Shown here in pieces: positions 1 through 64,000 of a stretch of 64,000 bases of DNA. Below the pieces are notes generated by a model. The model was not told the DNA's origin and ran no database searches. It saw only the letters and a program-made list of their open reading frames with translations. How positions within the stretch are numbered: the first letter of the stretch is position 1; each line of letters opens with the position of its first letter. Source of the DNA: Fistulifera solaris. Taxonomy: Eukaryota. Made by a program: the position numbers and the translations under genes. The stretch spans positions 372,001 through 436,000 of the forward strand of contig AP026158.1 in assembly GCA_030295235.1 (NCBI GenBank), read 5' to 3'.

Positions 1-94
1 ATACTAGATTAGGGAAACATCCGCCAAGATTTCAGACATTAGTGATTAACAAATGACTTCTGTATTCTACACCTTCGGACAGCATTCCAAGCCA

Positions 95-1527
95 TTAAAC
101 TTTACTTGTGAGTGCGACGTGGCGGACTTCGCCGGCATCGTCCACATAAACAACCGAGATCATTTGATCGCCAATGTAAGCAATGTTGGTCGAACTAACT
201 CGACCGTTGTTGTTAGCGTCGCTTGGTTGACTCTTCAACCAATTCATCCCGTACTGTATAGCATAATCCCTTCCACTGTCACTGCTCATTTCTTCCCGTT
301 CTTCCTGTGATGATGACGAAGACTCCGGAAGGGAACAAGTCACCGACGCATTCACCCCCGTAAATGGTTTCGCGGCATCGTAATTCACTTTGTAGCCGAT
401 ATCTTCCAAGGTCGCGACAGTCAATCGCGACAAGAGAGGAACCGCATTGCGGACAAAGCCTGTCATGAGTTCATTCGTTAGGGACAGTTCATCAAAATGA
501 GAGCACGACGTGCCCGGACCACCATCATTTTCAATGGGAATGCTCGTGCCCACACAACCACTCATGAGTTGCCATTCAGTGCTGGCCGCCGAATCTAGTT
601 TGTAATTACATGGTCGTTGCGTCGAATCCGTTAGTCCTTTGATTTTCCAAATGGCGCCGTTGATGCCGTACTGCAACGTAGTTTAAGTAACAAAGAAGTA
701 AAGAGAAAAGATGCATAGAATGTAAGAGAGGCATCTGTAGCTTATATGGTGCGCAACGTGTTTTTACTCTTGCAACGTACCACGTGTCCAATTTCGTGAA
801 GCTGATAAAAACGAGGAGAAAAAAAAAAGAGAGGACGATTTCAACCCGTAAGAACAAATCGATTATTCCTGCAATTCCAAAAAAATGCCTTACAACTTAC
901 AATGACTTCATCAAAAATACCTTGTTGCACCATAAAGTCAACATCGGCTTCATCAAATACCATTCCACCCATGAGAGGAATGCTCGAGTCCCTCCGGATA
1001 AACTCGGCGCCCGCCTGGCCCAGCACCCTACCCGGCCCATCGATCGCTTGCACATTGACACAAATGAGAATATCATCAATCACCTGGGGAATCGATCGTG
1101 CTGTACAAAAGCGAGACTGTTGTTTCGCCGTCGAAGGGAGTTGAATACTGGGTAAATCACCCGTAATGATCTGATTCCATTCCGTCGCAGCATTCCGAAA
1201 GACCGCCTGCAATTGGGAATTCCGAACATTGCGCAAAATCAACGTGGTGTCAAAGCCCGGATAGGATTGATTCCATTCCTCACAAGTACCGCATTCCCAA
1301 TCCGAAGTCCAGCGAGATCCGATGGGTCGACATTGTTCGACACACGAGTCATCATCTGGATTGATGCGTCTCATGCGATTGCGAAACATCCCACATCCTT
1401 GACAGCTGTTCAAAAGCAATTCACGTTGTTCTTCATCGGAACGCAATCCTTTGCCTTGAACACTAGCGTGAAAAGTTATGAAAAATATCCAGAAGACCGA
1501 GACATTGGATAAATGATTCGTCTTCAT
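95..1527 (-). CDS. Secreted leishmanolysin-like (peptidase M8/GP63-like) zinc metalloprotease, paralog 1; 3 exons (1527-901, 801-781, 670-95)
   Basis: Signal peptide and IDGPGRVLGQAG motif. Splicing GT-AG introns gives ...EVI|LHEIGHV|YGINGAIW, which restores HExxH. Downstream CSHFDE (third Zn ligand), ELMTG (Met-turn) and LEDIGY motifs. Confidence 0.88.
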
Positions 1528-2233
1528 GATGGCTTTTAGACGAGATCAAAAAAAAGGACACCCAACTACGATAGATCCAAAAAGACTTTGAGGGGAGTCT
1601 CTTGAAAATGCCGCACAAAATGTTATCGATCGAAGGGAAATCAACAATGATTATCAGAAGGAATGACTCCAATGATCCATATGATGAACGAAAATGATTT
1701 CACTTTCTTTTTGGTGTTGCCGAGGAAGAACCGCATCTTTCTCGTTTCTCCGAAGAAGGGGGCTATTGTACAAACTGTTGTAAAGCTTCTGACAGGCACA
1801 GGCTAATTATTTCGCATGACCAAATTCTTTCTTAAATAATAGTAAGTCGATCTTGCCAAATGTCAGATTCATTGTAATTATGCGTAGTTATGTAGCTTGC
1901 CGGTGTTGGGACAGTGGACGACTTTGTCATCGGTTCAACAAAAACAGCACCGGGCGGTGCGAGACGACGAATTTCGGCTTGGGCGCAATAGAACAAAGAA
2001 AAACGTTATTCGTGCACCACATTTTTTTTTTTGCTTTTTGGCAGGTGCACAATGGGTCGTCTCGTCATCAGGGTGTTCCCTACGATTTCAATTCCGCTGC
2101 AGAAGAAAACATTTTTGAAATATCCACGAGCGGAATACTGACACGGCCTGGTAAACAATCCATGCTTGATTCATTCCTCAAGAAAGTCTTCTTTGGTGCT
2201 CGTCAGAGCGAATTCTCCCTCAATTTAAAGCGA

Positions 2234-3654
2234 TTAAATAATCATATCCGCAGTGACTTCTACGTGCCGTAACGTTCCGATATCGTCCAAATATATGATA
2301 GAAACATACTGGTCGCCAACATATTCGATTCCTTCCTCACTTTCCATTAATCGGGCTGTCTCATACTCTTCCATGGTTTGATTCTGCAAAACTCTTTTCC
2401 GTATTGCACTGCAAACTGATAGCCCGTATCTTCGACAAGACGTCGCCGCCGACGAACTCGTCGTGTCGGTACCTCACATTCGCTTGTACAGGCGAAATTC
2501 GTGTAATTATCCGCGTTCGTGTAATTGACTGTAAATCCCAAATCTTCCATGGCACCCACGGTGATTACCGACAAGGGCAGTTCCACAGCGGATACAAATC
2601 CCGTCATGAGCTCTGTCCGCATACATTGCTCATCAAAATGTGAACACGCGGTGCCCGATCCACCCTCATTTTCAATCGGCACCGCGTAATCAGGTCCACA
2701 TCCCGTCACATTTTGCCACGCCCGACTGGCGGCCGAATCCAGTTTATAGCTACAGGATGGTTCTCGATTGTTGATGAGACCAACCTTATCCCAAATAACT
2801 CGGTTTAAACCGAACTGCATGTGAAAGAAGATGACGACGATAGTAAGAGATAAATGTCTTGTAGCACCCACGCTCCATCAATTCTGCAATGTTCGTTTGA
2901 AAAAAAGACGTACCACATGTCCCATTTCGTGCAGCTAAGCGTGTTAAAGAGATAATGCACATGAGTATCACGCTTCATGAAAATGATAGGGCAACACAAA
3001 CGACACCCGAAACACACACTCTTTATTGACAACACGCACCACAATCCCCTTTAATTGACCGGTCCCTAAGAGCCAGTCCAAATCGACTTCATCAAGCAGC
3101 ATACTCCCAAAGACAACTAATCCATTGTGACGCCGTCGATAGCCGGTACTCGCTCTCGCCAACACCACCCGTCTTCCATCAATCTCTCCTACTCGCACAC
3201 ACACCAAAACATCGTCCACGACACGCGGCAAGGTCCCTATCCGACAATCCGACGTAAAAGGACCTTTTCGTATCAGTGGAATCCGCTGACTTGGTAAATC
3301 ACCTGTCACGACCGATTCCCATCGCGATGCCGCCTCTTCAAAGACCGTTTGTATTGTTTCATTTTGGACATTCCGAAACATGAATGTTACATCAAAGTGG
3401 GGATAATCCCATTCGACGCACGTCCCACATTCCCAACCTCGCAATCCTGGCAATAAAAAGTTGAATCGACATTCTTCTCGACATTTGTCACTGTGAGCCC
3501 GAATTTTTCGCATCCGACTCCGCCCTTTGCCGCAATCGAGTCGAGGACAGTGCGAGGATGAGCGCCTTTCTGTCGAGAATTGTGATGTCGCCGCCCGATC
3601 CGTTCGAACAAGAAGAATTGTTGTTATTAACGCAAGCGCATGAAAGAGCTTCAT
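2234..3654 (-). CDS. Secreted leishmanolysin-like M8 metalloprotease, paralog 2; exons 3654-3040, 2934-2914, 2814-2234; one apparent 1-nt deletion near 2390
   Basis: Same architecture as paralog 1: ...GIV|LHEMGHV|FGLNRVIW, CSHFDE, ELMTG, MEDLGF. After the T-run near 2390 the shifted frame reads ...IEYVGDQYVSIIYLDDIGTLRHVEVT, matching paralog 1 IAYIGDQMISVVYVDDAGEVRHVALT. Confidence 0.85.
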
Positions 3655-4076
3655 ATTAATTAATGATGCATTCTAATATAAAATGAATGGAAATAAATAA
3701 TAATAACACGGAGTGTTTACGCTGCTTTTTGGTTTTTGCTTTTTCGGTATTATATTATTTTTCGTCTGCATGCAATCTTTTCGAGAGCAAGAATGTCTGC
3801 TTGTTTTCAGTATGCGCGAATGAATTGCACTAAAGGATTTTTGAACTGATGAGTACTTTGTAGGAACATGAACACTACTCGGAGTATAAATAATAATTAC
3901 AGGTCATTTCCTGGCAGTCGTGCATGTGACAGTCGAGTCACGAGAAGCTGGGACGTTTACAAAGAATTCACCAACTTCTCGTTTCTTTACGCAGACACAA
4001 AGTTTGTTCAATCGAAAAGCCTTGTTTCATTTACCATTGTCCTCATTCACTGATTGCTTGACTTGATATGTGTCAG

Positions 4077-5041
4077 TCAAGACAACAAGAATTGAGCCGT
4101 CACACGCGCCACTTGTTCGTGTTGTTCCGTCAAAGAGATGGTGCGTGTTCCATCCGGCCTCGGATACGTTTGGTGCGGATAATCACCAAAGCCGCCATGA
4201 TTTCCTCCTTTTATTTCGTATCGTTGTATTTCGGGAGTGGACGGAGGTGGATCACTGAAACGAAAGCCATCTTGAGAGGCCGTGACCACCAATTCGGTGA
4301 CAGTCGGGGAGATTGGAGTAGCGCGTGGATAATTCACGCCCCATAACACCAATTGGGAGATTTCGGGCATTTTTGGCAACAATTCTTGTGCGGTGAGCCC
4401 ACCGAGGGAATGTCCCCCCAAAGCCCAGTTACGCACCGAGCAATTCGCTTGAGCGAGTTCGTTCGTGGCATGCTTCATGACGTCGCGTAGGGCGTGCTCA
4501 TTCAGACCAAAAAAGGGTGACATTAATCGTCGGTATCGATCCGTCTGTAACAAAATCACCGCAAGGTTATTGCCCTCTTGACGCAGTTTGTGACAAACAC
4601 CAGCATACGCTCGAGCATCCACCAAAGCGCCCGGAAGAAACACCAAGGCTACGACTGAATCCTTGTTCTTTGACGGCAAGAACAGATCATAAAGCGAATC
4701 GACGATTCGAATCGAAGACTCATGTTGGGCATACACGTCCAGTGCCGTTGGGTTCGCATCAAGACGATGTTCATACCATCCGCGAGCGAACGGCTGACTT
4801 TGTTGCCATCGGGGTCTCAAAACCAACCAAAACAATCCACAAGCCACACTCGCAACGGCGATGGGATACGACGGCGATAGCAATAACAGGAGTAGCGATG
4901 TAGTTTTGAAAGTACCCGAAAACCTTCGTTGCGTGGGAAAGAGACGAGGGAATTCTTGATGAAACTGAAAGGCCAGGGCGTCTTTTGACAAGTCCACAGC
5001 GAAACAGGTTGACTCGACGTCAATGGACTATGTTGCAACAT
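4077..5041 (-). CDS. Alpha/beta-fold hydrolase with N-terminal hydrophobic segment (start uncertain; the ATG at 5041 needs a frameshift near 4905)
   Basis: FLPGALV oxyanion loop, GGHSLGG nucleophile elbow, ASQDG (Asp) and GGNHGGFGDY (His) in the 306-aa ORF. Confidence 0.8.
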
Positions 5042-5541
5042 AGCGTTCTTCGGTTCTTCGGTTCTTTTTTCTGCTTCTTCTTTTTTGGACTAAATTCCAG
5101 GAATAAGATGGGATGGAAGGTGGCGTTCTAGAACAATAGAGACGGAGTGAGTCGCAAAACAAAAGAAAGATCTCGACGAGGGTTCGCAAAAAAAAAAACA
5201 ATGTTCCTCGCGTTCTCTTCTATTTCTCTAACAAAAGTCACAGTGGGACGCAACGTTTTAAAACCAGATTGTGTTGCCCATCCGTCATGCATTACTTCAG
5301 GACGTTCGAGAGACGGCTTCTTGGAATCAAACGCAATGAAATGCTTCGGTTTCACATTATTTTAGTCCATACAAGAAGGAAATAATTGGATGAAGGACCG
5401 AAGCGCGAGAGCAATGACAAAATACTCATATTGCTACGAAGTTAGTTCTTTCAAAATGGACACTTTTCACAATCGATGACAATCAGTGTTTGATTGGAAG
5501 TTACGGCAGTTTCGGCGTGTCATCTCTTTTCAAAATCTGCG

Positions 5542-5850
5542 TCAATTGAACCAATTACAGCAGATGAATCGCTCGCAACCCTCCGACTTTTCTGCCTCTG
5601 TCGATGGAGCGGCGGAAGCAGCCAGTGACTTGGAAGGAGCTCCGGAAGGTGCGCGTGACCTTGTCGGCTCAAAGGACGGCCCTATGGAGGGTGCTGGTGA
5701 GGAAGTCGGTGTCGGAGAAGGAGCTTCTGAGGGATTGATCGTCGGCTGTCCTTCCAAACGGCGAAGTGAATCATCGAAAACGCGCCCTTGCACAAAGGCG
5801 AAGGAAAGCAACAACAGCGTGGATCCAAATAGAAAGAATGGATACCGCAT
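5542..5850 (-). CDS. Small secreted Pro/Ser/Thr-rich (PSxxPS) protein with Cys-rich tail
   Basis: Signal peptide MRYPFFLFGSTLLLLSFAFVQG, RRL site, PTxxPS/PSxxPS repeats, C-terminus CERFICCNWFN. Confidence 0.7.
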   Translation of the reverse strand: MRYPFFLFGSTLLLLSFAFVQGRVFDDSLRRLEGQPTINPSEAPSPTPTSSPAPSIGPSFEPTRSRAPSGAPSKSLAASAAPSTEAEKSEGCERFICCNWFN

Positions 5851-6976
5851 GATGAATCTAAACAAGTTGTAGCATCGAAAGGCGCAAAGGAATTATACTG
5901 GTAGTGTCGAATCAGTGCACCGTCGCCAACAAACAAACAACAAAGCACGACAAAAGTCGGCTCATTTTTCTCGGCAGTTTTTTGATTCCCTGGTTTTTCT
6001 TCGCTCGTGTGACTATACAAGATAAAGTGTTGGGAAACGCGGACGAGCGCAAAGCGTTCCTACTGTCATCGAAAGCTAAATAAATTTACTCCTATCTTGG
6101 AGCACTGTCAAACTTATCGTTGAGGTGATTTCAACAACTAACGACAGTAAAGGATTGCTGTGTTAGTTCTGTCTTTCAAATTTGCAATCGCAGTTGCCGT
6201 GTGAGGACGGAGCGACCAAAAGGACACCAATTTTTCATAACGATTTCATTTGCTGACTGATATAATCAAAGCAACAGCAAGACATCCGTCCGTATAAGGC
6301 GACACGTTCGTACTGTAACAGCATGCCGCAGCAGTTCTCGGGTGATGACGCTATTCGGCGTCGTTTCGATTTCCGTTCGAGATGACACGCGAGGATCGAC
6401 GACAAAATGCATACCAGTACGCGCTTAGTTATGCAACAATCGGAGCAGATCTTCTTCCTTTTCACTCGCTATTCGTGGCAATGTTTTTTTCACGGGCGTC
6501 CATTGGTTCATATACTCCAACGATGACTCCATTAAATCTCTTTGTTGCAGCTGTTTACCTCACAATTTTGAGGTTCACCCCGCACTGGATTTGGAAGGAG
6601 AGAAAACGATGTGGCGACAAAACGACACACACCGTCATTGTTTCAGTTGAGAGATGGCCCCGTGCGGAACGAATTGGTGGGAAAAATGTAAGGTGATACC
6701 GCGACGATACATATTTCTATCATTCATTTTTTTTTGATTTTTCATCTCGCAATACTTGAGGTTCATCTCTCATTGGCGACGGCGATTGTGTAGAAGAACA
6801 ACATGCGACAAGACGACGAACTGTCTTCCTACAAGATGAAAAGAACGTTTGTGCTTTCTTTTCAACGGCATATTGTTGAACAAAATGTTACCAAAACTGT
6901 AAGTATTTTTGCATTAATGTGTTCAATTCTACAAACACACCGTCATCCCATCGGAGCCACGCCCACCATGATTCAC

Positions 6977-7861
6977 TCAGCGATCACAGCAGAAAAACAG
7001 AGAACATTCTTCGGGGGCTGCCACGCACCATTCCGGAGGATCACTCGACAAAGTACATATGCCATCTTTGATGAATTGCGTGTACGCACTCACTCTGGTG
7101 TTGATACCTGGCGTATTGGGACGCGCACACCCTGCGCCGACAGAGACAATTCCCACCACCGTGTCGTCCACCAAAAGTGGACCACCGGAATCTCCTTGAC
7201 AACTGTCTTTGCCGCCTTCCGTTTCCCCCGCGCAAATTTGTAGAGCGGTATTGGCTCCCATGGTCTCGACGCAGGTTTGAGAACTTTGTACCGTGAGTTC
7301 TACCTCTAGCAATGTCGAAGAGACAGACCCACCTTCGGAAGTTGCACCAAAGCCAATGACATTGACCTTCGAATTGCTAGCTGGAACCGTGGCCTTGGTA
7401 TTCCATTGGGCCACCGGTGACGAACTTGTGGACGCCAATTTGATCAGCATGATATCGTTGTCAGACGTGTTGGTATTGTATTGGGGATGCAGTAATAGTT
7501 GCTTGACGGTATTGCTTTCATCACCCTCACCGGACAATTGAACGGCGCCAATATAAATTGTCTTGTCAATCGCAAAGCCTTCATCACAGTGCGCCGCGGT
7601 CAAGACAATGTCCGAGTGAATGAGGGTTCCGCCGCACACAATGCCACGCGTATGTACAAAGTAGGGATATTCACCATCGGTGGCCGGTGTTCCGCCAACA
7701 ATACGCCCGTGTACCGATGAAAGGGAAAGTAGAAGAATGATCAGTGACGATACATCGCTTCGGACGCGACTGTTTTTATGCAAATGGCAACGAAAAGAGT
7801 TGCGATGTTCCGGAAGACATGCCCGTGGACATGCGAAAATAAAAGTGGATTGGGTCATCAC
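6977..7861 (-). CDS. Secreted trypsin-like serine protease (S1A); true start probably near 7755
   Basis: R-IVGG activation site, [23 protein letters not shown]; hydrophobic signal segment [13 protein letters not shown]. Confidence 0.92.
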
Positions 7862-8342
7862 CCTGGTGTGTTAGGCCTTTCGGTTTTGTCTCGAAACGAT
7901 GAAGAAGAAGTAAGTAGATCACTAGGTTAAGGGGGTTAGCTCTTGCCGCTTGGCTCTTTCCACATCATCAGGAAGGCACTTTTTACGCCTTGGATCTCAC
8001 CTCTTGCCATAAGATTAACCTGTTTTTGAATTCCGATATTCATTCTTCTTTCACTGTTTTCCGTATCGTCGGTCTTTTTGTCCCTAGTAGAAAGAGTATT
8101 TCGAATTTCGAATGACTTTTTGCTTTTCATTAGGGTGCAGGCTTTTTCGTCGATCTTGTGAGCGGCGACACAAACCGGCACTCAATCAGAGCATTATTGT
8201 TATTATTTTTGTTCGTTTCGTTTTACAAGAAGTAGCGGAGATCGGCCGATCGCATCATCATTGTCATTCACCTTTGAATATCAAGACCAAAACGTTTTTC
8301 ATCGAATCATACCTCCCTTTTTCACGGAATAAACAACATTTG

Positions 8343-9032
8343 ATGCGTTCATCTCGATCTACTGCCTACGTACTGCTTCTGATGGTGCCGTTGCTATTGC
8401 TGTCGACGACGACTCGAACGGAAGCAGAAGTATATCCACCGCGTTTGACCTTTTACGTACAAGTTCGGTAAGAATCTTCCTCTGTGTGTTTCCTAAGATC
8501 ATTGAGGAGCTTAGCTAATGTTTTTTCTTTGATTTTCTACAGAGGAAAAGGAAAGAAACAGAGATTGGCGTCAACAACATCAAATTTACCAACGGTCGTC
8601 AATGTCATGTCACAACAACCTATTTCGATGGACGTAAAAAACAATAAAAATAAGATTCATCTTCAGCAGCAAAGATTCCGTCCGGCACAAGCTCTTACCC
8701 AGCGCTGGTCCAAAACGTCGTCCTTTTTCTCGCAAAGAACGTCGTCACTCATGACGGCCGTCAGAGAGCACATTCCTCGGCCGGACCAACCAGATTGGAC
8801 AGTTCCTCGATGGAATGTCACGAGACAGAAAGTAAATTGTCCAATCGAGCAAAAGGAACGACTGAAATCATGGCGAGCCAAAGCCGTCTCGTGGCAGCCA
8901 TCGTTGCGTGAATGGATGTCGAACGCCCGAAACTATATCCACAAGAAGAAGGACGACGAGGACAAGTCCTATGTGCTGGGTTATTATATCTTTAGTTTTG
9001 CCGTCGGTCTTACGTTTGATATGCTGTTTTAA
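8343..9032 (+). CDS. Hypothetical protein with signal peptide and C-terminal transmembrane anchor; intron 8468-8542
   Basis: MRSSRSTAYVLLLMVPLLLLS signal; the gtaag...ctacag intron joins the two ORFs in frame; C-terminal YVLGYYIFSFAVGLTFDMLF. Confidence 0.65.
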
Positions 9033-9500
9033 ACGAAATCAATCAACGAAGAGGGGGACGATCGCCATCTTGGGGACAAGAAGAAAACGAGGCAAACACT
9101 TACTCACCATTTTCTAAATTGAAACAAATTTATAGTTTGAGTAAATATTGCAATTCCATGTTCATTGGATTTTCCCGATAACAACTGATCTCAACCCTAT
9201 GAAGTTCAAAAATCTGTATTTCCGACTTCGTTGGCATGTCGTCGTCGGATTTGTATACTCGGGACTCAAAATCTGTTGATTACGCAAGACACGTGATTGC
9301 AGGCTTCGCATCGAGTGCCATGAGAAATGCGAACTCCAAAAAAAGATCACGACGCAGAAATAATACGTGTGACAAGCTTGTTCTTTGCAACAACACTAAC
9401 CTGCAATCCGAAGATATCGTTCGTTAAAAAGTATAACTTTTCTTGTTTGTCTCATAAAACAATTTTTTCTTTTCCAGAGAAAATCATTTAAGTTTACATC

Positions 9501-10172
9501 ATGTTTCGATTTACCATCCTTTTGTGCATGGGCGTAGTGGCCTCAGTTTCGGCTCGTCCATTCCTACTTTCGAGCGTGTCGACATTTGGCATCGTGCGGT
9601 ACGTGTAGAGTGATATGCTGCCTCGCAGAAGTATTGCTATGTCAGTCATCGCTTCATTGCTCACTTCAGATATCTATCTTATCAGCGGAGGTACGTCTTC
9701 AAATATATCCTTGGCAGAGGACTACGAACGTGCCGAAAAGACTATTTTCAACAGCCTCGTGGCCGCCGAAAAAGCTCTCGAGCACGCCATTCACCAAGAA
9801 GTCGACGCATTGTTCCACGACGATAAAGACCATCATAAAGCCAAGGCTTCCGAGGCCATTCAAAAAGGTGCCGCTCAAGTCCGCGAAAGTCGAAATTTTC
9901 GGTCGCTGTTGGACCGCAAACACCCCAAAGTCCCCGATCATCCCGACTCGAATGTATTGTATGCTATTGAAGCGTCCGAAAAGGCCATGATGGATGCGGT
10001 TCGAAAAGAAGTGGATTTGCTGTTCCATTTCGAACCCAAGAAGGAACAAGTGCAAACAGCACTCGCAAATGTTCAAGCGCGCAAAGATCAACATGACGAA
10101 AAGCGACAGCAGTACTTACTTTCCTCCTACAAAGATATGATTGAGAATTACGAGAGTTATGTTTGGGAATAA
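9501..10172 (+). CDS. Secreted/ER-targeted helical protein with two internal repeats; intron 9599-9685
   Basis: Exon 1 MFRFTILLCMGVVASVSA...IVR joins GG across gtacgt...atcag. Repeats AAEKALEHAIHQEVDALFH and ASEKAMMDAVRKEVDLLFH. Confidence 0.75.
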
Positions 10173-10342
10173 TACATGATATTTAGGAACATGCATACAG
10201 TTGTTGGGAGAAAACCGTGCTTGCAATAGTCACCATACTACACGGTTGTGATGAAAAACTAACAACGTATTAATGATACTGATTATAGGCGTTTTAATCA
10301 GAAGTGGTCTATAGCGTAAATGTGGTAGATTAAAACACAAGG

Positions 10343-10660
10343 TCATCTTATCAAAACGAGGAAATCGTTTTCTTCCATCGACGGCGCACGCTTTGGTCGT
10401 GACGGCGCTGTCGCTGAATGATTTGACGAATTCGAGATCCATCGATTTTCCTCATCATCGTCTTCCTCCTTGCTCGCTTTGGAAGGAAACAATAAGATTT
10501 CTTTGGGCACATCACTGGGTTGTCTCGTCAGCGCCTCTCGGCGCTTTCTTCCGGGCATTCGCTTTGACACCGACAGCTGTGGACTAGATAGAGCTACGTT
10601 CATGGGTGGTGGCAAAGGACACACATTGTTTGTGCTTCGTTTTGATCCGTAAAGCTCCAT
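10343..10660 (-). CDS. Small hypothetical protein
   Basis: 105-aa ATG-initiated ORF with an acidic stretch followed by RW and P.RP motifs, as in other small ORFs here; no domain recognised. Confidence 0.4.
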   Translation of the reverse strand: MELYGSKRSTNNVCPLPPPMNVALSSPQLSVSKRMPGRKRREALTRQPSDVPKEILLFPSKASKEEDDDEENRWISNSSNHSATAPSRPKRAPSMEENDFLVLIR

Positions 10661-12305
10661 TGTTGGCAGGTTTTGTTTTTATGAGAATATCGGGAGGATG
10701 TCGATAGGCTTCGACACTTGGTTTCACTGACTTGCACTATCTACGTTGGCTATATGCTTGTGCCGACGGCAAATCGCAATGAAAAGGTGCAACTTGTTTT
10801 CTCCGCGAACCGACAATAAGACAAACTGTATGGAAGTCGTTTGACCGTCGTCAACACAAGAAGAAAAAAAATCGGATAGTGGAGCGGAACGGCAGTGATC
10901 CGTGACGCAATGGACATAAAGTCATTGGTTTACACTCACGTACCTATAGTTCGGACAAATAAGTCCACAATGCAGGGGAAAGCACACATAGAAAGTAGGA
11001 CTTTCGGAAAATGAAAAGTCACTATACCATTTCATCTACGGAATTGTAATTTTCGTGAACGCTTGGGGAAAATGAAGACAACAAACTACGGATGGGGGCA
11101 ATTACCTTAATTGAACAATGATATTCGGCGCAGATTTAATAACCGAACCCGAGAACCGCGAAGGTGCGGGAAATTGTGTACTTTCACGTTTGCCCCTGTA
11201 GAGAAATGTACAAAGCAGAGTTGCGTTCCCGTTTCCAGTTTCCCGTGTCTCCCTGCGGAAGATCAGCACAAAACTGTTTTATCGAACCATTTCGGAAGAA
11301 TGCGTAATCGTTTTTCTGATATCCTTTGTACAATTTCCCATGACAACACTTTAAAAATGTCGCCGCGTCGCCGCAACCATAAGGAAAACTTTTTTGCGTG
11401 TCTGGTTTTTTTAAAGCTGAAAACTCCGCACTGTTGACTTGGGACTCGGGACTCGCACTAAAAGGCTCACTGTTAATTCCCCGCAAATTACGCGAACATG
11501 TCGCACAATCATCTACATTCTGCATACCGACATCCCAAAAGGAAAACTAATTGCCCCACAGCTGCGAGCGCACTTTTTACGTAATTACTTTCATTGAAAC
11601 ACAACGTCTTTAACGACAGCGATATTGGTGACTTTTTCATTACCAACCCCTGATGTGGAAACAAGAAACACAAAAACTGACGATTCCTACATGATGCATT
11701 GTAGCTCGCTTTTGACCGGTTTCAGAGCATTGCTTTGTACTACGTATTTGCAATATTTCCATCGCGATTAGCGTTGCCAAAAAGTTATTCACGAAAAAGC
11801 CTCAGCCAACAACTTTAACGTCCTTGGTAGGTGCACACAATTGCACGGACTGAAATTAAAATCAAGCAAATATCAAAGCAGAATCCTCATACTCTATCCT
11901 ACGTAATTTCAAAAGCTGCCTAATCGTCTTCGCATACTTTCGAACCTGACAAGTGATGATAAGTCGAACATCATTCTGTAATTTGAAAACGTCGATCTTT
12001 CAAGGAATAAAATTTAGTCTAACGATGATCCCAAGAATTACACGACGTCGAAGTCTGGATGGCTACTCGCTAGTAGCAAAGGTAAAGCAAAGAATATAAA
12101 ACGGCAATTGAAACACTTAGGAGGTATGCAATATCGTTAATCAGCAGTATGAGACCAAATACCAGGTACTTGTTTGTGAATTCTCAGGCGAAAATGTTGA
12201 ACGGTGAAGAGCGGACAAGAGAAAGGTCTAGTGTCTGAGCATTTATCCCCGAACGGGCTATTCTTGATTGGATCAATTACTCCTGCAGAAGGGGTAATAC
12301 GGATG

Positions 12306-13236
12306 TCACCGTGAGAACGTAAGTAAGTTCTGATTGTTTTTCAAAAATCGAGTCCACAAAGGATACGCGTCTCTCGGTACATATTCCAAAGGAGTAAAGC
12401 CGCGTTTATCCATCGTAAGCAAAAACGCGGGCGATTCCTGTAACAACAATCGCACACAATCAAACTGCGGCTGACCCGTCCAACACGAATCGTGCAATGG
12501 ATTACGACCTGAATCACAACAAACGCGAGTGGAAACCTTAGCTTCGTATACAAAATAACGAAGCACATTGTAACTGCCCCGTCGAGCAGCCGTGTGCACG
12601 ACACTTTCACCGAATTTATTGGAGCATTGTAAATTTTGACCCTTTTCCTTCAAACGACGAATCGTCGCAACATCATTCTCTCGAATGGCCTTGGTCAATT
12701 CGGCTGTATATCCGTCGACATTCCAAGGCATCCAATCCGATTGCGATTTGTACGATTGTTTGTTTATTTCGATGCCCCGTTCTTTGTACATGTCTTGGAA
12801 GCAATTGAAATGGAGAAGCTGACTGTTGTTCTTTCGGTACCGCCGACGCGGTCTGAATGGCAAAGATCATTTTCTTTCGCGCCGGTGCGAGCAGATTCGC
12901 TTCGGATTGCTGTCTTAGTACGGCGGTTTTTGTTGTTCCAGAGAGACTATCGGTACAAATTGCGGTAGTTAACAACGGCAAATTATTGTGACTCGCCACA
13001 TCGCGTAGTCGGCCGAAAGTTTTTTGTGTGGAAGAGAACAATGCGGACACCTCCTGAAGATTCTTGTACGCTTGATAGACCGAATCAGAACTGCTTTCGC
13101 TGCTGTCACTGTAGTCCTCACTAAAAGACCCATCGTTGGCGGTCGAAGATTCTGTATCATTTTCGGTCTCGTCGTCTCGCGCTCGCTTGTGAAAGCTCAA
13201 ACCGGTTTCTAACGTATCATTCATATTACCGTTCAT
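12306..13236 (-). CDS. Ankyrin-repeat protein with Ser/acidic N-terminus; frameshift near 12870
   Basis: CSNKFGESVVHTAARRG, DSGRNPLHDSCW and DKRGFTPLEYV ankyrin motifs; upstream ORF 12673-13242 supplies the N-terminus. Confidence 0.8.
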
Positions 13237-14465
13237 CTTCAACGATGCTCACCAATTGATTCAAATAATATGCAATGCCAAGGCATTCGAATGTGATGGT
13301 TGCCAGATTCTCTCGTTGTCGTGGAAAAGTGACGGAACTCAAAATGCCACGTAATAAATCGCTCGGAGTTTCCTTGCGTGCCGGTCTTTCATGCCAGTCA
13401 CAAGGGCGGAGAAAGCTGATGTCCTCACATGCGTTACGGAATGATGTGGTATGTGATGGTGGTGAATGGCCACCTCAGAAGTATCGAAAAAGAGAGGAAT
13501 TAAGCCTTTGCAGTAATTATTAATGGTAGAGAGCAAAATGAATGTTTCTCCGTGATGTTCTTGAACTCTCGTACCAACCACGGTCATTATTGGACATGAA
13601 GACATATTTGCGACGTTTTTGTACAATACTTACGCATAATGTTTTTCGAATTGGAGCAAGGAACTGGTTCTTCGCGACGCCCTTAGAAAAAGATAGAAGT
13701 TCTCTGAAATACATAGACAAAGACTTTTGGGAATGATGAAAAAAATAAGACTCTTTCGTTCCCAAAAGACGCTTTCCATCCCAAAAACACATAGTCATCA
13801 TAAATTGAAACCAAAAGAAAGCCTATTGTATTACAAAGACTAGACAAAAAGAAGAAAAATATGTTAAAACCCTCCTTATCAGTAATGAGTGTCAGCGAGA
13901 AACAACACCGAATGTCGTCCTCGAACGACTTGTATTCCTATTCGTCCATCGCTTCGTTGTCGTCGACATTCCGACGATTTCCTCGACAAGAGAAAATGAA
14001 GAGATCCGGGGCACGATTGCGGGTCGGCTGTCTTCCTCGAATACATTACAGCTACAAATCGTTTCTCGCTGAGAATCAGAATGCTACGTTCGGACCAAAT
14101 GAGACGCTGCCTTATCCAGGCCCATGTTCGAATCTGTTTCTGCAGAAAATGAGCCACGACTTGCAATAATATCTGTCCAGTGGTTGCTAGAACACACGTA
14201 ACAGTTTTGAGCCTCTTCGGTTACATACAATCGATTCTTTTTGAAACCTTCTTAGTTGAACTGCATTTATAAGTCATATCGTCAATTGCTTTATTTTACC
14301 ATTGATTAAATACCTGTACTCCTTGCAATTCGACGAACCCCTTGTTGTACTCCCAAAAGTACGATGAATCTCGCAAACATTTGCAACGAATACAGAAATT
14401 TCCGTTCGAATGATCGTTATGATAAACAATGAATTCATATTTACTAAAAGAAAACTCTTACTGGG

Positions 14466-15711
<1,246 letters not shown>

Positions 15712-16508
15712 GATGTTGTTGCTTCTCTTTTGCTTCCTTTATTCTGCTTGGATGTTATTGTATGGTTGTGCGAATGCAAATGAACTCTCGCAAAACAAGA
15801 TCGGCGATGTGGATGTGGAGGAGAATGATGGGTTGTTGTCGTTTTCGTACGTACTTTTTCTCATGTCGTAGCGCGTCGAAAGTGCTGACGTAGAACCACG
15901 AGCGCATACAAAAGTTGACAGAAGAAATAAAACATACGTCATCGACAGGACCAACGGTCGGAAGCCATCAAAGAGCAAAGATACCACACACATTTGTCCG
16001 TCTACAGACGCCACGTCATTGCATGTCAGGATCTCGAAAGCTGTACAAGTAGTTCTACCTCGAACCTCGAATGATCTTATCCGTTATCGCCGCAAACGAG
16101 CAGAATACCCAGAAATGCTGTGTTAGGTCGTCTTACAACAACTGTTATAATTGTCGGCAAGCGGTTTCGTTCCAGTGAGGGCTAAGTAAGTAAGTGTCTT
16201 TGTTAGTTGCCAAAACTTGAACTAAACAACACTTGACTAGAGTGTTTGTCTTCGGCATTCTTTGGCGAGAGCGGAATTGATTTTGCGTATAAAGTTGTGA
16301 TGCCGTGTGTAGACTCTCTCTGTTAGAGGCTCTTCAGTCTCTAGGCAGTTTTCGAGCGGTCTTCGTTGACTGCCGACACTTCATTTTTTAAATGACATGT
16401 AACCCAAGGTAACACTAAAGACGTTGACCATGTCCCTTCATTATACACCACCACTCTGCCGCCCTGCTCCAGGACTAATTGCAAACAATTTCTGCATCAT
16501 CATTAGCA

Positions 16509-17554
16509 CTAGCGATACTTGGAACATGAGTCTGCACAACACGGATTCTCGCAATCCCTTTCGAAGCCCATGGTAAAGTATGTTTCGAGTCCATGACTTG
16601 TTTCTTTTGAGAATAAAAACTCGTCGTCAAAGATCCCTCGGTAGCGCGCGACTCCGTATTCATACAAGGCGTCATCTAACACGGACATGAACGGATCCCA
16701 ATCATTGCTAGCGAATGCAGGGTACGTCATGTTTATCATATTCGCCCTATTTTGTACTTTCGGAGCCACTACTTTCCATCCCAACGATTTTGCCATTGTC
16801 GAATACATTGTCTCCCAGTGTTCTAACAATAAGATATGATCGAACAATCTCAAACGGTCAAGTGTATACTCGAACAGGTCCCGTGTTATTTGAAACTTGG
16901 GTACGGTTTGACATCGAGTTCCGCAAATTTTCCGAAAACTCCAATTGTCCGGTTGGGCTTGCCACCAAGCAGCAAAGTCGGGCAAAACGGCTTTCTCTTT
17001 TGGCTCTTTTGTAATTCCCGACACACGTGCTTCCAATGCGAAACATACCGATCTTGACTATTTCGTAGCACCACAATATAGATATAGTGCTCTGGATCCA
17101 TGGCTTCGTACATGTCTCCTTCATTGGCGACAAATCTGTAGAACGTCACGGCCGCAAATCGTTGTTGCGCTTCCAGAGTGTCGGCAAACCCACAACATCG
17201 TTGATCCAATTGCACGTTGCAGTTGTGTTTCTTATCGACGCGGAGTCGATTGAGAGAAGCCGCACCACACATGGTACTGCCTCCATTTTTGTGAATATGC
17301 AACAAAAAGACGAGTTTGCGTTTTCGGCGTTGGTTGGGTAAAACGGTATCATTCCCGGCAAGGGTTCGTAAGGAATTTGATGAGGATACAGCGAAACCGA
17401 AGTATCTGTTGAGCCGGAAAGATGTTGAAAATTGGGAAACCAGCCGAGCGGACTGCTGCCGATCAAGAAAAGGAGAAGAAACAAGAATGCGAGAAGAGAA
17501 CGACGGCTGCAGAACCGATTTTTTCTTTTCTTCCCTCGTCGTGACTTCAGTCAT
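16509..17554 (-). CDS. Sulfotransferase-family-like type II membrane protein, paralog 1; several apparent frameshifts
   Basis: FLLHIHKNGGST (5'-PSB-like) and VLRNSQDRYVSHW (3'-PB-like). The C-terminal part (AQPDNW...CENPCC) is in another frame after ~16993 and aligns with paralog 2. Confidence 0.75.
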
Positions 17555-18242
17555 CCGCTCGTGGAACGATTACTTTTGAATGCCAAGGAAAGCAAACCTC
17601 ATTGTAAGAGATCTTCTTTTTTGAAGGCTTTGAAGTTGAAGAGCATCACCATCGGCGTTAAAAGCGGTCACAATGTCCTTCTCTCCGTCGTGTCGCATGC
17701 TGCGCGTTTGCGCGCAGTGCGGTCCATTTTCTCTCGTGATTCGGAAATTGAAGTCACGCATCACAAAGCCAGAGTTTATGGCGATTGCACGAAGTAGCTG
17801 CAGCTTGTTAGAGGCAAAGAGTTGATGAAGTGACGTAACTTAAGACTGAGAAAAGTAGCAGTAAATGAAAGAGGTGACCCCTGTAGGGTAGAATTCTTCG
17901 ACGGACATGCTTAAACATAGATTGGCGGCCACAATCTACATCATGAAAGCTCAATTTGCGGAAATTGTACGACTTGAGATATTGCAATCATCATCATTTG
18001 ACTGATTAGACTGTAGCGCCATCACTTCATGTTTTCATTTCCTGTTTTCCTTCAATGAATTCTACCTAAAATAGCACATTAATTTGTTCCTCGAGAATGA
18101 CAGACACACATAAGATCTCGATCATGTATCAGTCGCAATGTACATCACAGCTCAAGCGATCACGATCTCATGTTGTCATTGCTGCTTATCTCATTAAGTA
18201 GGAAAAACGGATTCCAATGTCGAAAGATAGCCCTCAGCATTA

Positions 18243-19318
18243 TTAACGATACGTAGAACACGACTCTGCACAACATGGATTCTCGCAACCCCGCTCACGT
18301 CCTTTCGTAAAGTACTGTTCTAGCATTCGTGCTGTGTCCTGCGAAAACACAAATGTATCGATCTTTTGATATCGGGCTAGACCATATTCGTACAATGCAT
18401 CATCCAGCACAGACATGAACGAATCCCAAGCACTATTGCCGAGCTCCGGATAGGTTATATTGCTTGCCTTGGCACTAATATGCAGATTCGGAACCATGCG
18501 CCATCCTAACGATTGTGTGAGTTGCGGCAACATGACATCCCAATACTCCAACAACAAGATATGATCAAAGGACTTCAGCCGATCAAGTGTATATTCAAAA
18601 AGTTCACGTGTGATTTGAAATTTGGGTACGGTTTGACACCGCGTTCCGCAGATTTTCCGAAAGTTCCAATTGTCCGGTTGTGCCTGCCACCACGTATCGA
18701 ACGTTGGTAACGTCACATTCGTATGATACTGTTCTTGACACATGTGCTTCCAATGGGATTGATACCGACTTTGACTTTGACGCAACATCACCATATACGT
18801 ATAATGCTGATGATCCATCGCATCGTACATGTCCCTTTCGTTGGCGACAAATTGATAAAATGTTACGGCCGCAAATCGTTGTTGCGCTGGCAAAGTATCC
18901 GCAAACCCACAACACCGTTGATCGGGTTGTACATTGCAATTTTGCTCTTTGTTGACTCGCAATTGATTCAAAGACGCCAAAGCGCACATGGTTGTTCCCC
19001 CGCTTTTGTGAATGTGCAAAAAATACAGAATTTTGTGGCTCTGACGTATCCTTAATAAATTTCCTAGAGGCGGTTGTTGATTGTCGGAATTAGTACTATT
19101 GCGATTGTGCAATGATTTGTTCCGTTGCATGAGAAGACTCTCCCGAAGTACAGTGTCATTGAGTTCGGAAAAGAATCAAGAGATTGAAAAGGATCACGAT
19201 TGCTGATAGGACAAAGGAAAAAGAGGAAAAGGATTGATGAGAGGAGAAGCTTGCATTGTCGGTTGCGGTTCTTGCGAGCTCTTTCTTCTTGTGAGGAATG
19301 AGCCTTGCTTCTCATCAT
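18243..19318 (-). CDS. Sulfotransferase-family-like type II membrane protein, paralog 2; frameshift between the N-terminal and catalytic ORFs (overlap 19064-19130)
   Basis: YFLHIHKSGGTT and MLRQSQSRYQSHW; long identity blocks with paralog 1 (RKICGTRCQTVPKFQITR); N-terminal TM in ORF 19064-19318. Confidence 0.78.
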
Positions 19319-20154
19319 CGTTCCCTCATCAAAGGACTTTTGATTCGTTCAAGCTTCAAGAGAGGAGACTCTGTAACTATATATCTTGCGTCATTCTTTT
19401 TTTCTTTTGTTGTTGTATATTGTCTTTGTTATTTTTTATTTGTCATTCGTAAGGGCCACCGCCTGCTATGCTACTGCGACGGGAGACACGCCCTCAATAT
19501 ACTTCGTACCCAGGGAGTTCGTCCTACAAAAAGGTTTCGGGAATGACGCTCATTGTATTTTTTTGGACTCAATTTCGGGCTTGGCGGATGTTTAGCTGTG
19601 TAGTTTTATGAGCACGAGCTATGCATATAGGTTGCATGGAAATGAGGCAAGTCAAGAAACCAACCACAAAATTGTACAAGTCATCTCTAGATCCACATTA
19701 ATAGGGTCGAAACGCGTTCCAGATTTTACTTCCTCCAAAGTGTAGTAGATTTGACAATAATTCATCCGACTGGATTTCAGTCACGAGTGATGGAGTAATG
19801 GATGATTTTCGCCTCTAAGGTTTCCAAGAAGGCGATGACGATCTTCTTTCCGGTGAGTATCTGTTACATTCTCAACTCGATAGTGCTGTGATTTTCATAT
19901 TGGTCGATCGGATGGCGTCTCAGGAGTGTTTCTATAAGCCCAAGTAAGCAAACGGCAATAAAGGAATATCGCGTATTTCGGTAATGTCCCCCTAATTTGT
20001 GCCTAACAATCATTCGAAATGTACTCCATAACTATGTAATTCACTAGATAGGCCAATATTTCTTATCACAATGCTCTTTCGGGTCAAGCGAAAGGCGTGC
20101 ACAGGCAACTCATGCCCCATAGTCCTCTACTTTCCGCGCCCCATTCGCATTGAT

Positions 20155-20760
20155 TTAATCTCGCTTGCCCTTACCCTTGCCAGAGCTTGACGAGCTCGAG
20201 TAGCTTTTCTTGCCTTTACCCATGCCTTTTCCGGAGCTTCCTTTGCCTTTGCCCTTACCAGACTTGGAGCTTCCTTTACCCTTGCCACTCTTTTTGCCCT
20301 TGCCCTTGCCCTTACCAGACTCGGAGCTGCCCTTGCCGCTTTTCTTGCCCTTGCCGGAGCCTCCCTTGCCTTTGCCTTTACCAGAATCGCCTTTTCCGGA
20401 GCCTCCCTTGCCTTTGCCTTTACCAGAATCGCCTTTTCCGGAGCTTCCTTTTCCTTTACCGGAACTTCCTTTGCCGGAATCTCCCTTTCCTTTGCCCTTA
20501 CCTGAGCTCACAGGGGGTTCCTCCTCGTCATCATCGTGGTGGCCATGATCTCCATCGTGTCCGTGGTCACGATCATGACGATCATGACGGCGGTGACGGT
20601 TGTGGCGAATGCGATGTCCCCATCGATGAGAGAGGAGGCGTTCGGGCTCGTCGGTCACTTCAATCGAAGAGAACTGACCCGAGTAAGCACGAATCGATGC
20701 CCCGATCAAGGCAACGAGCAACAGTGCGAAGAATACAGTCTTGGCAGCGGTGTACTTCAT
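20155..20760 (-). CDS. Secreted low-complexity protein: signal peptide, RLL site, His/Arg/Asp block, long SGKGKG repeat tail
   Basis: MKYTAAKTVFFALLLVALIGAS; ERLL; HRIRHNRHRRHDRHDRDHGHDGDHGHHDDD; (S)GKGKG repeats to the end. Confidence 0.82.
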   Translation of the reverse strand: MKYTAAKTVFFALLLVALIGASIRAYSGQFSSIEVTDEPERLLSHRWGHRIRHNRHRRHDRHDRDHGHDGDHGHHDDDEEEPPVSSGKGKGKGDSGKGSSGKGKGSSGKGDSGKGKGKGGSGKGDSGKGKGKGGSGKGKKSGKGSSESGKGKGKGKKSGKGKGSSKSGKGKGKGSSGKGMGKGKKSYSSSSSSGKGKGKRD

Positions 20761-21977
20761 CTTTCGAGGATTTCGAGGTAATATTCGTTTGAAGGAAAAG
20801 AACAGAGACGTATTCGTACCTTGTTTGGCCAGCAATATGAAAATCGATCGGTCTATCGATGCTTGGAAGATATGAGAATCTTGCCAAGGAAGGAGACGAA
20901 AGGTGAATGGCGCATGTACACCTACTGCATCGTGTACAGTGAATGCCTCATTTTTCATTGTGACACATCGTCATCGACCATCGAGCACCGATACTGTTTT
21001 TCACACGACTAGGAAGCTTAAACAGAAAACAAGAAACGAATGATATTGCCGAAGAGCCATGAAGCTTATCTCATACATTCCTGGGCAAATTTCGAAAAGG
21101 CTCTTTCTCGCGCCCACGTGTTAACATCCTATTTAATAAAGCGGAGCAGTAGCTAACACTCACAGGCACGTGGAATTGAAGAGTCTGTGAGTTTTTCCGT
21201 ACACTTTCCGGTACTGTCGTTGCAACTGCGGCAATTGTTTAAGAGTTTTAGAGTCGTGCCGCGTCCGCCCATTTTTTTATGGATGAAAAAGTCGCCGAAT
21301 TTACGGAATGAGGCCGCTATGGCCGCTTTATAGCAGCCTAAAACGCTGCGCTTCACATTCCTCAATCCGGAATCGTTTCATTTCGTCTCGGGTCAATCGT
21401 GATGTGTGCCTTAGTCATTTTTTGGCCGGTGGCCGACGGCTGGGGCTTCTATCGAAGACGCACAGGAATCGCAGTAAGTCTAGATCGCCATTTATTCTAC
21501 TCCGCAATTCGTTAGGTTTATTGGATGGACTTATAACCTAGTCTTTAACCCTTTATACTTTTCGGTTGATCAGCGAAGGACGAGGGAGTGAAATCGAATT
21601 CAGCCGTACAAAAATTAGGCTGAGTTCGCTTCAGAAAAGTAAAAGACAATGCCAATGAATTAAAGCAACATAATCGACCTCATACATTCAAACTTTGAAT
21701 GTATGTGTTGCATTGGTGCGGCAACTGGCAAGAGAATTCAATATAAGCTCGCATGCCTCAAACAATGTCAAAAAAACATACATGATTCATTCTGATTATG
21801 AGTTGCGGCACGTTCTAAATTGAAGAGAGTAATAGATAAAAATAAGGACTGATAATGTTTCTACTCTTGTTGCTTCTAAACGTACAGAACAAACAATTCC
21901 TCTGTGCGCCACTAGAATTATCCCTTGTCATTCCTGAATCATTGTTCTCGCACATTTCATGGTGAGCGGTAATCCGA

Positions 21978-22304
21978 TTACTTTCGTTTTCCGCTCTTGC
22001 CGCCCTTACCACCTTTGCCACCCTTCTTTCCTTTGCCGGAACTGGAAGAGGGACTGTCATCGGCATCATCATGACCATCGTGACCATCGTGACCATCATG
22101 CCCGTCATGTCCATCGTGTCCGCCGTGGTCGCGATCGTGACGGTCGTGACGATTGTGGCGGTTGTGACGATTATGACGACGAATCTGCAAAGTACGGTCC
22201 TCCGCTTCCACAGGTGTCAAGTTGTCAACGCCTCGGATGTTTGCGCTGGCAATCGCAAAGAAAAAGAGAGCCAAAATGGATGCTTTGATAGCCGAATATT
22301 TCAT
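21978..22304 (-). CDS. Shorter paralog: secreted His/Asp-repeat protein with GKGGK tail
   Basis: MKYSAIKASILALFFFAIASA; IRG; DRTLQ; (RHN)n-RHDRHDRDHG-(GHD)n; SSSSGKGKKGGKGGK. Confidence 0.82.
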   Translation of the reverse strand: MKYSAIKASILALFFFAIASANIRGVDNLTPVEAEDRTLQIRRHNRHNRHNRHDRHDRDHGGHDGHDGHDGHDGHDGHDDADDSPSSSSGKGKKGGKGGKGGKSGKRK

Positions 22305-23034
22305 CTTGGAAGCGTTGTGCGTGAGAAACAGCGAATTTTATAATCATTCATTCGAAAAAGTTCTGACGGAAACGTACCTTGGTTTTCAAAAATTTGAAAG
22401 GTATTTTGAGATGAACGATGTATTCAAAGAATTTGTGTTGTGATGCAAAACAAAGCTGAAAGCCCAAGAACGATGATCGTCGATCGTGACAAGTGTGGAC
22501 AAACACATGAGAAATGAGAGGGAAAACTCAGACGCCCGGCACGCGCTTCAAAACCAAAAGTTACTTAAGATAATTTCGTTGTTGTTTGTCAATCGAATAT
22601 ATTATTTAACGTTCCTCATTCCGCAGGCGCGACTTACTGTTATATCTGACACGTGTTGCAGTGGATGTAGAACGTGCGACGAACATGCATCTTCGAAACG
22701 CTCGTCGCTGAAATCGCCATATCCTTGGGACGATTCGTACACTTGCTTAGATATTACTTCTCCAGTACTAAACTGAGTGGACCGTTAAAGGTCAAAGGTC
22801 ATGCATTGTTCGTGAAAGGACAGGTTCGTGACTCGCATGGCCTTTCGATATTATTATTTGCATTTTTCTCATCGCAAAATCGCCCTCATTTTTTGCAGAC
22901 GAACGCAACATTGAACACAATCATCGACGGAAACGATCAAGACACTCACAGTCTGAAGAATCTGCATAAATTAACTAGATTCAGCTGTAATTTTTACAAA
23001 ATCGTGATGTGGAGACGTGTTTCAAACACAACTC

Positions 23035-25353
23035 CTAGTCATGTTGAGTGACCCGAATTCCTCTCGAACGAATCGGCAATTGGGCCGCCACTTCATCCAT
23101 AGCTTTTTCCTTCAACAAGGATACCATCACAGCACGAGATTCGGTCATGAGTTGAAAGAAGGATTTTCGGGCAAGCCGTGTAGAATTCGTTTGGCAGAAT
23201 CCGCAGCATAACTCGGGAGTGCGTTCAGATCGGAGGGTATTTTACCCATTGCTTGAATGATTTTTCCCAGAGCGTCCACTTCTTGTTCCATAGTATTCAT
23301 ACTCTGAAACGTTTCCCGTACACCCGCTGCATAGCGTACAGTCCTCATCATGTAGCTACCAATCGATGTCATGGGATAAATACTGCAAGTTCCGTGCAAG
23401 CATTCTTCAATGACGGCAGCTGAATCGTTGCAAACTGCGGTCAATCCGTAGCCACCGAAAGGTAGATCGCGTTCCGTGGCCAAGCCGTTCAAGCATGTGG
23501 CATACACAGCTGCGTATCGTGCCGCTCGTACTGCCTCAGCTCCCTTTAAACGAGGACCGCAGTCGATGCCACGTATCCACGGCACGTTGGCATTGTGATT
23601 CGTGTACCAACCACAAAAACCATCAATCGCAATAAAATGCTGAATGCTCAATTTCGCCGGTTTCCCGTCTCCACGATCTCCGAACAATGGTCCGGAAATG
23701 TCCAGATCCAGTCCTGAATGCGGCATGGCGACTGACGCTGCGTTCCCTTCACGATCTTCGTATCCACTATCCAGGAAACACGCCAACGGTATATTCGAGA
23801 AAGAGCCGTCTTTCTCTTTCACGCAAAGCGCAATTCCAAACGTCGTTACGTGCGTAGTGACAGCTGTTTCCACGTGATGACCCGTTTCAATTAACGCCTC
23901 AATGAAACCACTTGGAGTGGAAATTTCTTTACCATTATATACGACCGTAAAGTCGCCATCTCTGGATTGTCCTGTATATCGTCGATAATAGTTCGACGCC
24001 AGCTTGTTCATGAGGACTGCCACCAATCGATTGAGTAACACTTCACGGTTTGTTTGAGTGCATTGAGCATTGCCCCAACCCAAATGCAAATCTGGTAGTA
24101 AGCGCGGATTGATTGGAACGGGCGGTGCCATCGCACGGCCTTCTGGTTTGTATCCACCTATCGAATTTATAGACGGTGCTACTCCACCAATGTCGTATCT
24201 CCGATTGCTTTGACTCTCGACCTTGTCTTCGCCTACTTGTTCATCAGTATTGGCTCGTTCCATCAAAATTGCTTCCATCCGATCCAATGCAGCTGGTAAA
24301 TCCGTGTCGAGATGAAAACGTTTGGATGGAATGAATTCGTTTGAAGCAAAAGATGGATCGTTTCCCGTCTCTCCCATGATCATCTTTTCCATCGGTGTCG
24401 TTCGTTTCACCGTGGATTGCTCTTGCTGTTGCGTCGACTCCATTTCGCTATCATCAATCAACGACTCGGGACTTTTCCATAACTCTTGAACTTTGGCATT
24501 CACTTCAGACACTGCCAAAACACTCATCAAATTCAAAGGTAAACCGGCACGATCCGACACCGTTGCTGATGTCGTTTGCATTGCCAGTGCTCTCCCAGCC
24601 AGCGCCGAAGCTAGTGCCTTGGTGGGTCCCTGCGTCAATCTCCCCGTGAGAGGCAAAACCGCACGTCCTAAGTTGGGCCCCAATGCTTTGAGCAATGCCG
24701 CCGTCAAAGCAGCTCCCAGTTCGGCTTGTAAAACAGTGGGTACGTCTTTCATTTGAATGCTTGCTGGAAGCATTGCCGGTTTCAATTGACGCATGTATTC
24801 TCCAAGACTCATCAATTGCCAACCTTCCTGTTCTTTTAATTTTTGACAAGTCTCTCGATCTATTTCCAGCAATTGTAAATGTCGAAACACTGATCCTTCT
24901 TGTTCGCTGGGGTCCGATACTCGAGTCATTTGTACATTTAAAAACAAGGAATCTTCCTCCAGTTGTCGTAACTTTTCCAAAATAGCACCGCGATACAAGT
25001 AGGCCATGGTAAACAGAATTAAAACTGCGGGAATTGCGAGAGTGGCTGCGATGCGCGTTACGGACAAGGAAGAATCACCTGACTCGTTCACAAGTAAAGT
25101 GTGAAAAGCTGGCAAGGAAGAAGTAAAAGAATTCGTCAATTGAGACATCGATGATGTGCTCAGCATCGTCAAGGAAGTTCGCTTCGTCTTTCTTGGTGCT
25201 TTCAAATCAATCGTAGCACGAGAATAGCTTGGTCGAATCGTTGCTCTCGTAAACGAAGAAAAAGTCCGGAGGCCGTGCACTTTGCTTCCGAAATTCAAAG
25301 AATGCACTAAAACAGGGAAAACAAAGGAAAGTCGCCTCGTGTGAACGAACATG
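23035..25353 (-). CDS. Large hypothetical protein (~770 aa) with possible organellar presequence and TM segment; frameshift near 23158
   Basis: 751-aa open frame with structured motifs (LPDLHLGWG, LPFGGYG..AVCNDSAA). The shifted frame continues FQLMTESRAVM... to TAG at 23037-23035. Confidence 0.75.
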
Positions 25354-25899
25354 GTAAATGAATGATGTTTGATGATCCGGATAGCCAAATTTCGCTTCAA
25401 TACAAAAGAAGGAAAGAAATATTATGAAGATTGCTATTTTTTTCTTGTCGGGCATATAATAAAGGAGATTGAGTAAAAATTGTGGCTCACGCCTGGGAGG
25501 CGGAAAAGTTACGCTGCACGGTACGGAGCAAGAAGTACAAGTACAACGCACTACCAGGTACAGTACCTGGTAGCAGCAGACGGAGATAGTCTTACCAGTA
25601 CTTTGTAGGCTACTTACTAGAGGAGTGATGAGTGTAACGTAAGAAATCCAGCAAACTGTCATACCGGTAGCGCCTGACAATAACTAGAGAAATAGTATGG
25701 TAACGATGTGAATGTGAGGAAAAAATAACGGAACCTGGTGTGTTGCGGCACATCAGCTACATTAGGCAGGCAGCAGGCAGCACAACCACTTGCACTTGCA
25801 CGCAATCGAATATCAAAGTCAACTGTGTATTCATCGATAGATATTGCGTGGTCATGGCAGCCAATGATTTTGTCGTTGATTTAGACCTGTTTAAAAATC

Positions 25900-26460
25900 T
25901 CGATCAAGTATTGTTAGCGGAACATGTTTTTCCAGAGAAATACAGCGCCGCGTCACAAAAAATGATTGAATAGTTTAATTGATTGATGAGATCCAGCAAA
26001 GATTTGAAAGATGTTTCCTGAGACACGTCCTATACTGAGTAAAGCAAGCTCGACGTCATTTAGATACTCCATTACTGAGGGAGTATGGCCAATCGGAAGG
26101 TCAACAATGGAACACTTTGGTCGGTCCTTGGCATTCTTGCATCGCTTGCAGATAGAGAGGGTGACAACTCCTTTGGGTTTTGTGACTACGCTTCTTGGCG
26201 ATATAGTAAGCTTTGCAATAGCCTTTCTGTCCTTTGAAGAGAGCTTAAACACTCGTTGCGGAGGAACCGAATACTCTTCGTGAAAAAATGTCTTGAAGCA
26301 CCAGGAATATTGGTCTTCTTTTGCCATTCCCTTGATAAAAAAGAATCCTTAGAAATTCACGTCGGAGTTGGCTTCGTGGAGAAGAACGTCACACGCTTTT
26401 ATCATTGCGCTTTGCAAATATCCGTCGCTCTCTGTGTGCAACCGTAATGAGGTTCGTACT
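25900..26460 (-). mobile_element. Degenerate Helitron-like RepHel fragment (DUF6570-like region)
   Basis: C.RC....RPKCSI..LPIG..P.....LND.ELALLS..R....I.....G.HQSIK resembles the N-terminal region of Helitron proteins; flanking frames contain stops. Recognised by eye only. Confidence 0.55.
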
Positions 26461-27206
26461 TTGCACTCCTCTTTGATATCATTTAGTCTTCTCTGAGATA
26501 CCATGATAGGCATTCAATATTCACGACGTCAATTTGAATACTTATTGTTTTAGCCTTACAGTGTGCCGCAATGGCGGTGACAACTCGTGTCGGGATTTCG
26601 TCCTTTGTTGACGTGTGTCGTGCGTCGCAACGTAATAGGCGGCGAGATTAAGTGCAACGGTCCTACAATTTGGCCCTACAAAGAATACAAGAATAAAAAA
26701 TTGGCGACCACATCGAGCGACTCTGTATATCAAATACGTGCTCCAGGAGAAGATAATAAAACACATGGGAATTAACGGAAACATAATTTGTACTGTTAAA
26801 AACTCTATACCTCCTTTGTGTAGACATTTTTATCAATTCATTTTCTCGTCGGTAGTATACTGTGCTATTTTTTTATTTTGAAATTTTGACTGTGGCATAA
26901 CCAGAAGCTGGGATGCCTGTAGCGAGGTCATTAGCATACATTGCGCCAGAGGGTAAGTCCTTAAGTCCTAATTTTTGGCGAGAAATGGCCCCCCCTCAGA
27001 CTCCCCCCCAATGTCAAAGCGAAAAGTGGAACTTTTCGGATTCGACGAAATTCGTGCCCCCAAATTTACGAACTATATCGAATTCTCCACACATTTTGAG
27101 CTTTCAAGAATGCGATAAAAAGAGTCGTCATCAATAAATAATCCTCCTTTCCATGGGAGCCTTCGGAACAGAAGAAATGCTCTGCTAGCTCTAGTAATAA
27201 AATATC

Positions 27207-28783
27207 TCATCGAAACCGCAACATGTCTTGGTCTTCGACAACATCACACAATTGCGCCGCGTCGGACCAATATTCCTTCCCCGTTCCCATGAACGATTTA
27301 CAGGTACACAACTCCCGCAACTGTTGACGATATTTTAAAGGAATATCCTGGCAAGCATCCATCAAGTGGATGCGAGCCAGATTCAATGCCGTCTGATAGA
27401 TGCGATCGAGTTTGGTCGGATAATACGTCGCCGCCTTACAACGCAGCTGACGGGGTAAATGAGCACAATGACGACACCGAATCCCCACTTGACCCAGTAC
27501 AATGGGTTTGTTGCGTCCTCGTGCCGAAGATGTCGTATCATCTTTGGTGGCCTCGAAATATTCAATGTGCTGTCGCAAAGCGCACTGATATTCCGACACA
27601 AAATCTTCGTCAGATGGCAACGCCAACGGTACCGCCAGATAAGTGCCATCACCCGTTATCGGCTGAATATAATTTGGATCTTCGGTACTATGCTCTACTT
27701 GACGAGGGGTCGGTGGGTCGGAATTTGTTTTCAGCAAGGACTGAAGATATTTCCTGAGACCCAACGGTTCCGAATCCTCTAAATTGGGAAGTTCTGGTGC
27801 TCTGGAAATAAAGTTATCCACAAGATTGTTGAGATGATCTTGTGTCCGTTTCCTTGGATTGTTCCGTGATTTATTCGAAGCGAGACTGTCTCCTAACTTC
27901 GCCGCAGGGTATCCGTTGTCGAGTAGAAACCGCACAAAATTGACATTATCGTTATAATATCCCCCCAAGGCCACCGGGAGACTACTCCGCGAAATATTGT
28001 ATCGCTCAAAGCTTTCAGCGAGCTCTTCGACCGAATCGCAATTGTGGACTTTGAACTGTGACGCCAAACCCGCAATTTGTTGAAGGCCAAATGGCACTAT
28101 ATACTCCCACAGCGTTTGATGTTTTTCGCGAATATACGCCAAGTGCACCTCTTCAATCTTCGGAATGGGAAAGGCCTGTTCAATCAAAATGCGCGTTTCA
28201 TGGTTAACCCGTGTGCGCGCCAAATTGATACTGAATCCTCGAATGAAAACGCGGGGTCCTTTGCCAATTTGCAAGCAGGGATCAATTAGTTTTTGCAAAA
28301 GAAGAATCGCATCCGTATCCTTACACTGTCTTCCACGGTATCTTTTGTCAAGGTTCGATCGTAAATGACAATATTGCCGGTCGTAATCATCATCAATTCG
28401 AGTCCGGACGCCATGTAATTGACATCATCTTCACTCAAGGCACCTTGGCCACTCAAATTCATCGGCAAGAAGGCCCGGTCTCCGAACCATTCTTGTCGTT
28501 TGTTCCAGTACGTCACGAGACGTTCGGCGGCACTCCAGGAATTGTACTGTTCGAATTGCAAAAACTTCAATGGATCTGATTCCGTTTCGACAAGATGGGG
28601 GCATTCACCAAGGGCTCGCTGATAGGAAGCTTTGCGCTCCGGTGCGATGAATTCGAGCACTTCTTGCAAATGAAGCAGGGCCCGTTGTTGTGTCAGCGGA
28701 TCCGGATGAATCATCAACATCATCTTGTCTTCTAAAGTATTGAACGCTGATTTTGGTAAAGGAATCGATTTCTCTGCATACAA
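27207..28783 (-). CDS. Diatom-type protein: CRAL-TRIO-like N-terminal module plus C-terminal GQVGIRCxHC domain; frameshift in T-run near 28297
   Basis: ESDPLKFL...AAERLVTYW..R...FGDRAFLP, then LSEYQ-like VSEYQCALRQHIEYFEA, PIVLGQVGIRCRHC, YYP, H....C..IP, GKEYW. Confidence 0.75.
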
Positions 28784-28971
28784 AGAGGACGAACTAGGAG
28801 GAGTCGTCCTGCGGTGCTATTGGCTTTTTCTTGGCGTTTCTTATTTGTAGGGCGTTTTGCCGCCAAAAGACACTGTTCTCCATTGTAGGATAGAAAAGTG
28901 TAGTAGAGGAACTTGTTCCGCGACGCGGAAATTTCGCCGTCCACAAACCTTGTCTGTCGTTTCTGTTGGGC

Positions 28972-28993
28972 TTAGGGTTAGGGTTAGGGTTAG
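28972..28993 (+). repeat. Interstitial telomere-like repeat (TTAGGG)3-TTAG
   Basis: Direct reading: ttagggttagggttagggttag. Confidence 0.85.
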
Positions 28994-29205
28994 CTTTTTT
29001 CCAACCTTTAGTCGTAGACACCTTTGTCTTTAGCGTTTGCCAGGTGCTTAAAAATCAAATGATTTATAAAAAACAGAGCTAAGTTGCTTGCAACTAACAT
29101 CAATAAACAATAAAAATGTACATCATCATGTAAGTGTTATTCAAAAAGTGTTTCATAAATCTAGACGTGTCAAGTCACAATAACTGCGTTTCCGAGTCGG
29201 TAATG

Positions 29206-29604
29206 TCATTGCCGTATCAGCCGAAGGGCTTTCCGTAAAGGCTTGGGAGAGTCTCGTAGGAGTAGTGTCTTGCTGGTAGGGCACGGGGTGGAACTCCATC
29301 GTGATTCTCTCATGACGATGATATCGTGATCGTCGCCATCTTCGTCTTCCTCTTCCGAGACAGAAATATCAGAATCGCAATCGTTGGGCGTGTTTGTAAA
29401 ATCAATCCAGCAACTGAAAGGACTGATGTGGGACGGCATTCTGCGCTTATACGATGTACCGAGCATTCTTCGGGCACAATGAATGGCCTTGGCGGTTTCG
29501 TGCGTTGGACGCATTCGATGGTCTCGTTTCTCCACATGGGAAGATGGGAACGACAATCGATCCAGGAACATGTTTGTTCGTTCTTTGGATGCAATGGCGT
29601 TCAT
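29206..29604 (-). CDS. Small hypothetical protein with acidic tract and SRW...DSP..P C-terminal motif
   Basis: ATG-started open frame; DISVSEEEDEDGDD, ESRWSS, RDSPKPLRK. Confidence 0.55.
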   Translation of the reverse strand: MNAIASKERTNMFLDRLSFPSSHVEKRDHRMRPTHETAKAIHCARRMLGTSYKRRMPSHISPFSCWIDFTNTPNDCDSDISVSEEEDEDGDDHDIIVMRESRWSSTPCPTSKTLLLRDSPKPLRKALRLIRQ

Positions 29605-30042
29605 GGTTTTATTGGGAGGATAATTTTTTGTGTGTGCATTGCCACCGAAAAGGCCAGCAATCGAACGAGCGAGAGAAACCGAACACTTGCGCCAAGGATC
29701 TTTCGGAATCATTGGTCACTTCGATAGACACAGTACAATGTGTTTTCAGAATCACCAAGGAATGTTGCCCTGCAGTCCAGAGAACGCCCTTTAACTGTTC
29801 CTTCTTTTGAGGCTTTGCCTCTAACAACTATATCAATGACTGTATTTCGGAATCAAAGGTGTTTGGGACCGTTCTTTCATGGTTGATTTAAGGAATTCTG
29901 TTGCCAAGGAATAAGGCATTTCCGAAAAAGAGATCCTAATTTCAGGTCCGTAAGTTAGAACACAATCTAGCATTAATGCCGAGAACAAGTTCCGGAAGTA
30001 GAACCATGGAAATTTTAATGCTAAAAACCGATAAGGAATACG

Positions 30043-30122
30043 GGAAACGGCGTTAAAATTCTGCCTCTTCGTAGACGCTAAGTAGAATCTTGTACTGGAG
30101 GCAGAATTTTAACGTCCTTTCC
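30043..30122. repeat. 80-bp hairpin/mini-MITE (25-bp arms), copy 1
   Basis: ggaaacggcgttaaaattctgcctc ... gaggcagaattttaacgtcctttcc; arms are reverse complements at 23/25 positions. Confidence 0.8.
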
Positions 30123-30541
30123 GGCAATCTTATGATAAATGCTCTCTCTATCACAGATCCCAGTCAATTGAAGCGTTTCGAAGTCCGAATCACGGAGGCA
30201 AAGGGCAATTGCTTGTATCGGACCCAGTCATTGCCCATTGCCCACACCGCCCACACCCCACACCGAAACAGACGATGTACGATGATGTACTACTGTTGAT
30301 TGGCTACAAAGAACTTTGTACTGCAGCGGCGGATAGTGCCGAGTGGCGAACAACAAAACGACTCGCGTCTCGCGTCTCGCGTCTACCTCGAACCTCGAAC
30401 CTCGAACCAAATGGCCGCGTTTCGCCCCAATGTCCAATGTATACCAACTCAATGGTAGCAGACGATAGCACACAGGTTTGCCTGGGAACGGCGTTAAAAT
30501 TCTGCTTCTTCGTAGACGCTACGTAGAATCTTGTACTGGGA

Positions 30542-31059
30542 TGACAAATTCCGGGAGCGCACAGATAGCTCACCCGAAACGAATCTTCAAAACAGGAAGC
30601 TGAGAACGAAAGAAAGCTTGTCTTCAGGAGACAGGATGCGATAGAATAAAGCGAACAAGGAAAGTCGAGGCAAACCAAATTCACTATTGTTATTCATGTG
30701 AGACTGCAAAAAGCGAAGGTAAAATGAAGTCAAGATCTTGTGAACTTGAACCTGATTTTGTCGACGTCGCCATTTACCAAGTACTAAGCCGCCGTAGACT
30801 TTAACATAACTTCCATAGCTCTCGTACCACCTTGTACGTCACGTAGAACAATATACCACACACTACACACACCTCTGCGACGTGTCAAGAGAAGAACTTG
30901 TATTTGTACCCAAACTTCCGATGACGTGGGCGGAAGCAAACTCCAAAAGATACCTGGAGTACCGAATCCACAAACTCACTATCATTCAGACAGTGACTAC
31001 ACTCCGTCCACACTAGAAGTCCCGAATGCTCACGATCCAAAACTAAACACAATTTGTCA
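30542..31059 (-). repeat. 3' LTR
   Basis: Appears identical to 36983-37501 except for one missing C (agcgaac vs agccgaac); preceded on the minus strand by the polypurine tract. Confidence 0.95.
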
Positions 31060-31208
31060 CTCCCCGTCTTCTCGTAGACACGATCTCAAATTTAAATCCG
31101 AACCAATTCCACCAAACTCCATAACTGTTTGCCTCGCTCTGACACATAAACATATAAAACCACTCAGCACAAAATCACACATATGAGCCGACTCCTTGAA
31201 ACCGTAAG

Positions 31209-34200
31209 CTAGTCTCCGATCTCCGAGGTGTCACCCATCCAAAACAGTACTGCCTTTAAACGCGGCCAGATCTGCGAATATCCCCAATGCTTACTGAGAA
31301 TATCGGCCGGGTTCATTTCGCCAGGAATGTGAAGGAAAGCAATCATACCAGATGCAATTGCCTCGCGAACTCGATGAAACGAAAGCATCGTGTGACGCTT
31401 GTGTAGCTTGGCATGAACTTGAGTCGCACTATTGACAACCGATTGGTTGTCACCAAACATATAAGCCTTGTCACGAATAGGAACTCCCAGGTAGCGAAGT
31501 GTGTTTCGGATATCGATGATCTGTTCGACACACGTCCTTGCGGCGACAAATTCGGATCCATAGGTGGCAGTTTCGACGGTAGCTTGCTTCTTGGAATACC
31601 AATCAATCGGCGTCTGATTAAGAAAATGCAGAATGCCAGTCACAGATCTCCCCGTAGCCATGCAATGCATTAAGTTTGCATCGACGTAATGTGTAGAAAC
31701 AACTGGCATACCGAGAGGTTCCGGAGCATCATGGGGAAGAATCTCTTTCACATCACCGTAGACTGACTTGGACCAATCGTACTCGAAATTAGGTAGATCG
31801 GACAGATCCGGAAGTCCTGTACGAAAACGGATGGCGGCGTTCCGCATCTTCGAAATGTATCCGAAGATTCTCTTAACTCGATCCAAATGACCCTTGCGCG
31901 GAGCGGGAACGAAACGCGGACATCGTCATAACAGCAGTCATGATGTCGAAACGTCCGATACTGATTAACCACTGTAACGAACCGATCAAAGACTGGTAGT
32001 CTCGAGTGCTTTTCTCATCCAGAAACTCCGAAGTGTCCAATTCTGGATGATCGCCTTTCTCTAGCGGTGAAGTGACATTCTGTTTCGGCGACTCCCCGTA
32101 CATCCGTTCATAATTCGCAATGATCTTCTCGGTGTATTTCTTGGGAGACATGCAGAGAGTACCATCCTTGTCACGAGTGAAATCCATACCAAGGTGAAAG
32201 CTGACTGGGCCGGTTCCCTTCAACTTGAACCCGTACTGTTTCATAAGCAGGTTGACAAACCCTTGGGGATCCTTCATCGCTAAAGCTAAATCATCGACAT
32301 AGACAGCAACATACTCGTAGACGTCTCCGTTACGTCGTAGCCAAATATAGGGGTCAGCCTTGCATTGTTGAAAACCCAATTCACGCATGACGTCGGCCAA
32401 TCGATCCGCCCATTGCGCGCTACTAGTACGTAGTCCGTAGAGGGCCTTGCTGATAAGGAGAATATGGCCTGCTAATTCTCCGAACTCAGGTCCAGCCTCG
32501 ATGTAGACGCGTTCGGAAGTAAACGCCTCAAGATAGGCATTGCCAATGTCAGTAGCCCAGAGCTTGAGAGAATTAAGCTCAGCAAGAAAAGCAACCAGAC
32601 GGAAACTCCGTAAACTGACGACACCGGAGTAGACAGACTCAGTAGGGATATCGGTTAAATGTCCGTCTGCCACCAGTCGTGCTTTGTGACGTCCGTCATG
32701 CTTGACGTCGAAAACTAAGTGGACACGAATCTTCTTGTACCCTTGAGGAGGCCTCCCAACAGACTTGTGACCTAAGTCCTTGAAGGTCTCGTACTCTTGA
32801 ATTTGTAACAACTCTAGAGCAACTGCCTCTTTCCACTTGGTGTTCTTATTTTTCTCGTCTAAACGCATCGCATGTGCATAGTCTCGGGGAATTTCGAAAC
32901 CATACTTGTAGCGCGGAGCAGTGTTGTAGGAGCGAAGCTTCGCATGGTTCACCAGTCGGGTGAATTTCTTGTGTCTTTTTGCGATGCCTTTGAATCTCTT
33001 CCAACCCTGAACATCCAAGAGGTTATTTTCCTTGGCATATATAGCGCAGGTCACGGGGTCGTCGGAAGCAATAACATTTAGAGGTTCAGCTGTGATCTCC
33101 CCGTTCTCCCATTCGATCAAAACATTGTAGGAAGAGCCTTTGTATTCGGGATCTCCATCGCAAAATGGGCCTTGATGCGAAATGATGCGCTTGAACTTCC
33201 AAACCGGAGCATCCGCGTCTTGATCTAGGTATGCCATGATCTGGGCATAGCTAAAAACTTCTTCGGCCTCGTCTTCACCAACCTTACATACAAACTTGAT
33301 TCGTTCTGGTACTCGTTTGATGGAAGAATCGAAATCGTCGACAAGACGTGCAATCCTTGCGCGGTGTTTCTGCCCATCAGAAGCCACGTCCGTCAGAAAC
33401 GTCGACCAATCAAATCACTGACATCAACAAGTGGTGGCGGAGGAGGCATGGTCGCTGCGTCGTCGGGAGGGCTGAGAGAAAACGGACTGTTCTCGGTGAC
33501 TGAATCGTTACGGGACAGAACGACAGGAGCAGAAGTAGTAGACATCTCCCGGCAGTCCGAGCGCGAAATTAGGGTCGTCAGCAGTGTACGGACGAACGGA
33601 AGAGCGACAAATGACTTTCTGAGTATCAGCGGACAGAATCTTCCAGCAAAGAGCGGGTCCAACATGTTCAGAAATACCAACAATATTTCCAAGCCCTTCG
33701 GAAGAATCAGAAGGGAAGCCATAGTCGTGTTTCAAATACAACACACGTTGCCAAAAATAGAAGCAAGAGAACACTAACATCGGGAGTCGAACCCGTCAGT
33801 GCCAACAACGGAACTGTCTTCAAGGTTTGGTTGTGCGTGTGGTTGAGTAGAAAACACACGTATTGAAGACAAAGAAGCCACGTAGAAGGTGGTGCACCGG
33901 TGCGATCTAAGATGCGATTGGCAGTATTCTTGATCGTTTGGAAACGGCGTTCGGCAGGGTTTTGTTGTTGTTGATGAGGTTCACTTTGCCATGCTCCGAT
34001 GCAAAAAGTACGAAGAACATCTTGAACCGCGTTGCTGATGAGAACTTGGTAGCGGTCACTAAGGAGAGCAGTAGGGGCTCCCCGTTCGCAAATATTGTCT
34101 TCTAAGGTCCGGGAGGAATTGGCTATCGGTTTTGATACCATAAACATCTGTAACCATGGTATCATGACCAACAAAAATGACTGCAGACGTGGACCCATTG

Positions 34201-36933
34201 TCAACAGCCGGGGGTGTTGGCGTAGACAATATCACACGCGACGTCTTCAGAACGGCGATGAACATTCAAAGCAGGATTTGATGACTTGAAGGCGCTTGAG
34301 GAGGGTGCTTCCAGGAAGTGGGAGGCGGCCATACTGGGTGGTATTTTCGAGCGTCTTCTTGATTAAGTCATGGGAAATCCAACCGAAGTAAGGACGAAGT
34401 CGGCCTAGATCTGGGTCTTGACGCTGGATAGTACGTGGGCGTGACTGGTAGAACTGGTCTGGGAGTATCAGCCACGTCGTCAACATCATCACCGTTATCG
34501 TAAGCGCCGAGTTCGTTGTTAAAGACCTCGTAGTGACGGGCAATGGCCTGAAAAGCAGCGAGGTCAATACCGTAAGGTTCGCGCGTACTTCAATGATATT
34601 GTCAGTAGCCAGAAAAGGCGTAGGAGAAGTCAATCGGGTAAAGACAAAGCGATCTTCAATGTCTATACTATCTCCGTGATGATAGTCACCGAATGCATCA
34701 AAGAGTGGACGGGGATCTTCCAACTCTAGTGTATCGCTGATGCGATCGAACCAATCAGCTTGATCATTTGCATGATCAAGTACAGAGGTCCCAGTCAAGA
34801 TTGCTCGTCATAATGACGTGAGGTAGAGAACGCCATTCTTCGTCAGTAAATGGACCGAATAGGAAGGCGAGCGAGTCCCTGTTGAACCTTAAGAGGCACC
34901 ACATACCCATCAAGAGTCACGATGCATTGGCGACCGCCCGTGGATAGACTTGTCGTCAACGAGGTTCTTGAAGTGCTCCAACTGTCCAGAAGCGTGAATG
35001 GTAGGGCCTTTTCCATATAACGCGTACTGGTTGAAAACGGCTATGACCGGTCCGTTTTGCGTCGTACTACGCCCCCAACAGTACCAAGCTCAAGATCAGT
35101 CATCTGATGGTTGTCGATACCTTGGATGTTGACACGCCCGATGGGGAAAGTCCTTGTGGATGACTCGGACGTCACATCCGGCAACCCCACCGTTAGCACC
35201 ACGATCAAGTAGGGAATCTACATGAGACACGTGTTGAAGGGACACGCGATAAATTATCAAAGTGTTGACTTGGCGACTTGTGTTGCTCTGGGAAGAACGC
35301 GAGAAGGCGACGTATATCGTGTGGAGCCATTGTAGAACTAGAGCGAGCGGAGTTCACAAGCACGGTAGATTCGCCATCAGGCTTAGTAGGTTCTTGAGCT
35401 GCATCATGGAACTCTTCAGTAGGTTCCGAAGTGAGAGTATCCTGAGATGCATTAGGGTCAAAGTCATGGAAGTGAACCGAACGACGGAGGTTGGACGGAC
35501 GACCAGACTGTGACGTCGGATTCGAGTCACGGTTAGGTCCAGCGCTGACATCACGTCCGGGAATAGTAAGCAATCCAAGGATGACGGCCTTGTCACGATC
35601 AGCCAAAGTATCCCAAATTTGGCGCGTCAGCACTCAGCTGAAACCAACGGTCGCGCGGCATACCAGCGTCATAGGAGCAGAACCAGGTGAAGGGGAACCA
35701 CGGAACCCAACAGAACGTCTTTCAGTACTGGTAGCATTAATCTGCCAATCAGAAGTAGGAACGTCGGAATCCAGGGCATATCCAGAAAGGTCTAACTCCT
35801 CAGTACCAAACTCATTCAACGAACCGAAGGCCATGGTATCATGGAAGTTAACGGAACTGTTACGAGATTTGCGTTTGGCCTGTTCATCGACTGCAACACA
35901 ACGCCGAAATCAACAGAGAGCAGTACTGATCGAAAGTCAGGTCTTTGCCAGTCTTGGTTAATTCCAAATCGGCACTAGTCTTGACTTGACGAAATTCGGC
36001 AACAGTGCTGACCGCATTCTCAAGTAGAATTCTCTTGTGTTTATCGGGAAGGGGTCACCGGACATTCGCTCGTACTGACGGACTTGATCAATCCAATCAT
36101 GCACGAAGCCTGCAGCAGTACCACCACGATGACCTTCTCCATAACGAACTGAAGTAATGTAAGAAAGAATAGTTGCAGAAGTCATCTGAGCCTTTGTAGA
36201 CTGTAGATGATGACGGCTTCAACGCCGCATAGACCTTCTGAGCATCGTAGGTATCTTCGTAGTCACGAATAAGGGCTTTTCCTTGGTCAGTAAGCACCTT
36301 ACTTTCCAAAACTGCGTAGAGGAACTTCTGCTTTTCATCGAACAACTCCTTTTCTTCCTCAGTAGTAGGGACATAATCCTCATTAAGCACCTCCCTCGAC
36401 ATCCTGAGCACGGGCCTGATTGACAAAAGAAGCGATGCCAGGCGTCATTGTAACTCTCGTCCTTGAGAGTAGGGAAGAGGGAAGGATCACGTTTGATTCC
36501 TCGCTTGAAAAGAGCTGCGAGGGACATTCCTGGCGCACGAGGTGCAACAGGTGGGGGGACGGGGACAACGGGAACCTCGGGATTGCTACGATCGAACACC
36601 CGTTCAGGACTGAGGCGGAACTTCGTTGAAATCGTCTTCGGTGACCGTCAACCAATCTTCAATATGGTCACCAGAGCGGCCACGATGAGCCACATACTCG
36701 AGAAATGCATAGACCAAGGTCTTATCACCACGGGTGACGTGCATGGTTTCCCCTGTATCGTCACGGAACTCAAGACCTCCGATGTCCAAAGGGGCGCTTA
36801 ACTCGAGAAGCAAGTAGATGTCCACGTATCCGGTGGACACCAACGCTCGTTTGAGAGCAGAGTCATCACCACGACCGAGGACATTGTCCATCACGTGGTC
36901 AAAGGCGTACGCGATTGAGCCCGAGAGAATCAT
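31209..36933 (-). CDS. Gag-Pol polyprotein of the copia element, fragmented by many frameshifts
   Basis: Gag FKRGIKRDPSLFPTLKD; integrase SEPHQQQQNPAERR; RT HLVFDVKHDGRHKARLVA, DIGNAYL, YVAVYVDD; RNase H YVDANL, ETATYGSEF, NPADILSK. Confidence 0.9.
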
Positions 36934-36968
36934 GGCGAAGCCGAAAGCGAAAAACTTGAAAGCGAAAC

Positions 36969-36982
36969 TGCGACTGTTAATC
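36969..36982 (-). promoter_or_regulatory. Primer-binding site complementary to the anticodon arm of tRNA-Asn(GUU)
   Basis: Directly abuts the 5' LTR; minus strand GATTAACAGTCGCA is the reverse complement of TGCGA-CTGTTAA-TC, an Asn anticodon stem-loop pattern. No TGG (CCA complement). Confidence 0.7.
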
Positions 36983-37501
36983 TGACAAATTCCGGGAGCG
37001 CACAGATAGCTCACCCGAAACGAATCTTCAAAACAGGAAGCTGAGAACGAAAGAAAGCTTGTCTTCAGGAGACAGGATGCGATAGAATAAAGCCGAACAA
37101 GGAAAGTCGAGGCAAACCAAATTCACTATTGTTATTCATGTGAGACTGCAAAAAGCGAAGGTAAAATGAAGTCAAGATCTTGTGAACTTGAACCTGATTT
37201 TGTCGACGTCGCCATTTACCAAGTACTAAGCCGCCGTAGACTTTAACATAACTTCCATAGCTCTCGTACCACCTTGTACGTCACGTAGAACAATATACCA
37301 CACACTACACACACCTCTGCGACGTGTCAAGAGAAGAACTTGTATTTGTACCCAAACTTCCGATGACGTGGGCGGAAGCAAACTCCAAAAGATACCTGGA
37401 GTACCGAATCCACAAACTCACTATCATTCAGACAGTGACTACACTCCGTCCACACTAGAAGTCCCGAATGCTCACGATCCAAAACTAAACACAATTTGTC
37501 A
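36983..37501 (-). repeat. 5' LTR
   Basis: 519 bp, TG...CA ends with 9-bp inverted termini, direct repeat of 30542-31059. Confidence 0.95.
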
Positions 37502-38033
37502 TGGGAGGCAGAATTTTAGCGTCCTTCCCTGCTAAGCCTACTTCTGGTACGTAGTATTATGGAAGATTTTTTTCAGGCCATGATGCGATTTGCGATTTCA
37601 AGATCTTATCGCTTCGGAACCAATCAATAAAGAAATAAGATCTTTGTGCAATTTCCAATCCGTCCTCCGTTGCCAAAAACAAACATAATGACGAAAATAG
37701 CTCACATAAAGTATGTCACCCGAAAGTTCTGTGACCAATGACCAACGACCAACTCCGAGAAGGAACGGAGAAAAAGGAAAGGTGTACGTACAGTACCGAA
37801 ATAATTACTGAAAAGGGGCAATAGTAAGATACAGTCATTTGTCATTTGTTTCACTGCGGAGTGCGGACGGGGAGGTTTCGTGCGAACGAATGAAGGACAT
37901 ACGTTCAAAATGGGGCACACAAAATCGAATGACTAGAAATAATAATGCTTTCACACAAACGATAAAGATCATCTATCTTGCTTCCCAAAACAACAAGCAC
38001 ACCTGTCAAAGTATTTTGGATCCGTTTCCAATT

Positions 38034-39941
38034 ATGCCATCGAAATCGTATCGCTGGTATGCGCTGAGTTTATGGGTCTTATTGAGTCGTCAATTATGGC
38101 GATCAATATGGTTTTCTACCAAAGAGGACAAGTCATCATCCGACTCGATGATGAACGAACGAATGACTCTGCCGTCGTTATTATCATTATTCCCCAGAGA
38201 ACCCAACCTGTCTGCTTCGTTTCTGAAAGATCCAAGTTCTTGGCCTACAGAGAGTATTTTCGAGAACGTTTCCGAGAACGTCAACCAGTATTCTGATGTA
38301 CCGGCCATTTGTATGGCGTTGCCGATCGGTCCGTCGGCGGCTTCCGTGTGGATCGAACAACAAGAACGCATCCTTCAAGCGACAGCCTTATTTGAAAATC
38401 ATCTTCCATGGATGCGACGGCTCTTTGTGACATTGACACCGGATGTGTTAGAACAAGGATTAATCGTATTGCCGTGGCTCGATCGACTCCGTACGACCTT
38501 TACTCCCTGGAAACGCCACGAAACATTGATCGTCGCCGTCATGGGTGGTAGTGTTGCAGAAGGACGTGGCTGTGAAGTATTGCCACGGGCTGAATTGAAA
38601 GAATATCGTAGTAACGCAACAGAACCAAAAGTTGATAGTCGTCAATGTACCTGGGTCCATCGTCTTCAATTATTGGCGGACGCCTTCGACCTACCCATCC
38701 AAATCTTCAATTTGGCGACCGGTGGGACGAATTCGTTCTTAGCGTTGCCCGTTTTGGAATATCAGCTTTATCATTCGGAACGATTGAAAGAAATGGGGGG
38801 ACCGCATGTTGTCATCAATGCCTATGCCCCGAACGATGCGTTGTACTCGTGGTCGTGGGATACTGCCATCAACAATGCGACGGCGCACTACGATCATTAT
38901 CATGAAACCTGGCAAGCCGCTTCGCAATTTGTTTCCGCGGCAGCCTCTTCGTGTCAACAGAATCCATTGGTGATCTTTGTGAATGATTATTACGGTAATC
39001 ATCACGATCGCTTGTTGGCGGAAGAGATTCGTCATGATGCGGTCCGACAAGTGGCGCAAGATTCAGGGAATATGTACGTGAGTCCGGTCATAGCGCTCCG
39101 TCCTTATGTATGGGGAAATACCCGGGAAACGCTGTTTTCACCACCGTGGTGGACGCGCAAACAAAAAGGAAAGCCGTTGGAACGGAAACGCGATGCGCAT
39201 TTTGGTATGCCGGGGCATATTGCGGTGACCTGGATGGTGGCGTATTCTTTGTTGCGCGTGGCGATCGAATACTGTGAACACGAACGACACGAACGTGGAA
39301 CCATGCGAACCACAGCTACTTTCAATGAGAATGATGTACCTTCAATCATAAATACGCCCCTATCGTTGCCCACGCTTTGGAATACGACATTCGTGGAGTG
39401 GCAAGAACGCCTGCAACAAAGTAAACTGCCCGTCCAACCGTGCTCGAAGAATGGTCCGTGTCTCTTTGCCTTTGTGGCCAATCCAGCCGGAACACATCGG
39501 TTACGTGGCAAACTCGCAAATTACATTGCAATCTACGAGGTATCGAATACGGGATGGCAAGCCGAAGACGATATTCGGAATGGATGGCAGAATAAGCTCG
39601 GTTTATGTGCCCATTCCGTCGGGGCAGAGCTGGTATTGGAATTTCGAAACATTACACAGCCGGTGAAAACCATTTCGTTACATTCCTTAAAAAGTTACGG
39701 TCCGGCGTGGGAAAACAGCGTGGCACAATTCAATGTAACAGTCCGCCACAGCAGCGCCATTGTTTACGAAACATCGTTTGAAATTACGGGCTTCCACAAT
39801 CAAACGACAAGCCTAACATATCCGTTTCAGTTGGAATTACCGTCCGGTGGAGCGACGCCGGGTACGGATCTTGAAATTCGAATGACATTAGTACAAGGAT
39901 CCAATTTCAAAATCACCTCACTTTTGTTGTGTGATCGATGA
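38034..39941 (+). CDS. SGNH/GDSL-hydrolase-like type II membrane protein
   Basis: N-terminal TM; VMGGSV (block I), NLATGGTNS (block II), INAYAPND (block III), DAHFG (His). Confidence 0.75.
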   Translation: MPSKSYRWYALSLWVLLSRQLWRSIWFSTKEDKSSSDSMMNERMTLPSLLSLFPREPNLSASFLKDPSSWPTESIFENVSENVNQYSDVPAICMALPIGPSAASVWIEQQERILQATALFENHLPWMRRLFVTLTPDVLEQGLIVLPWLDRLRTTFTPWKRHETLIVAVMGGSVAEGRGCEVLPRAELKEYRSNATEPKVDSRQCTWVHRLQLLADAFDLPIQIFNLATGGTNSFLALPVLEYQLYHSERLKEMGGPHVVINAYAPNDALYSWSWDTAINNATAHYDHYHETWQAASQFVSAAASSCQQNPLVIFVNDYYGNHHDRLLAEEIRHDAVRQVAQDSGNMYVSPVIALRPYVWGNTRETLFSPPWWTRKQKGKPLERKRDAHFGMPGHIAVTWMVAYSLLRVAIEYCEHERHERGTMRTTATFNENDVPSIINTPLSLPTLWNTTFVEWQERLQQSKLPVQPCSKNGPCLFAFVANPAGTHRLRGKLANYIAIYEVSNTGWQAEDDIRNGWQNKLGLCAHSVGAELVLEFRNITQPVKTISLHSLKSYGPAWENSVAQFNVTVRHSSAIVYETSFEITGFHNQTTSLTYPFQLELPSGGATPGTDLEIRMTLVQGSNFKITSLLLCDR

Positions 39942-40142
39942 TCCGCCAGAAGATGGTTTTCAAGTGATGTTCGTTGAAGACGTTTTCTATGCGGCAATAT
40001 AAGCATTGACAAAGCAGCAAGGAGACATAAGAAAGGCTATCAATTTGTCTTTTGTGCAAAATGAAAAGACCAACAACGTCGGCTCTCTTTGGGACGCGAG
40101 TCAAATCGTTACTCGCAATATTTTGGCCTGTGGAAATCGTAG

Positions 40143-40169
40143 TGGTGGTGGTGGTGGTGGTGGTGGTGG
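40143..40169 (+). repeat. (TGG)9 microsatellite
   Basis: Direct reading. Confidence 0.8.
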
Positions 40170-40882
40170 ATACGACAATGGTCCCAAAGTTTGTACCACC
40201 AAGTTGAGTGAGTCTCTCGGTTCTTGCACCGACAAAAGACGGTGAGAAACTACGAGAGACTTGCTCCACCGATGGATCCCGTTTATACGTTGGAAGAAAT
40301 ACTAAACTATGGCTCCGGAAACAACCGGTGTTCATTGGTATGTCGTATGTTACTTCGTCGGATTGTCAAGATCCGTACAAACACTTGGAATCCGGGTTGA
40401 GTCTCATCCCAACGACGAGTGGCGATATACCTCGTGAGATTGCTACATTTTGTGAATAAGATAGTACTCCGTATTCACAAATTCATTCATTCATTCATGA
40501 CATTGTAGTTGAGTGGAACATCCTTTACTTCTAAAAGAGACTGACGATAGTTTCGGCGATCTAAATTCCAAAGTGTACCTGCTAGCGGTGATTGTTTGTG
40601 AAGCAAAACATAAATTTCCGTCCCCCGACAAGGGATCCTAGACGTACTACATGGGGGATATAGTCGTCGTCCGTCCATCATCGTTGCAGCATAGGATTCT
40701 TGGTGGAACGACACACGACACGACCATGATGAACATGAGTTCGAATTACTGCGTTTTGCAAATCGATATTATGGTCTATTACTATTAATAACTCTTTCTT
40801 TCTTCGCAATACTATCTAACAAAAAGTAGACGCAAATTCAAGAGCACGATCGATTGTTTCCGAGATCAATTTTCACAAAACA

Positions 40883-43378
40883 ATGACGACGAACATGAAT
40901 ATTGACGAAAACGACAACGATGACTATGATTGTGATAATAACAACAACAACCCACCAAGCACTCCGTTTACATTGTTACAGACACGTCGTTTTGCTTCGT
41001 CTTCGACGATATTGAGGCTGTGTCCTTCGATGGATCTGTTATTCGTCTGGTCGGTGGCCTCTTTGACCCTTTATCGCAGCGTCACTTTTCAAAAACTCGT
41101 GACAATAACCACCAATGACACGGCGACGAATGAGGATACATCATCTACAATGGCACTCGCCGCTTGGCGTCCCGATGGACGATGGCTCGCGTGTGTGAGT
41201 CATTCCGGGCATGTTGTATTGCAGGATTTAGAAGTCATCTTGTCCGCATCATCACCGGTGGTGATGATATCGATGCAACCGCGCGATGATACCATGCCGC
41301 AACTACCCTTCACTTCCTTTGCGTTTCCATCGTCGTCGTCGTCGTCATCTTCCACCACGCAATTGCGGGTGTTGGTGTGGTATCATGTGGGAAAAGCGCA
41401 CGTGTTGTGGTCGAAACACGAAGATGATGATGAAGAGGAATGGTTGTATTCTTGGGGAAATTCCGAAGAATCGCTCTATTTACCGTATCACAAGAAGAAA
41501 GATACATTGACTTCGACGGTCCCGACATGGCATACGCCCCTCAGTCTGCTGGTAGCAATTTCTGAAGATGCGGGGATCTATCAATGGCATGGGTGCCTAC
41601 ATGGATGTTATCCTATTTTGAAGCAAATACCGATTCTTTCGGCTCTACGAGGAGAGGATGTTCGTGTCGTGACTTCCACCAATCTGACGCAACTTGCGAT
41701 CAGTGTGCTTTCACCACAAGAAACCATCATTACTCTGTATTCCATTCCTTCGCTGCATCAACATCGTCAAGTTTTACAAACCATCAGTGCCTTGTATGCG
41801 AGTACCACCACATGTCTCCTTCGGTTGCAGGAAGCCTTACCGGAAATTATGGGAGCGTGGAAATCATCGCTCAAACCCCTCGATATGAAATTACAAGGAT
41901 TGGTGCGTTTGTTGGAAAATTATGGTTTGTTCGAGGCAACAACACTCCGACAATTGCTCGTGCAGTACATCTTGTCGGGGCATACCCGCGCCGCACCGAA
42001 CTTATCCAATGCCATGGATCAGTTCTTTACCGGTGTGCAAATGAACGATCAACTCATTCAACGATTGGAGGCTTCGCTCACTGTGGCTGTGGCCAATGTG
42101 GAATCCCAATGTCGGGAACATTTGTTGGAACCGGCACAAGCCTGTGTTCATCAGTTTTCGACCTTGCACGGATTAGCACGACAAATTGCCGCAGATCCCT
42201 TATTGAATGACGAGGATGGGCTGTTATTGTCGGCCAAGCATTCGTTGCGTTGCTTGCAACAGGCCGAGCTGCTGTTGTTGACGGTCGAACGCACTCTGGT
42301 GCAGTTATTGGAAGCGCGGATCCGTTTGCGAGATTGGGTGGCCTGGCTGCGCGCCGTCGGTGCTCAAATCAAGGCACGCGGAACGGCACCTCAATCGGCG
42401 CGACACGAAAATGCCCGCAAGCGTCGTGTTCCCGATGCGGTAGTACAACGATTGTTACGCTACTTGCGTGAGTCGAGTGGTGACGAAGCGAGCGACCACA
42501 CGACGGAATCGATTTTACACTTGCAATTTGCGCAGTTGCTCCAAGAAATTGGTTCGGACGATGGTACGACCACCAGCATGACGCTTCCGCAGTGCTTTAC
42601 AGCCGTGCAGACTTCTGCTGAAGCTTTGTTTGCTGGTCCACCACAATGTATTACACAGCAAATGCAGACAAAGCAATTGTTTTTTGGCGGTTCATCAACT
42701 ACGCAACCTATGGCAATGATTATTCGAATGGGCCAAGGGAATGCAGCTACCAATGAAGGACTGTATTGCCCCGCGCCAGATGCTGCTCGTTTCCGGCAAT
42801 GGCTCCTTGTAGCTCGGGCTGCGGATGAGAAAAGTTGTGTGGACTTGTATGCCATTCCCCTGTCTTGGAATGGCCAAAACAGTGTCGATTTTCCGCAAAC
42901 ATGGACGTCGCGGTTTCATTTAGATGGTTGTGATGAAATCCTTGCAGCTGAATTCTATTCGGACGATGGAAAGAGCAATTTATCGGGCGAGTCAATTGGA
43001 AAGGAAGGAAATCGGCAATCTTTGGTGGTGTTGATGCGAGTGGGAAACGATGTCCAATTATCGGTTGTTCGTTACGATGCCCTTGAGCTGACGAAGCAAC
43101 CCCTTAAGCCAAAGGAGTCAAATTGGGTTTTGCCGCAGCCGATCAGCACCATACAGGTACAATTCAACAGCCCTAGTTTCGACGAGGACGGGGTTACGTA
43201 TGCTAAAACACGTACCGTGTCAAGCTATAATGGTCGAGCCTGTTTGGTGCTGAGTGGCTCGAGAGGTATGGCGGCAGTAGAGTGTCCGCAGGATCCAGAG
43301 GTACAGGGAGTTGTCTGGAACTTGTTCGATTTAGAAGAGGATGAAGAAGAAGCCGGCGAAGAATCATTGGAAGAGTGA
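40883..43378 (+). CDS. APC4: Anaphase-promoting complex subunit 4
   Basis: CPSMDL...LYR...QKL and AWRPDG.WLA WD40 start, central helical region (L.DW..WL), C-terminal LSGSRG.A and LFDLEEDEEE; 831-aa intact ORF. Confidence 0.8.
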   Translation: MTTNMNIDENDNDDYDCDNNNNNPPSTPFTLLQTRRFASSSTILRLCPSMDLLFVWSVASLTLYRSVTFQKLVTITTNDTATNEDTSSTMALAAWRPDGRWLACVSHSGHVVLQDLEVILSASSPVVMISMQPRDDTMPQLPFTSFAFPSSSSSSSSTTQLRVLVWYHVGKAHVLWSKHEDDDEEEWLYSWGNSEESLYLPYHKKKDTLTSTVPTWHTPLSLLVAISEDAGIYQWHGCLHGCYPILKQIPILSALRGEDVRVVTSTNLTQLAISVLSPQETIITLYSIPSLHQHRQVLQTISALYASTTTCLLRLQEALPEIMGAWKSSLKPLDMKLQGLVRLLENYGLFEATTLRQLLVQYILSGHTRAAPNLSNAMDQFFTGVQMNDQLIQRLEASLTVAVANVESQCREHLLEPAQACVHQFSTLHGLARQIAADPLLNDEDGLLLSAKHSLRCLQQAELLLLTVERTLVQLLEARIRLRDWVAWLRAVGAQIKARGTAPQSARHENARKRRVPDAVVQRLLRYLRESSGDEASDHTTESILHLQFAQLLQEIGSDDGTTTSMTLPQCFTAVQTSAEALFAGPPQCITQQMQTKQLFFGGSSTTQPMAMIIRMGQGNAATNEGLYCPAPDAARFRQWLLVARAADEKSCVDLYAIPLSWNGQNSVDFPQTWTSRFHLDGCDEILAAEFYSDDGKSNLSGESIGKEGNRQSLVVLMRVGNDVQLSVVRYDALELTKQPLKPKESNWVLPQPISTIQVQFNSPSFDEDGVTYAKTRTVSSYNGRACLVLSGSRGMAAVECPQDPEVQGVVWNLFDLEEDEEEAGEESLEE

Positions 43379-43684
43379 AGCCGCTAATCAACTGTATCTA
43401 GGGAGTCGACCTTTTATCAATCTCAGACAATCCACGATATCTGAAACGACGCTTTTAAAAGATTGTGTGAAACATGTCCCGATGTTAGTGCAGCATAAAT
43501 CTTTCGTATGTCACACCGGCTCGCTCGTTGCGTGTCAATGATAACGAAACGCATCGAATGGGAAAGCGAAGCCCAATTTATTTCTGCGAATCAAATGAAG
43601 AGAACCCCCGAGACCTCAACCTTCTTCGCCATCCATCACAGTTCAAAAATACAAATACTGAGAAAAAAGTAATAATATCATATC

Positions 43685-44850
43685 ATGATTAATATTACAA
43701 AGACAATACGTAAAACAATCAGCTTCCCGCCTCATCGGGCATACGCTTCGTGGTGTCGCTTAGGATTGCAAAATAGCCCGCTTGTGCAAGATGCTCTTGC
43801 AAAGCAGCAACATTTGTCCCATCTAACACGAACCATCGATCATCCTCACGAGCGGAATGCACTGGCATCGTTGCATCACGCGTACGAGACCTGTAATGAT
43901 AGTCGACACGGTAGCTTTGTGTCACAAGCTGTGCTGGCACTGACAGCCGAAGTGCAAGTCATGCGTGGCGAGTCACCTGTCCAGACTCTTGAGCAACTGA
44001 AAGAAATGCAGCTGCACGATGGATCTTGTGATCATTTTAACAAATCGTTGACAAAGCTTGCACTCGCGAAAGTCAATTGGATGGAAGGAGACTTTTTCCC
44101 GGCTGCTGCGCTTTGTCGAGAATTAATCGAGGATGATGTGCCAGCCGTGTCGGCGGCGGCGCGCAATGGTCATGCCCTTTGTATGCTGATGATTGCCAGT
44201 ACCTTGGAGGATCTGAATAACGCGCTTGACCCTGTTCGACGGAATGACTGGAGTTCATTACCTCTGGCGCAACTGAATTTCGGGGCCGCCGAAGTCATCT
44301 ACGGAGACGTTTGGCATGCAAGCAGCCCAGAAAATGATCGACCTCTAGAACCAGCTCTGAGACAATGGAAGCAAGGATTGAGTTGGTTTGAAGAGAACCC
44401 CTAGAAGAGGGTGTAGCTTTAATATTACAAAGTCAACTGAATACAAACATGGCATGGGGGCTGTTGCAATTGGGAGATATCGAACAAGCGTCGACGTTTG
44501 CCGAGGAAAGCTTGAATCTACTGCAGCACCAACAACCATCGATTCCATTAACACTTCCATTAACGTTGCTTGCCCGCTGTCGTAACAAGTCAGAATCTTT
44601 TCAGAAGGCAGAAGAACTGCTTCAATTAGCTATTTCGTCGACAGCAAGAACCCTGTCTGAGAAATTACAGATGCTCTACGCGTTAAGAACGTATGCAGCA
44701 CTTTGGAAAATCAGGGACAAGTGCGACGGAGATCCAAAGCAACTAGCAGCTCAAGCTCGGCAGATCGCCTTACCGGAGCCCTGGAAGCACAAAAGTTCGT
44801 ATGTTTACACAAGTTTGTGGTTCTGGACACCATATGAAATGAATATGTAG
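43685..44850 (+). CDS. Helical/TPR-like hypothetical protein, possible mitochondrial presequence; 1-nt deletion in C-run at ~44400
   Basis: Two abutting ORFs join if CCCC is read as CCCCC (ENP-LEEGVALILQSQLNTNMAWGLL). Confidence 0.65.
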
Positions 44851-44888
44851 TTCTCACGTAGCTGAAGAGCGGATACTCGCAGTTACGA

Positions 44889-47800
44889 TCAATTCAATGG
44901 TGTCAAGAAGGGAAGAGGGACCAGCACTGTATCCATCAACTGGACTCGATGCTGGTTTCTCATATCGCTAAAAGTATTCGACCGTTCAAGTGGCAATTGA
45001 AAGTCCATGTGAGCTTCTCGAACACGCTCGTCGCATAAATAGGGAGTCGAGTCTGCTTGAAATTCATGAAAAGGACTCTCCTTGTCTACATTTTGATAGT
45101 TTTTTACTTTCCATAAGCTCTGTAGAACAGCGTAACAGATTTGGCGTCTGCGTTCTCGCCAATTCAAAAATGTCTTTTGAATCAGGAAAGCTGCTTTGTG
45201 CCGCTGGACGAGTCGATCGTCCACTAAAATTTCGACCCGTATTCTTTGACCAGAGAGTTGTTCCACAATTCGAACATTCCAGCCCGCGGACCGCGAAACA
45301 TGTCGTTTACGTTCTTTCTTGGAGCCAATGCGGATTACTTTGTATTCGCAGCGCGCTTGGTAACCTCGATAAAGCCGTTGAATCATGACGCAGCAAGCTG
45401 ATTCCACTGATCGAAACGCCCGAGTCAATCGTGATGACTGTGCAGCGGAAGAAAAATGTTGACCAGAGCAGAGTAACGCTAGTTTTAAACCCATGCTTTG
45501 CCTTACTAGTCCTATTAGGACAAGGGCTGGGATGTTAAGCATACGCTCTTCGACACGTAGTCGTAACAGTGTAACCACGGATTCCAATATAAAAATCATT
45601 GCGTCGAATTTCCAATCCTTGTACTGTTTCGACACCGTGCTAGAGAGCATATCGCATGGTAAGTTTTGGCGTCGCTCCTCAAAGTGTCGATGTGCTTTTT
45701 GTAGACCAAAAGTTACGGTGGTGTCGTCAAGGAAGCGATTGCGGTCAAAGAAATTGCGTAAAAGGGTCTGTATTTGTAATACATATCTTAAAAGACGATT
45801 CTCTTCGGTCTTTCGAAGACTTAAAATGATTCGTCTGCACAAGATACCCCGAATATATCTTTGCAAGGTAAGAGCAGATGTTGTACGATACTGAGAAGAC
45901 AGACGAAACTTTCGCTGGAAAAGTACTATTGCCTTTCGAAACGGCTTGTAATAAGCACAGCATTGATATCCACGGAACGAGCTCTGTATCCTAATAGCCG
46001 CAACTGTGTATTCCAAAAAGAAATGACACGAGTGTGGGGCAACCGCACAGGTGACCTTTCGGATATTGTTAGTGGACATTTCGTCGTTCTATAATATGCT
46101 CGCCATTGACGCTGTATCACAGATGCTGCCATTTTCCGAATCTCGATTTCAGCCAAGTTATTGTTGAACTTGTTCCGTTCAATCCAGCCACGAAGGTGTG
46201 ACTGAAGCTTAATCGACGATAACTTGGCTTTTTTGACACATTGACGGGCAAGCAAGGCTCGTGTATGTGATTGGATGTGAAGAACAGCAGTGCGTCTCAT
46301 GGAGGCTTCTCGAACGGCTAGGCACTTGCGTGCAACGGCTTGCATTTTTGTTGCTCGTTCCTGTTGGGCGTCACGCCGATGCTTCTGGAGCTTGCGACTT
46401 GTTACCACCCCACGTGCCCAAGACTGTAAAAGTATAATTGCAGTGCGGAATAATTTGCATCTCTGCCTTACAAGCCATCTTCGTGCGCATGCTTGAATAA
46501 GTATCACAGTCTGGTTGAGCTCGTATTTTATACAAATGAAGTACGAGCGGATCAACCATGCGCGCACATGAGATTGAAGTACAATTAAAGATTCCCGCAT
46601 GGTAATGTAACGTTGTCTGATTGACACACGGCGCAAAAGAGTTTGAATACGAACTGCGGCTTTATTGATCTTGATTTGATAAAGAGCGCTTCTGTTCCGG
46701 CTCTGAATGATAAACTTACGGACGACCGACTGAAGAACAAGAAGAGACGTCTTAACCAAGTTATAGCGATGCACAGCGAGCCAGGTGCGAACTCTCGCTT
46801 GTATGTTTGTAGCAGCATTTTTGGAAATAGCGAGTTGGTAGCGGGGTTTGAATCCTCGATAAATTGACTGAATCAACAAAGCAGCCACACGTGACGAAAT
46901 AAAAGAGTTCTGTGCCAACATTTGACGGCACGATTTCTGGAGCAGGATTGCCGATTCATGTCGAAGTTGTCGCTGCGGGGAACACATCCACATGCGAAAC
47001 ATGGACTGGATCAATAGTGCAGCATGATAACGACGCCACCATGTTTGAACTGTGATCGCCGCCCACCACAAAAGAGAAAAAGTCGCGTGCTGACTGCCAG
47101 CCTCGATAAGTAGCCTGTATGGTTGTTGCAGCAGATTTTGCTCGTTTAAAGTTATTTCGAGAAAGGAACCCCCTTATGATGGCTTGGAGCCAGACACTTA
47201 ATATCTGCAGATTGTGAAGGTGGTGCTGAATCGGAATCATACGCCACCAGCATTGCAAGCGAAGTGCGTGGCGTTCAATCTCATTCAAGTTGAACTGATT
47301 TTGAACACAAAGCGTGCGCCAGTAAATTTGCCAGCGATATGTTTCAGGGAAGGACATGATGATATCGTGTCGACACAATATTCTTTGAAGTGCACCAGCC
47401 TGTAGCAAATCGAAGTTATGTCGTACTAGGTACCCGCGTACGACCCGTTGAATTTGTGTACAAGCCGTGTTTGATCGATGAAACCCAGCGACCAGAAGAC
47501 TCTGAAACTGCAAGAAGCCAGGAGGTGCCGTAGCAAGCCAACGTTGAATCATGTACATTCTTACACAGGACTGGATCGAAATTGCGCTCAAACGCCAAAG
47601 CTGAAATGTTTGCACGGCGTGAAAGGAACGCCAATGGCTCTGAATAATAACGGCTGCGGACAACCATATTCGATATTTCTTGATTTTTTGTCGCATCAAG
47701 TAGCCCCTTACGACACGTTGAATATCAATCGACGCAGCTTTAAAACAATCAAAGCCAGCGGCAAGGGCACCTTGATAGTGTCGAAAAGCAGGCGTTGTAA

Positions 47801-49810
47801 GGATGATGCGAGGGATCGAATGGCGCACGAGGTAGCCGCGGATTTGTGACTGAATGATGGTGATACACGCTCTCAAACATTCAAACATTTCGATAGCTTG
47901 ATAGCGACGCCATCTGGATTGAATCATAACCGCTGACAATTGCTGCCTCTCGAGTTTTAGCAAACTCATAACTTTGGCAGCAGCACGTCGACGCCACTGT
48001 GCCTGAAGAAATGTTGCGGCTAAGTCCTGGTGCTCTTTCACCATTTGTTTCAAGACATCCATTAATCGAATGCCAGCGTATCGTCGCCAGCATGCTTGAA
48101 CTTTCACCGCTGCTTTCTCCTGACATTGTCGTTTCAAGGACTGCACCATACAATAGACTCGACTGGCAAGGTACCTTCGCCACTGCGACTGAATGACACT
48201 GGCTGATCGTTCTCTATTGTGAACGTGGAGGTGCTGGATCATATCGTATCGTTTTAGCGCTAGATACGCACGACATTTCGTCTGAATGATTACAGCAGCC
48301 CGTTCCTGACTCTGCTGATGCATCCGCACCACCAGTTGATACATTCGAACGGCCAGATAACGTCGCCATTGGGTTTGAATCAGTACGATCGCGGGTCGTT
48401 GGTTTTGCAAAAGCACTTGCTTCCACAAGGTATACCGTTCGATTGCCATGACGCGACGCCAGCTGGTTTGAATACAAACAGCTCCCGCATATTGTATCCT
48501 CAGTCTTTCTTGATTCATTTGTAGAGTATGCTGCCATGACTTCCGCACCAAATAACCTCGCATTTGCGCTTGCAGCATGATGGAACAGGCTCGTAAACTT
48601 TCCAACATTCCCATGGCTTGATAACGACGCCATTGCGTTTGGATCAATATCGACGCCGTCCGCCGCGACCGCAGTACGGCACGTTTCTGCACCAACAAAT
48701 CGCGCTGGACCATGACACGTTTGTATTGCAACAGCAATCGACGCTGTTGCAACAGATGGTAATAATCGGCAATTTTACGCCGTATCAAAAACATGCGAAT
48801 GACTGACTGAATGACAATGACACTGACCCGCAACCACCCAAACGATTGTCGGACTTTGTATCCTCGGTAGTGTGTTTGGATCGTACGGGCCGCGCGATGC
48901 CATTCCGATTGTCGAACAAATCGTTGAATAGTGAGGACTGCCCATAACAGTGTACGATAATCGCGTTCTAGTATGGTCATTCTCCACCAAGATTGAATTG
49001 TGTGGATGGCGTTTTGCTGTTGTTGCACCGAAGTGGTCGATCCGGAGGAAAACGAAGAAGCCTCGGGAGTCCTTGGGTCGGACAAGTAATGAGCACCTGT
49101 CTTGATAGGTATCAACTTATCATGACAGACATCTTTCCTTGTATTTGATCGACGAGAATATGCCCTCCACCATGTTTGAATGCGGATTGCGGCGGAATAT
49201 TGCTGATAACGTGTATTCGGGGATCGTCGTCGGGGCGTCGCTTGTAACACTTTTGTGTTTGGCTTGCGCTGATAAAAAGAAGAAGGAGTAGAAGTCGCTG
49301 TTCGTATCATAGGCGTTAAAGCGGACTTGGCATGTTCAATGCGATGCGAGACGGATGCCTCCAAGGCAACAATGGTCTTCCAATCATCCGATGATGGTCG
49401 CCGCGTACCCTGGCCACCCGCTGTTGCCGCCTGCCGTTCGTCTTCTTTTTGTCGTTCCTCGTTCCATGGCATCCGCTCCAGTTCCATTTTGTAGACGGCG
49501 TGTTGATAGAGACGATCATACACAACAGGATCTTTTTGCAAACGATTCCATCGTGTACTACTCATACGACGTGTCACACTTTCGTGCGGCGTGCCGAGAA
49601 TTTGGATGCAATTTTCTTCAAAGGCATCGTTCGTAGCTAAACTACTATTCACACTGATAATTTCATCTTCATTCTCTTCCTCTTTTTCGTCGTTTCTTCG
49701 TCGTCAGGTTGCGGAAGAGACGTCCTTTGATAGGAAGTATGCGACGCGGTCGGTAAGGTTCGCTTGCTCTGTTTATCTTCTGTTTGCGCCGAACGGAGCG
49801 AAGCATCCAT
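44889..49810 (-). CDS. Very large IQ-motif calmodulin-binding protein (ASPM-like IQ array); frameshifts near 49690, 47075 and 46000
   Basis: Dozens of IQxxxRxxxxR motifs across three consecutive ORFs; no CH domain recognised, so ASPM orthology is not established. Confidence 0.8.
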
Positions 49811-51035
49811 GATTTTATCGCTTAAACTTGTTATTATTGATGTTTGTCAGACATGTCACTTCAGATTAACTCTTTCATTCTTCTAATACAGGATGATTTA
49901 TTTGACTTGCATCGCAAAAAAAATATGCAAGCATGTCGTTTCCTGCTCTCATCCATTATTATTATTTTATCGCGTATCGCGTCCGCCCAGGTGCGTCCGG
50001 TCGTGTGTCCGTTACCAGGCAATGGAAAAGTGACGTGTAAAAACGCCATACAAATCGCATTCATGACTAAATGAATGCAGTCGTGACGAAAAGTCGTCTT
50101 CTCTTTGGGTCTATAGTCGCTCTCGCAGTATCCGTTGGGCGCGTCCTCCCACCCACTCGACACTAGAGGTTAATGTGTCTTACGGAGGCGCGAAATATCA
50201 AACACCAAACGCGCGACGACTTCTCGAGGAACAACCCAAAGCAGCAAACATAGTCTCATGAGTAGGTACCTTGAATTAGTCAATTGGTCTTTGTTTATAG
50301 CTGCGGATTAATGATCATGGTAATCCACACACTGCAACGACCCATTTTCGCCTCTCCTTTGACTAAAGTCCAAACTGTCCACGACCGGATTAAGTCATGA
50401 GTACGGCCGGTTCGTTCCTGTTTCTGTCATCCACTCGATAACAGATTGACTGCTGAAAGTAAGATTTTCATGTTTGCAGACTGGTTTACAATATAGAAAT
50501 TGAATTTGCGGACAGGAATGGCGCATGAATGGCCTCGTGACCTCATTTTGCTCCAAATTGATCTAAAGTGAAAACAAGTTAGTCGTGAGAATGGCGGCCG
50601 TGATTCATTTCCTTTTGCTGTTCGTCATACACTCGATAGCATAAGAATTGCAGAAAAACTAGCAATTTCATCAAGAAACTCAACGTGAAAAGTCTAAACT
50701 TTGTCAGAGACCGAAATTGACAGTATTGATTCATGACTGAAATCCCAGTCTTTAGTACTTTCTGAGAACCATACAAATAGCGGAGTAGGTACCCGGATGT
50801 CCCCGCGAAACTTCAATACTCAAACAATCAATGAACCAAGCTCATCATTGACGAGACTCCTTTCTAGCAAATGAAGCGTTAAGTATGAATAGCAATTCAC
50901 TATTATAACCTTTAACGTTTGATAAATTTATTCATTGTGTACAGTGGCGAATTTCAAAATTGTCGATGGAGCGATGTTAGCTTGCTGAGATGTGATTTTC
51001 TCTTTGGTTCAGTGTGCGAATTTTGTTTGATAGAA

Positions 51036-51293
51036 TCAAGATCGACGAGGCATGGAAGGAGAAGAGTCATGAGAAGCAGAGGATTCACTCAAGTCCGCAC
51101 TCCATCGTCGCTCGGCTGCTGACCCGACCTTGATTTCCTCTTGCATTGAACAACAGCTGATGTCGTCCGAGTCCTCCAAGGCGTCGGCGTAAATGAAAAT
51201 GATTCGGGGCGGGAATAATGAGTTGGTCAAGGACGTGCGAGGAGAAGAAGGGAACATGGTGGAATTCTTGTGGCGAGGAGAAGATGGGAACAT
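51036..51293 (-). CDS. Small hypothetical protein (85 aa) with duplicated STMFPSSPR and RRW...DSSPSMPRR motif
   Basis: 36-nt-period tandem duplication at the N-terminus; DDIS acidic motif; C-terminal motif similar to ORF 29206-29604. Confidence 0.55.
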   Translation of the reverse strand: MFPSSPRHKNSTMFPSSPRTSLTNSLFPPRIIFIYADALEDSDDISCCSMQEEIKVGSAAERRWSADLSESSASHDSSPSMPRRS

Positions 51294-52486
51294 GGTTGAT
51301 AGTCCTTTTAACGCTGGCCAAAGTTTCGCTTTCGTGTGTTTGGATTTATGAAACAAACTGCGCCGCAATCTGCAGCATGCAACCTGTATGCCCACGAAGA
51401 TCTGTAGTCATCTTGAAGTTATTCCAAGGGAGAACTCTATTTTGGCGCGGTTCGGATCGAAGTATGATTTGTAGTGTACGGCGATTTGTAGAAAATACGC
51501 AAGTGAGCCGTTCAATTAATTTCACATATGTTCTTCTGGCGTACTTCAATCACACTGTCTGAAAAGGGCAGTTGACGTGTCGACTTCTACAGATTGAATG
51601 ATAGCAGAATGGTGCCAAAAGAACTCCCCAAGCTCAACTGCGCAATGAGATTTATTATTAGTTTCCCTTTGGTCGTGAGGGCAATTGCAGAAAAGAATTC
51701 ATTGAACTTACTTGAACACTTGAGCGGGACGCTCAAGAGACTTCTTCCCTCTGGAGAGTGGAGAGCGGACAGCCGTACAACGTACAACTCTCGAGACTCG
51801 AGAGACACGAGCTAGAAAGTCGTAGCCTTCATTTCGCATCTTGCTCGACGCTCGACTCGTCACTCGTCACTCCTCACGCATCAAATTACGTAGTACTAAC
51901 TACGGAGTAGTATAGGAGGAGAAGGAGTTGTATGTTACATGTTGTATCCTACATCCTTCATCCTTCATTCTTTCTGTAAAAACTTGATTGCAGCACTTTC
52001 GTTGAAAGTTGAAAGAGTTAGATAGTACTCCAACGAAAAATGTGCCTTGGTTTCAATTATCGCTTGTGGCAGACCTGTGACTGTGACTCGATTTTATTGT
52101 AATCGTTTGAGTACGAAAGCTTTAAGGTTTAAGGCGAGGGAATTTAATACGGAATAGCAGTGTTTGCCACGATTAAAGCAACGATTAGCGCAAAAAGTAG
52201 CAGGGTATCACGGATCACAATATCGATTATCTTAAGTGGCTAATGGCTGTAACAGAAAACGAAATTATTTTAGCACCACAACCCTTTGAGCCTTTGAGTC
52301 TGCAAGCATGAGAAATGAGGAATATATTCTAAACCGGAAGCCTGGAAGCCGTTGAAAAGATATCATTTCTTTTGCTCATTTCAAATATTTTGCCAAGTTC
52401 CTGAGAGAATAGAAGACATAAAAAGTGAAGCGTCGACGTTCATTATTTCAATATTAGTCCGAAATTTGTCCAAAATCTAAACGCTG

Positions 52487-52560
52487 TACTCCCGATGTGG
52501 CTCGAACACACGACCTTGGGTTTATTAGACCCACGCTCTAACCAGCTGAGCTACGGGAGC
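52487..52560 (-). tRNA. tRNA-Ile(AAT)
   Basis: GCTCCCGTAGCTCAGCTGGTTAGAGCG-TGGGT-CTAATAA-ACCCA-AGGTCGTGTGTTCGAGCCACATCGGGAGTA folds as a cloverleaf; A and B boxes present. Confidence 0.93.
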
Positions 52561-52729
52561 TACGTCCTTGGACGGATATCCACAATAGTACACAAATACA
52601 TAGTTACTGGGTACGGGCAGAGATTAAAATGATTTGCAGTGTTTAGAACGGACGAGTACAAGTATGAATCAAAGGAAAAAATGCTGGTATCAAAAACATA
52701 AGGCTACAAATTATTGTTTGTTCTGCTGA

Positions 52730-54001
52730 TTAAGCTGCACTTTGCATTAACTTGATTGTGAGCTCCGATTTTCTGTTCTCCATTTCAACGGTCTCATAGG
52801 TAGTCTCGGAATTTCCCCAAACGGCATTTTGCATGCTACCGCCAACTTGAGCCAAATCGACAGAGTAAGAAGATGAACGGTGAACATGAGTTCTTGGTCG
52901 GTCCAATTTACTGGTGAGCAGATTCGAGCACGACTTGGTCCCGCCTCCTCCTAACTTGCTTCGATATGCCTCAGCCAGCAGCATGGGGTCACTTGGAATC
53001 CTCTTGATTCTCTGTCGAGCTTGCTCAAACATCACCGCATCAATCGCTTCCTTTCGCTTTTCCTTTAACTCTCTTCGGTAAATGAAAGTCTCCAGACCAT
53101 GCAAGGTACTCGAATCGGACTCCTCAAATGCACCTGTTTTCTGTTCACGCAACGCTTGTTTAATGCTGTTCTTCATCCCAGTGTACTCCATATCACTGTA
53201 CCAAACCGAGTTTTTCAATTCCGACTCGCACATCTCGATAGCTTTAACCGACTGTACAGGATTCTCCTCAAACGAAACACACTTTTTCATACCCGAGTTG
53301 CTCTTTTTCCTCTGCAGCGCCTTGGTGGTAAAATTACAATGTGATCGACTCGAGGTAAGTGCGGCTTGCTTGGAGACCATACGCATAAGCGATTGAGAGC
53401 TTCTTTGTGGCTGATCAGCCTCTTTCAACTTGTTTTCCGCAATCTTGCGCCGCAACAGACTTTTCATCGAATCGGCATTGCTCAAGGAGGGAGTTCGCTG
53501 TTGAGAGTCATAACGAGCGAGGCCCTTCATTTCGGGGAGAGGACCGACAACATCCGTCTTTTCATTTTGTGAATCTTGTGAAGGTCGTTTTTGAATAGTA
53601 TGGGAGAACGTATTCTGTGCATTCGGCTGTTGTGAATTTCCTTCTGTTTCGACTCGTTTCGGAACCGCGAGTTGCGCCTGCAAATTCTTCATCAAAGTGC
53701 TTTTCGTTTCGTCGCTCATGGCCCCCAAAGAGCCGTCAATCGATCAGGATTACTATTTACCGGACCTGCTTCGGAACTTTTCATTATGCTTGTTCTCGGC
53801 ACAAAACTGGCATTCGTAGAAGCCGCCGTAGTAACAGAAGCGCCATCGGTGACTGATGAACTTGTCTTTGACAGATCCTCTCGACTGCCCCATTTCTGCT
53901 TCCAAAAACTCTGATAATTTGGAATTAGAAGCCCTGCGGACGCTGGGTGCTGTCTTCGGAGAAGATACACTTTCGACGGTAAGCTTCGTCATGGTCATCA
54001 T
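52730..54001 (-). CDS. RVxF/WY/GLE family protein, paralog 1, long disordered N-terminus; frameshifts near 53865 and 53725
   Basis: KKCVSFEENPVQSV...VWYSDMEY..MK...FEESDSSTLHGLE...DAVMFEQ...LAEAYR. Confidence 0.75.
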
Positions 54002-54313
54002 GGTGAAAATAGGTGGAGAGATTGAGAACGTGGTGCCGTGTACACGAGCCTTTTCGCGGCGATTCCATGAGGCAGGCGGCATGCGTCGATAAGATAGCGG
54101 TGTTCGTAAAAGATACTCCGTGGATCATGACTTGAGACTTGAGACTCTTGATTGATTAATTACTGAAAGAGGCCTGTTCTCTGCCTTGAAAGTATTGTAA
54201 GTAGTGTACTTTGGGACAAAGTGACAGAAAACAGATCGAATCTGGCATCTGGCTTCTGAACACTGAACACATTTGAGACTACGTAGTGGTAGTAGCTTTT
54301 GGATCTTGCCTCA

Positions 54314-54334
54314 TGACTCATGACTCATGACTCA
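54314..54334. promoter_or_regulatory. Three tandem TGACTCA (AP-1/GCN4-type bZIP) motifs
   Basis: tgactca-tgactca-tgactca, about 310 bp upstream of the gene starting at 54001; function unverified. Confidence 0.35.
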
Positions 54335-55059
54335 CTTGCAATAAGCCCAATCTTTTTGCTTTAACTTTTATTAATGTCCCTTAATCGTACAGTATGCCTT
54401 GTGCATTATTATTATTATTTTGCCTTTTCGTCCAGAGTACCGTACCGGTACTCCTCTCAGTAATTTGTGACGTGATTCAGCTATTTCTCCGATCTCATGG
54501 CTAGACCAGATCAACCATCAACCTATAGCATGGAACACTTTTCTGAGCTCATCATTATTGCATTCCTTATGATGAGGAATACAAAATAGAGAGACGAAGA
54601 ACGAGGCTTTACATTTCACTGCGCCCGACCTCTCGAATAGACCGCAGGCATTTTTTTGGAAACCATCCTCAAGCGAAATCTGGCATGGAGTGTAATGTTT
54701 ATGTTGTTTATGTTTGATCCTCGAATAGAAGCATCGAAACCGGAGGAATAGAGCGAAACCAGCCGAATGGAACATAGATCGTTTTCTTCTTTAAACTACC
54801 ACAATCATTAGGTGAGAATGGCTCAAGGAGTGGTTGCATGGTCACCATGAGGGTCAAATTTAACACCAAACGCACGCTTTTCTGAAAACAAGTCGCCGAT
54901 TTTCATGGAACGGCATTGATAACCCCTGTTTCAATTTGGAGCCAGTGGTTGTTAATAAGAAGAGGATTCTTGACGAAGACTCTTGTTACCAATCCATCAT
55001 TCTCATTTGTTGACGCGTCAAGCTCCTTGAGCTATCACAGCAAAGTAGGGCACGTGGGT

Positions 55060-55541
55060 TCACGACAGATAGGAGCAGGAATAGGGTATACACATCCGCT
55101 TGGACGGTACCAGTCGATTCACTTGATCCATCTTTTGCCGATACGTTTCGGCCAGTAACTCGGGTGATTTTGGACCAATCTCCTGTCGCGATTGCTCGGA
55201 AAACACCGCTTCATAAATCTGATTTCGCTTCCATCTCGATTTTTTCGTTCCACCAAAACATCCAGTCCCAGAAACGTCTCTACTTCCGTTTCTTCGAGAG
55301 GGCCGTACAAGCGACTTCGACGAATCAATGCCAAATTGCATTCTTTGATGAACTGAATCTCATGTTCGCTGTACCAGATTCGCGTGGGATATTCTCGCGC
55401 CTCCGTGTCGTCGAACAGAATAACCGACTGTACGGGATTTTCAGAAAAACAAACTCGCTTCTGACAAATTGCTTTACTTTGTTGTAAGGGCTTTTGAAAT
55501 GTTGCCAGGCATCGAAAACGTTTTCGGATTGGAAGAACCAT
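55060..55541 (-). CDS. RVxF/WY/GLE family protein, paralog 2; frameshift near 55240
   Basis: KRVCFSENPVQSV...IWYSEHE..FIK...LEETEVETFLGLD; shifted frame IYEAVFSEQ...LAETYR. Confidence 0.72.
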
Positions 55542-56134
55542 CTCTAAGAGTCTTTCGCAGAGATACAAAGTATAGATTATTGAGCTAAAGCTGGTGAAGC
55601 GTATGCAATGCTAGTCGACATATGTTGCCGAATGCAGAAGTTCGCCTTGTGCCAACCACCAATCATTATTTGCTTTGGCAATTGGCGTTGAAGTGCTTCC
55701 TAGTGACAAATCGGAAGCAGATCGGAAGCCGAAGCTTTTTCCTTTCGCGCATGCAACCTGCGAAAACATGAATGCAATCCAAATGTACATTGGGGCTTAG
55801 TGTCTAGATGTTAGTACCATGGATGTCGGATTTGAATGTGAACGGCGACAGTACCACTAACCAGTGTCGTTCTCCGTACAAGGTGCATCCGATGCCGGTT
55901 GTCTGACCGTCAACTCAAACTTCGTACGACATCATCGATGTCACTTTGATCACGAACGACCTTGCACGAAAAAGAGCTCCATCGAATACAAAGTATTCAT
56001 TCTACTGGTAGACGCGCAGCCCATTTAGAACAGCCAACTATTTGCTTCATGATTTTTCGTTCCTATTATGAGGTTTAGCTATGAGTTAATTTTAAAATAT
56101 GATACATTCAGCTTCGAAAAGATTTTTGGCCGCT

Positions 56135-56659
56135 TCAGGCCACTTGTCTCATTTGCTCTTTGTAGACTTTGGCAATTCGTTCTGCATTCACCGTTTTTCG
56201 TCTGCTGCTGAGTTTTTGTTGTTCTCGCAAGACGGCTCCGTAAATGGTTTCTCGTTTCGTTTGAATTTTATCTCCATCTAACATACTGTCCAGTCCCAAG
56301 AAAGTGTGATCGTCGGACTCTTCAAAGCCACCATTCTCCTTCAAGTACACAATCAACTGGTTGCGTTTCTTAATGAGTTTCATTTCTTCCTTACTGTACC
56401 AGATATCAGTCTTTTGTTCATATAAAGCAACTTTTCGTACATCGGAGACAGGGTCTTCTTCAAAGGAAACCGATCGAACGAGTCGTCGTGTCGATGCTTT
56501 GCGCATGGGTTTGCGCGGGCTCAATTTGCCCCAAAGCGACTTGTTGGTCGTCGTTGATGAAGCTGTGATCGTAGAGGATTCCGAATCATCGGAAGAAATA
56601 CTGTTGGCCATGGAGGGGCGATGAGATATGGAACGCGTCGGGTAGTTGGAGATCGGCAT
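56135..56659 (-). CDS. RVxF/WY/GLE family protein, paralog 3
   Basis: RSVSFEEDPVSDV...IWYSKEE..LIK...FEESDDHTFLGLD...IYGAVLREQ...IAKVYK. Confidence 0.8.
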   Translation of the reverse strand: MPISNYPTRSISHRPSMANSISSDDSESSTITASSTTTNKSLWGKLSPRKPMRKASTRRLVRSVSFEEDPVSDVRKVALYEQKTDIWYSKEEMKLIKKRNQLIVYLKENGGFEESDDHTFLGLDSMLDGDKIQTKRETIYGAVLREQQKLSSRRKTVNAERIAKVYKEQMRQVA

Positions 56660-57241
56660 GTTGGTTGCGAACTGTGTTTTGGTGGCGGCTCGAATCGGAT
56701 TTGTGCGACAATCTTTCTGATGAAGGAGCTTTTGAGCGGGGCACAGGTAAGAATAAATTTAAGCCGACACTTTAAAAATAGGTCCGTAGAACATTCACGG
56801 GAAAACTGTGATGCAATCGAATATTGCATACAAAATTGGCCGAGTTCCCTACTAGATTCTATGGCTTGGTTTTTGAATAAAGTGAACTAAATCATCGATG
56901 TCTTTTACTGTCCCAGTCTAAACAGTAAAATTAATTCGCTCGTTATCTTTGGGGGCTATAGAAAAAACGGGGGCCGCCCAAGCTATCTTTTTCGATAAGA
57001 GTACTTGGTTCCGTATTCAGGAAGATTCGGAACTTTATTCTTCCGAGTTCTCCTCGTTGTTCGGGATTCCGAATATGCCGAACACCGAACTGGGAAACAT
57101 TTTCACGTGTACCTGGTAGTCTTTTAGAAATAGTCACTCTCTCCAAGTACTTCCTTGCAGACACGTGACATTTGGAAGGTCAAGAATGCCTGAACAGAAA
57201 GAGAATACGTCTAAATAAGCAATAAACGGCATGGTTCGAGG

Positions 57242-57430
57242 TATAGTTCGATAAATATCAATATTTGGATGTTTACGAATATCAATATCGTATTATACGA
57301 TATAATGATTGATATTAATACCGGCTACCGTCTGTCTTCGCCCGCAAAATATTGCCATTTTAGCGTAAAATGCCTCAAATCCGTAATATCGATATTCGTT
57401 ATTTGGTATTTGAGACAGTGTCGAACGAAA
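57242..57430 (+). mobile_element. hAT-type MITE, copy 1 (older, internally deleted)
   Basis: Homologous to 57776-58039; decayed TIRs; flanks GTTCGAGG / GTCCAAGG (6/8 match). Confidence 0.72.
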
Positions 57431-57775
57431 GTCCAAGGATCTTGAGGTTTCATTGGATGCTTTGGAGGGCCTGTTATCAAAAATAAGCCCACATCCATCA
57501 AGACCCAGTACGTGTCTTACGTCATACTTTGAAAGGTTCATGTTCGTGGTTTGTTTTTTAAGCCTTTCCTTGGGTTAATTTTGCACGGTTCATCCTTTAT
57601 CCTTTCAATCTTTCGATGGACCGAATTGGATACAAAGTATAGAGAACCAAATGACCAAAGTACAAATACGTAGTATCACACATCACATAGCACATAGCAC
57701 ATAGCTGTATTAGTTGTATGCAAGGGCCCTAAACTCAATGACTCTATGTGTTCTATGTAGACGGGTACAAATACC

Positions 57776-58039
57776 TATAGTTCGACAAATATCGATATTT
57801 CGATTTTTACGAATATCAATATCGTATTATACGATATAATCACCGATATTAATATCGGCGACCGCCTGTCTTCGCCCGCAAAATACAGCCATTTTAGCGT
57901 AAAATGCCACAAACCCGTCTGTCAGGCGTACGAATATCGACAAATATCGATATTGGGAAAAATGGCTCTGATATAATACGTTATTATAACGTGAATATCG
58001 GTATTCGTTATTTGTTATTTTAGAGCGTGTCGAACTATA
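57776..58039 (+). mobile_element. hAT-type MITE, copy 2
   Basis: TIR TATAGTTCGACA...TGTCGAACTATA; perfect 8-bp TSD CAAATACC. Confidence 0.88.
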
Positions 58040-58950
58040 CAAATACCAGCTACGTTTTGTTTTATTTGACATTCGCGGGTCGCGGGGATACACGTGAGTG
58101 CTTGAAATTTCTGGCGAATGGCGAATGAAACGATCATGAATCACGTATATCCTTGAAACACATGGTCGACCCAGAGTGCAACGGAACTTGTTCTCGTGTT
58201 TTTGATTTTTTCCGCGATTCTTGAAAATAAGTTGTATCGAGGTAGTTCAAGTAATAAAGATGTTGCGTTGGCCTACGTCTCATCCCTAACCTTTTCTTAC
58301 TCCATCAGATTTTGACGTCATCTCCACGTCAACCGACACCTGTCTTGCTTTAGTCTTGGAAACACGGGAATAAGCAAAGGTTTTACACTTGCAGGAATCT
58401 TCGTTGTTCCTAGCGAATCCTCCCGGATCCGCCCGTCAAATAGAATGACACATCTTAAGCTCGTAATTTTCGTTTCGTAGTTGCCCTTATCGTAGGGTAG
58501 GTGGCAGTGACAAATAACGAGTTAGTGTAGGAACTATGAGTCTCGCCTTATTGATCCGTTCATGTCAATTGGCTTTGGCCTTCGGACTTGTTTCACGACC
58601 AGCAAGCTACTGATGCTAGGATGAGCGTTACAGCCCATTGACCTATTGATGTATTGATTGCCCACTCTTGATGACTTGTGCCAGCTCTTTGACCATGAAA
58701 GAAAGAGAGTTGCAATTTCTGCCAAATGAGTTTCCCACTTCTTTCCCGACTAGCTACGAATATACTAACATTAAAGAAAACATCGAACACAATCTGGAAA
58801 TAGACGCTTGACCGTACTTTAGAAAATATTACATTGGCTTGAAAAAGTAGATATAAACGAAAAAGTGATCGTTACTTGATCTTGCAAAACGAAAATTTCT
58901 CTAGCAAGGAACTGATGGCGCGTTCACATTCTTGTTACTGTAAAAATAAA

Positions 58951-59433
58951 TTAAAATGTTTCGAAGCAACTCATATCACAATTGATAGGATTGGCTTGTG
59001 GCGCTTGGGAAAAACATTGAAATTGTTGCATCTGCTCTTCTTGCTGACGCCGGATTTGTAGTTGAAGTTGTGCCTTTGCAATTTTTCGTTGCAACTCTTT
59101 GCGAAGATGCTTCTCTAACCCCGAGAAAGTACACTTATCAGACTCCTCAAACGTTCCGTTGAGTCGTTCATTAAATGCTTGCAGAATATCTTTGTGAATG
59201 CTTTGGTAATCTTCGCGAGTATACCAAACATCCGCCTTATTTTCGATGCGTTCGATAAAAAATAACGCCGTCTCATTGTCGTTGAAGGAGACGGATCGCC
59301 TTCGGGTCGTTTTTTGTCGCTTGTGTTGCCTATCCATCAGCTGGTCATTGTGCAAAGCGTATAATTGCAGATATAAAGTCAACGCATGAACGCTATCGGC
59401 TTGACCTTGATTCATTGTCAGTAGCGTATTCAT
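58951..59433 (-). CDS. RVxF/WY/GLE family protein, paralog 4
   Basis: RRSVSFNDN...VWYTREDY..IHK...FEESDKCTFSGLE. Confidence 0.78.
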   Translation of the reverse strand: MNTLLTMNQGQADSVHALTLYLQLYALHNDQLMDRQHKRQKTTRRRSVSFNDNETALFFIERIENKADVWYTREDYQSIHKDILQAFNERLNGTFEESDKCTFSGLEKHLRKELQRKIAKAQLQLQIRRQQEEQMQQFQCFSQAPQANPINCDMSCFETF

Positions 59434-60014
59434 TCTATTTGTTTCTGTTTGAGCTGACGCTTTTTTTGTGATGAAACTTGAGACGCAATCAGGGTGACTT
59501 GAAAGATAACGATGTAATTTTCATCATCTTTCGTCCTCCACGTTCAGAAACGAGAATTACGTGGTGGCGCTTTTGGCATGTCTCGACAAGACGAAGAATA
59601 AAAGAACGAGAGCGACGTGGCGCAAAAACATAATTACGTCGACGACGAAAACTTATTTCACCTAAAAGACGTAGTCAGAGAGTACAGATCGATTGGACGC
59701 GAAGAAAGAAGGTCGGCGGTAGCATTCCAAGTAACACCACATGACGTGGACATTTTGTGTTGAAGTTTCGAATGAATCATATTGAAAAGAATAGGTAGAT
59801 CGGACTCAGTACTAAATATCCCCATCTGTAATCTGTAATTCGATACGACATCCATCTCATCCGTCAAGTCGAGTTCTTTGACTAAAGGTGGCTCTTTGAT
59901 CTTCTTCTGGAGTTTAATTGTCAGGTCTCATGGGTTCCTGCCAGATTTTTTGTTCGAATTCATCCGTTGGATGGAGCAAAACAACTTTCTTTCTTATGTT
60001 ATTGATTATGGGTC

Positions 60015-62588
60015 TTACAAATCCTTCGACATGTGACGCGGTGAATCGGGGTTGATCCCTCTGTTGGTGAAGCATAGAGGATAATTGAGTGTGAGTTAGA
60101 TGATACAATTCCAGGAAGCGATTCCATCAACTATGCGTACCGCACTTTCGCCAACTCGTAAGCCAACAATTGGAGCGGCACGACTGCACCGAGAGCCGTC
60201 AAAGGACCGTTGCTAGGAATAACAATCGGATTGTCATCGAGACCGGCCGCCAATTCCGGCTTGTCCGTAATGACAATGACTTGTCCACCACGCGATTTGA
60301 TTTCCATTCCCGTGTTGCGCACACTTTGGCGGTGTTGATCATCCAAAAGAATCAAGACAACGGGCGTTCCAGCGACATTCTTTTTCTTGGTAGTTTTCAT
60401 TCGTTCCGTCTTCTTGCGTTTCCCTTGAACCATCCGGGTTTTCAGACGTTGACGGTACATGATAGGCGGCTCCACCAGTGCCAAACTTGCATGCTTGAAT
60501 GAAGACGCACTCAAACCTTCAGCATGGAGAGAAGCTAATTCTTGAAATTTGAAAGCTCCCTCACGCGCAACAGGTTCCGCAAATCCTTTTCCAAGAACAA
60601 AGCACGTGTCCGTAAACTCCAGCGCAGCCGCAAGCTCTTTGCATCGTTCGTGTGCTTTAAGTGCCATACCAAATGCCATGGGCAGACGCAACAAACTCTC
60701 TTTGAGTGCCTCCACATCAAGAGTAGCAAGACGAGACTTGGTTGAAGCATCCTCCTCTTCCTTAGTTTGACGAAACCACAAAGCTAGTAACGCCAAAGAG
60801 GTCACCTCGCTGACAAATGACTTTGTACTTACAGCCGAGCGTTCCCGTCCAGCATGACAGTATACACCCACTTTCGTGGTGCGTGCCAGAGTGCTTCCGA
60901 CCGAGTTGGTGACACTTATGCAAGGCACACCCATGCGAGTCAATGCTAGATCACTGACCCGCAAGGCTTCTTTACGTTCACCCGACTCACTGACAACACA
61001 GCAGCCCATAGTATGAACGGGGACATCGTGGGGAAAGTCATGATAGTCGGTATCGACCGCATCTAAAGCACGAACGGTATTCAATGCCGCTATTTGTTTC
61101 ATCAATAACTCTCCGTACCGCGCCGCGTGCAAGCTACTAGAAACTCCACTGAGAATTAAATGCTTGACGTGCTTCCACTGATCACGATGGGCATCCATCC
61201 CACCCAACAAAATTTTCCCCGTCCCACTCAAGCGGCCACCAAATCCCAAGGCTCGACCGATGGCTTCGGGCTGCTCATAAATCTCTTTCAAGGTCCAATC
61301 TGGATACGGTTCTGGAATTGTATTCGCTTGAAAGTCGTCATCTTGGTGGGAATCGTCCAAGGCTTCGACCCGCAAACTACTCCACGACTCGAGAATGGGC
61401 CCACTCGCTCGAATGACGCCCACTTCTCCATCTTTCAAGTCGACAAACGTTTGTGTGAATCGACGAAAGACATTGATTTCGGAGGCCACGTAGGTGACGG
61501 GCTGCGACCGCGTACTGGACGACAATTCGGCACCGCCCGTCGAGGTCATGCCAATGACCAAAGGACTGCCGTGTGCGGCCACGACCAATTCATCCGGTAC
61601 ATCTTGGCACATGACGACAAGTCCCCAAGTTCCATCACATTTGCGCAACGCTTTTTCTGTCGCTGCTTTCAATAGATGAGGAGTCGACGATGGATCGTTT
61701 TGCTTTTGGAGTTTTTGATAATAGTAATCAATCAATTTCGCCATGACTTCTGTATCCGTCTCCGTTTCAAAGACGTGTCCATATCCTTGCAATTGCTTGC
61801 GCAATAGACGAGCATTGTGCAAGACACCATTGTGCACTACGGCAATCTTTCCGGACCGAATTGGATGCGCATTTTGATCCGAACGGGTTCCGTGCGTCGC
61901 CCACCGCGTATGCGCCATCCCGACCGGACCTTTCGCAGCTTGCGAATGTTGTTGCACTAATGCAATAACTTGTTCCGGGCTTAATACCGCATCGCCCGAA
62001 CCGAATTTTGTCATGTTCTGAATTTTGAAGAGCACAACGAAAATGAGTGAGCCAGCAACAAAAAGAGAGGAAATGATAGTACACACACTGGAGACGCACC
62101 ATGGTATGATCTTCCGAGACTGTCACTAAGCCGGCACTATCACATCCCCGTGCTTTTAAAATATCCAAGCCTTCTAGCAAAAAGTTTCTATGCAATTGAG
62201 ATGACAATAAAGGAAAGAGAGTCAGTCAAACTGGAGGTAAAGAAGAATATCGGCGCAAAAATACGTCTCGGGATGACACAAGAATCACACAGATCTCACG
62301 ATACTGCAGACCTTTTGCAGTCCCTGGCAAAAGAAAATGATTCACTTACCTCGCATCGTAGGAACCGGATCCTACGACCGCCGCAATTCCGGAACATTTT
62401 GTTTTGGAGTTTTCGTTGTTTGTTTCCATCGCGGCAATCGCCACCGTAGCCGCTATTGCCGCCGTTCCCCATAATAAACTGTTGTTCGTGTCAAAATTCG
62501 AATTCAATGCAGTGGAAGAAGCGGTTCGTTTCCACAAAAAAGCATATTTTCGGGTCCACATCGTTCGGGAGCGCAGCAAAGGAATCAT
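60015..62588 (-). CDS. GFAT: Glutamine:fructose-6-phosphate amidotransferase (GFAT/GlmS-like), divergent, with N-terminal mitochondrial-like extension; 4 exons (62588-62350, 62187-62100, 62017-60141, 60060-60015)
   Basis: RG.DSAG, HTRWATHG, NAHP, HNG, ETDTEV, KEIYEQPEA, two SIS domains; last exon RGINPDSPRHMSKDL*. Confidence 0.9.
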
Positions 62589-62951
62589 GTTGATTTGTTG
62601 TGTTTTTCGTCCGTCGTTCGTAGAAATCAATCGTTGGAAGCCCTTTCTGAGATCCCTTTCTCTCAATTTAAGACAATAATAGATAAAGTAAAATCAAAAC
62701 AAAGAAAACAAATTGCAGGCGACGGATAATACAATGTTACATTTTGAAATGCAACCAAATGTGCATCTTCGGCCTCGTCGCTCTCATCGAACAAAAATGC
62801 ATACCTGGTATGACCCGCGATCTTTCGTTGAGTCTCATACAAAGTGTACTACGACCATGCCGGGAAGCACAGTTTTGGAGAGACGGCGACACTCTGGGAG
62901 CCTTTGGCTCGTGCGTTCAGTCACGAATGGAAACGGGACGAGGAGCATGAC

Positions 62952-63283
62952 ACTAGTTCGACACCCCGTCAAATTTCAATTACTCCGTACTACCAGTACG
63001 TACGTACTAACGAAAATAATACGAGACACTGTCCACAATATCGATATTTGCCGATATTCGTACGCCTGACAGACGGCTTGAACGCTTTTTAGGCATGAAT
63101 GGGTCATGTCACGGACGAAGACAGACGGTTAAAATATATACTCCGTAGTATAATACGATACTTTATATCCTAATATCTAATATTTATTCCTAATTTCCTA
63201 CAGTCGGAATGTAATTTTGACATTCGACTGAATTTTCCATTTTGTTCGCAAAAATCCAATTATCGAGAATTTGTCGAACTATA
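62952..63283 (-). mobile_element. hAT-type MITE, copy 3 (inverted relative to copy 2)
   Basis: TIR cores TAGTTCGACA / TGTCGAACTA; perfect 8-bp TSD AGCATGAC; internal gatattcgtacgcctgacagacgg is the reverse complement of copy 2 sequence. Confidence 0.85.
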
Positions 63284-63527
63284 AGCATGACTGAGCCGGG
63301 GGTAGTCTAAAGAAAGTAAAAAAAAGAACCTCTTTTGACGAAAAGCCAATGGCGGATAAAACCAACGTCCGCCTACTGCGATTCTTCGCCTTGTACCTCT
63401 TAGTGTTGCAACCAATACGTAGAATGTTACTATCATTTCATAAATAGCTGAGATATAATGGTAGGCTCGGCTAATATGCTTTTACATGCTTGATTCTTAA
63501 AATTGCGAAACATGATTCCACTGCTCA

Positions 63528-64000
63528 TCATGCTACTGTCGATAGGCAAAAGTTTTCCATGGTCTTTTGGTAGACCACTCGTAATGAGTCGGAATCGACG
63601 CGTCCGTAGGTATTGTATTGTCGCACTTGTTCCGTCAAGACGGCATCCAATACAAGGTGTTTGATCGACTTTTGGTTCGTCCATGCGGACCACACGAATT
63701 TGTCTAGTCCGTGGTACGTATGATGGTCCGATTCTTCCAACAGGCGACCCTGTTGGGCCAAATAAATAATTTGTTTCGCCTGTTGTTTCAACAATCGGAT
63801 TTCTTCTTTCGAATACCAAATGGATTGTGAGTCGGCGTGTCGTTCGACGTCGTAAACAAAAGCATCCTGAAAGAAAGTGACGCCCCTTCTTCGTTTCTTG
63901 TGGCGGGGTGGGGTGAAGTCGCAATGCGTGCTTTTTAAAGACGATGTTGTGGAGGTCGTCGATGACACATCGTCCCAGACGCAAGCTTGCTCATACAGAG
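63528..64000 (-). CDS. RVxF/WY/GLE family protein, paralog 5 (5' end probably beyond the window)
   Basis: RRGVTFFQD...IWYSKEE..LLK...LEESDHHTYHGLD...LDAVLTEQ...LRVVYQ; frame stays open to the window edge. Confidence 0.78.
   Translation of the reverse strand, partial: LYEQACVWDDVSSTTSTTSSLKSTHCDFTPPRHKKRRRGVTFFQDAFVYDVERHADSQSIWYSKEEIRLLKQQAKQIIYLAQQGRLLEESDHHTYHGLDKFVWSAWTNQKSIKHLVLDAVLTEQVRQYNTYGRVDSDSLRVVYQKTMENFCLSTVA

Follow-up and report, generated by a model that had tools for sequence, protein, structure and literature searches.

A 21-nucleotide micro-exon carries the HExxH motif of two tandem leishmanolysin-like genes in the diatom Fistulifera solaris

The analysed stretch of Fistulifera solaris DNA (the window; 64,000 nucleotides of contig AP026158.1) carries on its minus strand two tandem leishmanolysin-like (M8) genes, FisN_29Lh023 (gene A) and FisN_29Lh022 (gene B), whose products are predicted to be secreted. 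Exon 1 of gene A (901..1527; 627 nt, 209 codons) ends in ...FDEVI and encodes a signal-peptide-like start, a Cys-rich N-terminal part and then the first half of the M8 catalytic domain. It is followed by intron 1 (802..900; 99 nt, GTAAGT...TATCAG, phase 0), by a micro-exon (781..801; 21 nt) that encodes LHEIGHV, residues 210-216 with H211, E212 and H215, and by intron 2 (671..780; 110 nt, GTACGT...TTGCAG, phase 0). Exon 3 (95..670) begins with YGINGAIW and ends with a stop codon at 97-95; according to the alignment to 1LML, it encodes the third zinc-ligand His (H274), the ELM Met-turn and a conserved C-terminal module, and by itself it yields a match to Pfam family PF01457. A 3' UTR (20..94) extends as far as a poly(A) site close to 20. 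When spliced and translated, gene A is identical, letter for letter, to the public protein P0001.

Gene B has the same layout. Exon 1 (3040..3654; 615 nt, 205 codons) ends in ...QLKGIV, and its translation is the start of the public protein P0289. Intron 1 (2935..3039; 105 nt, GTGCGT...CTTAG, phase 0), a micro-exon (2914..2934; 21 nt) that encodes LHEMGHV, intron 2 (2815..2913; 99 nt, GTACGT...ATGCAG, phase 0) and exon 3 (2234..2814; stop codon at 2236-2234) follow. All four intron/exon boundaries around the two micro-exons are thus in phase 0. With a length of 21 nt and flanking introns of 99, 110, 105 and 99 nt, both cassettes are micro-exons in the accepted sense (internal, at most 51 nt, bordered by GT-AG introns).

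An earlier note on this DNA had claimed that the long open reading frames (ORFs) of the two proteases lack HExxH, and indeed none of the four contains it. Six HExxH strings occur in the six frames of the window, and at genes A and B they are found solely in the two cassettes. When all 376 AG-N21-GT cassettes on both strands were inspected, an in-frame HExxH was present in two, those of genes A and B. Aligning the two genes across the 230-nt gap that separates exons 1 and 3 left a single conserved island, consisting of AG, the 21 nt (18/21 identical) and GTACGT. The intron interiors showed no alignment beyond the AG and GTACGT, i.e., none of the conserved flanks that regulatory elements would predict. 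Coordinates and alignment therefore bear out the description of isolated 21-nt cassettes at equivalent positions between diverged introns. In protein alignments with bacterial and eukaryotic homologs, the seven cassette residues bridge exons 1 and 3 with no indel. The paralogs share merely 35-42% identity and have both micro-exon boundaries in common, which, together with the non-aligning introns, suggests that the positions are old and that conserved intronic elements are absent.

Transcript evidence came from four runs (X1-X4), all of one study and at most four samples, in the form of assembled contigs, not raw reads, and with an RNA label that is a guess. The contigs of X2, X3 and X4 behave as cDNA; those of X1 run through introns, gene A intron 1 included, like DNA. 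One X2 contig ends in a loose stretch of 25 T before position 20, at the 3' end of gene A, indicating that the contigs are cDNA-derived. The joints by which the earlier note proposed to check the exon were recovered for both genes in three of the four runs, the same X2, X3 and X4 each time: 901/801 and 781/670 in gene A, 3040/2934 and 2914/2814 in gene B. In the X2-X4 contigs gene B intron 1 is absent, the reconstruction matches across all 485 letters, and the micro-exon corresponds to 16 "between" letters plus one and four flanking letters. Both cassettes are true exons and are included in mRNA-derived contigs. The skipping joints 901/670 and 3040/2814 were found in none of the four runs, in contigs that drop rare forms and give no inclusion levels. 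Inclusion is probably constitutive, near 100%. The locus tags 29Lh022, 29Lh023, 29Hh022 and 29Hh023 have no occurrence in one supplementary file of PMC5935921.

The same contigs bear on the reading frame of gene B. In the window, one base is missing from exon 3, in a run of T near 2387, and the reading frame shifts there. X1, X2 and X3 contigs all have one extra base behind 2387, and P0289 reads uninterrupted across the site (...YGKEFLQNQ...), so that the frameshift reflects a homopolymer in which the window sequence differs. The inserted base and the public protein rule out a frameshifted gene or pseudogene, and likewise a 26-nt GT...AG mini-intron at 2412-2387.

Public gene models contain the micro-exon as well. 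It had been expected that gene predictors would miss so short an exon, an expectation that fails, as the models for 29Lh023, 29Lh022 and the homeologs 29Hh023 and 29Hh022 all include it and all four carry HExxH; P0289, P0133 and P0286 have LHE[IM]GHV at a position equivalent to that in P0001. UniRef names all four leishmanolysin-like peptidase. The genes are broken only by intron-blind ORF calls on other assemblies (P0014, P0285, P0294 and others). This carries a practical warning for metagenome and assembly databases, in which intron-blind ORF callers applied to eukaryotic contigs produce fragments that lack HExxH; the proteins examined here included 45 such read-through ORFs, which risk being taken for pseudo-proteases.

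Genes A and B belong to family M8 by profile, motifs and fold. The four F. solaris proteins score 42.5 (P0001), 45.9 (P0289), 42.0 (P0133) and 47.3 bits (P0286) against PF01457, with a cut-off of 21. H211, E212 and H215, all three on the micro-exon, are invariant in 60 aligned sequences, in support of the proposal that the cassette bears two zinc-ligand His residues and the catalytic Glu, and the HExxH of gene A aligns to HEMAH in 1LML. In the latter structure, a distant downstream His serves as the third zinc ligand and is followed by the Met-turn. Among the 60 aligned homologs, H274 is invariant and M285 at least 90% conserved, and the SH and ELM motifs match the same letters of 1LML. The structural model has pLDDT values above 89 across most of residues 91-330, and places the micro-exon as the last seven residues of a 12-residue active-site helix (predicted 205-216, pLDDT 93-96). 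The best Foldseek match was 1LML (E 1.2e-11, TM 0.47/0.42, 284 columns), followed by MMPs at E 5e-4 or weaker; a sequence-only search of solved structures reached 1LML at just E 0.051.

To investigate the age of the arrangement, we turned to relatives of the two genes. In 45 read-through ORFs, homology stops exactly at the end of exon 1 and is followed by V[SRCG], as expected from a GT... donor. Seventeen of their tails are long enough to be informative (at least 27 aa); seven contain a full cassette of AG, xHExxHx and GT in one of three frames, and three more a partial cassette at the ORF end, giving 10/17, where the cassettes are inferred by back-translating protein tails and not from reading DNA. 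In controls, the pattern matched three times in other sequence totalling 81,119 residues, and 200 shuffles of the 45 tails gave 18 matches, i.e., 0.09 expected per shuffled set. To judge from these back-translated tails, the micro-exon is also present in more distant relatives. In a quick tree, the 45 read-through ORFs, the four F. solaris models and four ORFs with intron 2 only fell within one 54-row group (SH-aLRT 89, below the value of 95 that the tool marks with a star; 140 columns), separate from forms whose introns lie elsewhere. Intron 1 is missing in the four ORFs with intron 2 only, and there are other relatives with neither intron. Exon 1 joined straight to exon 3 was seen in 0/54 rows of the group, built from 50% clusters that could hide such forms.

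A metagenome scan with the exon-1 alignment returned 56 loci, of which 54 are bacterial-like and uninterrupted through HExxH. Of the other two, L037 is broken by a single intron within the motif and L052 contains stops ahead of it. Across the family, at least five break points lie within ~45 nt of the motif: before LHE, one residue after HExxH, after HExxHxL (P0242), after HExxHxLG (15-24 ORFs) and within the motif itself (L037, P0227, P0187 and P0234). Two members have degenerate motifs, LREVGY in P0176 and LHKKGH in P0180. Both introns were probably gained after an ancestor of bacterial type that had none, and the arrangement probably goes back to the root of a eukaryotic clade, having survived for no other reason than that neither intron was lost. 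As a rare genomic character, the two intron positions together mark one eukaryotic M8 clade and keep a record of subsequent losses of intron 1.

The two cassettes are best explained as ordinary spliceosomal exons: a micro-exon of old origin, constitutively spliced, that exists because two intron positions lie 21 nt apart. The mature mRNA is predicted to encode a normal, secreted zinc metalloprotease; we put the probability of this reading as a whole at roughly 0.87. The M8 lineage of these genes has two phase-0 intron positions, the first directly ahead of the Leu in front of HExxH and the second one codon past the second His, with the cassette as what lies between them. Each ~100-nt intron would be removed on its own by intron definition, as inferred for organisms with short introns, and with the introns spliced separately the tiny exon would need no special machinery.

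Alternatively, the cassette could be regulated, with some condition joining exon 1 to exon 3 in one or both paralogs. The product would be an in-frame, zinc-less, catalytically dead protein, a decoy or a binding-only form that would be secreted and could bind substrate without cutting it, and the layout would have been kept clade-wide for that purpose. As the earlier note had pointed out, the exon is symmetric and a multiple of 3 (21 nt, phase 0 on either side), so skipping would preserve the frame. The protein would be seven residues shorter, and the skipped form would escape nonsense-mediated decay. Exon skipping does occur in diatoms, PMC5859163 reporting it for 1099 genes of Phaeodactylum under nitrogen-free growth, and the degenerate motifs of P0176 and P0180 suggest that inactive forms of the protein may be tolerated. 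Against this stand the unconserved intron flanks of the paralogs, the different length of intron 1 in the gene A homeolog (84 nt versus 99 nt in gene A) and the relatives that lack intron 1 or both introns, which indicate that the cassette layout is not required; nor does any of the 54 tree rows, within the resolution of their clusters, show the direct join. In addition, if seven residues of the core helix were lost, a misfolded domain would be a likelier outcome than a neat dead enzyme. We therefore regard conditional skipping as improbable. If it were true, protease activity would be governed at the level of splicing instead of transcription; skipping, if ever shown, would make for a simple on/off device of natural origin, to which nothing seen points.

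It is also conceivable that the arrangement arose independently in gene A, gene B and the relatives, with introns being gained repeatedly in a hotspot that surrounds the HExxH codons. The crowding of at least five different break points around the motif speaks for such a hotspot. However, both positions match to the base and in phase in A, B, the homeologs and the inferred relatives, all carriers lie in one tree group, and a single origin after which intron 1 was lost a few times (at least two to three) is more economical, which makes separate origins highly unlikely. The idea that the cassettes are not exons at all, the genes being HExxH-less pseudo-proteases or decaying pseudogenes and the motifs intronic relics or chance, draws on the HExxH-less long ORFs and on the frameshift in the window copy of gene B, and is refuted by transcript contigs that hold both cassettes at exact GT-AG borders, by the occurrence of HExxH in just those two of the 376 cassettes, at homologous places, and by the absence of the frameshift from the X1, X2 and X3 contigs and the public protein.

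The micro-exon can be compared with several known systems. Leishmanolysin/GP63 (MEROPS M8, PF01457, 1LML) is alike in its HExxH on the active-site helix, its distant third His and its ELM Met-turn. It differs in length (478+ aa versus about 405 aa in the F. solaris proteins), and the latter possess a Cys-rich N-terminal part of their own, along with a C-terminal module that is conserved and lies outside Pfam coverage. Bacterial leishmanolysin-related zinc metalloendopeptidases are 40-45% identical over the catalytic half; their genes are uninterrupted, as in the 54/56 metagenome loci, unlike genes A and B. Animal neuronal micro-exons are 3-27 nt long, alternatively spliced, encode surface loops and are flanked by strongly conserved intron sequence. 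They resemble the F. solaris exon in size class, in frame-preserving length and in that in-frame skipping is possible, whereas the F. solaris exon has been seen only included, encodes part of the core catalytic helix and lacks conserved flanks. Among diatoms, the secretome of Nitzschia putrida, likewise a raphid pennate, includes leishmanolysin-type endopeptidases, according to PMC9054022, and offers the same enzyme family, predicted secreted.

In plants, conserved coding micro-exons lie inside conserved domains and are often misannotated, as outlined in PMC8831610. The plant exons that this source outlines are alike in being very short internal coding exons between GT-AG introns, conserved over long periods and encoding an essential part of a domain; they differ in being at most 15 nt and from land plants, whereas the exon described here is 21 nt, from a diatom and annotated correctly. 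In the literature searched, we found no description of a whole catalytic motif on one micro-exon for diatoms or for HExxH enzymes. The importance of the present case is modest: it is a clean, transcript-backed example of an entire catalytic motif on a single tiny exon in a short-intron alga.

Fistulifera solaris is an allopolyploid diatom with two subgenomes, according to an excerpt of PMC5935921, and the window carries two tandem M8 (leishmanolysin-like) protease genes of the same build, both on the minus strand: gene A (FisN_29Lh023) and gene B (FisN_29Lh022). In gene A, exon 1 (1527-901) and exon 3 (670-95) enclose intron 1 (900-802), a 21-nt micro-exon encoding LHEIGHV (801-781) and intron 2 (780-671). 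The same series in gene B consists of exon 1 (3654-3040), intron 1 (3039-2935), a 21-nt micro-exon encoding LHEMGHV (2934-2914), intron 2 (2913-2815) and exon 3 (2814-2234). All of these introns are GT..AG, 99-110 nt long and in phase 0. The spliced translation of gene A is identical, letter for letter, to the public FisN_29Lh023 protein (P0001, 407 aa), and a TBLASTN search of the window with P0001 returned genes A and B as the only copies. The next gene upstream (minus strand, 4077-5027) consists of one unbroken reading frame of 316 codons containing GGHSLGG, which we take to be the GxSxG pattern of serine hydrolases.

An earlier note had claimed that HExxH is absent from the long ORFs of both genes and lies instead on an isolated 21-nt cassette in each, and our counts confirmed this. 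The six-frame count of the window gave six HExxH strings, none of them in frame in the long ORFs of genes A and B, and among the 376 AG-N21-GT cassettes on both strands an in-frame HExxH occurs in two, which are the two micro-exons. The gene A and gene B proteins are 35-42% identical; when the 230 nt that separate exons 1 and 3 are compared between the paralogs, the single aligned island comprises AG, the 21 nt (18/21 identical) and GTACGT. Aligned with homologs from eukaryotes and bacteria, the seven encoded residues close the gap between exons 1 and 3 exactly; H211, E212 and H215 do not vary among 60 aligned sequences.

Transcript data were taken as contigs of four sequencing runs of one study (X1-X4), none recorded as RNA, and placed on window positions 1-3700. 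The X1 contigs pass through introns and the intergenic region, a DNA-like behavior. For gene A, X2, X3 and X4 each contain one contig with the structure 670 / 781-801 / 901, whose junctions have CT..AC ends on the plus strand and hence GT..AG ends in the orientation of the gene; in X2 this contig terminates before position 20 with 25 T, the trace of a poly(A) tail. Gene B is represented in each of these three runs by a contig joining 2815 to 3036 with 16 letters between; when the predicted splice was rebuilt, 485 letters matched the contig, the sole difference being one letter whose genomic placement had been imposed by the aligner. The junctions 901/801, 781/670, 3040/2934 and 2914/2814 are thus found in X2, X3 and X4 contigs, the proposed cassettes are true exons, and therefore both micro-exons are present in mature mRNA. 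An X3 contig has 17 differing letters in 901-1146 of gene A exon 1 (14 at 1003-1108 among those listed), and an X1 contig has 806-893, within gene A intron 1, replaced. These divergent contigs probably derive from the homeologous 29H copy; on this evidence the two homeologs seem to be both present and expressed, with intron interiors that have diverged.

One base is missing from the window at 2387, in a run of T on the gene strand in gene B exon 3, which shifts the frame and leads to a premature stop. X1, X2 and X3 contigs have an additional base behind 2387, and P0289, the public gene B protein, reads through the site as ...YGKEFLQNQ..., so that we attribute the shift to a homopolymer difference of the window sequence and reject gene B as a pseudogene. 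The run contigs differ from the window by one base in three other homopolymers, at 819 (gene A intron 1), 2022 (an intergenic A run) and 2217 (gene B 3' region).

The expectation that gene predictors would miss the exon proved wrong for the reference annotation, because LHE[IM]GHV stands between exons 1 and 3 in all four public F. solaris proteins (29Lh023, P0001; 29Hh023, P0133; 29Lh022, P0289; 29Hh022, P0286), each named leishmanolysin-like peptidase in UniRef. Intron-blind ORF calls do break these genes. P0014, the homeolog of gene A, runs from exon 1 through an in-frame intron to LHEIGHV, VRCNE and a stop, and P0285 and P0294 stop a few residues into intron 1. The 29H-type intron 1 in P0014 is 84 nt long, in frame and stop-free; its retention would add 28 residues just before HExxH, and retention of the window copy would truncate the protein. 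In practice, ORF-only gene calling reduces this family to motif-less fragments.

All four proteins match PF01457 (Peptidase_M8) at 42-47 bits against a cut-off of 21; exon 3 alone matches, and exon 1 alone gave no match above the cut-off. Sequence similarity to 1LML, leishmanolysin, is weak (E 0.051), the alignment pairing HEIGH with HEMAH, SH with SH and ELM with ELM. An AlphaFold model built from 60 sequences has a pLDDT >89 over most of residues 91-330, and its top Foldseek match is 1LML (E 1.2e-11), followed by matrix metalloproteases (E 5e-4 or weaker). The micro-exon (residues 210-216) forms the last seven of the twelve residues of a predicted helix (205-216), with pLDDT values of 93 and 96 in the helix blocks covering it. 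Its deletion would remove two zinc ligands, the catalytic base and two turns of a core helix, and, judging from the model, misfolding would be a more likely outcome than a tidy inactive enzyme. Both genes also encode a C-terminal module of ~45 residues, Y[IV]GDQ..S..Y.DD.G....V (95-260 and 2234-2400), which is common to the diatom-type P0002, P0015, P0161 and P0216 and absent from bacterial proteins; it gave no Pfam match and is predicted to contain three strands.

We searched 1.84 billion representative proteins with an exon-1 profile (A2), which gave 3191 matches at E <=0.001; the best 150 of these together with earlier matches formed a set of 294 proteins, of which 289 matched A2 and 283 reached the profile end. 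Among the matches listed, HExxH and the remainder of the domain are read through in 190/283, homology is lost after HExxH in 38 and an in-frame HExxH is lacking in 55. In at least 45 ORFs homology ends exactly at the exon-1 end and is followed by V[SRCG], a reading of the GT... donor. We asked whether any back-translation of such protein tails, in any frame, could hold AG, [LIVMFATC]HExxHx and GT. Of 17 informative tails (>=27 aa), seven hold the full cassette (P0014, P0029, P0136 and P0284 from one cluster, P0168, P0194, P0275), and in three it is cut by the ORF end (P0137, P0228, P0245); intron 1 would accordingly measure 57-94 nt. In the controls, other sequence amounting to 81,119 residues yielded three matches, and 200 shuffles of the 45 tails gave 18, or 0.09 per set.

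Other relatives break elsewhere. P0141, P0158, P0190 and P0202 show intron 2 alone, breaking right after HExxH+1 with V[RS] and lacking intron 1; in 15-24 ORFs among the matches listed the break follows HExxHxLG; P0242 continues in frame through an insert of 60 nt behind HExxHxL; and the motif itself is interrupted in L037, P0227, P0187 and P0234. L037 (1640-1750), a distant M8 relative on a eukaryote-like metagenome contig (GC 0.49), is split within the motif by a single ~100-nt intron (HEMG / GTAAGT...ACAG / H), at a position different from the F. solaris introns. At least five break points thus fall within ~45 nt of the HExxH codons (before LHE, within the motif, and after HExxH+1, HExxHxL and HExxHxLG); intron positions in this eukaryotic family are unusually dense where the gene is best conserved. 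P0176 (LREVGY) and P0180 (LHKKGH) have degenerate motifs in place of HExxH and could represent either naturally inactive paralogs or errors in the sequence. A-like and B-like genes share a contig in three further assemblies (P0284/P0285, 40781 nt; P0136/P0290/P0293, 16434 nt; P0014/P0294, 35430 nt), and conservation of the tandem pair therefore extends beyond the two F. solaris subgenomes.

From the exon-1 region we computed a quick maximum-likelihood tree (102 rows, 140 columns), keeping 17 of 167 uninterrupted rows, three eukaryote-like and 14 outgroup. One group of 54 rows (SH-aLRT 89, below the tool's starred level) unites all 45 intron-1 ORFs, the four F. solaris models, four intron-2-only ORFs and one other row, with the forms broken after LG outside. 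Cassette-positive rows occur in three of its four subgroups and the fourth has an intron-2-only row; on these sequences, the simplest reading is that the gene at the base of the group already had both introns, and with them the micro-exon, and that a few losses of intron 1 followed. In bacterial relatives the gene is uninterrupted, HExxH being read straight through in 54/56 metagenome loci, which points to a gain of the introns on the eukaryotic side.

The best-supported account is the plain one, in which each short intron is removed on its own, the 21-nt exon is included in the mRNA and the product is a signal-peptide-bearing M8 zinc protease. The earlier proposal that skipping of the micro-exon acts as a regulated on/off switch draws on the symmetry of the cassette and on exon skipping reported in Phaeodactylum (PMC5859163, in the portion available), but the intron flanks are not conserved between the paralogs, the homeolog intron 1 differs in length and relatives function with one intron or neither; we consider such a switch very improbable. 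A direct exon 1-exon 3 joint was seen in 0/4 runs, a count that says nothing firm on skipping since contigs lose rare variants, and nothing we observed calls for regulation of the micro-exon.

The significance of the finding is modest. The micro-exon itself is already contained in the public gene models; neither a whole HExxH motif on a micro-exon nor conservation of this layout across a eukaryotic M8 clade was described in the literature searched. Conserved coding micro-exons have been described in plants (PMC8831610), and the F. solaris micro-exon belongs to the same class. The product of genes A and B, a signal-peptide-bearing M8 protease, resembles the M8 zinc proteases reported, in extracts of PMC9054022, to be enriched in a diatom secretome.

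Follow-up and report, generated by a model that had tools for sequence, protein, structure and literature searches.

Introduction

What primes reverse transcription in a Ty1/copia element that carries no TGG immediately inside its 5' LTR? The question is raised by a 14-nt site within the 64,000-nt stretch of DNA analysed here (the window), where it directly adjoins the 5' LTR of such an element. A first-pass annotation, made from the letters alone, had pointed out that a TGG-starting primer binding site is missing, had read the 14 nt as pairing with part of the anticodon arm of a eukaryotic tRNA-Asn (the stem's 5' strand, the GUU loop and two bases at the start of the 3' strand), and had proposed that a half-molecule of this elongator tRNA serves as the primer. 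Half-tRNA priming is a rare start of reverse transcription and, to our knowledge, has been proved biochemically only for initiator tRNA-Met. LTR pipelines that seek 3'-end tRNA sites would miss the primer site in elements of this kind.

Results

Anatomy of the element

The window holds an LTR retrotransposon of the Ty1/copia type, complete in its parts and lying on the minus strand (Table 1). Its two LTRs align in ungapped blocks of 407 and 111 nt, separated by one 1-nt indel, with 518 of 518 aligned positions matching (score 1031), and they share the termini TGACA...TGTCA, beginning with TGACAAATT and ending with AATTTGTCA. A 5-bp target-site duplication, TCCCA, flanks the LTR pair, in keeping with the LTR and target-site pattern of Ty1/copia elements. 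The target itself is a repeat of about 441 bp, and since the neighbouring repeat unit retains an uninterrupted paralogous copy of the target 441 bp away (30043-30125), the ends of the element are fixed to within a base. The repeat unit that hosts the element (30484-30541 plus 37502-37532) contains an inverted repeat, GGCGTTAAAATTCTGCC / GGCAGAATTTTAACGTCC.

The coding domains also follow the Ty1/copia order. The reverse transcriptase is of the copia type, with RVT_2 recognised both in the window ORF and in intact relatives. On a family profile built from 35 intact relatives, positions 914-1012 match retroviral integrase cores, weakly (E 0.0017-0.0068), and reverse transcriptase follows downstream at approximately 1372-1588; a D..E-type integrase motif is visible in the ORF translation. 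RVT_2 was the only family that Pfam recognised at E<=0.1 among the window ORFs as well as in the intact relatives P0004 and P0016, although members of the family share conserved gag, protease and RNase H regions. For Pfam, the gag, protease, integrase and RNase H of this family are too divergent, so standard annotation will under-call these elements.

When compared with the closest intact polyprotein, P0004, the coding region (31212-36933) falls into at least nine tblastn segments in alternating frames. Broken frames despite identical LTRs could mean either that a defective copy was moved in trans shortly before, or that the assembly contains indel errors; being broken, the window copy itself cannot show activity. 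The untranslated leader between the site and gag, 33 nt long in the window, measures about 700-1200 nt in three relatives (L180:142-1011, L123:5484-6197 and L125:3756-4932), and the leader of L180 has a long run of C just before the ATG.

Elsewhere in the window, direct repeats at 16776-17314 and 18501-19031 are 75-78% alike, lie about 1.72 kb apart and are probably a diverged tandem duplication. The minus strand at 46956-49703 carries a 915-aa open frame with a summed IQ calmodulin-binding motif match of E 1.3e-58, indicative of many IQ repeats.

Table 1 Positions of the parts of the element and of two host genes in the window.
Feature	Positions	Strand	Basis or remark
5' target-site duplication copy	37502-37506	-	TCCCA on the minus strand; same pentamer at 30537-30541
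5' LTR, 519 nt, TGACAAATT...AATTTGTCA	36983-37501	-	Alignment to 3' LTR
Putative primer binding site, GATTAACAGTCGCA	36969-36982	-	Complementary to tRNA-Asn(GUU) positions 27-40
Short untranslated leader, primer binding site to gag start codon	36936-36968	-	Sequence; tblastn alignment of intact relative begins at 36933
gag-protease-integrase-RT-RNase H coding region, many frame changes	31212-36935	-	tblastn against P0004; ORF list
Integrase core region (..SDRYQV..WQSEPHQQQQNPAERRF..)	33707-34231	-	Translation; family profile match
Reverse transcriptase ORF, Pfam RVT_2	31873-33414	-	PF07727, E 1.4e-28
Polypurine tract GAGAAGACGGGGAG, adjoining 3' LTR	31060-31073	-	Sequence
3' LTR, 518 nt	30542-31059	-	Alignment to 5' LTR
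3' target-site duplication copy (TCCCA)	30537-30541	-	Sequence
Glucosamine-fructose-6-phosphate aminotransferase (GFAT) ORF	60131-62122		96% identical to Fistulifera solaris protein
tRNA-Ile(AAT) gene, only tRNA in the window	52486-52560	-	ARAGORN; Rfam 64.6 bits

The site next to the 5' LTR

Read in the sense of the element, from 36982 down to 36969, the site is GATTAACAGTCGCA (TGCGACTGTTAATC on the plus strand), and its minus-strand context at the junction is ...CCGGAATTTGTCA/GATTAACAGTCGCA/GTTTCGC. Reading of the junction sequence confirmed that no TGG follows where the 5' LTR stops; the boundary of this LTR is exact, and the site starts at the first base after it. A search of the window for the 14-mer with two or fewer mismatches gave one match, compared with 0.57 expected, and 45 of 100 shuffles gave at least one. 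By count alone the 14-mer is unremarkable; its weight lies in its position, its tRNA match and its conservation.

A rival reading is Tf1-like self-priming, with a primer cut from the transcript's own 5' end once this has folded back onto the site, and the available part of a plant survey describes self-priming in some copia lineages (TAR; PMC6317226). Comparing the first 25 nt after the LTR with the entire 5' LTR, however, gives a longest complement of 6 nt in the window and likewise in the relative L129, which excludes self-priming of the Tf1 type. In addition, neither strand of the 64-kb window holds a second match to the 14-mer at two or fewer mismatches. We therefore rejected self-priming of the Tf1 and TAR type, to which we assign next to no probability. 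A conserved second tRNA-complementary box, as in Ty1 or Ty3, was not found either: the one 7-mer in the U5 of the window does not occur in the relatives.

The site complements the anticodon arm of a diatom tRNA-Asn

The site is perfectly complementary to positions 27-40 of the nuclear tRNA-Asn(GUU) gene at a diatom locus on a metagenome contig (L193). On the tRNA side, the pairing takes in the anticodon stem's 5' strand, all of the GUU loop and, from the 3' strand, the two leading bases U39-C40, so that the pairing and the eukaryotic tRNA-Asn proposed in the first-pass annotation are both borne out, at 14 of 14 positions. Pairing stops beyond C40, and the adjoining LTR bases do not extend the match to the tRNA. 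Since the site holds the complement of the anticodon GUU, it is not the initiator tRNA-Met site of strict copia or Ty5.

The L193 gene encodes a tRNA of 73 nt and is a lone tRNA-Asn(gtt) gene with a T-run terminator, which is a trait of nuclear tRNA genes. The start of a seryl-tRNA synthetase gene lies about 440 nt away from it. Every named best hit of this synthetase is a diatom, first Fragilariopsis cylindrus (88%) and Bacillariaceae sp. (86%), with further named matches to Seminavis, Chaetoceros, Fistulifera and others.

We also searched sequence collections for the arm, written as the pattern TGCGA, loop CTGTTAA, TCGCA, followed by a T loop. In prokaryote genomes, all 120 of 120 among the matches listed were tRNA-Asn(gtt), bacterial or archaeal. 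Going by these gene calls, the prokaryote matches show that the arm is a real tRNA-Asn arm, and they are silent on the host. In metagenomes, for which the pattern disallowed the letters of bacterial genes at positions 26 and 44, 110 of 114 among the matches listed were tRNA-Asn(gtt), and position 26 is G or T in each of these 110 genes. Lone tRNA-Asn genes with a T-run terminator occur at L193, L224, L274 and L283 among the metagenome matches listed; some of the metagenome tRNA-Asn matches have a fungal look. Because both scans required the arm, the frequency of diatom tRNA-Asn genes that lack it is invisible to them. Marine metagenome contigs (L183, L194, L200, L237 and about 30 more) carry tight tRNA-Tyr/tRNA-Gln/tRNA-Asn clusters with the same Asn arm, and these clusters look virus-borne.

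The host and its tRNA-Asn

Judging from the coding sequence of the window, the host is a pennate diatom: besides the Fistulifera solaris protein given in Table 1, the GFAT matches that carry organism names, among those listed, are diatoms. For the tRNA-Asn of the host, we aligned four sequencing runs (X1-X4) to L274, a locus with two tRNA-Asn genes. Run X1, which contains 76% of the element's sampled words, yielded a single contig of 414 nt. Its first 47 letters match L274 tRNA-Asn positions -1 to 46 at 44 of 47 positions with no gap, a stretch that spans the whole anticodon arm, and the contig then runs into a T arm and the 3' strand of an acceptor stem; this strand fits the acceptor 5' strand in the alignment. 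Given this match and the fitting acceptor, and given that the tRNA-Ile of the window is only about 77% alike over the same stretch, the X1 contig is almost certainly the host tRNA-Asn. Its anticodon arm is likely identical to the site, to judge from this alignment, and could differ from it at up to three positions.

The other runs were less informative. X2 gave six short pieces with three to five differences each from tRNA-Asn, which may be other tRNAs, and no piece matching the L274 tRNA locus was found in X3 or X4. In a stem-independent search of the ten bacterial bins that contain contigs of the family (G001-G010), the tRNA-Asn genes were bacterial or cyanobacterial only, with none of the eukaryote type.

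The site is kept at the LTR junctions of relatives

Of 7999 candidates scored against the reverse transcriptase ORF of the window, 1687 are homologues at E<=1e-20, many of them polyproteins of about 1890 aa on metagenome contigs of 6-7 kb; no relative was found among viral contigs in searches with the RT ORF and with a gag alignment. The DNA of relatives came from 17 loci on eukaryote contigs mis-binned in prokaryote genome bins, 15 of them found through the polyprotein and two through the gag alignment. Eight of these loci are purely coding or stop before the junction between LTR and internal region, and the other nine reach it. At several loci this junction is preceded by an LTR located beyond pol, as expected from an assembler walking through the shared LTR.

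The motif stands directly after the LTR end at nine of nine relative junctions and, with the window, at ten of ten. Five junctions have the exact 14 of 14 bases (the window, L124, L128, L129 and L132), and the other five differ by one to three bases or an indel. L121 (GATTAACAGTCGTA) and L179 (GATTAACAGTCCCA) match at 13 of 14 positions; L125 (GATTACCAGCCGCA) matches at 12 of 14, with two mismatches that break the pairing inside the loop; L180 (GATTAACAGTCTTG) matches at 11 of 14, and the site of L123 is that of L180 with one extra A. Over the nine aligned junctions, the majority base is present in 7-9 of 9 in each of the 14 site columns and in 6-9 of 9 for the last six LTR bases (TTGTCA). In columns farther out in the flanks it is present in only 2-6 of 8-9. 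The window reverse transcriptase is 50-65% identical to those of the relatives (seven junction loci with an RT alignment), indicating that the site has been kept across a deep clade with otherwise unrelated LTRs. Conservation across the family, which the first-pass annotation had named as a check on its reading, is therefore seen for the site and not for its flanks. As far as aligned junctions can tell, these data support the view that a large clade of diatom copia elements has conserved the 14 nt as a primer binding site, at which priming would take place.

Conservation next to U5 could in principle reflect something other than tRNA-Asn. The site might bind another small RNA ending in ...GACUGUUAAUC, or serve another cis function near U5, such as packaging, dimerisation or recognition of the end by integrase, with the tRNA-Asn match being incidental. 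Two features would fit such a role: conservation extends to the last six LTR bases, and the site is followed by G at 7 of 9 junctions and then by T at 5 of 8, bases that do not fit positions 26 and 25 of the tRNA-Asn genes seen. Since position 26 of tRNA-Asn is G or T, these conserved bases after the site are left unexplained by the tRNA. Yet a 14 of 14 match to one defined tRNA segment that ends within an anticodon stem, like the sites of copia type, has a chance of about 1e-5, as estimated from a few thousand tRNA 14-mers against 4^14, and the site is the only 13- or 14-mer common to the L193 tRNA-Asn gene and the 64-kb window on either strand. Reading the site by eye, we noticed no palindrome or hairpin. 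We therefore regard both of these readings as very improbable.

The most divergent variant is itself complementary to a tRNA-Asn. The GATTAACAGTCTTG site of L180 and L123 pairs perfectly with another tRNA-Asn arm that occurs in nature, CAAGA-CUGUUAA-UCUUG. Loci with this arm (CAAGA-CTGTTAA-TCTTG in the DNA) are called tRNA-Asn in 29 of 33 cases in the prokaryote collection and in 24 of 24 in the viral collection, and some of them are of the eukaryote type. The bins of L180 and L123 contain bacterial tRNA-Asn only. That the site covaries with the stem of the host tRNA-Asn is for now an idea; if it does, the site would also indicate the host range of these elements.

Discussion

Proposed priming by a 5' tRNA-Asn fragment

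Taking the position of the site, its tRNA match and its conservation together, we think it probable that the 14 nt serve a recently inserted diatom Ty1/copia element as its minus-strand primer binding site and that the primer is a 5' fragment of tRNA-Asn about 40 nt long. Within the element RNA, GAUUAACAGUCGCA would pair with positions 27-40 of cytosolic tRNA-Asn(GUU), that is, with the 5' strand of the anticodon stem, the anticodon loop and U39-C40. The primer would be tRNA-Asn 1-40, released by a cut in the anticodon stem, on its 3' strand between positions 40 and 41, and the 3' end of this fragment would prime the minus strand next to U5, as copia and Ty5 do with initiator tRNA-Met. Because a base-paired 3'-OH beside U5 is what reverse transcriptase requires, and pairing here goes no further than C40, a primer of this kind would have to end at C40. 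The tRNA match and the conservation support the half-tRNA mechanism with elongator tRNA-Asn put forward in the first-pass annotation; from the analogy with copia and Ty5 we infer the cleavage at 40/41 and the priming by the fragment. The proposal predicts that virus-like particles contain a 5' tRNA-Asn fragment whose last base is C40.

Several points count against this reading. Five of the ten junctions are imperfect, and the semi-conserved G and T after the site lie outside the proposed pairing. The tRNA itself is modified within the paired stretch: tRNA-Asn carries t6A at position 37. As stated in the part of PMC13191261 available, it normally carries queuosine at position 34 as well. Both modifications could hinder copying of the primer.

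The order of events could also be reversed. Full-length or precursor tRNA-Asn might anneal first, through its unfolded anticodon arm, and be cut only afterwards where the duplex ends, either by a nuclease of the host (RNase P, for example) or by the RNase H of the element, with the cut making the priming end. The complementarity and conservation data are the same for this order as for cleavage before annealing. In the accessible part of a review, the Ty5 primer end is ascribed to internal cleavage mediated by RNase P (PMC5371799). For diatoms, a small-RNA survey describes, for nine tRNAs, short fragments that cover the D loop and the anticodon, Asn being unnamed in its main text (PMC4247016, available in part). 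As the data are alike for both orders, annealing first is a sub-variant of the mechanism proposed above and not a true alternative; we consider it unlikely.

Priming by a tRNA-Asn fragment, if it occurs, bears on a larger idea. The first-pass annotation had already raised, as speculation, a tie to nitrogen status. Some diatom copia elements are transcribed under stress or nitrogen limitation. One may speculate, as a long shot, that an abundant diatom copia clade depends on a 40-nt tRNA-Asn fragment and tracks the host stem, such that cleavage driven by stress or nitrogen gates retrotransposition.

Comparison with known systems

Half-molecule priming by initiator tRNA-Met in copia and internal initiator tRNA-Met priming in Ty5 are described in the available portions of two papers (PMC5371799, PMC10275265). 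According to the part of the plant survey at hand, half-molecule sites use tRNA-iMet in copia, Ty5, Osser, Bryco and part of Gymco-II, and tRNA-Ile in Bianca; the same part names tRNA-Asn as a 3'-end primer only (PMC6317226). The accessible text on the fungal element FunCo1 gives an internal tRNA-Lys site, ATTAAGAGTCT (PMC5445492). The site in the window falls in with this half-tRNA-primed class and its internal primer binding sites: it adjoins the LTR and ends in the 3' strand of the anticodon stem, not at the CCA end.

As far as these partial sources go, the element is like copia, Ty5, Osser, Bryco and part of Gymco-II in being a Ty1/copia element whose primer binding site adjoins the 5' LTR, lacks TGG and complements an anticodon stem-loop. 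It would further share with copia and Ty5 a primer end in the 3' strand of the anticodon stem. Unlike copia and Ty5, it points to elongator tRNA-Asn(GUU) in place of initiator tRNA-Met and to a putative end at C40.

Among the elongator cases, Bianca resembles the present clade in that a half-molecule elongator tRNA is used across a whole copia lineage, with pairing over a modified anticodon loop; it differs in using tRNA-Ile with inosine at position 34 and in having plant hosts (PMC6317226, in the part available). FunCo1, as far as its available description extends, likewise has a site that spans the anticodon loop of an elongator tRNA, and this site differs from the first 11-12 nt of the diatom site essentially at the anticodon. 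In contrast to the diatom element, FunCo1 uses tRNA-Lys(CUU), its site starts one base later, its primer end would lie at position 39 and its hosts are fungi (PMC5445492).

The copia-like elements of diatoms are known as CoDi, with groups CoDi1-7 and clades A-D, in the available parts of PMC2806351 and PMC2774666. As depicted there, CoDi elements share with ours the diatom host, the Ty1/copia domain order and abundance in marine metagenomes. P0004 and P0016 show no chromodomain at E<=0.1, unlike CoDi clade A, which is marked by one at the integrase C-terminus. Identity with Blackbeard, Surcouf or PtC34 was rejected; their published primers do not match the window. The two founding papers on diatom copia elements are silent on a primer binding site or tRNA in their main text: the word 'tRNA' has no occurrence in that of PMC2806351, and neither 'PBS' nor 'tRNA' occurs in the main text of PMC2774666. 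Our search of the full-text literature, which covered main texts, found no half-tRNA-Asn site.

An elongator half-tRNA primer is less unusual than the first-pass annotation took it to be, as sites of this kind have already been published for tRNA-Ile and tRNA-Lys. We thus arrive at a known mechanism with a new tRNA: half-tRNA priming has been described for tRNA-iMet, tRNA-Ile and tRNA-Lys, and tRNA-Asn would be the fourth. Diatoms would in turn be a new host group for half-tRNA priming, represented by a clade whose relatives in public metagenomes number well above a thousand.
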